Shown here piece by piece: positions 1 to 64,000 of a stretch of DNA of 64,000 nucleotides. The translations under genes and the position numbers were made by a program. The DNA is taken from positions 1,665,760 to 1,729,759 of the forward strand of contig OZ244038.1 in the NCBI GenBank assembly GCA_965215145.1, given 5' to 3'. The first letter of the stretch is position 1; the number at the start of each line of letters is the position of its first letter. Below the pieces are notes generated by a model. It made no database searches and had not been told where the DNA came from. It saw only the letters and a program-made list of their open reading frames with translations. The stretch is from Rhodothermales bacterium (GTDB taxonomy: Bacteria; Bacteroidota; Rhodothermia; Rhodothermales; JANQRZ01).

Positions 1-1
1 G

Positions 2-577
2 AGCCAGGCCCTCCGGAAGCTCACCGGCACCATCAACCGGACGAAGACCTCGCTCATCTTCATCAACCAGATCCGCGAGAAGATCGGCGTCATGTTCGGC
101 TCCCCCGAGACCACGCCGGGCGGGCGGGCGCTGAAGTTCTACTGCTCCGTGCGCATGGACATCCGCCGCATCGGCGCCGTCAAGGACGGGACCGACATCG
201 TCGGCAACCGGACGCGCGTGAAGGTCGTCAAGAACAAGGTCGCCCCGCCGTTCCGCCAGGCCGAGTTCGACATCATCTACGGCGAGGGCGTCTCGTCGAT
301 GGGCGAGCTCGTCGACATGGCCGTCGACAACGACATCATCGGGAAGTCCGGCTCGTGGTTCTCCTACGACGGCGACAACATCGGGCAGGGCCGCGACGCC
401 GCCAAGCAGTGGCTCCGCGACAACGAGGCCCAGCGCGACGAGGTGATGCAGCGCGTGAAGATCGCCCTCGGGATGATCCCGGACCCGGACGCCCCGGCCG
501 AGGAGACCGACGCCGCGGAGGCGGCCGAGGTCGCGGAGGGCCAGACGAACGGGACCTCCGACGTGTTCGGCGGCTGA
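2..577 (+). CDS. recA: Recombinase RecA, C-terminal part (5' end upstream of window)
   Basis: The frame is open from the window edge. The translation [21 protein letters not shown]...[30 protein letters not shown]...GKSGSWFSY is the conserved RecA core and C-terminal region, followed by an acidic tail. Confidence 0.95.
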
Positions 578-708
578 CGCCGCGCACGTCCGAAGCACCC
601 GCGCCGCCCGGTGGATCCGACCCGCCGGGCGGCGCTGTTCCGCTCGGGTCCGCTCGCAGCGCGGGAGGGGGAGGCGCAGTCCTCCGGGTCTGCGCTCGTC
701 GGCACGTG

Positions 709-735
709 GTAGGGCGTACGGCCGTACGCCCCTAC
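709..735. repeat. GTAGGGGCG-type intergenic palindrome (imperfect), likely recA terminator hairpin
   Basis: GTAGGGCGTACG-GC-CGTACGCCCCTAC lies about 130 nt after the recA stop codon. Confidence 0.6.
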
Positions 736-824
736 GGCGGTCAAAGCGGGCAGCTCGGCTGATCTCGCGCCTCGTCGCCTGCCGGGGCATCCCCTCGATG
801 CCAACGGGCTCCGTAGCTTCGGCC

Positions 825-1571
825 ATGCCGCTCCGCCACCCTCTGCCCGCCCTCGCCCTCCTGCTCCTCGTAGTGGGGACCGCCCCGTGCGCCCCCGCCC
901 AGGTCGCCGACCCGTCCGAGCTTCCGGCCGAGCCGCCGCCGAGCGAGGATCCGCCCTCGCCGCTCGACGTCCGCGTCCTCCGGGGGATCTACGACGCCGA
1001 CGGCCCGCTCATGAGCGCGACGATGCGCGGCGCCAACTGGACCTCCGGCAAGACGTTCATCGCCGCTGCGCCCGCGATGTGGCTCGGCACCCTCGCCCTC
1101 GGCGGGAGCGACCCCGACTACCGCCCGGCCTACCGGCTGACGCTCTCGGAGGCGGGCGCCATCGGGCTCGTGTTCGCGCTGAAAAATGCGATCCGACGGC
1201 CCCGGCCCTACGCCGCGCACCCCGACATCCTCCCGCGCTCGGCGGGCCACCCCTCCGCCGTAGACCCGTTCTCGTTCCCGTCGGGCCACGCCGCCGTCTC
1301 GTTCGCGCTCGCCACCTCCCTCAGCCTCTCGTACCCCGAGTGGTACGTCGTCGCCCCGGCGATGGGGTGGGCCGTGGCGGTCTCCGTCAGCCGCCCGTGG
1401 CTCGGCGTCCACTACCCCAGCGACGTGCTCATCGGCGCGGCGATGGGCTCGGGGGTGGCGCTGCTCGTCGCCGCGCTCGACGACGTGATCACGCCCGACG
1501 GGCTCGGGCCGGACGAAGAAGCCGCGGCGCCGGATGTGATGCTGGTCCCGCTCCTGCGCGTTGGGCTCTGA
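825..1571 (+). CDS. PAP2-family (type 2 phosphatidic acid / undecaprenyl-PP-like) phosphatase, secreted or membrane
   Basis: PAP2 motifs are present: KNAIRRPRPY, PSGHAA and SRPWLGVHYPSDV. A signal-like N-terminus MPLRHPLPALALLLLVV starts at the ATG at 825. An alternative ATG is at 798. Confidence 0.8.
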   Translation: MPLRHPLPALALLLLVVGTAPCAPAQVADPSELPAEPPPSEDPPSPLDVRVLRGIYDADGPLMSATMRGANWTSGKTFIAAAPAMWLGTLALGGSDPDYRPAYRLTLSEAGAIGLVFALKNAIRRPRPYAAHPDILPRSAGHPSAVDPFSFPSGHAAVSFALATSLSLSYPEWYVVAPAMGWAVAVSVSRPWLGVHYPSDVLIGAAMGSGVALLVAALDDVITPDGLGPDEEAAAPDVMLVPLLRVGL

Positions 1572-2490
1572 GGCCGTGCGCCGCGCGCTCCCCCTGCTGA
1601 TCCTCCTCGCCGGCTGCCAGCCGATGCCCCTCGCCCCCGACGGCTTCGACCTCCAGGGCCACCGCGGCGCCCGCGGCCTCGCCCCGGAGAACACCCTGCC
1701 CGCGTTCCAACTCGCCCTCGACCTCGGGGTGACGACGCTCGAGCTCGACACCGTGATCGGGGGGGACGGCGCCGTCGTCGTCTCGCACGAGCCGTGGATG
1801 GCGCACGAGATCTGCCAGCACCCCGACGGCCGGCCCATCGCGCCGGACGAGGCCGAGGGGCTGCTCATCCACCGGATGCCCTACGAGGAGGTGGCGCGGT
1901 TCGACTGCGGGAGCCGACGGCACCCGCGGTTCCCGCGGCAGGCATCGGAGCCCGCGCGAAAGCCATTATTGCAAGAGGTGTTCGCGCTGGCCGAGGCCCA
2001 CGCCGCCGAGCACGGCCGCCCCATCTCTTACAACGTCGAGACGAAGTCGCGCCCGGCGTGGGACGGGGAAAGGCAGGCGGCGCCCGGGCGGTTCGTGGAG
2101 CTGCTGTGGGAGGAGGTCGAGCGGGCCGGCGTGGCCGCGCGGTTCACGCTGCAATCCTTCGACGTGCGGACGCTGCAAGAGGCCCGGCGGCGCAAGCTGC
2201 CGATTCGGCTGGCACTGCTCGTTGAGGCGGAGGACACAGCGCTCGCCGATCCCGCCGGCGCGATGGAGCAGGGGCTCGGCGCGCTCGGCTTCACGCCCGA
2301 CATCTACAGCCCGGACTACCGGCTCGTCACGGCCGAGGTGCTGGAGCGGGCACATGGGCTCGAGATGCTGGTGATCCCGTGGACGGTGAACGACGTGGGG
2401 GAGATGCGGCGGCTGAGGGCGCTCGGCGTCGACGGCCTCATCACCGACTACCCTGACCTCGGGGTGAAGCTGCTGGACGAGGAGCGGTGA
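1561..2490 (+). CDS. Glycerophosphodiester phosphodiesterase (GDPD family) lipoprotein
   Basis: GDPD signature HRGARGLAPENTLPAF is present, with ...IPWTVND at the C-terminal end. Lipobox LLILLAGC is present. The TTG start at 1561 overlaps the PAP2 stop; an alternative GTG is at 1576. Confidence 0.85.
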   Translation: MGSEAVRRALPLLILLAGCQPMPLAPDGFDLQGHRGARGLAPENTLPAFQLALDLGVTTLELDTVIGGDGAVVVSHEPWMAHEICQHPDGRPIAPDEAEGLLIHRMPYEEVARFDCGSRRHPRFPRQASEPARKPLLQEVFALAEAHAAEHGRPISYNVETKSRPAWDGERQAAPGRFVELLWEEVERAGVAARFTLQSFDVRTLQEARRRKLPIRLALLVEAEDTALADPAGAMEQGLGALGFTPDIYSPDYRLVTAEVLERAHGLEMLVIPWTVNDVGEMRRLRALGVDGLITDYPDLGVKLLDEER

Positions 2491-2888
2491 TGGAGCGGCG
2501 GAGCTTCGGTACGGGCACGCGGTGGGAGGCGGCGTTCGGGTACGCCCGCGCCGTCCGCATCGGCCCGCACGTCTGGGTCGCGGGCACGACGGCGATAGGG
2601 TCGGACGGCCGGATCGCCGCGCCGGACGACGCGGGGACGCAGACGCGACAGGCGTTCCAGAATGTCGAGCAGGCGCTCGAAGAGCTCGGCGCCTCGCTGG
2701 CCGACGTCGTCCGCACCCGGCTCCACGTCACCGACATCCGGCGGGACGGCGAGGCCGTCGGGACCGCGCACGGCGAAGTCTTCGGCGAGATTCGGCCGGT
2801 GACGGCGATGGGCGAGGTCGCCCGGCTGATCGAGCCGGCGATGCGCGTCGAGGTGGAGGCCGAGGCATTCGTCAGGGGAAATGCCTGA
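2487..2888 (+). CDS. RidA/YjgF/UK114-family protein
   Basis: The family-typical N-terminus is WEAAFGYARAVRIGPHVWVAGTTA and the C-terminus is RVEVEAEA. An ATGA overlap with the upstream stop suggests translational coupling. Confidence 0.85.
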   Translation: MMERRSFGTGTRWEAAFGYARAVRIGPHVWVAGTTAIGSDGRIAAPDDAGTQTRQAFQNVEQALEELGASLADVVRTRLHVTDIRRDGEAVGTAHGEVFGEIRPVTAMGEVARLIEPAMRVEVEAEAFVRGNA

Positions 2889-2985
2889 CGGCCCATCAGG
2901 CGGTACCTGATTCTGACTCAGCCCCTTGACTTCATGCGCTTTTTTTTTAGGCTACGGATGCATGTCTCACCAAACACATACCGCC

Positions 2986-3618
2986 ATGCGCATCTTCTAT
3001 CCATCCCTCCTCCTCACGCTCCTGGCGTGCCTCGCCCTATCGGCTTGTGACAACGCCGAACCTGAATTGCTGGGCGCAGAGGTCGCTCCACTCATCGACC
3101 CGGACACGTACTTCGCATCGGCAGCCAGCGGTGACGACTTGAGGTCGGACCCTGACGTCCAGGAGCTCTTCGCCATCTACGACGAGTTGATGACGGCGGC
3201 TCTGCAGCACACCACACCGGGAGAGCTCAAGGCGGCCTTCCAGCAGGCTAACATCACGGGCGACACCTCGGAGCTCGATGCGATCTTCGGCCTGTCCGAT
3301 GCGGAGATCGACGCCCTCAATACGCGTCGTACGGAGGCACATCAGCGCCTCGTCGCTCGCTACCCTGACCTGGAGACGATGGCGGAGGGTGCCACGTGCA
3401 ACCCAACCTCCCCCGCCAACGTGAGCGGTTTCCAGGCCTTCTACGCCGAGCTCTACGACGGCGACGCCAGCACTCGGCCGCCCCCTGACTGCCAGTGGGT
3501 CGCCCTCGCCGTCGGCGTCGCCGCTTGCGCGGCGACTTCACCGACCGTCATCCTGTATGCGATGTGCGTCTTCGTAATGAACTGCTCCTTCTGCGAGAAC
3601 ATGGGGGGCTGCGGTTGA
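2986..3618 (+). CDS. Hypothetical lipoprotein with Cys-rich hydrophobic C-terminus
   Basis: Lipobox MRIFYPSLLLTLLACLALSAC is present. The C-terminal 45 aa contain 8 Cys ([42 protein letters not shown]). The region looks lower in GC than its neighbours by eye. I recognise no family. Confidence 0.5.
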   Translation: MRIFYPSLLLTLLACLALSACDNAEPELLGAEVAPLIDPDTYFASAASGDDLRSDPDVQELFAIYDELMTAALQHTTPGELKAAFQQANITGDTSELDAIFGLSDAEIDALNTRRTEAHQRLVARYPDLETMAEGATCNPTSPANVSGFQAFYAELYDGDASTRPPPDCQWVALAVGVAACAATSPTVILYAMCVFVMNCSFCENMGGCG

Positions 3619-3709
3619 AGATCCCTCTACAGTGCGGGGAGGGTGCAGCAAAGGCCCTCCCCGCATAGAGACGCGCTCTATCTCAAAGCCGAACTCAACG
3701 GAGAGCATC

Positions 3710-3949
3710 ATGGACCTTCTGCCTAACTTCGCTCTCGCTGCCGCCGGCGCAGCCCTGTTCTTTCTGAAGGACCATTTCCCTCAATGGGTGGTCACAGCCA
3801 TCATCGTAGGCTGCACGTCCTTCTTCCTCGTTCGTTTCATCCTCGGCTACGGCTTCGAGAACGCATTTTTCGTCCTCTTGGGAGCTATAGCCCTGACGGA
3901 CCTTGTGAGGCGCTCACGAGCCCCGCAGGCGCGGCACAGAACCCGCTGA
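3710..3949 (+). CDS. Small hypothetical membrane protein (about 2-3 TM segments)
   Basis: The ATG at 3710 is preceded by GGAGAG. Hydrophobic segments are LLPNFALAAAGAALFFL, VVTAIIVGCTSFFLVRFILGY and AFFVLLGAIALT. It sits in the same lower-GC patch as the preceding gene. Confidence 0.45.
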   Translation: MDLLPNFALAAAGAALFFLKDHFPQWVVTAIIVGCTSFFLVRFILGYGFENAFFVLLGAIALTDLVRRSRAPQARHRTR

Positions 3950-3971
3950 GACGGGGGAGAAAAGAAGATGC

Positions 3972-4841
3972 TCACCCCTCCTCGTGGGTCGGGACGACGG
4001 CGACGGGGCAGGGGGCGGCGCGGACGACCTTCTCCGTCGTGCTCCCGATCAGGAACCGGCTCAGCCCGCGCCGGCCCTCCCGCGTCATCACCGCGAGGTC
4101 CGCCCCGTGCTCCTCGGCGAAGTCCACGATGGCGTCGTCGGCGTCGCCGTGGGCGAAGTGGATCTCAGCCGGGACGTTCGGCCCCTCAGCATCACGGACG
4201 GCCCGTTCCATCTCGGCGCGGGCTTTCTCGCGGACCTCCGGGAACAGCTCGTGCAGCGGGTTCGCCACGTCGCCGTAGATCCCCGGCACGTTGATCTCTT
4301 CTACGACGTGGAGGAGGTGGAGGCGGGCCTCGCAGGCGGCGGCGAGCGCCTTCGCCAGCGGCAGCGCCTTCAGGCTGGCCTCCGAGAGGTCGAGCGGGAC
4401 GAGCACCGCGTCGAGCGAGCCCTGCGGGAACCGGGTGCCGGCGGCCTCGCGGAAGGTGAGCACGGGGCACGGCGCCATCCGCAGCAGCTCCTCGGCGGCG
4501 CTGCCGAGCAGGAGCCGCCCGAGCCCCCGCCGCCCGTGCGTCCCCACCACGATCAGGTCCGCCTCCGTCTCGGCGGCGTGGCGCGCGAGGGCCGGCGCGG
4601 CGGCGCCCCCCGTGAGCACGGTGGTCTCGGCCGAGGTGCCCACCGGGAGGTGCGCGTCGAGGTGGGCCGTCAGCGCGCCGCGGTCTTCGGCCATCGCCGT
4701 CGCAGTTGGCGCGTCGCTTTCGAGGACGTGCGCGACGTCGAGCGTGGCGCCGAGCCGGCCGGCGAGGTCGGCGGCGAAGCGGAGGGCGCGGCCGGCGCCG
4801 TCGGAGAAGTCGGTGCCGACGAGGAGGCGGGAGAGCGTCAT
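3972..4841 (-). CDS. Universal stress protein, tandem UspA domains
   Basis: Two Usp repeats are present (LLVGTDFSDGA...VVGTHGRRGLGRLLLGSAAEELL and VLVPLDLSE...VMTREGRRGLSRFLIGSTTEKVV). Confidence 0.85.
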   Translation of the reverse strand: MTLSRLLVGTDFSDGAGRALRFAADLAGRLGATLDVAHVLESDAPTATAMAEDRGALTAHLDAHLPVGTSAETTVLTGGAAAPALARHAAETEADLIVVGTHGRRGLGRLLLGSAAEELLRMAPCPVLTFREAAGTRFPQGSLDAVLVPLDLSEASLKALPLAKALAAACEARLHLLHVVEEINVPGIYGDVANPLHELFPEVREKARAEMERAVRDAEGPNVPAEIHFAHGDADDAIVDFAEEHGADLAVMTREGRRGLSRFLIGSTTEKVVRAAPCPVAVVPTHEEG

Positions 4842-4959
4842 GGCGGGGGCGGCTGGAGGGCCTTCAACCTACGGCGGGCGGGCTCGCCGGGTCCGGGCTT
4901 AACGGCTCGGTAACGCTGTGGGGTCGCGTATACTCTGCGCTCCCGCCACCCCGAACGAC

Positions 4960-4979
4960 GGGCGCGATATATCGCGCCC
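4960..4979. repeat. Perfect 20-nt palindrome of the GGGCG family just upstream of the S46 peptidase start
   Basis: GGGCGCGATATATCGCGCCC is followed by CTAC. Confidence 0.6.
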
Positions 4980-4985
4980 CTACGA

Positions 4986-7082
4986 ATGCCTCCGATGCGT
5001 CTCCTCCCTGCCCTCGTCCTCTCTCTCATCCTCATCCTGCCCGCCGCCGCGCAGGACGACCCGATGCGCGCGGGGCCGCTCGACAACGGCAAGATGTGGA
5101 CGTTCGAGAACCCCCCGACCGAGTACCTGGAGGAGACCTACGGCCTCCGCCCGGACGCCGCGTGGTACGACCGCGCGCGGATGGCGGCGCTCCGGCTCCC
5201 CGGCTGCTCGGCCTCGTTCGTCTCCGCCGACGGCCTCGTCGTCACCAACCACCACTGCGTCCGCGGCCCCATCGTGGACGTGACCCGCGAGGGCGAAAGC
5301 CTCCTGGATGACGGGTTCGCCGCACGGGCGATGGAGGAGGAGCGCGCCGTGCCCGGCCTCTACGTCGATCAGCTCGTCGCCATCGCCGACGTGACCGGCC
5401 GGATGGAGGCGGCGATGGCGGAGGCGCAGACCGACGCCGAGCGCGTGGACGCCCGCGAGACCGAGGTCGCCGCCATCGAGGAGGAGCTGGAGGCGACGGC
5501 CGGCGACGGGCACAGCGTCCAGGTCGTGAGCCTCTACAACGGCGGACGGTTCTCGGCCTACACCTTCCGGCGCTACGACGACCTCCGCCTCGTGGCCGCG
5601 CCCGAGGACGCCCTCGGCTTCTTCGGCGGCGACCCCGACAACTTCACCTACCCCCGCTACGCGCTCGACTTCGCCTTCCTCCGCGTCTACGGCGACGACG
5701 GCGAGCCGCTCGACTCCTCGGACTTCTACTTCCCCTGGACCGACGACGGCGTCGCTCCGGGCGACCTCGTCTTCGTCATCGGCAACCCCGGCTCCACCGA
5801 CCGCGGCGACACCGTCGCCCAGCTCGAAACCCGCCGCGGCGTGCAGGTGCCGGCCATGCTGGAGTTCCTCGACAGCCGCGTCGACGCCCTCCGCGCCTAC
5901 CTCGCCACCGACCCCCCGAACGAGGACGCGCTGCGGAACCAGCTCTTCGGGATCACCAACGCGCAGAAGGCCTACCGGGGCCGCCGCGACGCCCTCGCCG
6001 ACCCGGTCATCATGTCGCGCCGCCGCGACTTCGAGCGCTCCTTCCGCGTCGCGGTCGAGGCCGACCCCGAGCTCCGCGCCGAGTACGGCGACCTCTTCGA
6101 CCGGATGGCCGCGGTGCAGGCCGAGCGCCGCGCCCTCCGCGCTGACCGGGCCGCGTTCAACCAGCTCACCAACTCCCGCTACTCGTCGCTCGCGCTCCTC
6201 CGGGGTGCCCTCGCGCTGCGCCTCCTCAGCGGCGACGCCAGCGTGGAGGACGATCTCCGCGATGTCGCCGACCGCCCCGGCGACCTCGAACGCGCCTACC
6301 TCACCGCGCAGCTCCGCACCCTCGCCCGCCACCGCCCCGACCTCGCCCAGGCGGCGATGGATGGCCGGACGCCGGAGGAGACCGCCGAGGCCGTCATCAC
6401 CGGCTCGGTGCTCTCGACGGACAAGACGGCCGAGGAGGCGCTGGACGCCGGCACCCTCACGATGGAGGACCCCGCCGTCGCGCTCGCCGCCGCCGTCCTC
6501 CCTGCCTACGCCGACTTCGCCAGCGCCGACGCCGGGCTCGGCGCGCAGGAGGAGGAGCTCGCCCGCCAGCTCGGCCGCGCCCGCTTCGCCGTCTACGGCA
6601 CGACGATCCCGCCCGACGCCACCTTCTCGCCCCGGTTCACCGACGGCGTCGTCCGCGGCTACGCCTACAACGGCACCGTCGCCCCGCCGTACACGACGCT
6701 GTTCGGGCTCTACGACCACTACCACTCCTACGGCCCCGACTCCGAGTGGACGCTCCCGGACCGCTGGCTCCCCGCCCCGCCCGACCTCAACCTCGCGACG
6801 CCGCTCAACTTCGTCTCGACCTCCGACACCATCGGCGGCAACTCCGGCTCCCCCGCCGTCAACCGCGACCTCGAGCTCGTCGGGCTCAACTTCGACCGGA
6901 CCATCGAGGGGCTCAGCCGGGACCACATCTACTTCGCCGACCGCGGCCGGAACGTGATGGTCGACGCCCGAGCGGTGATCGAGGCGCTCGACGTGGTCTA
7001 CGACCTCGACCGGATCGTGGCCGAGCTGCGCACGGGCGCCGCCGTCGCCTCCGAGGCCGATGCGGACACGATGCGACCGTAG
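4986..7082 (+). CDS. S46-family serine peptidase (DPP7/DPP11-like dipeptidyl-peptidase), secreted
   Basis: A signal peptide is present. The N-terminal block GKMWTFENPP...GCSASFVSADGLVVTNHHC carries the catalytic His. The catalytic Ser lies in GGNSGSPAVN. Confidence 0.9.
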   Translation: MPPMRLLPALVLSLILILPAAAQDDPMRAGPLDNGKMWTFENPPTEYLEETYGLRPDAAWYDRARMAALRLPGCSASFVSADGLVVTNHHCVRGPIVDVTREGESLLDDGFAARAMEEERAVPGLYVDQLVAIADVTGRMEAAMAEAQTDAERVDARETEVAAIEEELEATAGDGHSVQVVSLYNGGRFSAYTFRRYDDLRLVAAPEDALGFFGGDPDNFTYPRYALDFAFLRVYGDDGEPLDSSDFYFPWTDDGVAPGDLVFVIGNPGSTDRGDTVAQLETRRGVQVPAMLEFLDSRVDALRAYLATDPPNEDALRNQLFGITNAQKAYRGRRDALADPVIMSRRRDFERSFRVAVEADPELRAEYGDLFDRMAAVQAERRALRADRAAFNQLTNSRYSSLALLRGALALRLLSGDASVEDDLRDVADRPGDLERAYLTAQLRTLARHRPDLAQAAMDGRTPEETAEAVITGSVLSTDKTAEEALDAGTLTMEDPAVALAAAVLPAYADFASADAGLGAQEEELARQLGRARFAVYGTTIPPDATFSPRFTDGVVRGYAYNGTVAPPYTTLFGLYDHYHSYGPDSEWTLPDRWLPAPPDLNLATPLNFVSTSDTIGGNSGSPAVNRDLELVGLNFDRTIEGLSRDHIYFADRGRNVMVDARAVIEALDVVYDLDRIVAELRTGAAVASEADADTMRP

Positions 7083-7094
7083 AAGAAGCCATTC

Positions 7095-7355
7095 ATGCCC
7101 CGCATCTCTGAGTTCTACGGCATCGCCATCTACCTCTACTACGCCGACCACAACCCGCCACACTTCCACGCGATCTACGGCGGGCAGCAGGCGGAGGTCG
7201 CTATCCGCACCGGCGAGGTCATCGTTGGCACGCTGCCGAAGCGGGCGCTGCGTCTCGTACGAGAGTGGGCGGAGACGTACCGCGGCGAGCTGTTGGAGGA
7301 TTGGGAACGCGCCCGGCAGGGAGAGCCGTTGAATCCAATCCCGCCCCTCGCATAG
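7095..7355 (+). CDS. DUF4160-family small protein
   Basis: MPRISEFYGIAIYLYYADHNPPHFHAIYGGQQAEV matches the DUF4160 N-terminal pattern as I recall it. Confidence 0.8.
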   Translation: MPRISEFYGIAIYLYYADHNPPHFHAIYGGQQAEVAIRTGEVIVGTLPKRALRLVREWAETYRGELLEDWERARQGEPLNPIPPLA

Positions 7356-7365
7356 CCCCCGAACC

Positions 7366-7641
7366 GTGGCCGAAGTCCTGCGAATCCTCAACGCCGATGC
7401 TCTCGGGGATCACCGGCTCCGTTTGCTCTTTAGCACGGGCGAGACTCGGGTGGTAGATGTGCTGCCTCTCGTCGAGCGAGTTGGCGGCCCAGTGTTCCAG
7501 CCGCTGCGCGACCCGGCCTACTTCGCCCGCGTGAGTGTCGACCCGATCTGCGGCACGGTCGTCTGGCCTAATGGGGCCGACTTGGCCCCGTCTGCGCTCT
7601 ACGACCTCGAAGAGGTGAGGGCCACGTCAGCGGCAGGCTGA
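7366..7641 (+). CDS. DUF2442-family small protein
   Basis: The pattern is DUF2442-like (LRLLFSTGETRVVDVLPL...FQPLRDPAYFARVSVDPICGTVVWPNGADLAPSALY). It lies 10 nt after the DUF4160 gene, which is the usual pairing. Confidence 0.75.
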   Translation: MAEVLRILNADALGDHRLRLLFSTGETRVVDVLPLVERVGGPVFQPLRDPAYFARVSVDPICGTVVWPNGADLAPSALYDLEEVRATSAAG

Positions 7642-7674
7642 CCCCCGCACTCTGCGGAGTGTTGCAAGAGGTCA

Positions 7675-8085
7675 TTGCCTGAACGAGATGTGCTCCGGGT
7701 GCGGGTAACAGAAGAGGGTGACGTCTGGGTCCGTGGTAGAGAGGTGAGCCTTGACGAGCTTGCTGCTCTTGTCCACGACTTCCTGCGTAACCCGCAGCGG
7801 CGGTCCGACTTCCCCCAGAAGCCGAGGCATCCCTCAGTTCACATGTCCACCAACAGGAATGCATCCTGTGAATCCTGCAATGACTGTCTGGATGCGATCA
7901 AATACGGCTTCAACCGTCTCTCTGACGAACGAGCGCAGAAGCTCTATCGCAAGGCCTATCAGGACGTGTGGTGGGGGTCCGGGGACCCGAATAGGGAGAG
8001 AAGATGCTTAAGGAGATCAGAAGAATATCATCGCACTCTCAGGTCATCGTGTTGGGTGATTAAGCCAGAGTCTAAGCGGCACTAG
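7675..8085 (+). CDS. Hypothetical; resembles the periplasmic C-terminal part of Bacteroidota-type ExbD but lacks the N-terminal TM helix (possible gene remnant)
   Basis: TTG start. VRVTEEGDVWVRGREVSLDELAALVHDFLRNP ... SVHMSTNRNASCESCNDCLDAIKYGFNRLSDERAQKLYRKAY follows the pattern I remember for flavobacterial ExbD-like proteins. The GC content looks lower than the surroundings. The tail is Arg/Cys-rich and looks degenerate. Confidence 0.35.
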   Translation: MPERDVLRVRVTEEGDVWVRGREVSLDELAALVHDFLRNPQRRSDFPQKPRHPSVHMSTNRNASCESCNDCLDAIKYGFNRLSDERAQKLYRKAYQDVWWGSGDPNRERRCLRRSEEYHRTLRSSCWVIKPESKRH

Positions 8086-8106
8086 CCCTACCGAGAGTTC
8101 AACCGC

Positions 8107-9126
8107 TCATCCCCGCGGCCCCGCCCGTCGGAGGAGGACGAGGAAGAACGGGACGCCGCAGAGCGCCGTCAGCACGCCCACGGGGAGGACCTGCCCGGCG
8201 AGCACCGTCCGCGCGGCGAGGTCGGCCCAGACGAGGAACACGGCGCCGGCCCCGAACGTCACCGGCACCACGCGCCGGTGCCCGACGCCGACGACGAACC
8301 GGACGGCGTGCGGCACGATCAGCCCCACGAACCCGATGATCCCGCTCGCCGCGACGAGGACGCCGGTGACGAGCGCCGTCAGGACGATCAGCGCGCGCTT
8401 CAGCGCCTCCACCGGCACGCCGAGGCTTTGAGCTGGCTCCTCGCCCGTGAGCAGCGCGTCCATCGGGCGGGCCAGTGCCCACAGCGCGAGCGCACCCCCG
8501 ACGGCCACGGTCGCCGGCAGCCCGACCTCCCCCCACGTCGTCCCCTCGAACGAGCCGAGCAGGAGGAACAGCAGCGTCTGCAGCTTCTGCGGGGCCGGCG
8601 AGGCGAAGATCAGGAACGACGTGAGCGCCCCGAGGAGCGCCTGCACGGCCACGCCGGCCAGCAGCAGTCGCGCCGTCGAGACCCGCGACCCCTCGCGGGC
8701 GACGAGCACGACGGCGACCATCGCGAGGAGCGCGCCGAGGAACGCCGCGAGCCCCAGCGAGAGCGCGCCCGTGAGCGCCGCAGGCAGGAAGCCGAGGTAG
8801 AACAGGCTGACCCCCGCGCTCGCCCCGCCGGAGACGCCGAGGATGTACGGCTCGGCGAGGGGGTTGCGCACGAGGGCCTGCATCCCCACGCCCACGACGG
8901 CGAGCCCGCCCCCGACGAGCCCCGCCAGCACGACCCGCGGCAGCCGCAGCTCCCACACGATCAGCTCCGCCGTCGGGTCCGGCGCCGCGCCGAGCCCGAT
9001 CCGGTGCCCGACCGCGCGCCCGACCTCCGCCAGCGACACGTCCGCGCTGCCCACGGCCACGGCGACGGCGGCCGACGCCAGCCACGCCACCCCCAGCCCC
9101 ACGCCGAGGAGCAGCGCTCGGCTCAC
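8107..9126 (-). CDS. FecCD/BtuC-family ABC importer permease
   Basis: LRLPRVVLAGLVGGGLAVVGVGMQALVRNPLAEPYILGVSGGAS is the FecCD signature region. The GTG start at 9126 overlaps the upstream stop (GTGA). The longer ORF-track N-terminus is Arg/Pro-rich and spurious. Confidence 0.9.
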   Translation of the reverse strand: MSRALLLGVGLGVAWLASAAVAVAVGSADVSLAEVGRAVGHRIGLGAAPDPTAELIVWELRLPRVVLAGLVGGGLAVVGVGMQALVRNPLAEPYILGVSGGASAGVSLFYLGFLPAALTGALSLGLAAFLGALLAMVAVVLVAREGSRVSTARLLLAGVAVQALLGALTSFLIFASPAPQKLQTLLFLLLGSFEGTTWGEVGLPATVAVGGALALWALARPMDALLTGEEPAQSLGVPVEALKRALIVLTALVTGVLVAASGIIGFVGLIVPHAVRFVVGVGHRRVVPVTFGAGAVFLVWADLAARTVLAGQVLPVGVLTALCGVPFFLVLLRRAGPRG

Positions 9127-10049
9127 CGGCCGCTCCCGAACGCGTCGGGGTGGATCGCGCGAGCGAGGGCCTCGGCGCCGTCGGCCAGCCGGGGGCCGGG
9201 GCGGAGGAGGAGGTCCGGGTCGATCCCGACGACGCGGCCGTTGCGGACGGCCGGGAGGTCGCGGAAGGCGGGGTGCGCGTCGATCCATCGCTGCGGGGCG
9301 AAGTCAGGGCCGAAGGCGCCGACGATGACCTCGGGCTGCGCCTCGATCACGAACTCCTCCGAGAGCGTGACCCCCTCGCCCTCGAATCCCCCCGTCACAC
9401 TCTCGCCACCTGCGAGGCGGATCAGCTCCTGTGTGTACGAGGCGCCGCCGAAGGCGTAGAGCGTCTCATCCCCGATGAGCAGCAGCACGCGCGGGCGCTC
9501 CTCCTGAGCGTGGGTGCGGACGCGGAGCGGTTCGATTCGCGCCTCGAACCGCTCCGCAGCGGCCTCCGCCTCCCCCCTCGTCCCCAGCAGGTCGCCGATG
9601 GTGCGGAGCGCAGCCGGTACGTCGGCGACCTCGTCGAACGAGAAGAAGTAGGTGGGGACGCCGAGGCCGTCGAGGCGGTCGGCGTCGTCGGGGCGGTTGA
9701 TGGCGGCGTTGGCGAGCAGGAGGTCCGGCTCCAGCGCGACGACGCCCTCGAAGTCGAGCGGGTAGGTGCTGAAGAGCGGGAGCCCGTCGAGGCCCGACGG
9801 GAAGTTGTCCGCCTGCGAGTGCCCGGCGAGCCGGTCCGCGCCGCCGGCCGCGGCGACGAGCTCCGTGAGGTTCGGCGCGAGCGTGAGGATGCGTCCAACA
9901 GGCGACTCCACAGCTACCGCCCGCCCGAGGTCGTCGGTGACGGCGAATGGCGCCGTCGTTGAGTCCTCGGCGGGCGGTGTCACCCGAGCTTCGCACGCAG
10001 CGAAGACGGCGAGCAGGCAGACGAGAAACGGGGTGACACGGTGGAGCAC
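9123..10049 (-). CDS. Periplasmic binding lipoprotein of a cobalamin/siderophore-type ABC importer (BtuF/FhuD class)
   Basis: The GTG at 10049 gives lipobox VLHRVTPFLVCLLAVFAAC. ILTLAPNLTELVAAAG...EPDLLLAN is typical of the PBP class III (Peripla_BP_2) fold. Confidence 0.85.
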   Translation of the reverse strand: MLHRVTPFLVCLLAVFAACEARVTPPAEDSTTAPFAVTDDLGRAVAVESPVGRILTLAPNLTELVAAAGGADRLAGHSQADNFPSGLDGLPLFSTYPLDFEGVVALEPDLLLANAAINRPDDADRLDGLGVPTYFFSFDEVADVPAALRTIGDLLGTRGEAEAAAERFEARIEPLRVRTHAQEERPRVLLLIGDETLYAFGGASYTQELIRLAGGESVTGGFEGEGVTLSEEFVIEAQPEVIVGAFGPDFAPQRWIDAHPAFRDLPAVRNGRVVGIDPDLLLRPGPRLADGAEALARAIHPDAFGSGR

Positions 10050-10092
10050 AGCGGGGCGGGGGCGGGGCGGCGGGAAGGTACGGGCGCGTTCG

Positions 10093-10210
10093 GACCCCCC
10101 GTTCCGGCGGCGCCCCGCAGAGCGGGCCTTGCAGCATCGGGCCTTGCAGCATCGGAGCTTGCCCTCAGGCGACGCCGAAACCGTCCCCCTTGCGAAGGGG
10201 GACAGCCGCG
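10093..10210 (-). repeat. Composite intergenic repeat element, copy A (family shared with 32981-33024 and 35489-35610)
   Basis: The minus strand reads CGCGGCTGTCCCCCTTCGCAAGGGGGACGG...CCTGAGGGCAAGCTCCGATGCTGCAAGGCCCGATGCTGCAAGGCCCGCTCTGCGGGGCGCCGCCGGAACGGGGGGTCC. It contains hairpin GTCCCCC/GGGGGAC and a 15-nt internal duplication. Confidence 0.6.
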
Positions 10211-10273
10211 AGCGTGGCGAGCGGCAGGGGTCCGCCGGCCTCCCGTAGCTTCGGTCGTCCTCCCCGTTCGCCG

Positions 10274-11302
10274 ATGGCCTCACCCGCCGGCCGCTCCCTC
10301 GCGGTCCTCCTCAACCCCACCGCCGGCAGCCTCCGCGCCGGCCGCGAGCGCGCCCGCCTCCGCGCTGCGCTCGACGCCTCCGGCGCCCGGTTCGAGCTCC
10401 TCGCCACCGAGCGGCCCCGGCACGCCAGCGCCCTCGCCCGCGAAGTCGCCGAAGACTTCGACGCGGTGATCGCGGCGGGGGGGGACGGGACGCTGCAGGA
10501 GGTGGCGACAGGGCTGTTCGGGCTGGAGGACGACGAGGGCCGACCTCGCGCGGCGCTCGGGGTGATCCCGCTCGGGACTGGCAACGACTTCGCGGAGTTG
10601 ATCCGGATGCCGCGGCGGCCGGAGGCGGCGGTGCGCGCGCTCCTCACGGCACGACCGGTGCGGGTGGACGGGGGCGCCGTCCGGTGGCGCGAGGGCGCCG
10701 ACCGGCGCTGGCACGAGGGCGTCTTCCTCAACGCCGTCGGCGTCGGGCTCGACGCGCTGGCGGCGGCGCTGGCCGGCGGGTTCAAGCGGTTCCGGGGCAA
10801 GAGCGCTTACCTCGCCGGCATCCTCCGGGCGCTCCGGGAGTGGCCCCGCCCCGAGGTCGCCATCGAGCGTCTGAGCACCGATGGCGCCGCCGAGCCGCTG
10901 CACCGGGGGCGGCTGTTCCTCGCCGCCGTCGGAAACGGCCGCGCCGTCGGCGGCGGCTTCCGCCTCACCCCCGAGGCGCTGCTCACCGACGGGCTCCTCG
11001 ACCTCTGCTTCGTCGAGGACGTGCGGCACCGGCGGCTGCCCGTCCTGATCCCGCAGGTGATTCGGGGGCGCCACCTCGGCGCCTCGGAGGTCCGCAGCGA
11101 GCGGCTCCCCGGCCTCCGCCTCTGCGCGGCGGAGCACGGCCTCCCGGTCCACCTCGACGGGGAGGTGCTCACGCGGGCGGCCTCCGAGGTCGAGGTCCGC
11201 ATTGCCCCCGGCGCCTTCTGCGTGCTCTGCCCCGACCCCTCCGTCCCTGCGCTCGGCAAGGCGCGCGCAGAAAGGCCGCGCCCGATGCAGCTGTCGGCGT
11301 GA
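10274..11302 (+). CDS. Diacylglycerol/lipid kinase family protein (YegS/BmrU-like)
   Basis: LAVLLNPTAG, AAGGDGTLQEV and IPLGTGNDFA are the DAGK catalytic-domain motifs. The ATG at 10274 lies inside the listed ORF. Confidence 0.85.
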   Translation: MASPAGRSLAVLLNPTAGSLRAGRERARLRAALDASGARFELLATERPRHASALAREVAEDFDAVIAAGGDGTLQEVATGLFGLEDDEGRPRAALGVIPLGTGNDFAELIRMPRRPEAAVRALLTARPVRVDGGAVRWREGADRRWHEGVFLNAVGVGLDALAAALAGGFKRFRGKSAYLAGILRALREWPRPEVAIERLSTDGAAEPLHRGRLFLAAVGNGRAVGGGFRLTPEALLTDGLLDLCFVEDVRHRRLPVLIPQVIRGRHLGASEVRSERLPGLRLCAAEHGLPVHLDGEVLTRAASEVEVRIAPGAFCVLCPDPSVPALGKARAERPRPMQLSA

Positions 11303-11372
11303 TCGTTACGGAACGAAACGGTATCTTGGTCGCCCACCGCTCCCACCACCCCCTCCGACGAGGAGGAGCCCG

Positions 11373-12770
11373 ATGAGCAAGAAGCGGATCTACATCGTAG
11401 ACGACGACCCCAAGATCGGCGAGCTCTTCGCCACCGTGCTCCAGCGCGACGGGTACGAGACGCGCCACTTCACGAGCGGCCTCGCCATGCTCGACGTGCT
11501 CGACAAGGGCGAGGTGCCGGACCTCCTGCTGACCGACCTCATGATGCCCGAGATCGCTGGCACAGCGCTCATCGAGGAGGTCCGCAACCGCGACCTCGCG
11601 CTGCCGGTGATCATGATGACGGCGCACTCGTCCGTGCAGACGGCCGTCGAGGCCATGCGGCTCGGGGCGTTCCACTACCTCCAGAAGCCCGTGAACCTGG
11701 AGGAGATGCGGACGCTCCTCGCCAAGGCGCTCGACCTCTACGGCGACCGGAAGGAGCTCCGCGAGATCAAGCGCGAGCGGAAGCAGGCCCACGACGTCAC
11801 GAGGGTGATCGGGACGAGCCGCGAGATCGAGGCCGTCCGCGAGACCATCGCCGCGCTCCACGACGTCCCCAACACGACGGTGCTGCTGCGGGGGGAGACG
11901 GGGACCGGCAAGAACCTCGTCGCCAAGACCATCCACCACAACTCGGCGTGGAACGCCGGGCGCTTCCTGGAGATCAACTGCGCCGCGCTGCCGGACAACC
12001 TCCTGGAGAGCGAGCTCTTCGGCTACGAGAAGGGGGCCTTCACCGACGCCCGCGCCGCCAAGCCCGGCCTCCTCGAGCTCGCCGACGGCGGGACGCTGTT
12101 CCTCGACGAGATCGACTCGATGTCGATGACGCTCCAGGCCAAGCTCCTCCAGTTCCTCGAGAGCCGGACCTTCCGCCGCCTCGGCGGCACCGAGGACCTC
12201 AAGGTGACGACGCGGCTGCTCTGCGCCACGAACGCCGCGCTGGAGGAGCGGGTCAAGGAGAAGGCGTTCCGCAAGGACCTCTTCTTCCGCATCAACGTCG
12301 TCTCGATCCGGCTCCCGGCGCTGCGCCAGATGGGCCGCGACGTGATCGCCATCGCCGAGACGCTCGTGCGGACGTTCAACGACGAGCTCAAGCGGGAGGT
12401 CGGGGGGTTCACGGAGGCCGCCGAGGAGAAGCTCCTCGCGCACGACTGGCCCGGCAACGTCCGCGAGCTGCGCAACGTGATCGAGCGGGCCATGATCTTC
12501 ACCCGGAAGCCGCTCCTCGACGCCCCGGACCTCCAGCTCCTCAAGACCGACGACTTCGGCGACGACGCGGCCGACGGCTACTTCCGCTTCCGCACCGGCG
12601 GCTCGCTGGAGGAGCTGGAGTACACGTACATCCGCCACGTCCTCGAGACCTACGACACCTCCTACGCCGAGGTCGCCCGCATCCTCGGGATCTCGAAGAA
12701 GACGCTGTGGGAGAAGCGGAAGAAGTACAACCTCGACGAGCCCGTCGCGGAGGCCGAGGTCACTGCCTGA
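11373..12770 (+). CDS. Sigma-54-dependent response regulator (NtrC family: REC + AAA+ + HTH)
   Basis: The ATG is preceded by AGGAGGAG. The receiver domain has IYIVDDD...[10 protein letters not shown]. Walker A is GETGTGKN. The sigma54-contact loop is [10 protein letters not shown]-terminal Fis-type HTH is present. Confidence 0.9.
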
Positions 12771-12805
12771 ACAGCACGGCCGTGCGCCCCTACGCCCGAG
12801 ACCGC

Positions 12806-13702
12806 ATGACCGAGCACCGGAAGCGAACGCTGGAGCGCGAGGCCGCAGACGCCGGCTACGTCCTCGTCCCCGCCGACCGCGTCGCCGAGGACGCCGGGCT
12901 CCAGCGGGCGCTGGAGCGGGTCGTCGGCGCGGGGGCCAGCCGCGTGGGCGTCCGCGCGGGGGAGGGCGGCGCCCCCTCGGAGGCGTGCCGGCTCGCGCCG
13001 CCCATCGCGCGGCTGATCGACCACACCGTCCTCGCCCCGGACACCACGGAGGCCCGCGTCCGCGCCCTCTGCGCCGAGGCCCGCGAGCACTGCTTCGCCA
13101 GCGTCTGCGTGAACCCGTGCTGGGTCCCGCTGGCCGCGGAGGAGCTGCGCGGGGCGCCGCCGGCGGTCTGCACCGTGATCGGCTTCCCCTTCGGGGCGGA
13201 CCGGGCGCCGGTGAAGGCGGCCGAGACCGAGCGCGCCGTCCAGGACGGCGCCACCGAGGTGGACATGGTGCTCAACGTCGGCTTCCTCAAAAGCGGGCGC
13301 TACGCCGAGGCCGAGGACGACGTGCGCGCCGTGGTGAAGGCCGCACGCGGCGCCGGTCGGACGGCGCGCGCCCGCAAGGCTACCGAGCGCGTGCTCGTCA
13401 AGGTGATCCTGGAGACGGCCCTGCTGAGCGACGAGGAGAAGGTGATCGCGTGCGTCCTCGCCCAGAACGCCGGGGCCGACTTCGTGAAGACCTCGACGGG
13501 GTTCGCCAAGGGCGGGGCGAGCCCGGCGGACGTGGCGCTGATGCGCCGGGTGGTGGGGGACCGGATGGGCGTGAAGGCCAGCGGCGGCATCCGCTCGCTG
13601 GAGACGGCGCAGGAGATGGTGGCGAGCGGCGCCACCCGGATCGGCGCGAGCGCGTCGGTCGCCATCGTGCAAGGCGCCGAGGCCGGCGGCAACGGGTACT
13701 GA
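12806..13702 (+). CDS. deoC: Deoxyribose-phosphate aldolase with ~70-aa N-terminal extension (start uncertain)
   Basis: [42 protein letters not shown] (Schiff-base Lys) and VKASGGIR are present. Confidence 0.85.
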
Positions 13703-13783
13703 GTTGGAGCAAGCAAAGGACAGAGGACGCTAAACCTCGAAAATAAATCGGTTCTCCGAGATCATAGCGCATGGCAGAGGTCG

Positions 13784-13839
13784 GGGCGGACCCGCGTGTC
13801 CGCCCGGACCCGGTGAAGGGCGGACACAGAGGTCCGCCC
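13784..13839. repeat. Two adjacent GGGCGGAC-N6-GTCCGCCC hairpins
   Basis: The hairpins are at 13784-13805 and 13818-13839. The same stem sequence occurs again at 38491-38512. Confidence 0.7.
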
Positions 13840-13902
13840 CTACGGCTCCAGGGTGCACCATCATCTCAGCGAGTTGGTATAAGAAGGACCTGGAGCCAAA
13901 CC

Positions 13903-13927
13903 GTAGGGGCGCAATGCATTGCGCCCT
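13903..13927. repeat. GTAGGGGCG-type palindrome
   Basis: The sequence is GTAGGGGCGCAATGCATTGCGCCCT, with a perfect 20-nt core GGGCGCAATGCATTGCGCCC. Confidence 0.7.
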
Positions 13928-13946
13928 CCGAAGGGCTAGCACTCCG

Positions 13947-14198
13947 TCCACCGTCTCCCGTCCACCGTCTCCCGTCCACCGTCTCCCGTCCACCGTCTCC
14001 CGTCCACCGTCTCCCGTCCACCGTCTCCCGTCCACCGTCTCCCGTCCACCGTCTCCCGTCCACCGTCTCCCGTCCACCGTCTCCCGTCCACCGTCTCCCG
14101 TCCACCGTCTCCCGTCCACCGTCTCCCGTCCACCGTCTCCCGTCCACCGTCTCCCGTCCACCGTCTCCCGTCCACCGTCTCCCGTCCACCGTCTCCCG
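13947..14198. repeat. Perfect tandem repeat, 18 x 14 bp (TCCACCGTCTCCCG)
   Basis: I counted it directly. Unit n starts at 13947+14(n-1) and there are no mismatches in 252 nt. It ends 31 nt before the SPOR gene ATG. Confidence 0.98.
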
Positions 14199-14229
14199 CT
14201 ATCTTCCCCCGACCCCTCGCTCCCCGCCG

Positions 14230-14784
14230 ATGCACCGCTCCGCCTTTTCCCTGCTCCTCGCCGTCGCTCTCTGCCTCACCGCGTGCAGCGGCGGCGCCCG
14301 CACGACGGAGACCCCCGAGCCGGTCGTCGTCGAGCCTGTCGGGCCGACGAGCTACCCGGCCTACGAGACGTTCGACCCCTCGGACTACGACGCGGAGCCG
14401 CCGGACGCGCCGGCCCGCGCGGAGGTCGAGCACGACGTGCCGGCGGCGCTGATGGCGGGGACCATCGTGGAGGCGGAGCCCGACGAGCCGCGGACGGTGC
14501 AGGGCTTCCGCATCCAGACCTTCTCGTCTGAGAGCAAGGCCACCGCCGACGGCGCGCGGGACGCCCTCGAGGCGTGGTGGGAGGACGCCCGGCGCGGCGC
14601 CGCAGCCCGCGAGGCGTTCCCCTACGGGTTCGGCACGGAGGTCGTGTTCAACCGCCCGTACTACCGCGTCCGCGGCGGGGCCTTCGAGTTCCGCGACGAG
14701 GCCGACGCCGCGCTCCGCCTCGTGCGCGAGCGCTTCCCCGAGGCGTTCATCGTGCCGGACCGCGTCACGCTCCGCCCGGACTGA
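14230..14784 (+). CDS. SPOR-domain lipoprotein
   Basis: Lipobox MHRSAFSLLLAVALCLTAC is present. The C-terminal SPOR-like domain is VQGFRIQTFSSESKATADGARDAL...YYRVRGGAFEFRDEADAALRLV. Confidence 0.75.
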   Translation: MHRSAFSLLLAVALCLTACSGGARTTETPEPVVVEPVGPTSYPAYETFDPSDYDAEPPDAPARAEVEHDVPAALMAGTIVEAEPDEPRTVQGFRIQTFSSESKATADGARDALEAWWEDARRGAAAREAFPYGFGTEVVFNRPYYRVRGGAFEFRDEADAALRLVRERFPEAFIVPDRVTLRPD

Positions 14785-14793
14785 GGCGCTGGG

Positions 14794-15144
14794 CTAGCGC
14801 GCCTCGTCGGCCGCGACCTCCCCCTCGATCACGTTGGTGAAGTGCGTGCGGGCCTTGCCGCCGTCGAGGACGACGGCGTGGACGAGCTGGAAGACCCCCC
14901 GCTCGCTCCGCATCGTGAGCTCGGCGAAGAGGCGGTCGCCGTCCTCCACCGTCCGGTCCGCCTCGACGGACGAGATGGCGCCGTGGAAGTCGAAAAAGTC
15001 CCGGTACTGCTGACGGATGGCGTCGCGCCCGGTCTTCGTGCCGAACTCGAACGAGAGCATCCTCGCGTCGTCGTGGTAGAGGGCGGCGAGGGCGTCGGCG
15101 TCGGCGGTGGGGAGGTGCTGGCGGAGGTCCTGGAGGAACGGCAT
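14794..15144 (-). CDS. SnoaL/NTF2-like fold protein
   Basis: 116 aa with an LYHDDARMLSFEFG...GRDAIRQQYRDFF pattern typical of SnoaL-like proteins. Confidence 0.65.
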   Translation of the reverse strand: MPFLQDLRQHLPTADADALAALYHDDARMLSFEFGTKTGRDAIRQQYRDFFDFHGAISSVEADRTVEDGDRLFAELTMRSERGVFQLVHAVVLDGGKARTHFTNVIEGEVAADEAR

Positions 15145-15255
15145 CGGAGAGGGGAGGGGTGAGAGGGGTGACCGGTTACACGGCCGACGGCGCCGACGGT
15201 TTTCGAGCAGCGGAAGCTCCCACTGCCTTCTGCCCGCTGCCCCCTGCTCGCTGAA

Positions 15256-16026
15256 CTACGCGTTCTTCCGCGCGGCCCACGCGGCGCCGACGATGCCGGC
15301 CTCGTTCTCCAGCACGGCCGGGACGAGGCGGGCCTCCGTGCTCAGGAGGTGGCCGAACTCCCCCCACCGCTCCGGCCGGCTCACCCCCCCGCCGACGATG
15401 ACGAGGTCCGGCGAGAGGATGAACTCGATGTGGTCGAGGACCTCCTGCACGCGCTCGGCCCACGCCTCCCACGGCAGCTCCTCGCGCTTGCGGACGGCGT
15501 TCGAGGCGCGGTGCTCCAGGATGAGCCCGTCGAGCTCGAGGTGGCCGAACTCCGTGTTCGGGACGAGCCGGCCGTCGACGAAGAGCGCGCTCCCGATGCC
15601 GGTCCCGAGGGTCAGCATGATGACCGTGCCCTCCTGCCCCGCGCCGGCGCCGAACCGCGTCTCGGCGAGGCCCGCCGCGTCGGCGTCGTTCAGCACGAGG
15701 GTCTTCAGGCCGGTCCGGTCGCGGAAGAGCCGCGCGGCGTCGGTCCCGATCCACGCGTCGTCGATGTTGGCGGCCGTCTCCATCGTGCCGCGGCGGACGC
15801 GGCCGGGCATGGTGCAGCCCATGCGGCCCTTCCAGCGGAAGTGTTTCTGGATGGCCCGGACCGCCTCGGCGACGGCCTCCGGCGTCGCCGGCTGCGGGGT
15901 GTCGATCCGGTGCCGCTCGCCGACGAGTTCGCCGCGCTTCGTGTGGACGAGGGCCCCCTTCGTCCCCGTCCCCCCGACGTCGACGCCGAGGACGACCTTC
16001 GCCGCCTTCTTTTTCTTCTTGCCCAT
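15256..16026 (-). CDS. ppgK: ROK-family polyphosphate/ATP glucokinase
   Basis: The ATG at 16026 gives MGKKKKKAAKVVLGVDVGGTGTKGALV. LNDADAAGLAE, LTLGTGIGSALF and EFGHLELDG are also present. The size and motifs fit PpgK. Confidence 0.8.
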   Translation of the reverse strand: MGKKKKKAAKVVLGVDVGGTGTKGALVHTKRGELVGERHRIDTPQPATPEAVAEAVRAIQKHFRWKGRMGCTMPGRVRRGTMETAANIDDAWIGTDAARLFRDRTGLKTLVLNDADAAGLAETRFGAGAGQEGTVIMLTLGTGIGSALFVDGRLVPNTEFGHLELDGLILEHRASNAVRKREELPWEAWAERVQEVLDHIEFILSPDLVIVGGGVSRPERWGEFGHLLSTEARLVPAVLENEAGIVGAAWAARKNA

Positions 16027-16078
16027 CCCGCACTGGCTACGTGATGCCGGGAGTCTACGGCGGATGGGGGGACCGCAG

Positions 16079-17044
16079 CTAGGGGGCGACCTCCAGGTAC
16101 TGCACGCTGAAGAGCCCGTCGGCGTCGGTCCAGCAGTGGAGGGGCCGAAAGCCCGCCCCGGCCGCGAGCTCCGCGAACCCGTCGAGGGTGTACTTGTGCG
16201 AGCTCTCCGTGTGGATCGCATCGCCGGCCGCGAACCGGAACGTGCGGCCCCCGACGGAGACCTCCTGAGGGCGCCGGCTGACGAGGTGCATCTCGACCCG
16301 GCCCTCGGCCTCGTCCCACACGGCGCGGTGCTCGAACGCCTCCGGCTCGAAGTCGGCGCCGAGCGCGGCGTTGATGTGGTGGAGGACGTTCCGGTTGAAC
16401 GCGGCCGTGACGCCCGCGGCGTCGTCGTAGGCCGGGAGGAGGAGGGCCGGGTCCTTCTTGAGGTCCACGCCGATGAGGAGCCCGCCGCCGGGGCCGACGA
16501 CGCCGGCGATGTGGCCGAGGAAGGCGGCGGCGTCCTCGCGGTCGAAGTTGCCGATGGTCGAGCCGGGGAAGACGACGACGCGCTTCCGCCGCCGCTCGGG
16601 GTCGTCCGGCAGGGCGAACCGGTCCGAGGTGTAGTCGGCGGCGACGGGCTCGACGCGGAGGCCGGGGTAGTCCCGCCGGACCTCGTCAGCGGCGGCGCGG
16701 AGGTGCTCGGCGGAGATGTCCACGGGGACGTAGGCCGCGGGCTCCGCGAGGCGGTCGAGCAGCAGCCGGATCTTCCGGCTCGACCCGCTCCCGTACTCGA
16801 TCAGCACGGCGCCGGGGCCGACGGCCGCGGCCATCTCGCCGGCGTGCGCCTCCAGGATGGCAAGCTCCGTGCGGGTGGGGTAGTACTCGGGCAGCTCGGT
16901 GATCCGCTCGAAGAGCTCCGAGCCACGGGCGTCGTAGAAGTACTTCGAGGGGAGCGCCTTCGGCGTCCGCGAGAGCCCGTCGAGCACGTCCCGCAGAAAC
17001 GCCTCCTGCTGCTCGTCGAGGGCTGGTGCTGCGGGGTCTGCCAT
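16079..17044 (-). CDS. egtD: L-histidine N-alpha-methyltransferase (ergothioneine biosynthesis)
   Basis: LPSKYFYDARGSELFERITELPEYYPTRTE...IEYGSGSSRKIRLLL is the EgtD signature region. Confidence 0.9.
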   Translation of the reverse strand: MADPAAPALDEQQEAFLRDVLDGLSRTPKALPSKYFYDARGSELFERITELPEYYPTRTELAILEAHAGEMAAAVGPGAVLIEYGSGSSRKIRLLLDRLAEPAAYVPVDISAEHLRAAADEVRRDYPGLRVEPVAADYTSDRFALPDDPERRRKRVVVFPGSTIGNFDREDAAAFLGHIAGVVGPGGGLLIGVDLKKDPALLLPAYDDAAGVTAAFNRNVLHHINAALGADFEPEAFEHRAVWDEAEGRVEMHLVSRRPQEVSVGGRTFRFAAGDAIHTESSHKYTLDGFAELAAGAGFRPLHCWTDADGLFSVQYLEVAP

Positions 17045-17052
17045 TCTGAAGG

Positions 17053-17073
17053 GGGGCGTATGCCATACGCCCC
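17053..17073. repeat. GGGGCG-type palindrome in the egtB-egtD spacer
   Basis: GGGGCGTATG-C-CATACGCCCC is followed by TAC. Confidence 0.7.
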
Positions 17074-17113
17074 TACGGGCGGGCCGGCGGGGTTCAGTAT
17101 TCTGCTCGCTGAG

Positions 17114-18460
17114 CTACCTTGCCAGACGGAGGCCGGTGAACTGCCACGTAGCGGCGGGGGCGAAGAAGTTGCGGTACGAGGGGCGGAAGTGGCTCCGGCT
17201 CGTGGCGCAGCTCCCGCCGCGGAGGACGAACTGCCCGCACATCCACTTCCCGTTGTACTCGCCGAGCGCGCCGGGCTCGGGGGCGTAGCCGGGGTAAGCG
17301 CCGTACGGGCTCTGTGTCCACTCCCACGCGTCGCCGAACATCTGCCGGAGCCGGGGTGCGGCCGGGGCGCCATCGCCGCCGGCAACGGGCTCCGGGGGGG
17401 TGGGGTGAAGCCGACCGGTCTCAACGAAGTTGCCGGTGATGCCCTCGCGCTCCTCGACGGCCCGCGCGGCGACCTCCCACTCGAACTCCGTCGGGAGGCG
17501 GTGGCCAGCCCAGCGGGCGTAGGCGTCGGCCTCGAAGTACGAGAGGTGGGTGACGGGCTCGTGGGGGTCCACGGGTCGCATCCCGGCGAGCGTGAAGTGC
17601 CACCACTCCCCATCGCGCCGCTCCCAGTAAAACGGCTCGGACCAGCCGTGCTCCTGCACGGTGGCCCACCCCTCCGAGAGCCACAGCGGCGCGCGCTCGT
17701 AGCCGCCGTCCTCCATGAACTCCAGGAACTCCCCGCACGTCACGAGCCGGTCGGCGAGGGCGAAGGCTTCGAGGAAGTGGCGGTGGCGCGGCCCCTCGTT
17801 GTCGAACGTGAACGGCCCATCTTTGCTGGCGTCGTAGCCGATCTCGTGTAGCCCCTCGTCGAAGGCTACCCACCGCAACGGGCCGGGGTCGGGGGCCGGG
17901 GCGTGGGGGCGTTCGCGGTAGGCCGGGCGGAGGGGGTTGACCGAGAAGACGTGCTTGATGTCGGTCAGCATCAGCTCCTGGTGCTGCTGCTCGTGGTTGA
18001 GCCCGACGCGGACGACCTCGCCGAGCCGCGATGTGTCGTCGCCGGGGAGGCCGTCGAGGAGGCGCATCATGTGCTCGTCGACGTGGCGGCGAAAGGCGGA
18101 AACCTCCTCGACCGTCGGGCGCGAGAGGTAGCCCCGCTGCGCCCGGCAGTGCCGCTCGCCGGCCTGGACGTAGTACGAGTTGAACAGGAACGGGTACGCC
18201 TCGTCGTAGAGGGCATACCCATCGGCGAACTCCCGCAGCACGAACGTCTCCCAGAACCACGTGGTGTGGGCGAGGTGCCACTTCGTCGGGCTCACGTCCT
18301 CCATCGACTGTACGACGTGGTCCTCGGTGGCGAGGGGCTCGGTGAGGCGCTCCGTGAAGGCGCGGACGAGCCGGTACTGCTCGGCCAGCGGGAGGGCCTG
18401 GAACGCGGCGCGGTCGGGGACGTCCGTGAGGCGAGCGGGGGCGGTGACGGTGGCGGGCAT
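17114..18460 (-). CDS. egtB: Ergothioneine biosynthesis sulfoxide synthase EgtB (DinB-like + FGE-sulfatase domains)
   Basis: The ATG at 18460 gives MPATVTAPARL. WHLAHTTWFWETFVL, NHEQQHQELMLTDIKH, GDAWEWTQSPY and RGGSCATSRSHFRPSYRNFF are present. Confidence 0.9.
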   Translation of the reverse strand: MPATVTAPARLTDVPDRAAFQALPLAEQYRLVRAFTERLTEPLATEDHVVQSMEDVSPTKWHLAHTTWFWETFVLREFADGYALYDEAYPFLFNSYYVQAGERHCRAQRGYLSRPTVEEVSAFRRHVDEHMMRLLDGLPGDDTSRLGEVVRVGLNHEQQHQELMLTDIKHVFSVNPLRPAYRERPHAPAPDPGPLRWVAFDEGLHEIGYDASKDGPFTFDNEGPRHRHFLEAFALADRLVTCGEFLEFMEDGGYERAPLWLSEGWATVQEHGWSEPFYWERRDGEWWHFTLAGMRPVDPHEPVTHLSYFEADAYARWAGHRLPTEFEWEVAARAVEEREGITGNFVETGRLHPTPPEPVAGGDGAPAAPRLRQMFGDAWEWTQSPYGAYPGYAPEPGALGEYNGKWMCGQFVLRGGSCATSRSHFRPSYRNFFAPAATWQFTGLRLAR

Positions 18461-18540
18461 GGCGACGAGCGGACGAGAGGGGAGAGATTGGTACGGGCGA
18501 GCCGCCGGCGCGTTCGGCCCGTTAGAGGGCGTTGAGGATT

Positions 18541-18650
18541 GAGCCCGAAAGCGAGCGAGAGCGCTTGGGTACGCCAGCAAGGCGCCCGAGGGGATCGGGG
18601 CCGTAGCCCCGGCCGACGAGGGCAACGCCGCAGGCGGCTTCAAGCGCCTC
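18541..18650 (+). repeat. Intergenic repeat element, copy 1 (second copy at 52176-52275)
   Basis: Blocks shared with the second copy are CGAA(A/G)GCGAG, CGAGA, CAAGGCG, CGACGAG, AACGC and GGCGG. A central hairpin (CGGGGC-CGTA-GCCCCG) sits at the position where copy 2 has a different hairpin. Confidence 0.45.
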
Positions 18651-18675
18651 GCGCAGCCGACGGCTCTGGTCCTCT

Positions 18676-19149
18676 CTATGCCCCGACCGGCGACAGCGTC
18701 GTCGCGATCTCGATCCGGGCTTCGAGGGTGCGGTGGACGGGGCAGCGGTCGGCGATCTCGAGGAGCCGCTGGCGCTGCTCGTCCGAGAGGGGGCCTTCGA
18801 GGGTGAGCGTCCGGGAGAACTCCGTCAGAAACTCCTCGCCCTCCTCGCACGTGGCGCAGTCGTCGCCGTGGACGCGGGCGTGGGCGACGTGGGCGGTGAC
18901 GCCGGTGAGCGGCCACTGCTTCCGGTCGGCGTACATCCGCAGCGTCATCGAGGTGCAGGTGCCGAGCGCGGCGCCGAGGAGGTCGTAGGGCGTCGGGCCG
19001 AGGTCGGTCCCCCCAGCGTCCTTGGGCTCGTCGGCGACGAGGGTGTGCTGACGCACGGCGACGCCGGAGCGGAAGCCCTGGCGGCCGGTGTGGACGGTGA
19101 CGCGGGTCTCGGCGAGCTCGGCGGCGTCGGGGGCAGGGGGCGGAGGCAT
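18676..19149 (-). CDS. OsmC-family peroxiredoxin-like protein
   Basis: The ATG at 19149 starts the gene. GGTDLGPTPYDLLGAALGTCTSMT and CPVHRTL are the two conserved-Cys regions of OsmC/Ohr. Confidence 0.85.
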   Translation of the reverse strand: MPPPPAPDAAELAETRVTVHTGRQGFRSGVAVRQHTLVADEPKDAGGTDLGPTPYDLLGAALGTCTSMTLRMYADRKQWPLTGVTAHVAHARVHGDDCATCEEGEEFLTEFSRTLTLEGPLSDEQRQRLLEIADRCPVHRTLEARIEIATTLSPVGA

Positions 19150-19314
19150 GGGGGATCGGGTGCGTGAGGCGGCAAGGTAGAGAACGAAGAGGCGGGGGGC
19201 GTCACGGGGGGCAGGCTCGTGCTCACCACCCCCGCTGCCGAAGGCGACGAACGGGGGCGTGACGGGCGCCCCTGGAGGGGTTACCTTCTCGCTAAACCCA
19301 ACCCCTGCCCTTCC

Positions 19315-20922
19315 ATGCCGATCCGCCCACTCGCCGCGCTTCTCCTGCTTCTCGCTTTTCCCCTCGGGGCAATGGCTCAGACCGACCGGAGCCTCACGCC
19401 GGCCCCCCTCGCGCAGGAGCGCCACAGCGAGGTCCGCCTCCTGCTCCCGTCCGCCGGCGCCGACGGGCGGCTCGAACTCGTCCGGCGTCTCGCCGCGCAG
19501 GGGGTCCACCTCGGCCACGCGCGGGTCGAGGAGACGGCCGAGGGGCCGGCCCTCCGCACGGTCCTGAGCCAGAGCGAGCTCGCGGCGGCCCGCGCCGCCG
19601 GCGCCCCCGTGGAGGTACTCGTGGCCGACCTCGCCGCCGAGGTCGCGGCCCGGCCCGCGTTCCCGGAGGCGGCGCGCCGCGCGGCCCTCGCCCGTGGCGG
19701 CGTCTCGGGCAACGTGTTCGGCTCGATGGGCGGGTTCCCGACCTTCGCCGAGGCCGTCGCCATCCTCGACGACATGCGGGCGCAGTACCCGCACCTCATC
19801 ACCGCGAAGACCTCGCTCGGCCAGAGCCACGAGGGCCGGGAGATCTGGATGGTCGAGGTCTCCGACAACCCCGGCGTGGACGAGCCCGAGGCGGAGGTGC
19901 TCATCACGGCGCTCCACCACGCCCGCGAGCCGGCCAGCCTCACCACCACGCTCTACACCCTCTGGCACCTCCTCGAGAACTACGGCGCCGACCCCGAGGT
20001 GACGGCCCTCGTCGACGGCCGCCGCCTCTTCGTCGTCCCCGTCCTCAACCCCGACGGCTACGTCTACAACCAGACGACGGACCCCAACGGCGGCGGGTAC
20101 TGGCGCAAGAACCGCCGCCCCGGCGGCGGCGTGGACCTCAACCGCAACTACGGCTACGCGTGGGGCTACGACAACCTCGGCTCCTCGCCCTACTCCTGGA
20201 GCTCGACCTACCGCGGCCCCGGCCCCTTCTCCGAACCCGAGACGCAGGCCCTCCGGGACTTCCTCGAGGGGCGCCGGGTGCGGATGGCGTTCAACTACCA
20301 CACCTACGGCGACCTCCTCCTCTTCCCGTGGGCCTACACCCCCACCGTCACCCCGGACCACCCCACCTTCGTCGACTACGCGCAGCGGCTGACGGCGGCC
20401 AACGGGTACGAGTACGGCAACAGCCCGAGCATCCTCTACCCCTCGAACGGGAACTCCAACGACTGGATGTACGGGGAGCAGACGGCGAAGCCGAAGATCC
20501 TCTGCTACACCCCCGAGGTGGGGCACTCGTTCTGGCCCTCGGCCTCGCAGATCGTCCCGCTGGCGCAGGAGAACCTCGCCGCGAACCTCGAGCTCCTGCG
20601 GCTCGCGTCGTTCGAGGCGGAGTACATCCCCCTCACTGGCGCGCGTGCGACCACCTCGGGCGCGGTGACCCCCGGCGCGGCCACCCCGAACCCGTTCGCG
20701 GGCACGACCACGCTGCGGTTCGCGCTGGAGGAGGATGCGGAGGTCCGGCTCGCGGTCTACGACGTGCTCGGCCGCGAGGTCGCCGTGCTGCTCGACGGCG
20801 CCGCCGAGGCCGGCGCGCACGAGGCCGTCTTCGACGCCGCCGGGCTTCCGGCCGGGACGTACCTCTGGCGGCTGGTGGTGGGGGGGGAGGCCGAGGGTGG
20901 CTTCCTGACGCTCGTGCGGTAA
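19315..20922 (+). CDS. M14 zinc carboxypeptidase with T9SS C-terminal sorting domain
   Basis: A signal peptide is present. GREIWMVEVSDNPG...ALHHAREPAS is the HxxE zinc site. VPVLNPDGY is present. The C-terminus is NPFAGTTTLRFALEEDAEVRLAVYDVLGREVAVL. Confidence 0.9.
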   Translation: MPIRPLAALLLLLAFPLGAMAQTDRSLTPAPLAQERHSEVRLLLPSAGADGRLELVRRLAAQGVHLGHARVEETAEGPALRTVLSQSELAAARAAGAPVEVLVADLAAEVAARPAFPEAARRAALARGGVSGNVFGSMGGFPTFAEAVAILDDMRAQYPHLITAKTSLGQSHEGREIWMVEVSDNPGVDEPEAEVLITALHHAREPASLTTTLYTLWHLLENYGADPEVTALVDGRRLFVVPVLNPDGYVYNQTTDPNGGGYWRKNRRPGGGVDLNRNYGYAWGYDNLGSSPYSWSSTYRGPGPFSEPETQALRDFLEGRRVRMAFNYHTYGDLLLFPWAYTPTVTPDHPTFVDYAQRLTAANGYEYGNSPSILYPSNGNSNDWMYGEQTAKPKILCYTPEVGHSFWPSASQIVPLAQENLAANLELLRLASFEAEYIPLTGARATTSGAVTPGAATPNPFAGTTTLRFALEEDAEVRLAVYDVLGREVAVLLDGAAEAGAHEAVFDAAGLPAGTYLWRLVVGGEAEGGFLTLVR

Positions 20923-20942
20923 CGGGCACGCGCCATCGAAAC

Positions 20943-20967
20943 GTAGGGCGGGGGTTAGCGCCCCGCC
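20943..20967. repeat. GTAGGGCG-type hairpin downstream of the M14 gene
   Basis: GTAGGGCGGGG-GTTAGCG-CCCCGCC. Confidence 0.55.
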
Positions 20968-21161
20968 GATGGGGCCTGGCCTCCAGGGTACAACTGCGTC
21001 GCCCCGTGGGGGTAGGCGCAACGTGCCGGTCTGGTCCGCCGTAGGCACGGCGGTGCTCTCTTCCAGGATTTCACCCGAGGACCGCACCACCCGCCGGCGC
21101 TGCCCGTTGATCCCACCGTGCCGGCCCCGCCGGCTCCCCCCGCCACGAACCCCACCGCCTG

Positions 21162-24128
21162 ATGCGAACGCTACTCACGCTCCTCCTCGTCGCCGGCCTC
21201 GCTCTGGCTGCTGCCCCGCCGGCCGCCGCGCAGGGCGAGGTCTTCCCCTACGACTACGCCGTCCGCGACCTCGACAACGGCCTCCGCGTCATCGTCGTCC
21301 CGACGGACTTCCCCAACATCGTCTCCGTCTACATCCCCGTCTCCGTCGGCAGCCGGAACGAGGTCGAGGCCGGGAAGAGCGGGTTCGCCCACTTCTTCGA
21401 GCACATGATGTTCAGGGGCACCGACCGCTACTCGGCGCGGGAGTACAAGGAGATCCTCAAGAACGCCGGCGCCGACCAGAACGCCTACACCACCGACGAC
21501 CGCACGGTCTACCACATCACCGCCTCGAAGGACGACCTCGAGACGGTCCTGATGCTGGAGGCCGACCGGTTCCAGAACCTCGAGTACTCCGACGCCGACT
21601 TCCGCACGGAGGCCCTCGCCGTGCTCGGGGAGTACAACAAGAACTCCGCGAACCCCGTCTCGAAGCTGTTCGAGGTGATGCGCGCCGCGGCCTTCGAGGA
21701 CCACACGTACCGGCACACCACGATGGGCTTCCTCGCGGACATCGAGCAGATGCCCGAGCAGTTCGACTACAGCCGGACCTTCTTCGACCGGTTCTACCGC
21801 CCGGAGTACACCAGCGTCCTCGTCGTCGGCGACGTGGAGCCGGAGCCGGTGTTCGAGATGGTGGAAGAGTACTGGGGGGACTGGGAGCCCGGCTCGTTCA
21901 CCGTCGAGATCCCGCAGGACGGCCCCCTCGACGGGCCGGTCTACGAGCACGTCGAGTGGGAGAGCCCGACGCTGCCGTGGGTGAGCGTGAGCTTCCGCGC
22001 CCCCGCCGCCTACGGCGAGACCGACGCCCACGTCCGCGCCCTCGACGTCGCCTCCTCCTACGCCTTCGGCCCCGCGAGCGACCTCTACCGGAAGCTCGTC
22101 GTCGAGGAGCAGAAGGTGGACCAGCTCTTCGGCTACGTCCCCGACCGCGTCGACCCCACGCTCTACACCATCGGCGCCCGCGTCAAGGACCCCGCCGACG
22201 CGGCCTACGTCCGCGACGCCATCCAGCAGACCCTCGCCGACCTCCGCGTGAGCGGCGTCGACCCCGAGCGGATGGCCGCCATCAAGAGCAACCTGAAGTA
22301 CTCGTTCGCCCACGGCCTCGACAACTCCGACGCCATCGCCGGCGCGCTCTCCAGCTACGTCGCTGCCACGCGCGAGGTGGACACGATCAACGAGGTCTAC
22401 GCCCGCTACGACGCCCTCACCCCGGCCGACGTGCAGGAGGCCGCCAACGCGTACTTCGTCGACGACCAGATGGTCGTCGTCACCCTCGCCCATGGCGACC
22501 TCCCCGAGGAGGCGATGGCCGTGGGCTCGGTGGACGCGAAGCTCGCAGCCGCTGAGCCGGCCGGCACGAACGGTACGGGGTCGAACACGTTCGTCATTGA
22601 GGACGCCGTGGCCGTGCAGCATACGCAATCGGCTCAGGCCGTCATCTCAGATCAGGTTCCGCTTTACGAGGGTACCTCGGCCGAGCCGCTCTTCGAGACC
22701 GTGGTCATGGAGTCGTCGTCGCCGCTGGTGGACCTCCGGTTCCTGTTTCTCGCCGGCGCCGCCGACGACCCCGCCGGCAAGGAGGGCCTCGCCACGCTGA
22801 CGGCGATGATGGTCTCCGACGCCGGCAGCGAGGCGATGGCCTACCCCGAGATCCAGCAGGCGCTCTTCCCGCTGGCGGCCGGCTTCGGCGCGCAGGTGGA
22901 CAAGGAGATGACGACGTTCTCCGGCCGCGCCCACCGCGACAACGTCGCCCGCTACTACCGGATCGTCCGCGGCCAGCTCCTGGAGCCCGGCTTCCGGGAG
23001 GAGGACTTCCAGCGCGTCCAGAGCAACCTCGTCAACTACATCCGCGTCGGCCTCCGGGCCAACAACGACGAGGAGCTCGGCAAGGAGGTGCTCTACGAGC
23101 AGCTCTACGCCGGCCACCCCTACGGCCACCTCAACGCCGGCCACGCCGAGGCCGTAGAAAGCCTCACGCTCGACGACGTGCGGGACTTCTACCGCCGCCA
23201 CTACACCGAGCGGAACCTCGTCTTCGCCGTCGCCGGCGACGCCCCGGCCGCGTTCGTCCGGCAGGTCGAGGCCGACCTCGCCGCCGCGTTGCCCGAGGGC
23301 GAACCCGCGCGCGAGGTCCCCGTCGTCGAACCCGTCATGCCCGAGGGCCTCGACGTCACGCTCGTCGAGAAGGACACCCGCGCGGCGGCGATCTCGATGG
23401 GGTTCCCCATCGACGTCACCCGGAGCCACCCGGACTTCCCCGCGCTGTGGCTCGCCCGGAGCTACTTCGGCGAGCACCGGAGCGCGAACTCCCACCTCTA
23501 CCAGCGCATCCGCGAGGCCCGCGGGATGAACTACGGGGACTACGCCTACATCGAGTACTTCCCTGGCGGGATGTTCCAGTTCCACCCGAGCCCGAACCTC
23601 GGGCGGACCTCGCAGATCTTCCAGATCTGGATCCGCCCCGTGCCCCCGGAGCAGACGCACTTCGCGCTCCGCGTCGCCAAGTACGAGCTCGACAAGCTGG
23701 TGCGCGAGGGGATGAGCCAGGAGGACTTCGAGGCCACGAAGAGCTACCTCTCGAAGTTCGTCAACGTCCTCACCAAGAGCCAGGACCGCCAGCTCGGCTA
23801 CGCCCTGGACTCCCGCTACTACGGCAACCCGGAGTTCGTGGAGTTCATCCAGGAGGGCCTGGAGGACCTCACGCTCGATGACGTGAACCGCGTCATCCGA
23901 GAGCACCTCCAGAGCGACGACCTCGCCGTGGTCGTCATCACCCCGGACGCCGAGGAGCTCGCCGCCAAGCTCGTCGCCGACGCGCCCTCGCCGATCACGT
24001 ACAACTCGCCGAAGCCGGCCGAGATCATGGAGGAGGACGAGGCCATCGAGGTTTACCCCCTCGACATCGAGGCGGAGGACGTCACCATCGTCCCGGTCGA
24101 GGAGGTCTTCGAGGGGCGGGTGTTCTAA
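21162..24128 (+). CDS. M16-family (pitrilysin/insulinase-like) zinc peptidase, double-length fusion of two M16 units
   Basis: A signal peptide is present. The inverted zinc motif is in GFAHFFEHMMFRGT. The second half repeats the M16 inactive-domain architecture. Confidence 0.9.
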   Translation: MRTLLTLLLVAGLALAAAPPAAAQGEVFPYDYAVRDLDNGLRVIVVPTDFPNIVSVYIPVSVGSRNEVEAGKSGFAHFFEHMMFRGTDRYSAREYKEILKNAGADQNAYTTDDRTVYHITASKDDLETVLMLEADRFQNLEYSDADFRTEALAVLGEYNKNSANPVSKLFEVMRAAAFEDHTYRHTTMGFLADIEQMPEQFDYSRTFFDRFYRPEYTSVLVVGDVEPEPVFEMVEEYWGDWEPGSFTVEIPQDGPLDGPVYEHVEWESPTLPWVSVSFRAPAAYGETDAHVRALDVASSYAFGPASDLYRKLVVEEQKVDQLFGYVPDRVDPTLYTIGARVKDPADAAYVRDAIQQTLADLRVSGVDPERMAAIKSNLKYSFAHGLDNSDAIAGALSSYVAATREVDTINEVYARYDALTPADVQEAANAYFVDDQMVVVTLAHGDLPEEAMAVGSVDAKLAAAEPAGTNGTGSNTFVIEDAVAVQHTQSAQAVISDQVPLYEGTSAEPLFETVVMESSSPLVDLRFLFLAGAADDPAGKEGLATLTAMMVSDAGSEAMAYPEIQQALFPLAAGFGAQVDKEMTTFSGRAHRDNVARYYRIVRGQLLEPGFREEDFQRVQSNLVNYIRVGLRANNDEELGKEVLYEQLYAGHPYGHLNAGHAEAVESLTLDDVRDFYRRHYTERNLVFAVAGDAPAAFVRQVEADLAAALPEGEPAREVPVVEPVMPEGLDVTLVEKDTRAAAISMGFPIDVTRSHPDFPALWLARSYFGEHRSANSHLYQRIREARGMNYGDYAYIEYFPGGMFQFHPSPNLGRTSQIFQIWIRPVPPEQTHFALRVAKYELDKLVREGMSQEDFEATKSYLSKFVNVLTKSQDRQLGYALDSRYYGNPEFVEFIQEGLEDLTLDDVNRVIREHLQSDDLAVVVITPDAEELAAKLVADAPSPITYNSPKPAEIMEEDEAIEVYPLDIEAEDVTIVPVEEVFEGRVF

Positions 24129-24153
24129 ACGCACCCGGAAGTCAGCCGAAGAC

Positions 24154-24189
24154 GGTAGGGGCGGTCCCGGACCCGCCCCTACTCTTTTG
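24154..24189 (+). terminator. Intrinsic terminator built from a GTAGGGGCGG palindrome
   Basis: GTAGGGGCGG-TCCCGGAC-CCGCCCCTAC is followed by TCTTTTGG, 26 nt after the M16 stop. Confidence 0.65.
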
Positions 24190-24354
24190 GTCCCGTGGGG
24201 GCGAGTCCCGGTTTGGGTCTCGGAACGGCACGGGCTTGGTTCGGGCGTGGGCGTCCGGCCGTAGGCCCCGCTGCGCGCCCCGCGCACGGTGGATTCTACC
24301 CGGCCCCACCACCTTTTCGCCCGTCCGGGCCGATCCCTCAACCGCCCCGCTGCC

Positions 24355-25857
24355 ATGTTCCCCCCTCGCCGATCCCTGATCGCCGCCCTCCTCATCGCCC
24401 TCGTCGCCGTCGCCGCCGGCTGCGACTCGGCCAGCGAGGACGGGACCACCATCTTCCTCGGTACCGTCGTCGACGCCACCACGGACGACCCCGTCGCGGG
24501 GGCCACCGTGAACGTCGTCGGGACGGGCCAGACCACGGCGACCGACACCGCCGGCCGGTTCTCCCTCGAAGCCCAGGCCGACAGCACCGGCGACGCGGTC
24601 ATGCTGGAGGTGTTCGCCTCGGGCTACGACCCCGTCCGCTTCGAGGCCCTCGCCGTCGTCGGCCAGGAGGTCCCCGTGCCGGACCTCGTGATCCGCTCGC
24701 GCAGCGCCGGCGACGATGGCGACTCGGGCGGTGGGGGCGACGACGGCGACCCCGGCGGCTTCGACGACGGCGCCGACGGCCCCTCCGGCCCCGCCGCCAG
24801 CATCACCCTCGTCGAGCGCTCCTCCGAGGCCATCGGCGTCGCCGGCGTCGGCGCGGACGAGACGGCGACCCTCACGTTCGTCGTCCTCGACGGCCTCGGC
24901 AACCCCGTAGACACGGAGCACGCCGTGGACCTCACCTTCGAGATCGGCAACGGCCCCGGCGGCGGCGAATTCCTCACCCCGACCACGGCCCGCACCGACG
25001 CCAACGGGAAGGTGCAGGCTACGCTCTCCAGCGGCACCGTCTCCGGCACCGTCCAGCTCGTCGCCTCGATGACGGTGGACGGGGAGACGATCCGCTCGCA
25101 GCCCGTCGTCATCACCATCACCGGCGGGCTCCCGGACGACGACCACTTCAGCGTGCGCATGGGCACCCGCAACCTCGCCGAGCAGGACGGGGGGATGGGG
25201 ACCGTCACGGCCATCGTCGGCGACAAGTACGGCAACCCCGTCCAGCCCGGCACCGCCGTCTACTTCACCACCGACGGCGGCGTCGTCGAGGGGTCCGGTG
25301 TGACGGACGACCTCGGGATGACCACCGTCCGCCTCATCGTCGCCGAGCCGATCCCGAGCAACGCCGACCTCTGCCCCGGCGCGGACCCGACCGGCTACGG
25401 CACCGTCACGGCTCGCACCGCGGACGAGGACAACGTCACCGTCGAGAAGATGACGAACTTCCTGTTCTCCGACGAGATCATCACGGCGGAGATCCTCACG
25501 CCGGGCCTCGAGCTCGGCGCCTTCGACTTCACCGTGAGCGACCGGTTCGGGCACCCCCTCGCCGCGGGCACCCGGATCGAGGTGGACGCCGACGGCATCA
25601 ACGTCGAGGCCATCGGGGACGTGGACGTGACGCTCGGGGACAACCTCTGCCCCGGTCCCGGTAAGACGGAGTTCCGCTTCAGCGTCGTCGAGGGCGACGA
25701 GATCGGCGAGGACGACCTCCCGCTCCCGCCCTCGATCGAGACCATCACGATCACGATCAACGGCCCGAACGGGAGCCTCCAGCTCACGCGGACGAACCTC
25801 GGCGGGCGCGGCGTCCGGGACACCGTTGAGGAGGACCCGGCCCGGTTCACCCGCTAG
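24355..25857 (+). CDS. Lipoprotein with carboxypeptidase-regulatory-like domain and bacterial Ig-like (Big_1/invasin-type) repeats
   Basis: Lipobox LIALVAVAAGC is present. GTVVDATTDDPVAGATVNVVGTGQTTATDTAGRFSL is CarboxypepD_reg-like. Repeated ...DANGKVQATLSSGTVSGTVQLVA segments are Big_1-like. Confidence 0.7.
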   Translation: MFPPRRSLIAALLIALVAVAAGCDSASEDGTTIFLGTVVDATTDDPVAGATVNVVGTGQTTATDTAGRFSLEAQADSTGDAVMLEVFASGYDPVRFEALAVVGQEVPVPDLVIRSRSAGDDGDSGGGGDDGDPGGFDDGADGPSGPAASITLVERSSEAIGVAGVGADETATLTFVVLDGLGNPVDTEHAVDLTFEIGNGPGGGEFLTPTTARTDANGKVQATLSSGTVSGTVQLVASMTVDGETIRSQPVVITITGGLPDDDHFSVRMGTRNLAEQDGGMGTVTAIVGDKYGNPVQPGTAVYFTTDGGVVEGSGVTDDLGMTTVRLIVAEPIPSNADLCPGADPTGYGTVTARTADEDNVTVEKMTNFLFSDEIITAEILTPGLELGAFDFTVSDRFGHPLAAGTRIEVDADGINVEAIGDVDVTLGDNLCPGPGKTEFRFSVVEGDEIGEDDLPLPPSIETITITINGPNGSLQLTRTNLGGRGVRDTVEEDPARFTR

Positions 25858-25938
25858 CTCGTCGGGAGCGGCCGGGGCCTTCGGGAGCCGCCGGGACCTT
25901 CGCCTCGGCGGCTCCGTCATTTCCGAGCGGGGCGGTGC

Positions 25939-26469
25939 TCAGAAGATGACGCCGACGCGGACCGGCACCACCAGCGCCGCCTGCGACTCCCCGACCACGA
26001 GCGACGGGTCGACCTCGACGTAGAGCGCGGTCTCGCGCAGCGGCACCACCCACCCCATACCGAGGTGGAGGGCCGGGCCGCCGGTGTCGCCGCTCCCGCC
26101 GAGGGGGGCGTAGAATCCGAGCCCGCCGAGGAGGTAGCGCGCCTCGCCGAGCGCGGGGAAGGTGAGGATCGCCGAGACCTGGGGGTTGAACACGTAGGTC
26201 GCGTCGTCCCGCCCGCCGAGCACGAACCCCACGAACCCGGCGTCGGCCGCGAACGAGAGGTCGGCGTTGACGGGGAACGAGACGCGCCCGCGCAGCCCGA
26301 GCCCGATGAGGCCGTTGATGAGGTCGTCGTTGCCGAACGAGATCACGCCGTCGAAGCCGACCCCGAACTTCGGGTCCAGCGTGCTCTGCTGGGCGGCGGC
26401 GGGGTGCGCGAAGGCGAGGAGGGCGCATCCCAGCACCAACGCTGGGACCAAGGCGGAGAGACGGGGCAT
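25939..26469 (-). CDS. Small outer-membrane beta-barrel protein (OmpW/porin-like), C-terminal Phe
   Basis: The ATG at 26469 is followed by a signal peptide ending AAAQQ. The pattern is alternating hydrophobic beta-strands and the protein ends ...RVGVIF. Confidence 0.6.
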   Translation of the reverse strand: MPRLSALVPALVLGCALLAFAHPAAAQQSTLDPKFGVGFDGVISFGNDDLINGLIGLGLRGRVSFPVNADLSFAADAGFVGFVLGGRDDATYVFNPQVSAILTFPALGEARYLLGGLGFYAPLGGSGDTGGPALHLGMGWVVPLRETALYVEVDPSLVVGESQAALVVPVRVGVIF

Positions 26470-26683
26470 CGGGTGGGGAGGGGGGCGGGCGGTTGGCGGG
26501 GGGCTCCCACAGACGCCGGGAGCAGCGACAAAGTTACTCCGCCTCCCCGAGTGGGCGCCGCCGTGCTCGCCGTTGACGGGCCCCGGCGAGGAGCGCACCC
26601 CTCGGGCGCTCCCCCGCCGGAGCCGCCGCCTGCAACCGCCGCGCGAGTCCGGCCGTAGCGCCTCCAACCAATCCCGAGCCCGC

Positions 26684-26962
26684 ATGGACTTCTTCGAGTT
26701 CGTCTTCTCGCTCTGCGTTGTCCTTCCGCTCGTCATCTTCAAGTCCATCATGGATGTGAAGCGGCAGCAGATCGAGGCCGACCGGATGCAGGTGACCGAG
26801 GGGCAGGGGCTGACGATGGGCGAGCTGAAGCGCGCGCTCCGCGAGGCCGTCGAGGAGGCGAACGAGCCCTTGATCGAGCGGATCGAGTCGCTGGAGCAGC
26901 GGGCGCTCCCGGCCGACGAGGCGCCGTCCAAGAGCGTCGGGAGCCCCGTGCGGGAGGGATGA
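26684..26962 (+). CDS. Small single-TM protein with C-terminal amphipathic helix (PspB-like architecture)
   Basis: The TM segment is MDFFEFVFSLCVVLPLVIFKSIM. It is followed by LKRALREAVEEANEPLIERIESLEQR. Confidence 0.5.
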   Translation: MDFFEFVFSLCVVLPLVIFKSIMDVKRQQIEADRMQVTEGQGLTMGELKRALREAVEEANEPLIERIESLEQRALPADEAPSKSVGSPVREG

Positions 26963-27276
26963 GCGGGGCCGCCGGCGAACCGCCCGATGGTGCCCCCCTG
27001 CGTGACGACGCATTCTGGGAGGCGCTGGCCGCGAGGCCGTGGCGCCGCGTGAAGTGGCGCCGCGCCGCCGACGCCCCCGCCGACGGCGTCTGCGCCGCTT
27101 ACGGCACGCCGATCCACCGCCGGGGCACCTACTACCTCCGCCCCGCCTACACCGACGGCGAGCGCTGGCTGAGCCAACGGGCCTACGAGGAGATGGTGCG
27201 CCGCACCCGCGGCGACGGACCAAGCCGCCGCTACGGCCGCCGTCCGGAGGGGGGGGACGCGCCCGACCTGGCATGA
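26959..27276 (+). CDS. Hypothetical protein
   Basis: ATGA overlap with the preceding gene. The composition is normal in the middle part (WRRVKW...YYLRPAYTDGERWLSQRAYEEMV). I recognise no family. Confidence 0.4.
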   Translation: MSGAAGEPPDGAPLRDDAFWEALAARPWRRVKWRRAADAPADGVCAAYGTPIHRRGTYYLRPAYTDGERWLSQRAYEEMVRRTRGDGPSRRYGRRPEGGDAPDLA

Positions 27277-27369
27277 ACTGTGAGTCGAGCGGGGGCGTTA
27301 TCCTGCCCGAGCCACACGCGCTCGCCCGGTCGGCGCGTTGGTCCGCTCCCACCCCTCCCACCGAACCCG

Positions 27370-28926
27370 ATGCGCTCGACCGCCCGCCACCCGGCGCGCT
27401 GGGCCGCCCTGGCCCTGGCCGCCGCGCTCGTCCTCCCCGCCCTCGCTCCCCCCGCCCTCGCTCAGTCCCCGGCCGCGCTGGACTTCGTCTGGACCGGCGC
27501 CATCACGCCGACCACGGTGCGCGTCACGGGCGGCTTCGTCGGCGAGCCCGGCGTGTTCCGCCTCGCCGTGGTGACGGAGGAGGCCCACGCTGAGAGCGGG
27601 TTCGAGGGGGCGACCTACACCGACGCCCGGACGATCGACGCCGAGGCCGGCACGATCGGGTTCCCCGTGGAGGGCCTCGAGCCGGGCACCCGCTACCGCT
27701 ACGCCGTCGAGGTCGACGACGTCCTCGCGATCGGGCTGACGGGGCGGTTCCGCACGCCGGAGGACAGGCCGTTCTCGTTCCGCGTGGCGATGGGGGGCTG
27801 CGCCGAGACCGGCTCTGACCGCCCCGTCTTCGACGTCATCCGCCGCCAGCGGCCCCTCTTCTTCCTCCACCTCGGCGACCTCCACTACGAGGACATCTCG
27901 GCCCCCGACCCCGCCGCCTACCGCGCCGCCTACCGCGAGGTCCTCGCCTCCCCGGCGCAGGCCCGCCTCTTCCGCTCGACGCCGGTGGTCTACATGTGGG
28001 ACGACCACGACTACGGCCCCAACAACTCCGACATGCGCGCGCCCGGCCGCGACGACGCCCGCCGGGCCTACCAGGACATCGTGCCGCACTACCCCCTCGG
28101 GCTGGGCGAGGGCGACGTCCCGCTGGCGCAGGCGTTCACCGTCGGCCGCGTCCGCTTCATCGTGACCGACCTCCGCTCGAACCGCGAGCCGCGCCAGCCG
28201 TGGCGGCCCTACCCCTCGATGATGGGCGCCGACCAGAAGGCGTGGTTCCTCGACCAGCTCCTCCAGGCGAAGGACGAGGCCGCCCTCACCGTCTGGGTCT
28301 CGACCGTCCCGTGGATCGACGACCCGGACCCGACGGACGACACGTGGGGCGGCTACGCCCGCGAGCGTCGCGAGATCGCCGACTTCATCGTCGAGAACGG
28401 GATCGAGAACCTCGTCGTGCTCGGCGGCGACGCCCACATGATCGCGATGGACGACGGCTCGAACAGCAACTACTCCAGCCAGCCCGGCGACGCGTTCCCG
28501 GTGATCCAGGCGGCTGCGCTGGACCGCCCCGGCTCGCGCAAGGGCGGCCCGTACAGCGAGGGCGCCTTCCCGAACCCGTCCGTCATCCCGCCCCACGACG
28601 GGCAGTGGGTGCTGATGGAGGTCGAGGACGACGGCGGCGGCGAGGTCTGCGCCTCGTGGCGCGGGCTGCGCACGAAGTGGAACCGCCCGAGCACCCGTCC
28701 GGTCGTCCGCTACGAGCGGTGCTTCGAGACGGAGCCCGCCCCCGTGGCCGAGGAGGAAGCGGGGGAGGCGGCCGAGGAGGGCCGAGCCGTGCCTACCCCG
28801 GAGGCCGCGGGCGGGGGTGACGGCAGGCCGCGCCCGCCGCGGATCGAGCGGGTCCGCCCCGCCGCGCCGGCCGACTCCACGGCGCCGACCGACACCTCGT
28901 CCACGCCGCGCAGCAGGAGGCGCTGA
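27370..28926 (+). CDS. PhoD-like alkaline phosphatase/phosphodiesterase
   Basis: A signal peptide is present. FLHLGDLHYED, MWDDHDYGPNN and LGGDAHMIAMDDG are the metallophosphatase core. An Ala/Glu/Pro-rich C-terminal tail follows. Confidence 0.85.
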   Translation: MRSTARHPARWAALALAAALVLPALAPPALAQSPAALDFVWTGAITPTTVRVTGGFVGEPGVFRLAVVTEEAHAESGFEGATYTDARTIDAEAGTIGFPVEGLEPGTRYRYAVEVDDVLAIGLTGRFRTPEDRPFSFRVAMGGCAETGSDRPVFDVIRRQRPLFFLHLGDLHYEDISAPDPAAYRAAYREVLASPAQARLFRSTPVVYMWDDHDYGPNNSDMRAPGRDDARRAYQDIVPHYPLGLGEGDVPLAQAFTVGRVRFIVTDLRSNREPRQPWRPYPSMMGADQKAWFLDQLLQAKDEAALTVWVSTVPWIDDPDPTDDTWGGYARERREIADFIVENGIENLVVLGGDAHMIAMDDGSNSNYSSQPGDAFPVIQAAALDRPGSRKGGPYSEGAFPNPSVIPPHDGQWVLMEVEDDGGGEVCASWRGLRTKWNRPSTRPVVRYERCFETEPAPVAEEEAGEAAEEGRAVPTPEAAGGGDGRPRPPRIERVRPAAPADSTAPTDTSSTPRSRRR

Positions 28927-30323
28927 TGCGGCGGCTCCCGACTCCCACCGGGGCCGCCCTCCTGCTCCTCGCTCTGCTCCTCCTCCCGCTTCTGGGAGGG
29001 TGCCGTGAGGCGCGGCCCGGCGCCCGACGGTCATCGGTCGACGCGCCCGCCGGCGGGTTCCTCTGGGCCGGCGCGCTCGCGCCGCGCTCCGTCCGGATCA
29101 CGGCGTCGTTCGCCCGCCCCGACAGCGCCGCCCGGTTCGTCGTCGCGGCCGAGGGCGACACGCTGCGCTCGGCGCCGCTCGGCGTGCCCGAGGGCGGGGG
29201 GGTCCTTTCGGCCGTCGTCCGGGGGCTCACGCCGGGGACGGGCTACCGCTACGGGGTCGAGACGGCCGCGCGGCCGGCGGCGCTCCGGGGCGCCTTCACG
29301 ACGCCGGAGGACGGGCCGTTCCCGTTCCGCGTGGCGATGAGCGGCTGCGCCCGGACGGGCTCCTCCAGCCGCGTCTTCGACGCCATCCGCCGCGCGGACC
29401 CTCTCTTCTTCCTCCACCTCGGCGACTTCCACTACGAGGACCTCACGGCCACCGAGCCGGCGTTCTACCGGCGGGCGTGGAGGGCGGCGCTCGCGGCCCC
29501 GGCTCAGTCCCGCCTCTACCGCAGCGCCCCCGTCGCCTACGTCTGGGACGACCACGACTTCGGCCCCAACAACGCGAACCGCCTCGCGCCGGGGCGGACG
29601 GCGGCGCGGGCGGCGTACCAGGAGGTCGTCCCGCACTACCCGCTGGCGCTGGGGGAGGGGGACGTCCCCATCGCGCAGGCGTTCACCGTCGGCCGCGTCC
29701 GCTTCGTCCTCACCGACCTCCGCTCCGAGCGCGACCCTCAGGGCCTCGGGGCGATGGCCGAGCGGACCATGCTCGGCGAGCGGCAGAAGGAGTGGCTGAA
29801 GGCAGAGTTCCTCCGCGCCCGCGGCGCCGGCCTCGTCACCGCGTGGGTCTCGACGGTCCCCTGGATCGCCCCGGCGCTCGACGGCGCCGACCACTGGGGG
29901 GGGTACGCGGCCGAGCGCGAGGAACTCGCCCGGTTCATGGCGGAGAACGGCATCGACAACGTCGCCATCCTTTCTGGCGACGCCCACATGGTCGCCTTCG
30001 ACGACGGCTCGAACAGCGGCTTCGCGCCCGGTGCCGACAGCGGGCCGCCCGTCGTCCAGGCCGCCTCGCTCGACCAGTTCGGCTCGGTCAAGGGTGGGCC
30101 GTACTCGGAGGGGCCGTTCCCCGCCGACCTCGTCCCGCCCTTCGACGGGCAGTGGGTGCAGATGGACGTGGAGGACGACGGCGGCCCCGAGGTCTGCCTC
30201 GGCTGGACCGGCTACCGCACGGACTGGACCACGGGCCGGACGACGCCGCTCGCCACGCTGCGCCGATGCTTCGCCGTCCCCGAGCCCCGGCCGGACGCGC
30301 TCCAGATCACCGCCGTCCCGTAG
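28926..30323 (+). CDS. PhoD-like alkaline phosphatase/phosphodiesterase lipoprotein (tandem paralog)
   Basis: TGATG overlap with the upstream paralog. A lipobox LLPLLGGC is present. FLHLGDFHYED, VWDDHDFGPNN and LSGDAHMVAFDDG are present. Confidence 0.85.
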   Translation: MRRLPTPTGAALLLLALLLLPLLGGCREARPGARRSSVDAPAGGFLWAGALAPRSVRITASFARPDSAARFVVAAEGDTLRSAPLGVPEGGGVLSAVVRGLTPGTGYRYGVETAARPAALRGAFTTPEDGPFPFRVAMSGCARTGSSSRVFDAIRRADPLFFLHLGDFHYEDLTATEPAFYRRAWRAALAAPAQSRLYRSAPVAYVWDDHDFGPNNANRLAPGRTAARAAYQEVVPHYPLALGEGDVPIAQAFTVGRVRFVLTDLRSERDPQGLGAMAERTMLGERQKEWLKAEFLRARGAGLVTAWVSTVPWIAPALDGADHWGGYAAEREELARFMAENGIDNVAILSGDAHMVAFDDGSNSGFAPGADSGPPVVQAASLDQFGSVKGGPYSEGPFPADLVPPFDGQWVQMDVEDDGGPEVCLGWTGYRTDWTTGRTTPLATLRRCFAVPEPRPDALQITAVP

Positions 30324-30348
30324 GGGCGTGATCAATTACGCCCCTACG
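30319..30348. repeat. GTAGGGGCGT palindrome acting as probable bidirectional terminator; contains both convergent stop codons
   Basis: CGTAGGGGCGT-GATCAATT-ACGCCCCTACG. TAG at 30321-30323 ends the PhoD paralog. CTA at 30344-30346 is the stop of the minus-strand GH31 gene. Confidence 0.75.
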
Positions 30349-32833
30349 CCGTCACTCCCACCGTCTCCACGTCCGTCCGCGTGCGGAGGCGGAGGCGGCC
30401 GTCGCGGACGGTGAACGCCGCCTCAGCCGCCGCGAACGCCTTAGGGTTGTCGAGCCGCTCCAACGGCTCCCCGTTGACGGTGACGCTGGTAGGCTCGGCG
30501 GCGAGGCCGGAGAGCGGGACCTGCCACTCGAAGGCGCGGTGGGGGAGGTCTGCTTCCCCTTCGCGCGCGAGGCGGAAGCGGAGACCGTTCCTATCCAACT
30601 CCTGCTGGATCGTGAGGCGGTGGTAGTCGCCGCGCTGGAAGGCATAGGAGATGCCGTCGTCGTGGTAGAGCGTCGAGGTGCCCGTGCCGGGGTAGGCGCG
30701 GAGGACGAGCGTCTCGGGCGGCGGCTCGGCCGTCGAGAGCCGGAACCCCTGCATCGGGACGACGGCGCCGGCGCGGGCGAACAGCGGGAGCACGTCGAGC
30801 GGCGCGTTCACCTCTCGCTCCTGCCCGCCCGCTATGCGCTCGTCGGTCCAGAAGTTGAACCACCCGCCGGGCACGTCGGGGAAGTAGACGCTCCGGCCCG
30901 TCGCGCCCTCCGTCATGACCGGCGCCATCATCAGCGCGGGGCCGACGTAGAACTGGTCGTCGGCGCGGTGGGTGCGGGGGTCGTGCTGGTGCTCCAGCGC
31001 GAGCGCCTTCATCGGCGGCGCGGCCGTCCGGCAGCACTCCGCGAAGGCGGTGTAGAGGTACGGCATCAGCTCGTACCGCAGGCCGATGTACTTCCGGCAG
31101 ATGGCCTCGACCTCCTCGCCGAAGCTCCACGGCTCCTGCCGGTCCGTCTCCTCGTGGGAGTAGTGCGTGCGCATGAACGGGTAGCCGAGGCCGGCCTGCA
31201 TCCAGCGGGCGTAGAGCTCCGGCGTCGGCTGCCCGGCGAAGCCGCCGATGTCCGGCCCGCAGAAGGCGAGGCCGGAGAGGGACAGGCTCTGGCAGATGCG
31301 CAGCGACAGCAGGAGGTGCTCCCACGACGAGACGTTGTCGCCCGTCCACGCGGCGGCGTAGCGCTGGCTCCCGGCGAAACACGCGCGCGTCAGCAGGAAC
31401 GGGCGCTCGTCCGGCCGCAGCCGCCGCAGCCCCTCGGCCGTGGCGCGGGCCATGAGGAGCCCGTAGGCGTTGTGGCCCTCGCGGTGGTCGGCGCCCCGGC
31501 CGTCCCAGTCGAACCGGACGTCGTCGGGGAAGGTGGCGCCGCCGAGGACGGCGGGCTCGTTCATGTCGTTCCAGAACCCCGTGACGCCGGCGTCTAGGTA
31601 GCGCTCGTGGAGGCGGCCCCACCACGCCCGCGCGTCGGGGTCGGAGAAGTCGGGCCAGTGGACGGCGCCGGGCCAGACGGTCCCGGTGAAGAACGAGCCG
31701 TCGGGGGTCTCGTGGAAGTACCACCGCGCGCGGCCCTCGGCGTAGGCGAAGTAGCCCTCGTCGATCTTCACGCCGGGGTCCACGATCACGACCGTCTTCA
31801 CGCCGAGCGCGTCGAGGTCGGCGGTGAGGGCCTGCGGGTCGGGGAACGCGCCGGGGTCGAAGGTGAAGACGCGGTACCCGTCCATGTGCCCGATGTCGAG
31901 GTGGACGCAGTCGAGGGGGATGCCGCGGCGGCGGAACTCGTGGGCGATCCAGCGGGCGTAGCCGTCGTCGTGGTAGTTCCACCGGCTCTGGTGGTAGCCG
32001 AGGCTCCAGCGCGGCGGCATCGGCTTGTGGCCGGTGAGGTCGCCGTAGCGGCGGAGGACGTGCCGGAGGTCCGGCCCGGCGAAGACGTAGTACCGCAGCT
32101 CCCCGCCGACGGCGCCGAAGTGCCATCGCTCCTCGCTCGCCGCGCCGAGGTCGAACTCGGACAGGTACGTGTTGTCGAAGAGGAGGCCGTACCCGTTCCA
32201 CCGCCCGTTCGCCCCCTCGTGGAGGCCCATCAGGAACGGGATCGACTTGTAGATCGGGTCCTGCTCGGGGGCGTAGGCGTAGGTGTCGGAGTTCCAGAGC
32301 GTGTAGGCGTGGCCCCGCCGGTCGAGGGGGAACGTCTTGTCGCCGAGGCCGAAGAACCGCTCGCGCGGCCCCACCTGTTTCCAGCACCGCACGGCCGTCA
32401 GGTCGCCCTCGCCGTCAGCCGCGTGGGCGAACCCGACCCCGGCGGCGTCCGAGAGCAGCAGGTAGCCGTCCGGGGTGAAGACCTGGAGCCGCACGGGGTC
32501 CTTCTCGACCCGCAGCCTCATCCGCTCGGTTTCCACGATGAGGTGATCGCCGCGGTCGTCCACGGCGATCGCGGGGTGCGGCCAGGGGTAGCCGTCATCG
32601 ACGGCGTAGGAGAACGGCTCGGCCTCGTCGAACCGCCCGCTCGGCGCGAGGCGGACGCGGAGCACGTCGGCGTCGAGGAAGGTCACGGCCAGCAGCGGGC
32701 CGCCGGCCTCTAGGAAGAGCGTGCTGCCCTCCACGCGGTAACCCGTGAGCGCGCCGAGCACGGTGAACCGCTCGTCCGGAAGGGTGGCGAAGTCGGCCGG
32801 GGCGGCGGGCGCGGCGTCGGAGTATGTGCTCAT
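30344..32833 (-). CDS. Glycoside hydrolase family 31 alpha-glucosidase
   Basis: GFWNDMNEP carries the catalytic nucleophile. WTGDNVSSWEHL is also present. 829 aa. Confidence 0.92.
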   Translation of the reverse strand: MSTYSDAAPAAPADFATLPDERFTVLGALTGYRVEGSTLFLEAGGPLLAVTFLDADVLRVRLAPSGRFDEAEPFSYAVDDGYPWPHPAIAVDDRGDHLIVETERMRLRVEKDPVRLQVFTPDGYLLLSDAAGVGFAHAADGEGDLTAVRCWKQVGPRERFFGLGDKTFPLDRRGHAYTLWNSDTYAYAPEQDPIYKSIPFLMGLHEGANGRWNGYGLLFDNTYLSEFDLGAASEERWHFGAVGGELRYYVFAGPDLRHVLRRYGDLTGHKPMPPRWSLGYHQSRWNYHDDGYARWIAHEFRRRGIPLDCVHLDIGHMDGYRVFTFDPGAFPDPQALTADLDALGVKTVVIVDPGVKIDEGYFAYAEGRARWYFHETPDGSFFTGTVWPGAVHWPDFSDPDARAWWGRLHERYLDAGVTGFWNDMNEPAVLGGATFPDDVRFDWDGRGADHREGHNAYGLLMARATAEGLRRLRPDERPFLLTRACFAGSQRYAAAWTGDNVSSWEHLLLSLRICQSLSLSGLAFCGPDIGGFAGQPTPELYARWMQAGLGYPFMRTHYSHEETDRQEPWSFGEEVEAICRKYIGLRYELMPYLYTAFAECCRTAAPPMKALALEHQHDPRTHRADDQFYVGPALMMAPVMTEGATGRSVYFPDVPGGWFNFWTDERIAGGQEREVNAPLDVLPLFARAGAVVPMQGFRLSTAEPPPETLVLRAYPGTGTSTLYHDDGISYAFQRGDYHRLTIQQELDRNGLRFRLAREGEADLPHRAFEWQVPLSGLAAEPTSVTVNGEPLERLDNPKAFAAAEAAFTVRDGRLRLRTRTDVETVGVTA

Positions 32834-32980
32834 CGTCGGGGCTTCGTGGAGAGGTCCGCGAAGCTACCGGCTGCGGTCGGGGCGGCGCGAGGCGGAAGCG
32901 CTTCGTTCGCGGGTTCTTCGGACCCCCCGCCGCGTTTGCATTCGCTCGCCGAGCCTGCGGCTCCACTCGCTCCTGGCAGC

Positions 32981-33024
32981 ACGCGGCTGTCCCCCTTCTG
33001 AAGCGGGACGGGGGGTCCCGCCGG
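32981..33024 (+). repeat. Partial copy (C) of the composite intergenic repeat
   Basis: CGCGGCTGTCCCCCTTCTGAAGCGGGACGGGGGGTCC shares its first 16 nt with copy A (minus strand). Confidence 0.5.
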
Positions 33025-33026
33025 AG

Positions 33027-35315
33027 TCACCCTACGTTCAGCCCTTCGAGGTACTCCGCGAGGGCCTCCTGCAATTCCTCGAAGCGCTGGCGTCGCTCGG
33101 CCGCCTCCTCGCGGAGCCGCTCGATCTCGCGCTCCACGGCCTCGAGCTTCTGGAGCTGCTCGCGGTAGAAGCCGCGGTCCTCCGGGACAGTGCGGAGGTT
33201 CTGGCGGATGCGGGCTTGCTCCTCGTCGAGCCCGTTCAGGCGGCGCTCGGTCTGCTCCAGCTCCCGCTCGGCACGGGCGAGCGCGCGCTGCCGGGCGACG
33301 GCCTCGTCGAGCGCGGCGCGGACCTCGGCCGGGAGCCGCCCACCCCGGACGAACGCCGCGAGGCGGTCCGGGTCGCGGCGGACCATGTCGCCGAGGACGA
33401 CCACCTGCGTCTGGAGCTGTTCCTCGCGGACGACCAGCGTCTCGGCATCCCCCGGCCGGACCTCGACGCGGAAGCGGGCGAGGCCGCCGGTGAGCTCGAA
33501 CGGCTCGGGCCGGACGATCTCCGCGTTGCCCCGCTGCGGGTGCTCGATGACGACGGTCTTCCGCCGGTCCCCCTTGTTCTCGACCGTGTAGCTCCGCTCC
33601 GTCACGAACCGCCGCTCAAGCTCCAGCACCCCGTCCACGATCTTCCCGGAGATGACCTCGCCCTCGCCGGAGGCGACAAGATCCTGGGTGACGACGACAT
33701 CGAGGTCCACGGCGTAGGCAGCGAAGCGCTCGCGGCGGGGGGGGAGGTCCGGGAGCTGGGCGTCGCCGGCGTAGGTGCCGTCCTCGAACAGCGTGGCCGG
33801 GCCGGCGGCGAGGTGGAGGTCGGTGGTGTTGGTGAGGCGGAAGCCGCGCATCGGGTGGCGCTCGGGGGCGCCGGGGCCGTAGAGGCTGACCCGCTCGACG
33901 CGGACGCCGGCCGTGACGATGGGGAGCATGGCCGAGCGCTGGCGCGGCAAGCTCACGGCGGGGATGGTGTACTCGAAGAGCTCGCCCACGTCGCCGCCCT
34001 CAGCGGCGGCCTGCACGCTCCGCGTCACGTCCACGTCGGGGGCGACGCGGAGGCCGTCCACGTAGTAATCGACGTCCTCATCTTGACCCCCGCGCGTGTT
34101 CAGGTCAAGGTCTGGCGCTCGGCGCGTGCTCAGCCCCATCACTGCCACCTCGCTCAACTCCCGCGCACCACTCGACAGCCGGAAGTCCACCCGCGCGCCG
34201 CGCCCGGCTAGCCGCACCCGCGCCGTCTGCGGCTCGTACCCGACGAAGCTGGCGACGAGGGTGTAGCTCCCGACGGGCACGCCGCCGATGCGGAACTGGC
34301 CCTGGGTGTTCGTCGCCGCGCCCATCTGCGTCCCCTCGACGCGGACGCTCGCGCCGGGCAGCGCGTCGCCGTCCTCGTCCACGACGCGGCCGGTGATGGT
34401 GCCCGCCGCGACGCCCTCCTCGTAGACCCGCGGCTGCGCGCTCGGCGTCCCGGCCTGCACCCCGACGCGGGGGCGCTCGACGTAGAGCGGGCTGTAGAGG
34501 TCCTGCACGAACGAGATCGGCCGGCCGCTGACGAGGGAGAGCGTGATCCCGTCCCAGTCGCTGTCGGTCTGGTTCTCGACGATGGCCCAGCCCTGGAGCT
34601 CGGCCCGCCCCTCGGCCTCCTCGGGGAGCACGAGCCGGTAGCTGGTCTTCCACACCGGCGCCTCGACGACGTAGGCGAACCGGACGTGCCGCTGCCCACT
34701 CCCGCTGAAGACGAGGCGGACGGGCTTGCCGCCGCTGCCGGCCCGCGCCTCGGCGATGGCCCGGAGCGCGCCGTCGAGCTCCGCCCGCAGCGCGGGGTCC
34801 ACGATTCGGACGGCCTCGGCCGTGTCGAGCCGCACCGTCCGCAGCCCGGCCTCCGTGGCGAGGCTGAGGACGGGGACCGTCGCCGCGCCATCTCCCATCA
34901 TCCTCGGCTGGCCTTCGACGCCGATCACGACGCCGCGCACGGCGCCCCCCGGCGTCACCACCTCGACCTCGGCGCCGGCGAGCTGGCGCAGCACGTCGGG
35001 CAGGCTGCTGCCGCGCGTGAGGTCGATGGCGAAGGCGCGGAGCGTCCGCTCCACCGGCGCCTGCGACGGGTAGACCACCGCCTCGACCCGTCCGCCGGAG
35101 AGGTCCTCGACGACGAGCGACTTCAGCACGTCGTTGAGCTGCTCCTCGGTGAACCGGAGCACGGCGTCGGCGTCGCCCGCGACACTGCCGCCGTGCTGGA
35201 AGAACCCGACGCCGCTGGAGAACAGCACGACGCGCTCGACGGGCACCTCGGCGTCCTGCGCCAACGTCGTTGAAGAGAAAGCGAGGAGGGCGAGCAGGCA
35301 GCCAAACCGCAGCAT
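33027..35315 (-). CDS. Large secreted protein, DUF4139-like, with embedded CarboxypepD_reg-like domain and C-terminal coiled coil
   Basis: The ATG at 35315 gives signal MLRFGCLLALLAFSSTTLAQ. VVLFSSGVGFFQHGG...LNDVLKSLVVEDLSGG is present. GTITGRVVDEDGDALPGASVRVEGT...GSYTLVASFVGY is CarboxypepD_reg-like. The C-terminus is a heptad-rich ERELEQTERRLNGLDEEQARIRQNL. The family assignment is from memory. Confidence 0.65.
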   Translation of the reverse strand: MLRFGCLLALLAFSSTTLAQDAEVPVERVVLFSSGVGFFQHGGSVAGDADAVLRFTEEQLNDVLKSLVVEDLSGGRVEAVVYPSQAPVERTLRAFAIDLTRGSSLPDVLRQLAGAEVEVVTPGGAVRGVVIGVEGQPRMMGDGAATVPVLSLATEAGLRTVRLDTAEAVRIVDPALRAELDGALRAIAEARAGSGGKPVRLVFSGSGQRHVRFAYVVEAPVWKTSYRLVLPEEAEGRAELQGWAIVENQTDSDWDGITLSLVSGRPISFVQDLYSPLYVERPRVGVQAGTPSAQPRVYEEGVAAGTITGRVVDEDGDALPGASVRVEGTQMGAATNTQGQFRIGGVPVGSYTLVASFVGYEPQTARVRLAGRGARVDFRLSSGARELSEVAVMGLSTRRAPDLDLNTRGGQDEDVDYYVDGLRVAPDVDVTRSVQAAAEGGDVGELFEYTIPAVSLPRQRSAMLPIVTAGVRVERVSLYGPGAPERHPMRGFRLTNTTDLHLAAGPATLFEDGTYAGDAQLPDLPPRRERFAAYAVDLDVVVTQDLVASGEGEVISGKIVDGVLELERRFVTERSYTVENKGDRRKTVVIEHPQRGNAEIVRPEPFELTGGLARFRVEVRPGDAETLVVREEQLQTQVVVLGDMVRRDPDRLAAFVRGGRLPAEVRAALDEAVARQRALARAERELEQTERRLNGLDEEQARIRQNLRTVPEDRGFYREQLQKLEAVEREIERLREEAAERRQRFEELQEALAEYLEGLNVG

Positions 35316-35488
35316 GAGCAGGAAAGGGTCGATGAGCAGGAAGACAGCTAACGTCGCGCTGAACGAGCGGCACAAGGCTACCCCCGGTGTCGGGCACGAG
35401 AAAGGCAGGGGATGCACGGTGCCTCTGCGGACCGCCCGCTCATCGGGCCCATTGCTCCGAGACGAGTCTCGTCGCTCAGGGCCCCACG

Positions 35489-35610
35489 AGCTGTCCCCCC
35501 CGCGGAGCGGGACTTGCAGCTTCTGAAGGGGGACAGTTTGGGGCGTGCCTGAGGGCGGAGCCCGATGCTGCAAGTCCCGCCCTGCGGGGCGCGGCCCGAA
35601 CGGGGGGTGC
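35489..35610 (+). repeat. Composite intergenic repeat element, copy B
   Basis: It shares CCTGAGGGC(G/A)AG..CCGATGCTGCAAG(T/G)CCCGC(C/T)CTGCGGGGCGC.GCC.GAACGGGGGGT with copy A. Internal inverted repeats are 35491-35499/35528-35536 and 35497-35520/35567-35589. Confidence 0.6.
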
Positions 35611-35614
35611 CGCA

Positions 35615-36163
35615 TCACGCCTCCGCCGCCCGCCGGAGCGCCGCCACCGTCCGCGCGAGCTGGTGCTCGTGGTGCTCGGCGTGGGCTTCGAGGAAGCGCA
35701 GCGTGTGGTCGAGCTGCATCGGGCCGCCGACGGGGTGGCGGAGCAGCGCCACGCCGGCCAGCTCCGGAGGGAGAGTCTCCGCGATGCCATGCCACCGCTC
35801 GCCCACCGCCGCCCACCGCTCCCGCAGCGCGTCGAAGCCGAGCTCCCCCTGCGGGTCGATGCCGCGGGCGTCCGCTGGCATCCTCGTCTTAGCCGGCGTC
35901 CGGAGCCACGCCAGCAGCCCCTCGACCGACTTCTCCGACGCCTTCCCCACATCCCTCCGCGCGTCGCCGGCCTGGATCTGCCGGTCCATGAAGTGCGCCA
36001 TCATCTCCTCCGTCAGCAGCAGGTGCTCGCCGATCTGGAGCGGGGACCACGCGCCCATCGCGGGGGGCTGGCGACGCTGCGCCTCGGGGATGTCGGCGAG
36101 GGCGGCAAGGAAGCCGGCGCGGCGGGCGTCGAGCGCGGCGAGGTGCGGGGCGGGGTCGGGCAT
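35615..36163 (-). CDS. DinB-family (DinB_2) metal-binding four-helix protein
   Basis: WSPLQIGEHLLLTEE and FLEAHAEHHEHQL carry the His triad typical of the DinB superfamily. Confidence 0.8.
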   Translation of the reverse strand: MPDPAPHLAALDARRAGFLAALADIPEAQRRQPPAMGAWSPLQIGEHLLLTEEMMAHFMDRQIQAGDARRDVGKASEKSVEGLLAWLRTPAKTRMPADARGIDPQGELGFDALRERWAAVGERWHGIAETLPPELAGVALLRHPVGGPMQLDHTLRFLEAHAEHHEHQLARTVAALRRAAEA

Positions 36164-36189
36164 GGCGGGGTGGGGAGAGGGAAGCGGCC

Positions 36190-36213
36190 GTAGGGGCGTG
36201 ACGAGTCACGCCC
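36190..36213. repeat. GTAGGGGCGT-type hairpin between VIT-vWA and DinB genes
   Basis: GTAGGGGCGTGA-CGAG-TCACGCCC. Confidence 0.65.
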
Positions 36214-36231
36214 GAGGATACCGCGCCCGCG

Positions 36232-38385
36232 TCACTCCCGCTCCGCCGCCTCGATCCGGTAGACCGCCCCGTCGAGCCGCACCGTCACGTCCTCCTCGAA
36301 GGCGAGGAAGGGGAGGAGCTCCGGCGGGAGGCGGCGGGCCAGCGCGAAGTAGTCGTCCGAGAGCTGCGTCACCGTCTGCACGTCGTCGGGGTCGGCGTCG
36401 AGCAGGCGGGCGTCCACCCACCCGTCGCCGCGGCGGTAGAAGGCGCGGCCGGCGACGGTCTGCATCGTCTCGACGCGGCGGCGCTCGCCGGTGGCGAGGT
36501 CGAGCAGCTCGGCCTCGGGGGCCGGCGCCTGCGCGGCGGCGGCCATGCTGGCGCGGCCGGCGCGCTGCTGCACGCCGGAGACGCCGCTCACCTCCTCCAT
36601 CACCTCGAGCGCGCTCCCCGTCATCTGCACCTGGTCGGCGCGGCTGGCGAAGACGGCGTCCTCCTCGGCGAGGAACGAGGTGTACGGCGTGAGGATGCCG
36701 TACTCCGTGGCGAGCGCGACGAGCTCCTCCACCAGCTCGTCGCTCTGCCCGTGGAGGTCGATCTGGTCGAGGAGGTCGGCGACGCGGCGGGTGGCCCACA
36801 GCGGCTCGACGAAGCCGTGCCCCGTGCGCTCGCCCTCGCGGGCTAGGCCGGCGCGGAACGTCGTCGTCTCGGTCTGGCCGTTCGCGCGGCCGGAGAGGCG
36901 GACGGTCACGGCGCCCGGCCGGGTGTAGCGCCCGGCGACGACGAGCTGCGTGCCGGCGAAGAGGTCGGGGAGGTCGCGGGGATAGGCTTGGTTGATGCGC
37001 GTGCCGCCGACCTGCACGTCGAGGTCCGCGAGGACGGGCGCGCTCATCCGCCCGTAGAACGTCGCGACGGCGGCCTCGAGGTCGTCCTCGGGGCGGACGT
37101 ACTCGGTGGTCCCGCCGGTGACACGGGCGAGCCGTTCAAGCAGCCGGGCGTTCACGTCGTAGCCGACGCCGAAGGCGAAGACGCGGGCGCCGCCGTCGTT
37201 CCGCGCGTCGGCGCCCGCGGCGATGGCGGCCTCGGCGGTCTCGCCGGCCGTGGGGAGGCCGTCGGTGAGGAAGAGGACGTAGGCCGGCTCGTCGTCGTCA
37301 GGGATCATCCCGAGCGCCTCGTCGAGCGCGCCGGAGATGTTCGTGGAGCCGCCGGCGCGGACGTCGTCCACGAAGGCGAGGGCGTCGCGGCGGGCGTCGG
37401 GGGTGTAGCGCTGGAGCTCCGGGCGGAAGGCGTCGACGCGGTCGTCGTAGGCGACGACGTTGAAGCGGTCCCCCTCGCGGAGGTTGTTGAGCACGAACTC
37501 CATCGCGCCCTTCGCCTGGTCCAGCTTCCGCCCGGCCATCGAGCCCGAGCGGTCGAGGACGAACACGACGGACTTCGGGAGCGGGGCCGCCTCGCGCTCT
37601 GGCACGTCGGGCGCGGCGAGGAGCAGGAAGTAGCCGTCGTCGGCGCCCTCGGGCCAGTGGCTGAGCACCGTCGCGCTGACGGGCCCTTCGTCGGCGGGCT
37701 CGTAGAGCAGCCGGAAGTCGCGGTCGAGCCGGACGTCGTCGGCCTCGAACGTCACCCGCGTCCGGTCCCCCCGCCGTTCGATCTCGACCTCGTGCGAGGG
37801 GCTGTAGACGGCGCCGACGGCCCCCCGCAGCGTGAGCCCGATCCTGAGGGTCTCAACCGCGTGCCGGCGGGCCGAGCCGAGGGGGTAGGCGAACTCGACG
37901 CGGCCGTCCTCGCGGGGGTTGACCTGCGCGTAGCGGAACACGACGCGGCTCTCGCCCCCAGGAGGAACGGGGAACACGCTCGTCTCGATGAGCCCGTAGC
38001 CGGCGTACTCCATCAGCGCGGGGTCGATCTGGCGGCGGACGATCTCCTCGTAGCGGCGGCGGGCCTCGTCCTTCGGGAGCACCTCGCCGCGGAGCTCCTG
38101 CCCATCGGCGATGAGGACGAGGTCCTGCACGGCGGCCTCGGGCGGGACGGGGAGTAGCAGTCGCGCCTCGGCCGGCCGGCGCTGCGGGTTGAACAGCGTC
38201 AGCGTGACCGTCGCCTCGCCGACGCCGTCGCGGATCTGCCCGTCCACGTCTACCCCGCGGAGCTCGACACCCTGCGCTGGGCGTGGGCTAGGGCGCGGGA
38301 TCGGGTCGATGATGATCTGCGCCGACGCGGGGCCGGCAGCGACGAGGAGCAGAGCGGCGAGCCGGAGCAGGAGGGGCAGGCGCAT
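36232..38385 (-). CDS. Secreted VIT + von Willebrand factor A domain protein
   Basis: The ATG at 38385 gives signal MRLPLLLRLAALLLVAAGPASAQ. A VIT-like N-terminus is present. The MIDAS motif is in VVFVLDRSGSMAG, followed by FNVVAYDD and LFLTDGLPT. Confidence 0.85.
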   Translation of the reverse strand: MRLPLLLRLAALLLVAAGPASAQIIIDPIPRPSPRPAQGVELRGVDVDGQIRDGVGEATVTLTLFNPQRRPAEARLLLPVPPEAAVQDLVLIADGQELRGEVLPKDEARRRYEEIVRRQIDPALMEYAGYGLIETSVFPVPPGGESRVVFRYAQVNPREDGRVEFAYPLGSARRHAVETLRIGLTLRGAVGAVYSPSHEVEIERRGDRTRVTFEADDVRLDRDFRLLYEPADEGPVSATVLSHWPEGADDGYFLLLAAPDVPEREAAPLPKSVVFVLDRSGSMAGRKLDQAKGAMEFVLNNLREGDRFNVVAYDDRVDAFRPELQRYTPDARRDALAFVDDVRAGGSTNISGALDEALGMIPDDDEPAYVLFLTDGLPTAGETAEAAIAAGADARNDGGARVFAFGVGYDVNARLLERLARVTGGTTEYVRPEDDLEAAVATFYGRMSAPVLADLDVQVGGTRINQAYPRDLPDLFAGTQLVVAGRYTRPGAVTVRLSGRANGQTETTTFRAGLAREGERTGHGFVEPLWATRRVADLLDQIDLHGQSDELVEELVALATEYGILTPYTSFLAEEDAVFASRADQVQMTGSALEVMEEVSGVSGVQQRAGRASMAAAAQAPAPEAELLDLATGERRRVETMQTVAGRAFYRRGDGWVDARLLDADPDDVQTVTQLSDDYFALARRLPPELLPFLAFEEDVTVRLDGAVYRIEAAERE

Positions 38386-38486
38386 GGGGTCCGTGTGATG
38401 GCCGAACAGTCGGGCCTCTAACGGAACGCCTAGCCGGATATTGCCGCACGGCGCAGCGGGCGCCCCGGAGTAAGCAGACCAAAACC

Positions 38487-38512
38487 GTAGGGGCGGACCC
38501 ACGTGTCCGCCC
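38487..38512. repeat. GTAGGGGCGGAC-N6-GTCCGCCC hairpin
   Basis: It has the same stem as the two hairpins at 13784-13839. Confidence 0.7.
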
Positions 38513-38533
38513 ATCCGAGGTGCCCCGGAGCGG

Positions 38534-38568
38534 ACATAACAAAAGGGGCGCAGCCGAAGCCGCGCCCC
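38534..38568 (-). terminator. Intrinsic terminator (minus strand)
   Basis: The minus strand reads GGGGCGCGGC-TTCG-GCTGCGCCCC followed by TTTTGTTATGT. It lies about 30 nt after the stop of the small ORF 38597-38848. Confidence 0.65.
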
Positions 38569-38596
38569 TTCCGGTGGTGGGGGAGAGCCGTCCCGC

Positions 38597-38848
38597 TCAG
38601 GTCCCGTAGTACCGCGGCCGGCGGTCGATGGCCGGGCGCGAGGTCCGCCCGCCCCGGCGGCCCACAGGCCGATCGGAACGGCGGTGGAGCGGACGCGCGC
38701 GCACGGGGAGGTCCGCCGCACCCGGGTCGGCCAGCGCCGCCTCGACGGCCTCCGCCTCGGCCCAGAGCCGGGAGAAGGGGGCGAGCACGGCGCGGGCGCC
38801 GCTGGGGAGCGTGATCGGAGCGGCGGTGGTGGTGGGGCGAGAGAGCAT
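38597..38848 (-). CDS. Small hypothetical protein (83 aa), weakly supported
   Basis: ATG at 38848 (MLSRPTTTAAPITLPSGARAVLAPFSRLWAEAEAVEAAL...). The main support is the good terminator immediately downstream. The second half is Arg/Pro-rich. Confidence 0.3.
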   Translation of the reverse strand: MLSRPTTTAAPITLPSGARAVLAPFSRLWAEAEAVEAALADPGAADLPVRARPLHRRSDRPVGRRGGRTSRPAIDRRPRYYGT

Positions 38849-38992
38849 CGGGCGCAGCGGGGTGGGGAACGGTTCGGCCGCGTCTCTCTTCAACCCCCGC
38901 GCCGACCCTGAAACGCCGCATTCTGGCCCCCCTACCCGCCGCTCGCCGCGAAGAAACGTGACGACACCGGGTAGATCCCCCACCCCCCGCCC

Positions 38993-39790
38993 GTGCCCAC
39001 CCCCGTGCCCACCCCCGCGCCTCCACCCGACGCCGCGCTCGTCACCGCCATCGCCGGGCGGCTGGCCGGCGTCCGCCGCCGGGTCGCCGCCGCCTGCACC
39101 CGCGCCGGCCGCGACCCAGCCGGCGTCCGCCTCATCGCCGTCACCAAGACGTTCCCCGTCGAGGTCGTCCGGGCCGCCATCGCGGCGGGGCTGAGGGACT
39201 TCGGCGAGAACCGGGTGCAGGAGCTGGAGGAAAAGTCGGCGGCAGTACCGGGTACAGTCGGCGGGTCTCGGGGCCCCGCCGACTCCGGCGGAGACAGCGC
39301 CGTCCGCTGGCACCTCATCGGCCCGCTCCAGCGGAACAAGGCGAAAAAGGCCGTCGCGGCGATGGACGCCTTCCACGCGCTCGACAGTCAGCGGCTGGCC
39401 GAGGAGCTAGAAAAACGGGCTGCGCAGGAGCGGCGGGTGCTGCCGTGCTACGTGCAGGTCAACGTCTCCGGCGAGGCGTCGAAGTCCGGCCTCGCCCCGG
39501 CCGGCACGCACGCCTTCCTGGATGGGTTGGCCGCGTTCGAGCACCTCCGCGTCGTCGGGCTGATGACGCTGGCGGCGCCGGCTGCGACACCTGGGGAGCT
39601 GGAGGCCGTCGTGCGCCCGCAGTTCCGGCGGCTCCGCGCGCTGGCCGAGGGGTACGACGCGGCCGGCAACCCCCGCGTCCGCTCCCCGCTCCGCCTCTCG
39701 ATGGGGATGAGCGGCGACTTCGAGGTCGCCGTCGAGGAGGGGGCGACGGACGTACGGGTGGGCTCGGCGCTGTTCGGCGCGCGCGGGTGA
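38993..39790 (+). CDS. yggS: YggS/YlmE-family PLP-binding protein
   Basis: LIAVTKTFP carries the PLP Lys. GENRVQEL, WHLIGPLQRNKAKK and LSMGMSGDFEVAVEEGAT are also present. Confidence 0.88.
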   Translation: MPTPVPTPAPPPDAALVTAIAGRLAGVRRRVAAACTRAGRDPAGVRLIAVTKTFPVEVVRAAIAAGLRDFGENRVQELEEKSAAVPGTVGGSRGPADSGGDSAVRWHLIGPLQRNKAKKAVAAMDAFHALDSQRLAEELEKRAAQERRVLPCYVQVNVSGEASKSGLAPAGTHAFLDGLAAFEHLRVVGLMTLAAPAATPGELEAVVRPQFRRLRALAEGYDAAGNPRVRSPLRLSMGMSGDFEVAVEEGATDVRVGSALFGARG

Positions 39791-39884
39791 GGCGGCGCCG
39801 CGGCGTCGGGGCGTGGATGGGCGAAATCGGGGAGGGTACGGGGCGTACTGGCTATCACTTCAAGTTTTGCGTTACCTTCTCCGC

Positions 39885-40136
39885 ATGACCGCGCTCGCCC
39901 TCTTCGTCGCCGGCCTCGTCGGCGTGCTCGCCGCGCTCGCCGTGGTGGAGCGCCGCCGTGCCCAGCGGGCGGCGGAGGCGGCCGAGCGCACCCTCAGCCG
40001 GCTCCGCAGCCGTCGCACCGCCTGCGCCGCCACCCTCGACGAATCGGCCCGCGCGGCCGAGCGCCTCCGGGCCGCGCTCGACGGCCGGGAGGCCGGCCCT
40101 CGGGAGAGCCCCCCCGCCAACGCCCCGACCCCATGA
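39885..40136 (+). CDS. Small single-TM protein
   Basis: The TM segment is MTALALFVAGLVGVLAALAVV, followed by a charged helix. ATGA overlap with the divIVA-like gene start. Confidence 0.45.
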   Translation: MTALALFVAGLVGVLAALAVVERRRAQRAAEAAERTLSRLRSRRTACAATLDESARAAERLRAALDGREAGPRESPPANAPTP

Positions 40137-41020
40137 AGCTGACCCCGCTCGACATCCGCAAGCACCAGTTCGCCAAGCGGCTCCGCGGCTACGACCCCGA
40201 GGAGGTCCGCCCGTTCCTGGAGATGCTCTCCGGGCAGTGGGAGGAGCTCCGCGACGAGCTCCGCCACGCGCAGGACCGCGTCCGCGAGCTCGAGGGCAAG
40301 CTCCAGCACTACGAGCGGGTCGAGATGGCGCTTCAGGAGGCGCTGGAGGGCGCCCGCGCCAACGCGCAGCGCAGCCAAGAGCACGCCGAGGAGCGGGCCC
40401 GGCTCATCGTCGAGGAGGCGGAGCTCAAGGCCGAGCAGCTCCGCCACGAGGCCGAGCAGGAGCGGTTCCGCCTCCGCCAGGACGTCTCGAAGCTGACCCA
40501 CCGCCACGCCGAGGTCACCGCGCGGCTCCGGCACTTCCTGATGTCCGAGATGGAGATCCTCGCGCAGCACGAGGAGGAGCGTCCCATCGGGTTCCTCAAG
40601 CTGATCCCCTCGCGCGAGGAGGCGCAGCCCCTGCCGCCCGCGCCGGAGGCCGAGACGGTGGAGCTGGCGGCTTCCCCTGACCCCAGCGCGACGGAGCCCG
40701 ACACCCCCGCCCCCGAGGCCACCGCCGAGGACGAGGCCGCCCGCGCAAAGCCGGCCTCCGAGCGCGCCTCCGAGGGCGAGCCCGAGGGCACCACCTACGG
40801 CGACCTCTACGCCCGCGCCGCCCGCCGCGCCCGCGAGGCCGAGCCGCCGGCGTCGGGCGAGGAGGACCCGATGGAGGAGCCCGAGGAGGAGCCGGCGTGG
40901 ACCCTCCGCTCGCTCGTCGCCGACGCGGCCGGGGAGACGGATGACGAGCCGCTAGGGTCCGGCGGGGAGCCGGTGTCCGAGAAGGAGCGCATCCGCCGCA
41001 TCCTCGAAGACCTCGATTAG
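40133..41020 (+). CDS. DivIVA-domain protein
   Basis: MKLTPLDIRKHQFAKRLRGYDPEEVRPFLE is the canonical DivIVA N-terminus. A coiled coil and an acidic tail follow. Confidence 0.85.
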   Translation: MKLTPLDIRKHQFAKRLRGYDPEEVRPFLEMLSGQWEELRDELRHAQDRVRELEGKLQHYERVEMALQEALEGARANAQRSQEHAEERARLIVEEAELKAEQLRHEAEQERFRLRQDVSKLTHRHAEVTARLRHFLMSEMEILAQHEEERPIGFLKLIPSREEAQPLPPAPEAETVELAASPDPSATEPDTPAPEATAEDEAARAKPASERASEGEPEGTTYGDLYARAARRAREAEPPASGEEDPMEEPEEEPAWTLRSLVADAAGETDDEPLGSGGEPVSEKERIRRILEDLD

Positions 41021-41087
41021 GAGTGGAGGAGCGGGGGAGAGGAGGAGCGGGAGCCGCTTCGCCCCTCAACTCTCCTCTCCCTTTCCC

Positions 41088-41921
<834 letters not shown>

Positions 41922-42018
41922 GCGGGAGGCGCAGGCGCGGCGGGCCGGGAGGCGCATGCGGGTTTGGGGAAGGCGGCCTACCTTCTCAAAAACGGCCGCC
42001 TCAACTCCCCCCCCCCCC

Positions 42019-44217
42019 ATGCGCCCCCTCGTCCGCACCCTCGGCACCGTCCTTCTACTGGCCCCGCTCGCGTCCAGCGCTCAGATGCTGGACGCGGTAG
42101 CGGGGTTCGGAGGCACCGGCTTCAGCCTGAGCGCGGCCGTCGCCGCCGGGCCGGACGGGGCGAGCACGGTGACGGGGTTCTTCTCCGGCGAGGTCACGTT
42201 CGGCGAAGGGCCCGACGCGGTCACCGCCACGGCCGCCGGCAACGACGGGTTCGTCGCCCGCTACGACGCGGCCGGCGCTCTGCTCTGGGCGACGCGGTTC
42301 GGCGGCAACGGGGGGGACGCCGGCTCGGGGGTCGTCGTGGGCCGTGACGGCGCCGTCTACGTCACCGGCAGCTTCCGCGGGACGGCCACCTTCGGCGAGG
42401 GGCCGGACGCCGTCACCCTCGACGCGGCCGGCACGGGCCTCTTCGACAGCGACGGGTTCGTGGCGAAGTACGACAGCGCCGGCGCGCTGCGCTGGGCCGT
42501 CTCCTTCGGCGGCACCGACGGCGACGCCGGCAACGCCATCGCGCTCGGGCCGGGCGGCGATCCCTACGTGGCCGGCGCCTTCCGCGGCACGGCCACCTTC
42601 GGGGAGGGCTCGGCCGCCGTCACGCTGACGAACGCGGGGTTCGGCGACGACGGCTTCGTGGCGCGCTACCGCGACGACGGCACCCTCCGCGGCGCCGTCG
42701 CGTTCGGCGGGCCGAGCTTCGACGAGGGCAACGGCATCGCCGTCGGCGGCGACGGGGCGGTCTTCGTGACGGGGATCTTCGCCAACACCGTCACCTTCGG
42801 CAGCGGCCCGGACGCCGTCACACTGACGGGCGCCAGCGATGGGTTCCTCGTCAGCTACGGGCCGGGCGGGAGGCCGCGCTGGGCCACCCTCTTCGGCGAC
42901 GGCACCGCCGGCGGAACGACGTTCGACCGCGGCACCGCCGTGGCCGTGGACGGCGGCGGGCGGAGCTACGTCACGGGGTTCTTCCGCGGGGACGCGACGT
43001 TCGGGGAGGGCGCCGCCGCCGTCACCCTCACCACCAACGCCTTCGACGACGGGTTCGTGGCGAGCTACGACGCCGCCGGCGCGCTCCGCTGGGTCACCGA
43101 CTTCGGGGCCTCCTCGTCCGACTCCGGCTACGGCATCGCCGCGGCCGAGAACGGGGTCACGGTCGTCACCGGGCGCTTCACGGGGCGGGTCACGTTTGGC
43201 GCGGGCGAGGCCGCCGTGACGCTGGACAGCGTGTTCCGGGAGGACGGCTTCCTCGCGAGCTACGACGCCGCCGGCGCCCTCCGCTGGGTGACCCCCTTCG
43301 ACAGCCCCGACGACGCCGTCGGCCGCGGCGTCGCGCTCGGCGCCGACCGGGCCGTCCGGGTGACGGGCGACTTCGAGACGGCCGTGACGCTCGGCGAGGG
43401 GTCCGACGCCGTCACCCTTCCCGCTGTGGACGGCTTCCTCGACACCGACAGCTTCGTCGCCCGCTACCTCGACGGACTGCCCCCGGACGTGTTCGACCTC
43501 TCCATCGCCGTCGAGGGGGACCCCGTCGTGCTCCCCCCCAGCGGCGGCACGCTGACCGTCACCATCACCGCCGTGAACGTCGGCTCGCAGCGGCGGACGT
43601 TGGAGCTGTGGACCGAGGCGACGCTGCCCAGCGGCGCCGCCTTCGGCCCCCTCGTCGGACCGACGCCGGTGACGCTCGCGGCGGGCGACACGCTCACGCA
43701 GACGCTCGTGCAGGCGGTGCCGAGCGACGCGCCGGCCGGGACGTACACCTACACCGCCCTCTTCGGTCGCTTCCCCGACCTCGTCTCCAGCAGCGCCAGC
43801 TTCACCTTCGAGAAGGCCGGCGCGGCCGGGAGGGGGGAGGTGCTGACGGCCGAGCGGTGGAGCGCGTCATTCGTAAGCTCGCCCGACGAGCGCCGGGCCG
43901 CAGGGCGGGCCGCTCCCGACGTGGAACCGCAGGGAGGGAGGGCCCTCGAAGGCGTCTTCCCGAACCCGTCGCGCGGCACCGCGATCGTCTCCTTCGCGCT
44001 GCCCGAACCGACGGAGGCGCGACTCGTGGTGCTCGACGTGCTCGGCCGTGAGGTCGCCCGCCTCGTGGACGGCTTCACCGGCCCCGGCCGCCACCGCCTG
44101 CCCTTCGACGGCGCCGGGCTGCCAGGCGGCGCCTACCTCGTCCGGCTCGAAGTCTCAGATCCCGCTGGCGGGGCGGGGGAGGCCGTGACGACGCAGCGGT
44201 TCACGCTCGTCCGGTGA
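42019..44217 (+). CDS. SBBP beta-propeller repeat protein with T9SS C-terminal sorting domain
   Basis: A signal peptide starts at the ATG at 42019. About 8 repeats of ...DGFVA(R/K)YD.AGALRWA..FGG... are present. The C-terminus is FPNPSRGTAIVSFALPEPTEARLVVLDVLGREVARL. Confidence 0.8.
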   Translation: MRPLVRTLGTVLLLAPLASSAQMLDAVAGFGGTGFSLSAAVAAGPDGASTVTGFFSGEVTFGEGPDAVTATAAGNDGFVARYDAAGALLWATRFGGNGGDAGSGVVVGRDGAVYVTGSFRGTATFGEGPDAVTLDAAGTGLFDSDGFVAKYDSAGALRWAVSFGGTDGDAGNAIALGPGGDPYVAGAFRGTATFGEGSAAVTLTNAGFGDDGFVARYRDDGTLRGAVAFGGPSFDEGNGIAVGGDGAVFVTGIFANTVTFGSGPDAVTLTGASDGFLVSYGPGGRPRWATLFGDGTAGGTTFDRGTAVAVDGGGRSYVTGFFRGDATFGEGAAAVTLTTNAFDDGFVASYDAAGALRWVTDFGASSSDSGYGIAAAENGVTVVTGRFTGRVTFGAGEAAVTLDSVFREDGFLASYDAAGALRWVTPFDSPDDAVGRGVALGADRAVRVTGDFETAVTLGEGSDAVTLPAVDGFLDTDSFVARYLDGLPPDVFDLSIAVEGDPVVLPPSGGTLTVTITAVNVGSQRRTLELWTEATLPSGAAFGPLVGPTPVTLAAGDTLTQTLVQAVPSDAPAGTYTYTALFGRFPDLVSSSASFTFEKAGAAGRGEVLTAERWSASFVSSPDERRAAGRAAPDVEPQGGRALEGVFPNPSRGTAIVSFALPEPTEARLVVLDVLGREVARLVDGFTGPGRHRLPFDGAGLPGGAYLVRLEVSDPAGGAGEAVTTQRFTLVR

Positions 44218-44242
44218 CCGGCTTCTCGCGGGGGCTCGCAGG

Positions 44243-44569
44243 CTACGCCTCGCCGCCGGGGAGGTGGAACGAGAACTGGGGCTGCCCCCCGCCGCCCTCG
44301 CCGATGGGGCCGTAGGCGGCCTCGTATTTCCCGATGTTGTCCTCCAGCGCCGCCAGCAGCCGCTTAGCGTGCTGCGGCGTCACCACGATCCGGCTCTTCA
44401 CCCGCGCCTTCGGCACGCCGGGCATGACGCGGATGAAGTCGAGGATGAACTCCTCCGGCGAGTGCGCGATCATGACGAGGTTCGAGTACGTCCCCTCAGC
44501 GACGTCGGCGGAGAGCTCGATGTTGAGTTGCTGGGGCTGCTGGGGGTTCGGCTGCTGCGGGTCTTCCAT
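44243..44569 (-). CDS. DUF3467-family protein
   Basis: GTYSNLVMIAHSPEEFILDFI...RIVVTPQHAKRLLAAL matches the DUF3467 pattern as I recall it. The ATG is at 44569. Confidence 0.7.
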   Translation of the reverse strand: MEDPQQPNPQQPQQLNIELSADVAEGTYSNLVMIAHSPEEFILDFIRVMPGVPKARVKSRIVVTPQHAKRLLAALEDNIGKYEAAYGPIGEGGGGQPQFSFHLPGGEA

Positions 44570-44603
44570 CGGGGCGTTGGGGAGGCAGGGGAGGGGGGCG
44601 CGT

Positions 44604-46034
44604 CTAACGAGCGAGGGCGGGCTCCGTTGCACCGGCCAGCGCGGCGGCGAGGTCGGCGCGGGTGATCAGGCCGTACTCCGGCGGGGCGAGGGCGTCGCCC
44701 CCGTCGGTGCGGCGGACGAGGACGGCGGGCGCGGCGTCGAGCATCGCCGCGAGGCCCTCGGCGCCCACGTCGTCCTGCACGATGGGGAGCGCCGAGCCGA
44801 CGGCCTCGGAGGCGGCGCGGTCCCGCGCGGCGGGGTCCTCGACGAGGAGGTCCAGCGCCTCACCCTCGGAGAGGCACCCGGCGATCCGATCCCCGTCGCG
44901 GAGGACGACGAGGCCGGCGCCCGAGGCCCGCATCGCGCGGACGGCCTCGGCCAGCGTGGCGTCCGCCGCCACCGTCGGCGGCGCGTCGCTCTGCTCCTGA
45001 GCGTCCAGCACGTCGGCGGCGGTGAGGGCGGGGGCGTCGCCCTCGGGGGCGAGGTAGCCGTGGCGGCGCATCCAGGCGTCGTTGTACGTCTTCGAGAGGT
45101 AGCGGAAGCCGGAGTCCGGTAGCAGCACGACGACCACGTCGTCCTCCGAGAGCGCGTCGCGGTGGGCTTCGAGCCACCGCATCATCCCGGCGACCGCCAT
45201 CCCGCAGCTCTGCCCGACGAAGAGCCCCTCCTCCTGCGCCAGCCGCCGCGTCATCTGCATCGACTCCCGGTCGGTGACGCGGACGAAGTCGTCCACGAGC
45301 GCGAAGTCCATGTTGCCCGCGAGGATGTCCTCGCCGACGCCCTCGGTGACGTAGGAATGGACCTCGGCGTCGATGAACTCGCCGGTGTGGAAGTAGGTGT
45401 GGTAGGCCGAGCCGTAGGGGTCGACGCCGACGGTGAGGAGGTCGGGGTTATGCTCCTTGAGGTAGCGCGTCGTGCCGGAGATGGTGCCGCCGGTGCCGGC
45501 CCCCGCGAAGTAGTGCGTGATGCGGCCGTCGGTCTGGCGCCAGAGCTCGGGGCCGCTGGTGCGGTAGTGGGCCTCGGCGTTGGCGGGGTGGTCGTACTGG
45601 TTGGGGTAGAACGCGCCCGGCGTCTCGTCCGCGATGCGGGCCGCGACGGAGTAGTACGAGCGGGGGTCGTCCGGGGCCACGGCCGTGGGGCAGACGACGA
45701 CCTCGGCGCCGAGGGCGCGGAGGACGTCCATCTTCTCGGGGCTCTGCTTGTCCGTCGTCGTGAAGACGCAGCGGTACCCCTTCGCGATGGCGGCGATGGC
45801 GAGGCCGGCGCCGGTGTTCCCGCTCGTCCCCTCGACGATGGTGCCGCCGGGCTTCAGCAGCCCCTTCCGCTCGGCGTCCTCGATCATCGCCAGCCCGATC
45901 CGGTCCTTCACGGAGCCGCCGGGGTTGAAGAACTCGACCTTCGCGAGCACGGTGCAGGGGAGGCCGCGGGGGATGGCGTTGAGCCGCACCAGCGGCGTCT
46001 CACCGATGGTGCCGAGGACGTTCTCGTGCCACAT
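44604..46034 (-). CDS. Cystathionine beta-synthase-type PLP enzyme with C-terminal CBS pair
   Basis: GETPLVRL and FFNPGGSVKDRIG (PLP Lys) are present. GTSGNTG is also present. The C-terminal ~130 aa are CBS-domain-like. Confidence 0.88.
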   Translation of the reverse strand: MWHENVLGTIGETPLVRLNAIPRGLPCTVLAKVEFFNPGGSVKDRIGLAMIEDAERKGLLKPGGTIVEGTSGNTGAGLAIAAIAKGYRCVFTTTDKQSPEKMDVLRALGAEVVVCPTAVAPDDPRSYYSVAARIADETPGAFYPNQYDHPANAEAHYRTSGPELWRQTDGRITHYFAGAGTGGTISGTTRYLKEHNPDLLTVGVDPYGSAYHTYFHTGEFIDAEVHSYVTEGVGEDILAGNMDFALVDDFVRVTDRESMQMTRRLAQEEGLFVGQSCGMAVAGMMRWLEAHRDALSEDDVVVVLLPDSGFRYLSKTYNDAWMRRHGYLAPEGDAPALTAADVLDAQEQSDAPPTVAADATLAEAVRAMRASGAGLVVLRDGDRIAGCLSEGEALDLLVEDPAARDRAASEAVGSALPIVQDDVGAEGLAAMLDAAPAVLVRRTDGGDALAPPEYGLITRADLAAALAGATEPALAR

Positions 46035-46216
46035 GAGGAGGGGGGAGGCGAGCTAGTAGGGCGAAAAGGTACGCGGGTCGGGCGCGCGTCTGAAGCCCCG
46101 GTCTACCCCCGGGGGCGGGTGGAGTCGCGGGGGGCTCGGCGCAGAAGTTGTGAAGAGCGGGTTGACCTTGTTGGGCCATTGCCTCTATCCTTAGCGCCCA
46201 CCACACCCCCAGGCCT

Positions 46217-47746
46217 GTGCAGGTGCCTCACCCCTCTGCCATGCCCACCCCCGACCCAACCACGAGCGTCCCGGCGCCCCCCGACCTCCTCCCGCTGCTC
46301 GCGCCGGAGCTCCTCGTCGCCACCTTCTCCCCCGGCGGGGAGCGGTGGGGTGCCAACGCTGCGTGGGAGCTCATCTTCGGCACGGACGAGCCGTGGGCGC
46401 GGCTCTCGGCGGAGGAGCAACGGTTCGCGGCGGAGTACGTCGCCGAGGCGGCCCACGGCAGCCTCGTCTCGAACCAGGTGTTCCTCGTCGAGCGCCACCA
46501 CCGCGACCTCCGCGCCCCGGTGCTCCTGCACTTCCTCCCCGTCCGCCTCCCGGACGCGAGCTCGCACCGGCAGCCCGTCGTCATCACGGGCGAGGTGCTG
46601 CAGGAGCCGATGAGCTGGGCCGCCGACCAGACGAAGCGGCGGCGGATGGAGATGCTCGGGCAGATGACGATGGGCATCGCCCACGACTTCAACAACCTCC
46701 TCACGAGCCTGCTCGGCCACGTCGAACTCCTCAAGGGGACGCTCCCCGAGGCGCTCCGGCGCAACCACCTCCGCCCGATCCAGCGGGCCGCCCTCGACGG
46801 CGCCGCCCTCGTCCGCAAGATCCAGCGCTACATCCGCCACGAGAAGGAGGAGCGGTTCGAGCCCGTCGACCTCGCCGCCCTCGTCGACGAGGTCGCGTCG
46901 CTGACCCGGCCGTACTGGTTCAACGAGCCCCGACGGCTCGGCATCGAGATCGGGATCGAGCTCGAGCTCGAGGAGGTCCCGCCTATCCGCGGCTCCGCCG
47001 TCGAGCTCCGGGAGATCTTCGTCAACCTCATCCTCAACGCCGTCCAGGCCCTCCCCGAGGGCGGCCACATCACGCTCCGCGTCTTCGGCGACCGGCAGGC
47101 CGTCTACGCCGAGGTCGAGGACGACGGGACGGGGATGCCGGACCACGTCCGCGCGCGGATCTTCGAGCCGCTGTTCACGACGAAGGGCGACGACGGCACC
47201 GGCATGGGGCTGACGGTGAGCTACGGGATCGTGCAGGAGCACGACGGCCAGATGGAGGTCCGCTCCGACCTCGGCGAGGGCACGTGCTTCTCGCTCCGGT
47301 TCCCCCCGGCCGACGCCGCCGAGGCCGCCGCCGAGGCCACCGCCCGCCGCGCCATCGAGGCCGCCGCCAAAGCCGAGACCGCCCGGTCGTCCCGCCGCGC
47401 CGCCGCGATCCTCGTCGTCGACGACGAGCCCGCCGTGTGCAGCGTCACCGCCGACCTCCTCCGCCGCCGCGGCCATACCGTCGAGGAGGCCGACGGCGGC
47501 GCGACGGCCCTCCGCAAGGTGGCCCAGGGCACCTTCGACCTCGTCATCACCGACCTCGGGATGCCGAAGATGAGCGGGCGCGAGCTCGCCTTCCACCTCC
47601 GCCAGCAGCTCCCGGACCTCCCCATCATCCTCCTCACCGGCCACACCGACGCCGAGGACCAGTCCGAGCACGTCGACGCCGTCGTGAAGAAGCCCTTCCG
47701 CATCGCCGCCCTCGACGCCACCGTGCAGCGGGTGCTGAAGGGGTGA
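46217..47746 (+). CDS. Hybrid sensor histidine kinase (HisKA + HATPase_c + receiver)
   Basis: The H-box is MGIAHDFNNLLTSL, the N-box is FVNLILNAVQA and the G-box is DDGTGMG. The receiver domain has ILVVDDE...DLVITDLGMPKMSG...KKPF. An alternative ATG is at 46241. Confidence 0.88.
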   Translation: MQVPHPSAMPTPDPTTSVPAPPDLLPLLAPELLVATFSPGGERWGANAAWELIFGTDEPWARLSAEEQRFAAEYVAEAAHGSLVSNQVFLVERHHRDLRAPVLLHFLPVRLPDASSHRQPVVITGEVLQEPMSWAADQTKRRRMEMLGQMTMGIAHDFNNLLTSLLGHVELLKGTLPEALRRNHLRPIQRAALDGAALVRKIQRYIRHEKEERFEPVDLAALVDEVASLTRPYWFNEPRRLGIEIGIELELEEVPPIRGSAVELREIFVNLILNAVQALPEGGHITLRVFGDRQAVYAEVEDDGTGMPDHVRARIFEPLFTTKGDDGTGMGLTVSYGIVQEHDGQMEVRSDLGEGTCFSLRFPPADAAEAAAEATARRAIEAAAKAETARSSRRAAAILVVDDEPAVCSVTADLLRRRGHTVEEADGGATALRKVAQGTFDLVITDLGMPKMSGRELAFHLRQQLPDLPIILLTGHTDAEDQSEHVDAVVKKPFRIAALDATVQRVLKG

Positions 47747-47998
47747 ACGCCGGCCCGGCCGCCGGGGGCGTTGAGGGCGCGGGGTTGTCACAATGGCAGG
47801 GATCGGAGCGCCGCGCGGACCGGGCGCCCGTTGGCACAGTTTTGTTGCCCGTCGGCGCACCGGTGGCCGAGCCGACGGCCGCCCTCCCCCGACCCCGAGG
47901 CACCCTTGCGCATCAACCGACTCCCCCTCTTCCTCGAAGACAACGACCCCGACGCCCCGACGAGCATCCCCCTCCTCACCCCCGACGAGGAGGAGAAG

Positions 47999-50497
<2,499 letters not shown>

Positions 50498-50505
50498 CTG
50501 GAGGC

Positions 50506-50535
50506 CGTAGGGGCGTGATTAATCACGCCCCTACG
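50506..50535. repeat. Perfect 30-nt GTAGGGGCGT palindrome, probable bidirectional terminator
   Basis: CGTAGGGGCGTGATTAATCACGCCCCTACG. CTA at 50531-50533 is the stop codon of the minus-strand ORF 50531-50764. Confidence 0.75.
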
Positions 50536-50764
50536 CCGATGGGTCGTCCTCGTCCTTCCACTCGTCGAGGATCTTCGCCTCCTCCATGTTCGGGTCGAGC
50601 TCGCGCTTGAAGGCGCGCTCGGCCTCGGCCGTCGTGGTGGCGGCGCGGTCGAGGGCGCGGTCGATGAGGTTGGCGGTGAAGCGCACGGCGCCGCCGCCTA
50701 GCAGCTTCGCCCGGCCGAGCACGCCGGCCCGCTCGAACCGTTGGATCCAGCGCTCAGGGTCCAT
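50531..50764 (-). CDS. Small hypothetical protein (77 aa)
   Basis: The sequence is [22 protein letters not shown]...[17 protein letters not shown]. Its start overlaps the upstream stop by 1 nt (TGATG). Confidence 0.45.
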
Positions 50765-51093
50765 CAGCCCGCGTCGTCGCCCTCCTTCCGCGCAGTGCCT
50801 GTCTTGCGCGTCGCGCTCGACGCCCGCTTCGTCGCCGTAGGCGGCTTGGCGGGGGAGGGCGGCTTCGGGGGTTTCGGCTCGCGCGGGGGTCGGTCCGCCC
50901 ACGTGCGGCTGAACGCCTGGTTCACCTCCTCCATCAGGTCCGAGAGCTGGCGCCCCGCGTCCTCCACGGCCCGCCCGACCGTGGCGAAGGTCGCCTCGAC
51001 CACGAAGGCCGTGCGGTCCTGCGTGTCTAGCTTCTCGAACTCGGCGCGGGCTTTCTGGTACTGCTCGCGCGCCGTCTCACGGGCATCCGGCAT
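50764..51093 (-). CDS. Small hypothetical protein (109 aa), helical N-half and Pro/Lys-rich tail
   Basis: The sequence is MPDARETAREQYQKARAEFEKLDTQDRTAFVVEATFATVGRAVEDAGRQLSDLMEEVNQAF, followed by PPREPKPPKPPSPAKPP. Confidence 0.5.
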   Translation of the reverse strand: MPDARETAREQYQKARAEFEKLDTQDRTAFVVEATFATVGRAVEDAGRQLSDLMEEVNQAFSRTWADRPPREPKPPKPPSPAKPPTATKRASSATRKTGTARKEGDDAG

Positions 51094-51179
51094 CGGTCAC
51101 GGGGGAAGAGCACGCCGCGGCGTGCGGGGGATCGGAGGACGCCCATCTTGGACGGCACCCGCCCGCTCAGGTTTCACCC

Positions 51180-52160
51180 ATGCCCGACCCCATTCCGCCC
51201 GACGAACGCCAGGACGATGCCCCGGCCACTGCCGACGGCGTCGTCCTCCGCTCCACTGGGAGCTGGTACGACGTCCGCACCGACGCCGGCGAGACGGTGC
51301 AGGCCCGCGTCCGCGGCAAGTTCCGCCTGGAGGAGCGCGACGTCACCAACCCCGTCGCCGTCGGCGACCGTGTCACGATGCGGATGGGGGCCGACGGCAC
51401 CGGCCTCATCACCGACCTCCACGACCGCCGGAACAAGCTGAGCCGCCGGGCCGCCGGGCGGCGCCACGCCCGCGAGCACGTCCTCGTCGCCAACGTGGAC
51501 CGGGCGTGGTGCGTGCAGGCCGCCTCGATGCCGTCGTTTAACCCCGGCTTCGTGGACCGCCTCCTCGTGATGGCCGAGGCGTACCACATCCCCGGCGGCC
51601 TCGTCCTCAACAAGACCGACCTCATCGAGCGCCCCGAGCACGCCGACGACGTGGCGTACTGGCAGGAGCTCTACGAGGACCTCGGCTACCCCGTCCTCCG
51701 CACGAGCGCCGAGACGGGCGAGGGCATCGAGCAATTTCGGGAGGAGCTGGCCGGCCAGGTCAGCGTCGTTGCCGGGCCGAGCGGGGTGGGGAAGTCGTCG
51801 CTACTGAACGCCGTCGAGCCGGGGCTCGGGCTGCGGGTGGGGGAGGTCAGCGGGAAGACCCGGAAGGGGAAGCACACGACGACGTTCGCGGAGCTGCTGC
51901 CGGCGGCGGGCGGCTACGTCGTGGACACGCCCGGCATCCGGGAGTTCGGGCTGTGGGACATGGCGCCGGCGGAGCTCTCGGGCTACTACGTCGAGATGCG
52001 GGAGCTGCTGACGGAGTGCCGGTTCCAGCCCTGCACCCACGACCACGAGCCCGGCTGCGCCGTCAAGGCCGCCGTCGAGGCCGACGGCATCGCGCCGGAG
52101 CGCTACCTCTCGTACCTCAACATCCTGGAGTCGCTCCGCGCCGAGGACGTGGGGCGCTGA
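51180..52160 (+). CDS. rsgA: Ribosome small-subunit-dependent GTPase A
   Basis: An OB-fold N-terminus is present. LNKTDL and GPSGVGKSSLLN are present. The zinc knuckle is CRFQPCTHDHEPGCAV. Confidence 0.92.
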   Translation: MPDPIPPDERQDDAPATADGVVLRSTGSWYDVRTDAGETVQARVRGKFRLEERDVTNPVAVGDRVTMRMGADGTGLITDLHDRRNKLSRRAAGRRHAREHVLVANVDRAWCVQAASMPSFNPGFVDRLLVMAEAYHIPGGLVLNKTDLIERPEHADDVAYWQELYEDLGYPVLRTSAETGEGIEQFREELAGQVSVVAGPSGVGKSSLLNAVEPGLGLRVGEVSGKTRKGKHTTTFAELLPAAGGYVVDTPGIREFGLWDMAPAELSGYYVEMRELLTECRFQPCTHDHEPGCAVKAAVEADGIAPERYLSYLNILESLRAEDVGR

Positions 52161-52175
52161 CTATGTAAAGCCTGG

Positions 52176-52275
52176 TTCGAAGGCGAGAGCGAGCGAGAAA
52201 GGCACCCGTCAAGGCGTGCGAGCAGGCCGATGCCACAGCATCGGGCGACGAGCAGAACGCGGGCGGGTTCTTTTG
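52176..52275 (+). repeat. Intergenic repeat element, copy 2 (see 18541-18650)
   Basis: TTCGAAGGCGAGAGCGAGCGAGAAAGGC...CAAGGCGTGCGAG...GCCGATGC-CACA-GCATCGGG...CGACGAGCAGAACGCGGGCGGGTTC. Confidence 0.45.
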
Positions 52276-52410
52276 TAGCCGCTCGGAGCCCGCGAGGGTG
52301 AGTCCCAAACAGCCTCTGAGCCGCCCTGCCCCTCGCAAGCCGGACGGGGATCTCGCTCCGGCACCGATCCTGACCCCACGCATTGGTGTCACTCTCCCGC
52401 CCCCTCGCCG

Positions 52411-53238
52411 ATGCGCCTGCCGACCCTCCTCCTGCTCCTCGCCGTCGGCCCTGCGCTCGCCCAGAATACCGTCACGCTCGACGCGCCGGCCGACCTCGCG
52501 CGCCACATCGCGCCGTTCGACGCCGGCACGCTCGTCGTCCTCGACCCCGCCGCGCACCGGACGGTTCGTGTCGACGCCGAGCGGGCGGGCGAGCGGCTCA
52601 CCCCGGCCTCGACGTTCAAGATCCCCCCCACGCTCTGCGCCCTCGACGCGGGCGCCCTTAGCGGCCCCGACGACGGCATGGCGTGGGACCCCGAGGAGCA
52701 CCCGTCGCAGCCGTGGTGGCCCGAGGCGTGGCGGCGCGACCACACGCTCGCCTCGGCCGTCGAGCACTCCGTCGTGTGGTTCTTCCGGGAGACGGCCGAG
52801 CGGCTCGGCCCGCTCCCCGAGCAGGCGTGCCTCGACGCCCTCGGCTACGGCAACCGCACCATCGGCGCCGACCCCACCCTCTTCTGGCTCGACGGCTCGC
52901 TCCGCGTCTCGGCCGAGGAGCAGGTCGCGTTTCTGCAGCACCTGTGGGACGGGAGCCTCCCACCCTCCGAGGAGGCGCAGGCGACGACACGCGCCCTCGT
53001 CCCCGTCCTCCGCGTGGGCGACGGCTGGCGCCTCCTCGGCAAGACGGGCACGGCGACGGACGATCCGTCGGACCCGGACGCGACGGCGCTGTACTGGCTC
53101 GTCGGCGTGTTCGAGCGGGAGGGGGAGTCGCCGGTGTTCTACGCGCTCAACTTCGAGGGCGAATCCGGCCTCGGCGCGGAGCGGGTCCGCGTCGCGGAGG
53201 CGGCGCTGCGTGACCTCGGCTACCTCCTGGCTGAGTAG
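52411..53238 (+). CDS. Class D (OXA-type) beta-lactamase family protein, secreted
   Basis: A signal peptide is present. STFK, SAV, YGN, FWLDGSLRVSAEEQVAFL and KTGT occur in canonical order and spacing. Confidence 0.85.
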   Translation: MRLPTLLLLLAVGPALAQNTVTLDAPADLARHIAPFDAGTLVVLDPAAHRTVRVDAERAGERLTPASTFKIPPTLCALDAGALSGPDDGMAWDPEEHPSQPWWPEAWRRDHTLASAVEHSVVWFFRETAERLGPLPEQACLDALGYGNRTIGADPTLFWLDGSLRVSAEEQVAFLQHLWDGSLPPSEEAQATTRALVPVLRVGDGWRLLGKTGTATDDPSDPDATALYWLVGVFEREGESPVFYALNFEGESGLGAERVRVAEAALRDLGYLLAE

Positions 53239-53243
53239 GCAGG

Positions 53244-53321
53244 CTAGTCGGGAAGGCCAGGCTCGGTAACCTCGACCTCCGGCCACCGCTCGCGGACGAG
53301 GCGGATGCAGCCAGCCGGCAT
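53244..53321 (-). pseudogene. Displaced or duplicated 3'-terminal fragment of a NIF3-family gene
   Basis: The minus-strand translation MPAGCIRLVRERWPEVEVTEPGLPD* parallels the real NIF3 C-terminus GRLIRERWPEIELVESGLPS* (54428 onward). The 30-nt core 53271-53300 versus 54455-54484 is 27/30 identical. Confidence 0.55.
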
Positions 53322-53398
53322 CGCCAATGAATTGGGAGCGTAAGCACAGCCCTGACCATCCCTAGATCTCAAGCGTCCGACACACGCCCATCCGAGCG

Positions 53399-54406
53399 AT
53401 GAGTGAAAGACAATCACGCAAGCAGCCCAGGTACCAGCGTCTCGCTCCTCTTTCTGCGGAAATGAGGGCTATGATTGCTTTAAGAGCGATGATATTTTTC
53501 TCTCCGCACAATTATAGAGAGTCTTGTGATGCCATAGGGAGAGATAGAGTGGAGGGTCGGATACGCTCTATGACCTTTCATGAATTCTTCAAATACCTAG
53601 AGGAATCTAATCTGATTGAAGAGCCTGATAGATATTTAGACCGTGTGACACAACTTGTCCGCCGTCTGGAAGCAGCATGCATGTTAGAGCCTATTGGGGG
53701 AGCTGGCTTAAATAGGGCATACTATACCAGGAAAGAATTGACGAATCATCAAATACAAGGAGATTTGTGGTTGGCTCCAGCCCTCGGGCCTGATTTTATT
53801 TATGCGCGGGTAGGAGCCGGTGTGGTTCAGATTGCGGGGAAGACATCAGATGGTGACGCTCACGCGGGAACAGGACTGGTGCTTGACAGTCGGCACGTCC
53901 TCACGTGTGCTCACGTCGTCCGCGACATGGATCTCGACGCCGAACAGACTTTCCAGGGGCACAGAGTCACGGTAGATGACAGCTATACCCATCCCGACGT
54001 GGACGTGGCTGTGGTGCGGGTAAGTGAGGCCATGCTTAGTCCAGTTCGGGGACTCGCCTTTGTCGCTCCGATTGTCGGTGATACCGTCTATACGCTTGGT
54101 TATCCCAAGCTCCCACTCTCACGGACTCCAGCCCTCGTTATCCAAGGTGGGGAGGTCACCAGCGAGGATGTGGTGCGATTCGACGGGAGCCGGGTGTTTC
54201 TTTACTCGGCCGTCGCACGGCCCGGAAACAGCGGAGGGCCTGTGATCTCCACTGAGGGATACGCCGTCGGTATCACGAGCGAGGAGTTGACCTACGACGG
54301 AGAAGCGTTCTCGCCCTACTTCGGGGGCGTCGCGACGAGCGAGATCGAATGGGCTCTAGACGAACTCGGAATCGGGATTCAGCTACCTGTAGAACGGTAC
54401 GAGTAG
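53399..54406 (+). CDS. Cytoplasmic trypsin-like (S1/PA clan) serine protease with winged-helix-like N-terminal domain
   Basis: The catalytic triad context is LTCAHVV (His), DVAVVRV (Asp) and ARPGNSGGPV (Ser). I see no signal peptide. The N-terminal LVRRLEAACMLEPIGGAGLNRAYYTRKEL looks like a wHTH wing. Two 60-nt lines I counted are 32% and 57% GC. The first 57 codons are AT-rich, so the ATG at 53570 (MTFHEFF) is a plausible true start. Confidence 0.75.
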   Translation: MSERQSRKQPRYQRLAPLSAEMRAMIALRAMIFFSPHNYRESCDAIGRDRVEGRIRSMTFHEFFKYLEESNLIEEPDRYLDRVTQLVRRLEAACMLEPIGGAGLNRAYYTRKELTNHQIQGDLWLAPALGPDFIYARVGAGVVQIAGKTSDGDAHAGTGLVLDSRHVLTCAHVVRDMDLDAEQTFQGHRVTVDDSYTHPDVDVAVVRVSEAMLSPVRGLAFVAPIVGDTVYTLGYPKLPLSRTPALVIQGGEVTSEDVVRFDGSRVFLYSAVARPGNSGGPVISTEGYAVGITSEELTYDGEAFSPYFGGVATSEIEWALDELGIGIQLPVERYE

Positions 54407-54427
54407 GGCTTCGAGGAACCTATACCT

Positions 54428-55147
54428 CTAGCTGGGCAGCCCCGACTCCACGAGCTCGATCTCCGGCCAGCGCTCGCGGATGAGCCGGCCGAGGTGCCGG
54501 AGCCCCCACGCCTCCGCGCGGTCCTGCCCGACGGCCAGCACGCGCATCCCCGTCCGTTTCACCGCCTCGCGCGCGGGGTGGCGGAGCTGCCCGGTGACGT
54601 AGAGCCCCGCGCCGCGCTCCGCCGCCTCCAGCACCAACGCCTCCGTCATCGCCCCCATCAGCGCGACGGCCTCGACGGTCTCCGGGGTGGGTCCGAGCAC
54701 GGCGGCCGTTCTGCCCAGCTCGCCCAGCTCCGCCGCGAGCCGCGCCTCAGCTTCGGCGCCAGGTAGCGGCTGAGGCCATCGGCCGACGAGCCCGATCGTC
54801 CGCTCCTTGTAGAGCAGGGGCGCGCCGTCCGGCATCAGCCCGAGCGCGGCGGCGAGGGCAGGGTTATGGCCGACGGAGAACCGGTCGTCAAGGGCGCGGT
54901 GGGCGGCGATCACGCCGAGACCGTCGGGGAGCCGGGCCGGCCAGAGTCCGAACGGACGGTGGATGAGGACGGCGTCGAGGTCGTCGGTCCAGCGGTAGGG
55001 CGGGCGGCCCGCGTCGAGCCGGAGGCCGAGCCGGCGGACAGAGCGTTCGGAGTCGATCCACACGCCGGCGGGGTCGCCGTCGCGGTGGTAGCGGGCGCGG
55101 TCGAGGTGGGGGGCGAGGTGGTCGGCGATCTCGCGGGCGGTCGGCAC
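54428..55147 (-). CDS. NIF3/YqfO-family (DUF34) metal-binding protein
   Basis: DAVLIHRPFG, VIAAHRALD and LYVTGQLRHPAREAVKRTGMRVLAVGQDRAEAWGL follow the NIF3-like layout. The GTG start at 55147 is a guess. The rest of the 1174-aa listed ORF is antisense to the BNR gene and spurious. Confidence 0.7.
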   Translation of the reverse strand: MPTAREIADHLAPHLDRARYHRDGDPAGVWIDSERSVRRLGLRLDAGRPPYRWTDDLDAVLIHRPFGLWPARLPDGLGVIAAHRALDDRFSVGHNPALAAALGLMPDGAPLLYKERTIGLVGRWPQPLPGAEAEARLAAELGELGRTAAVLGPTPETVEAVALMGAMTEALVLEAAERGAGLYVTGQLRHPAREAVKRTGMRVLAVGQDRAEAWGLRHLGRLIRERWPEIELVESGLPS

Positions 55148-55231
55148 GGGGGGCGGAGTTGTCGGATCGGGCGGTCGGCGGTAAGCTAGGCGCAGTTCGT
55201 CGTCCCCCGCCCTCCCACCTCGTCCCAGCCG

Positions 55232-58200
55232 GTGCGTCTCCTCCTCGTCGTCGTTCTCCTCGCCTTCGCCGCTCCGCATGCCTTCGCCCAGCCCGAGGCG
55301 AGCGATCCCGACTCCTCGCTCTTCGCCGCGCTCGAGTACCGCCTCGTCGGGCCGTTCCGCGGGGGGCGGGCCTCCGGCGTGGCCGGCGTCTTCGGCGACC
55401 CGCTGACGTACTACTTCGCCGCCACCGGCGGCGGCGTCTGGAAGACCACCGACGGCGGGGGGACGTGGGACAACGTCTCCGACGGCCACTTCGGCGGCTC
55501 GATGGGGAGCGTGGCCGTGGCGCCGAGCGACCCCAACGTGGTCTACGCCGGGGGCGGCGAGAAGAGCCTCCGCGGGAACGTCTCGCCCGGCTGGGGCGCG
55601 TGGCGCAGCGACGACGCCGGCCGCACCTGGCAGCGGATCGGCCCGGCCGACTGGCAGCACGTCCCGCGGATGACCGTTCACCCCCGCGACGCGAACACCG
55701 TCTACGCCGCCGTGCTCGGCCACACCTTCGGGCCGAACGCGGAGCGCGGCGTCTTCCGCTCGACCGACGGCGGGGAGACGTGGCAGAAAATCCTGTTCGT
55801 GAGCGAGGACGTGGGGGCCTTCGAGCTGGAGATGCACCCGGCGAACCCCCGCGTCCTCTACGCCTCGATGTGGCGCGCGCGGCGGACGCCGTACTCGTTC
55901 TCCTCCGGCGGCGAGGGCTCCTCGATCTGGAAGACGACCGACGGCGGCGAGACGTGGAAGGACATCACCGACCGCCCCGGCCTCCCCGGCGGCGTCTGGG
56001 GGATCAGCGCCGTCTCCGTCAGCCCCGCCGACCCCGACCGCGTCTTCGCCCTCGTCGAGAACAAGGAAGGCGGGCTCTTCCGAAGTGACGACGCCGGCGC
56101 CACCTGGCGGCGCGTCTCGGCCGACCGGAATCTCCGGCAGCGCGCGTGGTACTTCACCCGCCTCCAGGCCGACCCCGAGGACCCCGACGGGGTGTGGGTC
56201 CTGAACGTCCAGCTCTGGCGGAGCACCGACGGCGGCGAGACCTTCGAGGACGTCCCGACCCCGCACGTCGACCACCACGACATGTGGATCGCGCCCGAGG
56301 ACCCCGACCGGATCGTGATCGCCGACGACGGCGGGGGGCAGGTGACGTTCGACGGCGGCGAGACGTGGAGCACGTACTTCAACCAGCCCACCGCGCAGTT
56401 CTACCGCGTCACCACGGACAACCACACGCCGTACCGGATCTACGGCGCGCAGCAGGACAACTCCACCGTCCGCATCCTCCACCGCTCCGAGGGCGGCGCC
56501 ATCCAGGAGCGGCACTGGGAGCCCACGGCCGGCGGCGAGAGCGGCTACCTCGCCCCCCACCCGGACAACCCCGACCTCGTCTTCGGCGGCTCCTACGGCG
56601 GGTTCCTGATGATGCGTAACCACGAGACCGCCGAGGAGCGGATCGTGAACGTCTGGCCCGAGAACCCCATCGGCGCGGCGGCCGGCGACCTCCGCATCCG
56701 GTTCCAGTGGAACTTCCCGCTGTTCTTCTCCCGCTGGCAAGGCCCCGCCACCGGCGATCACCCCCTCTACGCCGCCGGCAACCGGCTCTACCGCTCCGAC
56801 GACCTCGGCCAGAGCTGGCAGCCCGTCTCCCCCGACCTCACCCGCGCCGACCCCGCGACGCTCGACTCCTCCGGCGGCCCGATCACGCAGGACAACACCT
56901 CGGTCGAGTATTACGGGACCGTCTTCGCCGTTGGCGAGAGCGTCCACGACCCCAGCACAATGTGGGCCGGCTCCGACGACGGCCTCGTCCACCTCACCCG
57001 CGACGGCGGCGAGACGTGGCAAGACGTGACGCCGCCCGCGAGCGTCCTCCCGGAGTACGCCCAGATCAACGCCGTCGAGCCGCACCCCTTCGAGCCGGGC
57101 GGCCTCTACGTCGCCGCGACGCGCTACAAGACCGACGACTTCCGCCCCTACCTCCTCCGCACGACCGACTGGGGGCGGACGTGGACGCGCATCGACGCGG
57201 GCATCCCGGAGCACCACTTCACCCGCGTCGTCCGCGCCGACCCCGCGCGGCCGGGGCTGCTGTTCGCCGGGACCGAGGCGGGGATCTACGTGAGCTTCGA
57301 CGACGGCGCCCGCTGGCGGCCCCTCCAGCGGAACCTCCCCGTCGTCCCCATCACCGACCTCGCCCTCAAGGACGGCGACCTCGTCGTCGCCACGCAGGGC
57401 CGCTCGTTCTGGGTGCTCGACGACTACACCCCGCTTCGCCGCCTCTCGCCCGGCACCGACCGCGCGGCGTTCGAGCTGCTCCCGCCGCGCCCGAGCATGC
57501 GGATCGACGGGGATCGCGCCGAGGGCCTCCGGACGGCGGGGACGAACCCGCCCAACGGGGTCTTCCTCTACTACCACCTCGCCGAGGCGCCGGACTCCGC
57601 CGCCGTCGCCCTCCGCGTGCTCGAAGCCGACGGCACCCTCATCGAGAGCTTCACGCCGACGGCGGAGGACGAGGGGGAGCGGCTGCCCGTGGCCGCCGGG
57701 CTCAACCGGTTCGTGTGGGACCGGACGTACCCCGGCGCCGAGGACTTCGAGGGGAACGTGATGTGGGGCGGGCGGCTCGCCGGCCCCGAGGCCGTGCCGG
57801 GCCGCTACCTGGCCCGCCTCGTCGTGGGGGAGGACTCCGTCGAGGTCCCCTTCGAGGTCGTCCCCGACCCCCGCGCCTCGGCCACGCCGGAGGATTACCA
57901 GGCGCAGTTCGCGTTCCTCGCCGAGGTCCGCGACAAGCTCAGCGAGACGCACCGCGCCATCACCCGCCTCCGCGCCACCCGCGAGCAGGTGAACGACTAC
58001 CTCGCCCGCCTCCCCGAGGACGCCGCCGGGGCCGACACCGTCCGCGCCGCCGGCGAGGCGCTGGTGGAGGAGCTGACCGCGGTGGAGGAGGCGCTCTACG
58101 AGACCCGCAACGAGAGCCGGCAGGACCCGCTGAACTTCGGGATCAAGCTCAACAACCAGCTCGCCGCGCTCGCCGGCCTCACGTCCTTCGGCGACTTCCG

Positions 58201-58366
58201 CCCGACGGACCAGGCCGTCGCCTACCGCGCGGAGGTGGTCGAAGAAATCGACCGGGCGCTGGCGCGGCTGCGGGGCGTGTTCGCCGAAGAGGTCGAGGCG
58301 TTCAACGCGCTCGTCCGCCAGCAGGCCCTCCCGACGGTTGTCGTGCCGGACGAAGGGGCGGAGTAG
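55232..58366 (+). CDS. Secreted BNR/Asp-box (sortilin/VPS10-like) multi-propeller protein
   Basis: GTG start with a signal peptide. Many Asp-box repeats are present (TTDGGGTWD, SDDAGRTW, STDGGETW, TTDGGETW, SDDAGATW, STDGGETF, FDGGETW, SDDLGQSW, TRDGGETW, TTDWGRTW, FDDGARW). Confidence 0.85.
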   Translation: MRLLLVVVLLAFAAPHAFAQPEASDPDSSLFAALEYRLVGPFRGGRASGVAGVFGDPLTYYFAATGGGVWKTTDGGGTWDNVSDGHFGGSMGSVAVAPSDPNVVYAGGGEKSLRGNVSPGWGAWRSDDAGRTWQRIGPADWQHVPRMTVHPRDANTVYAAVLGHTFGPNAERGVFRSTDGGETWQKILFVSEDVGAFELEMHPANPRVLYASMWRARRTPYSFSSGGEGSSIWKTTDGGETWKDITDRPGLPGGVWGISAVSVSPADPDRVFALVENKEGGLFRSDDAGATWRRVSADRNLRQRAWYFTRLQADPEDPDGVWVLNVQLWRSTDGGETFEDVPTPHVDHHDMWIAPEDPDRIVIADDGGGQVTFDGGETWSTYFNQPTAQFYRVTTDNHTPYRIYGAQQDNSTVRILHRSEGGAIQERHWEPTAGGESGYLAPHPDNPDLVFGGSYGGFLMMRNHETAEERIVNVWPENPIGAAAGDLRIRFQWNFPLFFSRWQGPATGDHPLYAAGNRLYRSDDLGQSWQPVSPDLTRADPATLDSSGGPITQDNTSVEYYGTVFAVGESVHDPSTMWAGSDDGLVHLTRDGGETWQDVTPPASVLPEYAQINAVEPHPFEPGGLYVAATRYKTDDFRPYLLRTTDWGRTWTRIDAGIPEHHFTRVVRADPARPGLLFAGTEAGIYVSFDDGARWRPLQRNLPVVPITDLALKDGDLVVATQGRSFWVLDDYTPLRRLSPGTDRAAFELLPPRPSMRIDGDRAEGLRTAGTNPPNGVFLYYHLAEAPDSAAVALRVLEADGTLIESFTPTAEDEGERLPVAAGLNRFVWDRTYPGAEDFEGNVMWGGRLAGPEAVPGRYLARLVVGEDSVEVPFEVVPDPRASATPEDYQAQFAFLAEVRDKLSETHRAITRLRATREQVNDYLARLPEDAAGADTVRAAGEALVEELTAVEEALYETRNESRQDPLNFGIKLNNQLAALAGLTSFGDFRPTDQAVAYRAEVVEEIDRALARLRGVFAEEVEAFNALVRQQALPTVVVPDEGAE

Positions 58367-58380
58367 CGACTGGACGTAGC

Positions 58381-59448
58381 TCAGGCGGAGCCCCCGTCCG
58401 CCTCTTCGTCTGAGGGCTCGCTTTCAATGCGGACTGCCCGCCCATTGAGAATCTCGTAGCCCGGTGGGGGCCACTGCTCGCGAGGGTCGGGCATCCACTC
58501 CTCATAACCGAGCCCGCCAATCCAGGAGCCAATGAGGTCCTCTTGTTTGAAGCGGGCGCTCTGAAGGGCGCTCACGCTATATCGGTCGCCATCAAAGTGT
58601 ACTACCCGTCTGATTCGGAGGCGGGTCCCCCAGAGGAAGGCTCCCAAAAGGTTAACCTCTTCAAAGTTTGCCTCTTCGAGGTTGGCCTTTGTGAGGTCGG
58701 CCTCGGCGAGGTTAACCCTTACGAGGTTAGCCCCCGTGAAGTTGGCCCCTCTGAGGTTGGCCCCTGCGAGATGGAACCCGAGCAGACGGTAGCTCCGGAG
58801 CCAGACACCCTCCAAATCGATCCTCCTTTGCTCCTGCTCCACTTTGTGAGGAGCCTCGCGCCCGATCACCGATAATGCTGCCTGGATATCCGTCTGAGTC
58901 CGATAGATACCAGGATCGTCCTCTGGATCTCGCCCCAACGGGCGGTTCGCTTGACTCGTTGCCTTCTCCCGCACGAAGGCGCAGAGCACATCAAGCACCG
59001 TCTGGTAGTCCTTCTGCGAGTCGTGGGCGATGCGGCCGAGGGCGTAGATCCCGCCGAGGCGGATTTCGAGGCGGTCGCTGCCAAGTTGCTCGATAGCACG
59101 GGTGAACCGCTCGGTGACCTGCCCCTCCTCGGCGACCCGGAGCGTCTCGCGGTTCGCTTCCTCATTGATCCGGTTCGCCGCCTCCATCGCACGGATTCGA
59201 CGGTAGGTAAGAACGAGACCTCCGATGATGACGAGGCCGCCGACGAGTTGAATGAGCGTCCGGCGGTACTCGTTGGCAACCTCGACGTAAGCCTCGGACT
59301 CCGCACGCCCGAACCGAATGTCCGTTTCGGCCCGCATCTCGGGAAAGACCCAGATGAAGGCGAGGAGGATCGCCAGGGCAAGCGCGCCCGAAAGCAGGTT
59401 GATGGTGGCCGCTATGCGAGCGTCGGTGCTGCGGTCGTCCTGGGGCAT
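58381..59448 (-). CDS. Membrane-anchored pentapeptide-repeat protein
   Basis: Two N-terminal TM helices are present. The central LGGIYALGRIAHDS region is followed by LAGANLRGANFTGANLVRVNLAEADLTKANLEEANFEEVNLLGAFL. The GC content looks lower than the surroundings by eye. Confidence 0.85.
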   Translation of the reverse strand: MPQDDRSTDARIAATINLLSGALALAILLAFIWVFPEMRAETDIRFGRAESEAYVEVANEYRRTLIQLVGGLVIIGGLVLTYRRIRAMEAANRINEEANRETLRVAEEGQVTERFTRAIEQLGSDRLEIRLGGIYALGRIAHDSQKDYQTVLDVLCAFVREKATSQANRPLGRDPEDDPGIYRTQTDIQAALSVIGREAPHKVEQEQRRIDLEGVWLRSYRLLGFHLAGANLRGANFTGANLVRVNLAEADLTKANLEEANFEEVNLLGAFLWGTRLRIRRVVHFDGDRYSVSALQSARFKQEDLIGSWIGGLGYEEWMPDPREQWPPPGYEILNGRAVRIESEPSDEEADGGSA

Positions 59449-59580
59449 CGGTTGGGCAGAGGGCTACTCGGCGAATCTACCGCGTGCGGTTGAGGCAGAG
59501 TCGGCGGCGGACCACCACGGCCGTGGCGCCGTTGACAAACCGGACGGCCACCGTCGTGGCGGAAGAGTGAGCGGTGGATC

Positions 59581-59615
59581 AACGAAAAACGCCCTCCACA
59601 CCACCGTGGAGGGCG
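59581..59615 (-). terminator. Intrinsic terminator downstream of tRNA-Asn
   Basis: The minus strand reads CGCCCTCCAC-GGTGGT-GTGGAGGGCG followed by TTTTTCGTT. Confidence 0.7.
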
Positions 59616-59629
59616 TTTCGGTACCGCTG

Positions 59630-59701
59630 CTCCCCGGGTAGGATTCGAACCTACGACCCTGCGGTTAACAGCCGCATGCTCTACCGCTGAGCTACCGAGG
59701 A
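59630..59701 (-). tRNA. tRNA-Asn (anticodon GTT)
   Basis: I hand-folded a 72-nt cloverleaf. The acceptor is TCCTCGG/CCGGGGA (one G-U pair). The anticodon arm is TGCGG-CTGTTAA-CCGCA. The T-arm is GTAGG-TTCGAAT-CCTAC. No CCA is encoded. Confidence 0.9.
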
Positions 59702-59732
59702 AAGTCCGTCACGGATTTCCGAGCGGGGGCGG

Positions 59733-59740
59733 CAAAGGTA
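59733..59740 (-). promoter_or_regulatory. Candidate -7 promoter box TACCTTTG (TAnnTTTG type) for tRNA-Asn
   Basis: It is an exact match to the Bacteroidota sigma-A -7 consensus TAnnTTTG on the minus strand, 32 nt upstream of the mature tRNA 5' end. Confidence 0.4.
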
Positions 59741-59907
59741 CGGCGCGCCCGCGCGCGGCGGCAAGCCCAACGGGCCCGCCCGGCTAGCCTTACCCGTTCA
59801 TTCACCGAGCGGCGGCGGCAGCGGAAGCGATCCAGAGGGCTCCGGGAAGATGCCGTGATTCAACGGCTGCCGCGGAGAAGCGCGTTGCGGTCCCAGTACC
59901 GACTGCG

Positions 59908-59915
59908 TAGTTTTG
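59908..59915 (+). promoter_or_regulatory. Candidate -7 promoter box TAGTTTTG (TAnnTTTG type) for tRNA-Leu
   Basis: It is an exact consensus match 11 nt upstream of the tRNA-Leu 5' end. A TTG lies 20 nt upstream at 59885-59887. Confidence 0.5.
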
Positions 59916-59925
59916 GGCTCGCCCT

Positions 59926-60009
59926 GCCCAAGTGGCGGAACTGGTAGACGCGCAGCATTCAGGATGCTGTGGGCGTAAGCCCGTGGAGGTTCGAGTCCTC
60001 TCTTGGGCA
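59926..60009 (+). tRNA. tRNA-Leu (anticodon CAG), long variable arm
   Basis: The acceptor is GCCCAAG/CTTGGGC. The anticodon arm is CAGCA-TTCAGGA-TGCTG. The variable arm is TGGGCGTAAGCCCGT. The T-arm is GGAGG-TTCGAGT-CCTCT. Confidence 0.9.
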
Positions 60010-60020
60010 CCGACCGTACG

Positions 60021-60063
60021 GAAGCAGGCCCCCGTCGCGTTCGGGGGCCTGCTTCTCGTTTAT
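60021..60063 (+). terminator. Intrinsic terminator downstream of tRNA-Leu
   Basis: A perfect 13-bp stem GAAGCAGGCCCCC/GGGGGCCTGCTTC with a 9-nt loop is followed by TCGTTTAT. Confidence 0.7.
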
Positions 60064-60074
60064 CCCCAGTCGCC

Positions 60075-60980
60075 ATGCGCCTCTCCCCCTCCGCGGTCGC
60101 CCTCGCCGGCGCGCTCCTAGGCCTCGCCTGCGGCACCGATGGCGCGCCGTCCCCCACCGGCTCGGCCGAGCCCGCGCCGCCCTACACCTTTGCCGCACCA
60201 GACATGCTCGTGGAGTTGCCCGGCCGGCTCGACGAGGTCTCCGGCCTCGCGTGGCTCGGCGACGGGCGGCTCGCGGCGGTGCAGGACGAGAAGGGGGACC
60301 TCTTCGTCCTCGACGCGGCCACGGGCGAGGTCGTGGGGGAGGTGGACTTCGGGTCGGGCGGGGACTACGAGGGCGTCGAGCGCGCGGGGGCCGACGGGCC
60401 GCTGTGGGTCCTCCGCAGCGACGGCACGCTGTTCCGCCTCGACGGGTGGGCCGGCGACCGGGCCGACGCGGAGGCCGTGGCGACGGGGATGCACGCCGGC
60501 TGCGACGCCGAGGGCCTCGCCTTCCAGCCCGACCCGGACCGGCTGCTCGTCGCGTGCAAGGAGGCGGCGGGGCGCGGGCTCGACGGCCGCGCCGTTTACG
60601 GCTTTCGCCTCGCCACCGGCGCCCTCTCGCCCGGCCCCGTGCTCACCCTCGACGTCGAGGACCTGGAGCGGCGCCTGGGGCGCAGCGGCTCCGCTGCGCG
60701 CCGGCTGGCGAGCCCCCTCGGGGAGCTGAGCCCGTTCAAGCCGTCGGCGCTGGCACTGCACCCGCTCACGGGCGAGCTGTGGGTGCTCTCGTCCGTGGCG
60801 AAGGCCGTCGCGGTGGTGCAGCCGGGCGGGGCGGTCCGGGCGGTGTGGGCGCTACCGGACGGGCTGTTCCGCCAGCCCGAGGGGCTTACCTTTGCGCCCG
60901 ATGGCACCCTCTTTGTTGCCAGCGAGGCACGCGGCAAAAAAGCCGTGCTTGCCCGCTATCGCTACCAGCCCGCCCCATGA
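60075..60980 (+). CDS. SdiA-regulated/YjiK-like beta-propeller lipoprotein
   Basis: Lipobox ALLGLACG is present. LDEVSGLAWLGDGRLAAVQDEKGDLFVLD, DYEGVE and PEGLTFAPDGTLFVASE are present. Confidence 0.7.
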   Translation: MRLSPSAVALAGALLGLACGTDGAPSPTGSAEPAPPYTFAAPDMLVELPGRLDEVSGLAWLGDGRLAAVQDEKGDLFVLDAATGEVVGEVDFGSGGDYEGVERAGADGPLWVLRSDGTLFRLDGWAGDRADAEAVATGMHAGCDAEGLAFQPDPDRLLVACKEAAGRGLDGRAVYGFRLATGALSPGPVLTLDVEDLERRLGRSGSAARRLASPLGELSPFKPSALALHPLTGELWVLSSVAKAVAVVQPGGAVRAVWALPDGLFRQPEGLTFAPDGTLFVASEARGKKAVLARYRYQPAP

Positions 60981-63900
60981 CCGGTATCCGCCACCGCCGG
61001 ATCACGCTGCACCGCCTTCTCACGCCTGCCCTCGCCCTCCTACTCGCCGGCTGTGCCTCGTCGGGCGCGTTCGTCGAGCGGGGCTACCGGGACCAGCCGG
61101 AGCCGCCGGCCGAGGCGCCGGCCTTCCGGGTCTTCCTGATCGGCGAGACGGCGCTGCCAGAGGGCCGCGAGGCGTCGCCCGCGCTCGACCTCCTCGCCGA
61201 GCGGCTCCGCGACGCCGGCGAGAACAGCGCCGTCGTCTTCCTCGGGGACCAGCTCCGCCGGCCGTTGCCGGACTCCGGCTCCGCCGACCGGGCCGCGCGC
61301 GAGGCCCAGCTCCGACGGGTCGTGGACGCCGTCGAGGGGTTCGCCGGCGAGGTCTTCGTCGTCCCCGGCCGGAACGACTGGGGGGAGGGGCCCGACGGCG
61401 CCGAGGCGCTGGAGCGCGAGGCCGACTTCTTCGAGCAGGCCCTCGGCGAGGACGTGGTCCTCCCCGAGGACGGCCTGCCGGGCCCCGCCGTCGTCAAGCT
61501 CGCCGCCGGCTTCCGCCTCGTCGCGCTCGACACCGAGTGGTGGTTCCGCGACCCCACCCAGCGTCCGACCGGCGACGACGCCGAGAGCGAGATCGACGTG
61601 GTCGTCGCGATGCAGGACGTGATCGACGAGTACGACGACGACCGGCTCCTCGTCGTCAGCCACTACCCGCTCCTCGCCAACGGGCCGCACGGGGGGCGGT
61701 TCACGCTACGCGAGCACCTCTTCCCGCTCACCGAGCTCGTCCCCGGCGCCTACCTCCCGCTCCCCGTCGTCGGCTCGGTTTACCCCCTCTACCGCGCCTA
61801 CGTCGGCGGCCCGCGCGATCTCGCCGCCGGGCGGTACCGCGCGCTGCGCGAGGCGTTGCTGACGGTGATGGAGGGCGCCGACGCCGTGGTCTACGCCGCC
61901 GCCCACGAGCGCGGCCTCCAGTACACCCTCTACGCCACCGGCAAGAACGGGCGGAAGCGGCAGCACCACGTCCTCAGCGGGAGCGCCGGCGGCGCGCAGC
62001 CCCTCGCCCCCGGCTACGGCGCCGCCTTCGCCCACGGCACCGAGGGCTTCGCCGTGCTCGATTACTACGACGACGGCCGGCTGTGGCTCACGTTCCTCGA
62101 CGCTGAGGCCGCCGCCCGCGGCGAGGACCCGCTCGCGTTCCGCACCCGCCTCGAAGGCCCCCTCCGCGAGCGGATCGACCCGGAGGTCCCCGGCGAGCCC
62201 ACCCTCGCTGAGCGCCCGGTCTACGCCGACTCCATCCGCATCGCCGTCGCCGACCCGAACCGGGCGAAGGGGCCGATCTACCGAGCCTTCTTCGGGACGA
62301 ACTACCGCGCGGCGTGGACGGCGCCCGTCGAGGCCCCCGTGCTCGACCTCGGCGTCGAGGCCGGCGGGCTGACGCCGGTCAAGCGCGGCGGCGGGTTCCA
62401 GACGGTCTCGCTGCGCGTCGAGAACGAGGAGGGGAAGGAGTACGTGCTGCGCCAGGTCAAGAAGGACGTCCGGCTGACCCTCCCCGAGCAGCTCCACGAC
62501 ACCTTCGCCGCCGACGTCTTCGGCGACCAGATCACGACCTCGAACCCGTACGCCGCCTACGTCGTCCCCGGCCTCGCCGACGCCGCCGGCATCTACCACA
62601 CCTCGCCTCGCCTCGCCCTCGTCCCCGACGACCCCCTCCTCGGCCGCTACCGCGAGCTCTTCGCCGACCGCCTCGTGCTCTTCGAGGAGCGGCCCGACGA
62701 CGAGCACATGGCCGAGGACCCGAACTACGGGTTCGCCCCGGACATCGTCTCGAAGGACAAGGTCCGCGCCGAGACCCGCGACGACAACGACCACCGCGTC
62801 GATCAGCCGTTCTTCCTCCGGAACCGGCTCTTCGACTTCCTCATCGGGGACTGGGACCGCCACCCGGACCAGTGGCGCTGGGCCGCCTTCGAGCCCTACC
62901 AGCTCGACCCCACGCTGACCGGCGAGGCCCGCACCGAGGGGAAGGTCTACCGCGCCATCCCCCGCGACCGCGACCAGGCGTTCTTCACCGTCGGGGGCCT
63001 CGTCCCCCGCCTCGTCCAGCGCATCGACCCCCGCCTCCAGGACTTCGACGAGGGCTTCGGCGACATCGTCGGGTTCACGGCCAACTCGATCCACCAGGAC
63101 CGCCGGTTCCTGTCGGCGCTCTCCCGCGAGGACTGGATCGCCGTGGCCGAGGAGCTGCAGGCGGCGATGACCGACGAGGCGATCCGCGAGGCGCTCGGCG
63201 TGTGGCACGAGATGGGGGTCTACGAGGCCAGCCAGGGCGACCGCGTCTTCCGCACCCTCCAGGCCCGCCGCGACGGGCTCGTGGAGGCCGCCGAGGAGTA
63301 CTACGAGGTCCTCGCCCGCGCCGTGGACGTGCTCGGCTCGGACAAGCACGAGCGGTTCGTCGTCGAGCGCCTCCCCGGCGGCGACCTCGACGTGACGGTC
63401 TACAAGACGACGAAGGAGGGGGAGGACCGCAGAATCATCTACCAACGCCGGTTCTTCGAGGACGAGACGGAGGAGGTCCGCCTCTTCGGCTTCGGCGGGC
63501 GCGACCGGTTCGAGCTGGTGGGGGACGAGCCGACGGGGATCTTCGTCCGCGTGATCGGCGGGGCGGGGGAGGACGCCTTCGCTGACGCGACCACCCGGCG
63601 CGGCGTGGGGGGCGACGTCCGCTACTACGACACGGCCGAGGGGAACGCCGTCGAGCGCGCGCCGGGCACGCGGCTGTGGCTCTCGAACGACCCCGCCGTG
63701 AACCTCTACGACGAGTGGAACTACCTCCCGCCGTTCCGGCAGTTCTACCCCTTCTTCGGGTACAACGACGTGGACGGCCTCTTCCTCGGGGCCGGCGTCG
63801 CCTTCACGAAGCCCGGCTTCCGCAAGGGCCCCTACGCCCGCCGCCAGAGCCTCGCCGCCAACGTCTCGACGCTGACGACCGCCGTGAACGCGCGCTACGA

Positions 63901-64000
63901 CGGGCACTGGGTGGACGCCGTCGCCCGCGGCTGGGACACCCGCGTCTCCCTCGGTCTGGAGAGCCCGCAGAGCGTCCGCAACTTCTTCGGGATCGGGAAC
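60977..64000 (+). CDS. Metallophosphoesterase-domain lipoprotein fused to a large C-terminal region resembling BamA/surface-antigen-associated proteins (3' end beyond window)
   Basis: It is not in the ORF track because there is no stop in the window. I translated it by hand from the ATG at 60977 (ATGA overlap with the previous stop): MTGIRHRRITLHRLLTPALALLLAGCASSG...FRVFLIGE...VVFLGDQL...VVPGRNDWGEG...LLVVSHYPL...AAHERGLQY...FLIGDWDRHPDQWRW... The frame stays open for 1008 codons with normal composition. Confidence 0.8.
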   Translation, partial: MTGIRHRRITLHRLLTPALALLLAGCASSGAFVERGYRDQPEPPAEAPAFRVFLIGETALPEGREASPALDLLAERLRDAGENSAVVFLGDQLRRPLPDSGSADRAAREAQLRRVVDAVEGFAGEVFVVPGRNDWGEGPDGAEALEREADFFEQALGEDVVLPEDGLPGPAVVKLAAGFRLVALDTEWWFRDPTQRPTGDDAESEIDVVVAMQDVIDEYDDDRLLVVSHYPLLANGPHGGRFTLREHLFPLTELVPGAYLPLPVVGSVYPLYRAYVGGPRDLAAGRYRALREALLTVMEGADAVVYAAAHERGLQYTLYATGKNGRKRQHHVLSGSAGGAQPLAPGYGAAFAHGTEGFAVLDYYDDGRLWLTFLDAEAAARGEDPLAFRTRLEGPLRERIDPEVPGEPTLAERPVYADSIRIAVADPNRAKGPIYRAFFGTNYRAAWTAPVEAPVLDLGVEAGGLTPVKRGGGFQTVSLRVENEEGKEYVLRQVKKDVRLTLPEQLHDTFAADVFGDQITTSNPYAAYVVPGLADAAGIYHTSPRLALVPDDPLLGRYRELFADRLVLFEERPDDEHMAEDPNYGFAPDIVSKDKVRAETRDDNDHRVDQPFFLRNRLFDFLIGDWDRHPDQWRWAAFEPYQLDPTLTGEARTEGKVYRAIPRDRDQAFFTVGGLVPRLVQRIDPRLQDFDEGFGDIVGFTANSIHQDRRFLSALSREDWIAVAEELQAAMTDEAIREALGVWHEMGVYEASQGDRVFRTLQARRDGLVEAAEEYYEVLARAVDVLGSDKHERFVVERLPGGDLDVTVYKTTKEGEDRRIIYQRRFFEDETEEVRLFGFGGRDRFELVGDEPTGIFVRVIGGAGEDAFADATTRRGVGGDVRYYDTAEGNAVERAPGTRLWLSNDPAVNLYDEWNYLPPFRQFYPFFGYNDVDGLFLGAGVAFTKPGFRKGPYARRQSLAANVSTLTTAVNARYDGHWVDAVARGWDTRVSLGLESPQSVRNFFGIGN

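Follow-up and report, generated by a model that had tools for sequence, protein, structure and literature searches.

The chromosome of a Rubricoccaceae (Rhodothermales) bacterium carries a low-GC genomic islet of 1184 bp (53305-54488) between a class-D-beta-lactamase-like gene and a NIF3 gene; coordinates are those of the window, the whole 64-kb stretch of DNA that was analysed. The islet is horizontally acquired, and its one gene encodes a trypsin-like serine protease that is predicted to be cytoplasmic. The mode of insertion is classical; the protease family is uncharacterised and may be an anti-phage family. We read the locus as a site-specific insertion into the 3' end of NIF3 that delivered a defence gene, and give this joint reading a probability of about 0.7, which blends a highly probable insertion with a defence function at roughly even odds. 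The locus provides a clean natural example of a single accessory gene fitted into a compact chromosome of very high GC content with the target gene undamaged, in which the filled and empty sites can be compared.

Composition and boundaries of the islet

The product of the left flanking host gene (52411-53238, plus strand) has a signal peptide and resembles class-D (OXA-like) beta-lactamases. It matches the Pfam Transpeptidase family (E = 9e-23), and scores 149 bits against the NCBIfam model bla_class_D_main, under the cut-off of 250. The right flanking host gene is an intact NIF3-family (DUF34) gene (54428-55147, minus strand), the 239-residue product of which (P0121; Pfam DUF34_NIF3, E = 1.3e-17) has its relatives among Rubrivirga and Rubricoccaceae NIF3 proteins. 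The initial annotation described the DNA between these genes as compositionally foreign and as holding one open reading frame, and both descriptions hold. GC content is 45-62% over 53300-54420 and 72-77% on either side, while GC at third codon positions (GC3) is 55% in the protease gene, against 96% in the beta-lactamase-like gene and 93% in NIF3. Within the protease gene GC3 is 41% in the N-terminal third and 64% in the protease part. The only open reading frame of the insert runs from 53399 to 54406 on the plus strand and encodes 335 residues. A start at 53399 is favoured over one at 53570 because homologues are 329-340 residues long, cover 97-100% of the islet protease and align well to it from about residue 10 onwards, where conservation sets in.

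A non-coding leader of 94 nt (53305-53398, plus strand) precedes the protease gene. Its likeness to NIF3 is at chance level (11/39 matches), nothing similar to it was found in any of the fetched loci, and a promoter scan of the insert, leader included, found no sigma-70-like promoter. At the other end a spacer of 21 nt (54407-54427), as read from the sequence, separates the protease stop codon from that of NIF3 and contains no attC-like site. We rejected an origin of the islet as an integron cassette, since a simple motif-and-fold scan found no attC-like site and the window has no intI.

The islet is bounded by two direct repeats of 61 nt (53244-53304 and 54428-54488), which are 1184 nt apart, identical at 46/61 positions, and both open with CTA, the reverse complement of a stop codon. 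Their 30-nt core is identical at 27/30 positions, as first counted. A degenerate 24-nt pattern of the core has two matches in the 64 kb, namely the two repeats, and none in 100 shuffles; likewise tblastn with the NIF3 tail gave a second match only at 53303-53250 (E = 6e-7). The left repeat lies 5 nt from the beta-lactamase stop codon, its minus-strand translation ends in RLVRERWPEVEVTEPGLPD followed by the stop, and its homology to NIF3 breaks sharply at 53304/53305. The right repeat, also on the minus strand, forms the functional 3' end of the present NIF3 gene. By position the two would be attL-like and attR-like, respectively.

An empty site in a close relative had been set beforehand as a test of the insertion, and one was found in contig L005. 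This is the closest relative found (85% amino acid identity in NIF3), and it has the same BNR/sortilin-NIF3-beta-lactamase synteny. There the NIF3 and beta-lactamase genes converge, with 9 nt between their ends and no room for a protease gene, and it is the C-terminus of the orthologous beta-lactamase that adjoins NIF3. L005 is the sole empty-site genome found; its contig spans 7.3 kb, has 2x coverage according to its name, and breaks off after 183 nt of the beta-lactamase gene. Because the position of the left repeat matches that of the NIF3 end in L005, we take it to be the displaced original end of NIF3, an attL-like remnant. The L005 tail is also the nearest neighbour of the left repeat among the tails compared (52/61 identical). 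The right repeat is identical to that tail at only 49/61 positions, against 38/39 in the 39 nt immediately upstream, and it is about equidistant from the tails of L005 and of the NIF3 relative L006, whereas the remaining NIF3 gene is much closer to L005. Left and right repeats differ by 25% (15/61), and the left repeat and the L005 tail by 15% (9/61), which, with a right copy no closer to L005 than to L006, suggests that the repeats were already different at integration. Over these 61 nt the comparison is suggestive of a foreign origin for the right repeat, which would then have arrived with the insert.

Beyond L005, the NIF3 relatives L006-L008 (no more than 70% identity) have other neighbours and lack a second tail copy. 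A scan of genome contigs with NIF3 gave one distant relative (60% identity) in a different synteny, and the corresponding scan of metagenome contigs found nothing. The synteny of these more distant relatives differs, and they are uninformative as to an empty or a filled site. No relative carried the same gene with host-like composition and without an empty site, nor did the left-right similarity turn out to be the remnant of a tandem NIF3 duplication. Judged by eye and uncounted, the rest of the NIF3 gene appears only slightly less diverged from L005 than is the left repeat.

We propose that a single reciprocal site-specific recombination of the Campbell type brought the islet in. The chromosomal partner would have been the last 61 nt of NIF3, and the other partner a circular donor with a NIF3-tail look-alike of its own. 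A crossover 61 nt before the stop codon of NIF3 would leave NIF3 intact and ending in the donor copy (54428-54488), and would move the original tail (53244-53304) to the opposite end of the insert, next to the beta-lactamase-like gene as before. The initial annotation had proposed just such an element, one that entered NIF3 at its 3' end, rebuilt that end and displaced the old one, and the empty site in L005 bears it out. It had also claimed that no integrase remains, as is borne out by the single reading frame of the islet; a tblastn search of the 64-kb window with five recombinases, a weak test, gave nothing convincing. Because no recombinase was found, we class the locus with integrase-less islets rather than with autonomous elements. 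We infer that the recombinase was most likely a tyrosine integrase, either deleted later or acting in trans on an islet that was itself non-autonomous.

Two other histories could account for the locus. Illegitimate capture of foreign DNA, accompanied by a local duplication of the 61-bp NIF3 tail, would need no att-carrying element, and it would suit both the absence of an integrase from the islet and the fact that this is a single instance, with no other copy of the element known. A duplication made in situ would, however, begin with identical copies, and these differ at 15/61 positions. For the left copy against L005 the figure is 9/61, a level that the flanking genes approach by eye (uncounted), and it is the right copy, functional and under selection, that has the longer branch. 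Both copies, moreover, have the crossover and the stop codon as their exact limits, as is the case for att sites that rebuild gene ends, and members of the protease family elsewhere occur in integrase- or integron-driven contexts; we consider such an origin unlikely. About equally improbable is an islet that is ancestral here and was lost from L005 by precise excision or deletion, so that the gain would not be recent. Elements flanked by att sites can excise precisely and leave an empty site of this kind, and L005 is just one genome. Against this, a GC3 of 55% beside 93-96% shows almost no amelioration and therefore indicates a short residence. An ancestral islet would in any case have arrived through a like integration at some earlier time; the date of the event would shift, while the element itself would remain what it is. 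Site-specific insertion into the NIF3 3' end remains our preferred account.

The islet protease

The trypsin-fold domain (53816-54406, plus strand, stop codon included) is of the S1/PA clan and HtrA-like. It matches Pfam Trypsin_2 (PF13365) over residues 157-292 with E = 1.7e-21 and 77.9 bits, against a cut-off of 27.6, and ends in a conserved C-terminal LPxExYE motif. The catalytic triad noted at the outset is intact and consists of His172 (53912-53914), Asp202 (54002-54004) and Ser278 (54230-54232), all three invariant in 44 homologues. An AlphaFold2 model of the domain was obtained with a pLDDT of 92 and a pTM of 0.89, and a Foldseek search with it returned DegS, DegP and Rv3671c at E of about 1e-11. 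Sequence and model together place the islet protein among the S1/PA-clan trypsin-like serine peptidases, with predicted catalytic activity.

The protein also differs from the periplasmic HtrA/DegP proteases and lacks a signal peptide, as initially annotated. No hydrophobic N-terminus or transmembrane segment was detected, the highest 19-residue Kyte-Doolittle mean being 1.36 and internal, and on this hydropathy the protease is predicted to be cytoplasmic; an ordinary secreted protease with a missed signal peptide, the case against which this was checked, did not emerge. A Pfam search found no PDZ domain. The protein falls outside the HtrA/DegP/DegQ/DegS families, with 28.9 bits against TIGR02037 (cut-off 416) and 28.4 bits against the DegS model (cut-off 423), and outside MarP, for which NF033740 gave 74.9 bits (cut-off 250) and a match to profile positions 186-350 only, the catalytic part.

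The N-terminal domain (residues 1-139; 53399-53815, plus strand) is specific to the family and helical with a beta-hairpin. Its AlphaFold2 model has a pLDDT of 90, with helices at residues 36-46, 60-70 and 76-92 and strands at 58-59, 97-100 and 107-109, an order that fits the winged-helix arrangement H1-S1-H2-H3-S2-wing-S3. The top 50 PDB matches in Foldseek were mostly winged-helix proteins (histone H1/H5, ORC, Fur, IscR), and matches in BFVD were likewise only non-significant winged-helix or HTH folds. The winged-helix-like N-terminus first proposed has in its favour a confident model and the kind of protein found, but not significance, with E = 0.18-1.4 and query-normalised TM-scores of at most 0.43 for the PDB matches; we regard the domain as weakly winged-helix-like on its predicted fold. 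Sequence searches found no relative of the domain in the PDB and no Pfam match, and a profile of it matched only 274 of 1.84 billion cluster representatives, nearly all with the same architecture.

Homologues, their contexts and possible function

The best homologue of the islet protease is 49% identical, with no closer one found, and neither the 335-aa nor the 278-aa product was found as a database record. A literature search found no paper that names the family. No NIF3 tail adjoins a protease homologue in any of about 95 loci, and no second copy of the islet was found in the collections searched. Homologues have a patchy, cross-phylum distribution and sit in integron cassettes, beside tyrosine integrases, on Rhodococcus plasmids and in defence islands, with transposases also nearby; at most loci the protease gene is lower in GC than its flanks. 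In locus L047 a full tyrosine integrase lies directly 5' of the protease gene, and in L056 a 5'-truncated copy of an L047-type integrase and the protease lie between direct repeats of 75 nt. The insert in L064 has the protease alone, between direct repeats of 126 nt. On inspection alone these look like the 3' end of a tRNA; no intact tRNA in that locus was reported by ARAGORN. Four homologues (L025, L030, L041 and L086) are integron cassettes with attC-like sites, and that in L042 occupies the first cassette position next to a bona fide integron integrase (447 bits for TIGR02249, whose cut-off is 265). The search of INPHARED phage genomes gave no match, and IMG/VR yielded only nine loci, several of them close to contig ends. 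The protease is habitual mobile cargo and its family highly mobile, as read from homologues no more than 49% identical and not from another copy of the islet. A small uncharacterised family is carried on several mobile or recombination platforms, namely integron cassettes, integrase islets and plasmids.

The initial annotation had proposed a survey of the genes beside homologues in other genomes, and it returned integrases, integrons and defence genes, with no conserved partner gene among 103 immediate neighbours. In an all-against-all BLAST of these neighbours the integrases were the only recurring family. The defence-related and other neighbours included type III restriction-modification (RM), MNT/HepT, UvrD, AAA_15, SIR2, NERD and DUF4917 genes, as well as DISARM DrmA/DrmD, BrxH, GmrSD, dGTPase and Gabija-like genes. 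No full-length model in PADLOC-DB 2.0 matched the protease, which places it in no known system of that collection. Domain-level matches only were obtained (E = 1e-12 to 1e-5), to RT-Protease_XI (profile positions 345-489 of 510), LmuA, HamA and Avs1b, and these were weaker than the matches to the housekeeping MarP/HtrA profiles. Where trypsin-like proteases associated with defence have been characterised, their usual target is an effector encoded next to them (bioRxiv 10.1101/2025.11.14.688446). No MBL, alpha/beta-hydrolase, Pepco or EACC1 effector domain occurs among the 25 Pfam families listed of the 64 from 101 neighbours, and an adjacent co-evolving effector gene was found neither in the islet nor as a recurrent family among the 103 neighbours.

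A stand-alone conflict protein, anti-phage or abortive-infection, is the most likely function of the protease, at about even odds, and a role in defence is plausible. The N-terminal domain would sense a trigger or keep the protease inactive; once active, the protease would cut proteins of the host or the phage, and would do so with no adjacent partner gene. The initial annotation had suggested a sensor-plus-effector fusion of the anti-phage kind, an idea with which the neighbourhoods and mobile contexts of the homologues would be in keeping. More tentative, and improbable as a whole, is a fuller picture in which the islet is no decayed remnant but a minimal integrase-less integrative cassette, made up of an attP-like NIF3-tail mimic and one gene and moved in trans by a recombinase from elsewhere, with a new stand-alone anti-phage protein as cargo, in which a family-specific winged-helix-like sensor directly gates a protease that has no partner effector. 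If the protease is indeed a one-protein abortive-infection or defence system, its partner-less design would join the known forms of protease-based immunity. Such a system would lend itself to testing, as one gene of 1 kb makes up the whole unit.

The main competing possibility, an improbable one though the least so of the alternatives, is that the protease serves the mobile element and not host immunity, either as a toxin or addiction factor or as a DNA-binding regulator that cleaves a repressor or another element protein. The constant company of integrases, integrons, plasmids and transposases would fit such a role, as would the winged-helix-like fold of the N-terminal domain and the variant P0009, whose N-terminus bears an additional XRE-type HTH. 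The protease gene has, however, no conserved neighbour that could be a cognate antitoxin or repressor, and it is kept where other element genes are gone, as in the window and among integron cassettes; many of its neighbours, moreover, are defence genes and not element-maintenance genes. That an ordinary housekeeping or secreted quality-control protease of the HtrA/MarP type sits by chance on foreign DNA is very unlikely. The best profile matches of the catalytic domain are to MarP (E = 6e-21) and to HtrA/DegS/DegP, but they cover that domain only and score far under the cut-offs (75 against 250 and 29 against 416 bits). Such an enzyme would also sit poorly with the missing signal peptide, transmembrane segment and PDZ domain, with an N-terminal domain unique to the family, and with a patchy cross-phylum spread over integron cassettes, plasmids and defence islands.

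Comparison with known systems

Some integrative islands and prophages target the 3' ends of tRNA or protein-coding genes and carry a replacement end, as do the lambdoid phage 21 and e14 in icd and the tRNA-targeting islands. The islet resembles these in its flanking repeats, one of which is the working gene end with the displaced end on the far side, in a repeat that spans the crossover to the gene end, in its foreign composition and in the empty site of a relative. It differs from them in having no integrase, a length of 1.18 kb, a single cargo gene and repeats that are only 75% identical. We know of no other case in which NIF3 is an integration target. CIMEs (cis-mobilisable elements) and decayed genomic islets are integrase-less, att-flanked derivatives of integrative elements, and the islet is like CIMEs in being bounded by attL- and attR-like repeats with no recombination genes. 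Mobilisation in trans or descent from a larger element would complete that likeness; no parent element was found. Within the cargo family a decay series from L047 through L056 to the window and L064 is plausible.

Defence genes have been documented in integron cassettes (bioRxiv 10.1101/2024.07.02.601719). Homologues of the cargo resemble the integron defence cassettes (BRiCs) of that work as compact, promoter-poor, one-gene units with attC-like sites, whereas the repeats of the islet are NIF3 tails, with neither an attC-like site nor intI. The text of that work, searched for protease, trypsin and peptidase, does not have the family among the cassettes it names.

With HtrA/DegP/DegS and MarP (Rv3671c), its best structural matches, the protease shares the catalytic fold and a GNSGGP-type active site. 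It is unlike them in lacking an export signal, membrane anchor and PDZ domain, and in scores far below the family cut-offs. A further comparison is with the trypsin-like modules of Avs1/Avs2, Hachiman-trypsin-MBL, Lamassu LmuA-protease and RT-protease class XI (PADLOC; bioRxiv 10.1101/2025.11.14.688446, 10.1101/2025.09.03.673762). Unlike these anti-phage modules, the islet protease lacks a STAND, helicase or RT sensor as well as any neighbouring effector of the MBL, hydrolase, Pepco or EACC1 type, and its N-terminal domain is family-specific. It resembles them as a predicted cytoplasmic S1-fold protease fused to a non-catalytic N-terminal module, in its domain-level HMM matches and in the defence-island neighbourhoods of its family.

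Islet structure and the empty site

The segment between a convergent gene pair, a class-D-beta-lactamase-like gene encoding a signal peptide (52411-53238, + strand) and an intact NIF3/DUF34 gene (54428-55147, - strand), has a GC content of 45-62% across 53300-54420, compared with approximately 72-77% for host DNA of the window. Its only ORF (53399-54406, + strand; 335 aa) has a GC3 of 55%, against 96% and 93% in the two flanking genes. The repeat search returned a 61-nt direct repeat (left copy 53244-53304, right copy 54428-54488) with 46 of 61 positions identical, the copies lying 1184 nt apart and each starting with CTA, the reverse complement of a stop codon. A 24-nt degenerate core pattern occurs at these two sites only in 64 kb and in none of 100 shuffles, and in a tblastn search with the NIF3 C-terminus the left copy was the only second match (E = 6e-7). 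The initial annotation had described a low-GC, single-gene segment bracketed by direct repeats, and every element of that observation is confirmed. Within the ORF, GC3 steps from 41% in the part encoding the N-terminal domain to 64% in the protease part, a step that uneven amelioration or a chimeric past of the gene might explain.

The relatives of the window NIF3 protein are Rubrivirga and Rubricoccaceae proteins, the nearest of which (85% identity) is encoded on a 7.3-kb metagenomic contig, L005. There, as in the window, a BNR/sortilin-like gene adjoins NIF3 on one side; on the other, 9 nt past the NIF3 stop, is the C-terminus of the same beta-lactamase-like gene, again convergent, with no protease gene found between the two. 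In the locus alignment the window NIF3 tracks L005 as far as the right repeat and across it, and the left repeat, at 5 nt from the beta-lactamase stop, sits where NIF3 ends in L005. The resemblance of the left repeat to NIF3 breaks off sharply at 53304/53305; over the 39 nt past the repeat the left copy matches NIF3 at 11 positions, which is chance level, and the right copy at 38. The filled site is thus the empty site plus 1184 bp, with the 61-nt NIF3 tail on both sides. The earlier proposal of insertion into the NIF3 3' end, with the displaced end left on the far side, is supported both by this empty site and by the position of the displaced tail. More distant NIF3 relatives (at most 70% identity) differ in their neighbours and lack a second tail, and are therefore uninformative.

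The left copy matches the L005 tail at 52 of 61 positions and the right copy at 49. Over the 54 coding nucleotides the nearest neighbour of the left copy is L005 (46/54), and the right copy is about equidistant from L005 (43/54) and the more distant relative L006 (44/54); the rest of the NIF3 protein is 85% identical to that of L005 versus 70% to that of L006. The copies differ at 25% of positions, with the functional, selected right copy on the longer branch, and by an uncounted estimate made by eye the divergence from L005 is slightly lower in NIF3 outside the tails than within them. These 61 nt are suggestive of a left copy that was the chromosome's own NIF3 tail and a right copy brought in by the insert. 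Such an arrangement is classical for elements with an attP that mimics the 3' end of the gene they target.

The beta-lactamase-like gene is OXA-like, with STFK and KTG motifs, and scores 149 bits, below the NCBIfam class-D cut-off of 250. As it is chromosomal, host-like in GC3 and adjoins NIF3 in L005 too, it looks like a native divergent environmental enzyme rather than an acquired resistance gene. A second low-GC patch (58381-59448, - strand; 59-66% GC) is flanked by the BNR/sortilin-like gene and a tRNA-Asn gene (59629-59701, - strand), with tRNA-Leu nearby (59926-60011, + strand); its product, of 355 aa, has pentapeptide repeats and a hydrophobic segment at the N-terminus. In L005 the corresponding position, beyond the BNR gene, is occupied by a tyrosine integrase (133-1239) and two small ORFs, and the region looks like another variable integration hotspot. 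Two GC dips (61-66%) occur at 2926-3618, with a 230-aa lipoprotein-like hypothetical ORF, and at 7100-8085, which is gene-poor with one 136-aa ORF (7675-8085).

The protease and its N-terminal domain

The islet protein matches 486 of the proteins scored at E <= 1e-3, the best of them 49% identical; among the best 120 of the 486, length is mostly 329-340 aa and query coverage 95-100%. Conservation in the family alignment begins at about residue 10 (RYxxLAPL...), which supports the start at 53399. Residues 157-292 match Pfam Trypsin_2 (77.9 bits, cut-off 27.6), and H172, D202 and S278 are invariant in the alignment, in keeping with the intact catalytic triad read from the sequence earlier. An AlphaFold2 model built on the family alignment has pLDDT 92 and pTM 0.89, and the catalytic domain has a DegS/DegP-like fold, with Foldseek matches to DegS, DegP, DegQ and Rv3671c at about 1e-11. 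Membership of HtrA/DegS/MarP was rejected, as scores are far below the family cut-offs, a Pfam profile search found no PDZ domain, and no hydrophobic N-terminus or transmembrane segment was found in the sequence. The protein is therefore distinct from HtrA/DegP housekeeping proteases and free of a signal peptide, as originally claimed.

The first ~140 residues gave no match to Pfam, PDB sequences or PHROG. Modelled alone (pLDDT 90), this N-domain has its helices and strands in the order usual for a winged helix. Its top 50 PDB matches in Foldseek are mostly winged-helix proteins (linker histones, ORC, p45, Fur, IscR) at E = 0.18-1.4, and a viral structure library gave weak HTH-type matches only. 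As for the N-terminal region that the initial annotation took to look like a winged helix, the order of elements fits but the structural matches fall short of significance, and 'winged-helix-like' is reasonable as a description rather than as an established assignment. A profile of the N-domain found 274 cluster representatives among 1.84 billion; among the matches listed, full-length ones mostly share the same ~330-360-aa architecture and shorter ones are fragment-like, so that the domain is family-specific rather than a shuffled sensor module. At the extreme C-terminus the family alignment has a conserved LPxExYE motif (window 54377-54403, aa 327-335), with P330 and E332 nearly invariant and a possible role in oligomerisation, autoinhibition or self-cleavage. 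Database annotations of the family are uninformative ('S1 family peptidase', 'hypothetical protein'), and a limited literature search found no publication on it.

Genomic contexts of the family

Homologues of the protease occur on several mobile platforms. On contig L025 (58-2021) three related attC-like hairpins bound two cassettes, one of which is the protease, and a site of the same type (GCCYAACCC...CAAACGTTRGGC) directly adjoins the protease gene in L030 (1972-3124), L041 (3843-3908) and L086 (841-909). In L042 (3810-6050) 108 nt separate the start of the gene from a divergent integron integrase (TIGR02249, 447 bits, cut-off 265), and beyond the gene an attC-like site begins; the gene is thus the first cassette. 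In locus L047 the protease is immediately preceded by a full tyrosine integrase; in L056 75-nt direct repeats enclose the protease and a 5'-truncated copy of that integrase, and L047 also has this repeat, downstream of the protease. In L064, 126-nt direct repeats (494-617 and 2080-2205) enclose a protease-only insert of ~1.46 kb, with the frame apparently broken near 1577; these repeats contain a terminator hairpin and, by appearance, a stretch resembling the 3' end of a tRNA (T-arm, acceptor, CCA), and ARAGORN found no intact tRNA there. Two mobilizable Rhodococcus plasmids bear the gene, which in pKNR, the one inspected, sits between recombinase genes. The protease is absent from deposited phage genomes and rare in IMG/VR. 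A 444-aa variant, P0009 (L009/L010, 6001-7335), has an extra N-terminal XRE-type HTH (HTH_3); its gene is solitary, with transposase genes next to it, and the surrounding genes of that genome are planctomycete-like in appearance. No attC-like site was found at the window copy, so that integron-cassette identity was rejected and the copy is assigned to the integrase-islet type.

On long contigs, homologues sit in defence islands with ResIII and N6/N4 methyltransferase, MNT/HepT, UvrD-like helicase, AAA_15/AAA_21, DUF4411, DUF4917, SIR2 and NERD genes. A metagenome scan supplied 80 extra loci, and in most loci the GC of the protease gene is below that of its flanks. Profile matches among 101 of the 103 immediate neighbours include integrases, a resolvase and IS110 transposases, together with restriction-modification methylases, AAA_15 (Gabija/PARIS-like), GmrSD, DISARM DrmA/DrmD, BrxH and dGTPase. 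All-against-all BLAST of the 103 gave a cluster of three tyrosine recombinases as the sole recurring family.

Mechanism, function and known systems

We consider site-specific, Campbell-type insertion into the NIF3 tail to be the very probable origin of the islet (roughly 0.85). A circular donor carrying a 61-nt mimic of the NIF3 tail would have recombined with the chromosomal tail, with the crossover 61 nt short of the stop codon. By comparison with L047 and L056, and from general knowledge of such elements, the recombinase was presumably a tyrosine integrase, which may either have been deleted or have acted in trans; deletion is plausible by analogy, from the series running from L047 through L056 to the window.

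An anti-phage function of the protease is plausible. Its most likely role, which we put at about even odds, would be that of an anti-phage or abortive-infection protease that acts alone and is gated by the N-domain. A defence role is suggested by the persistence of a single gene in cassettes and islets, the defence neighbours, the lack of export signals and the intact triad. The main rival, that the protease serves maintenance or regulation of the element, is favoured by the extra XRE-type HTH of P0009.

The protease failed the membership test for all PADLOC 2.0 systems, and for a protease-effector module, as no effector partner gene is present. Characterised defence-associated trypsin-like proteases usually cleave a neighbouring effector (bioRxiv 10.1101/2025.11.14.688446), whereas the window protease has no adjacent effector partner; it is a cheap, testable candidate for one-protein, protease-based defence. 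The locus contradicts no established mechanism and is a tidy, well-documented small integration event. The insertion is of a textbook type, in which an att-flanked islet restores the 3' end of the gene it enters; the only unusual points are that it is small, lacks an integrase and targets NIF3.
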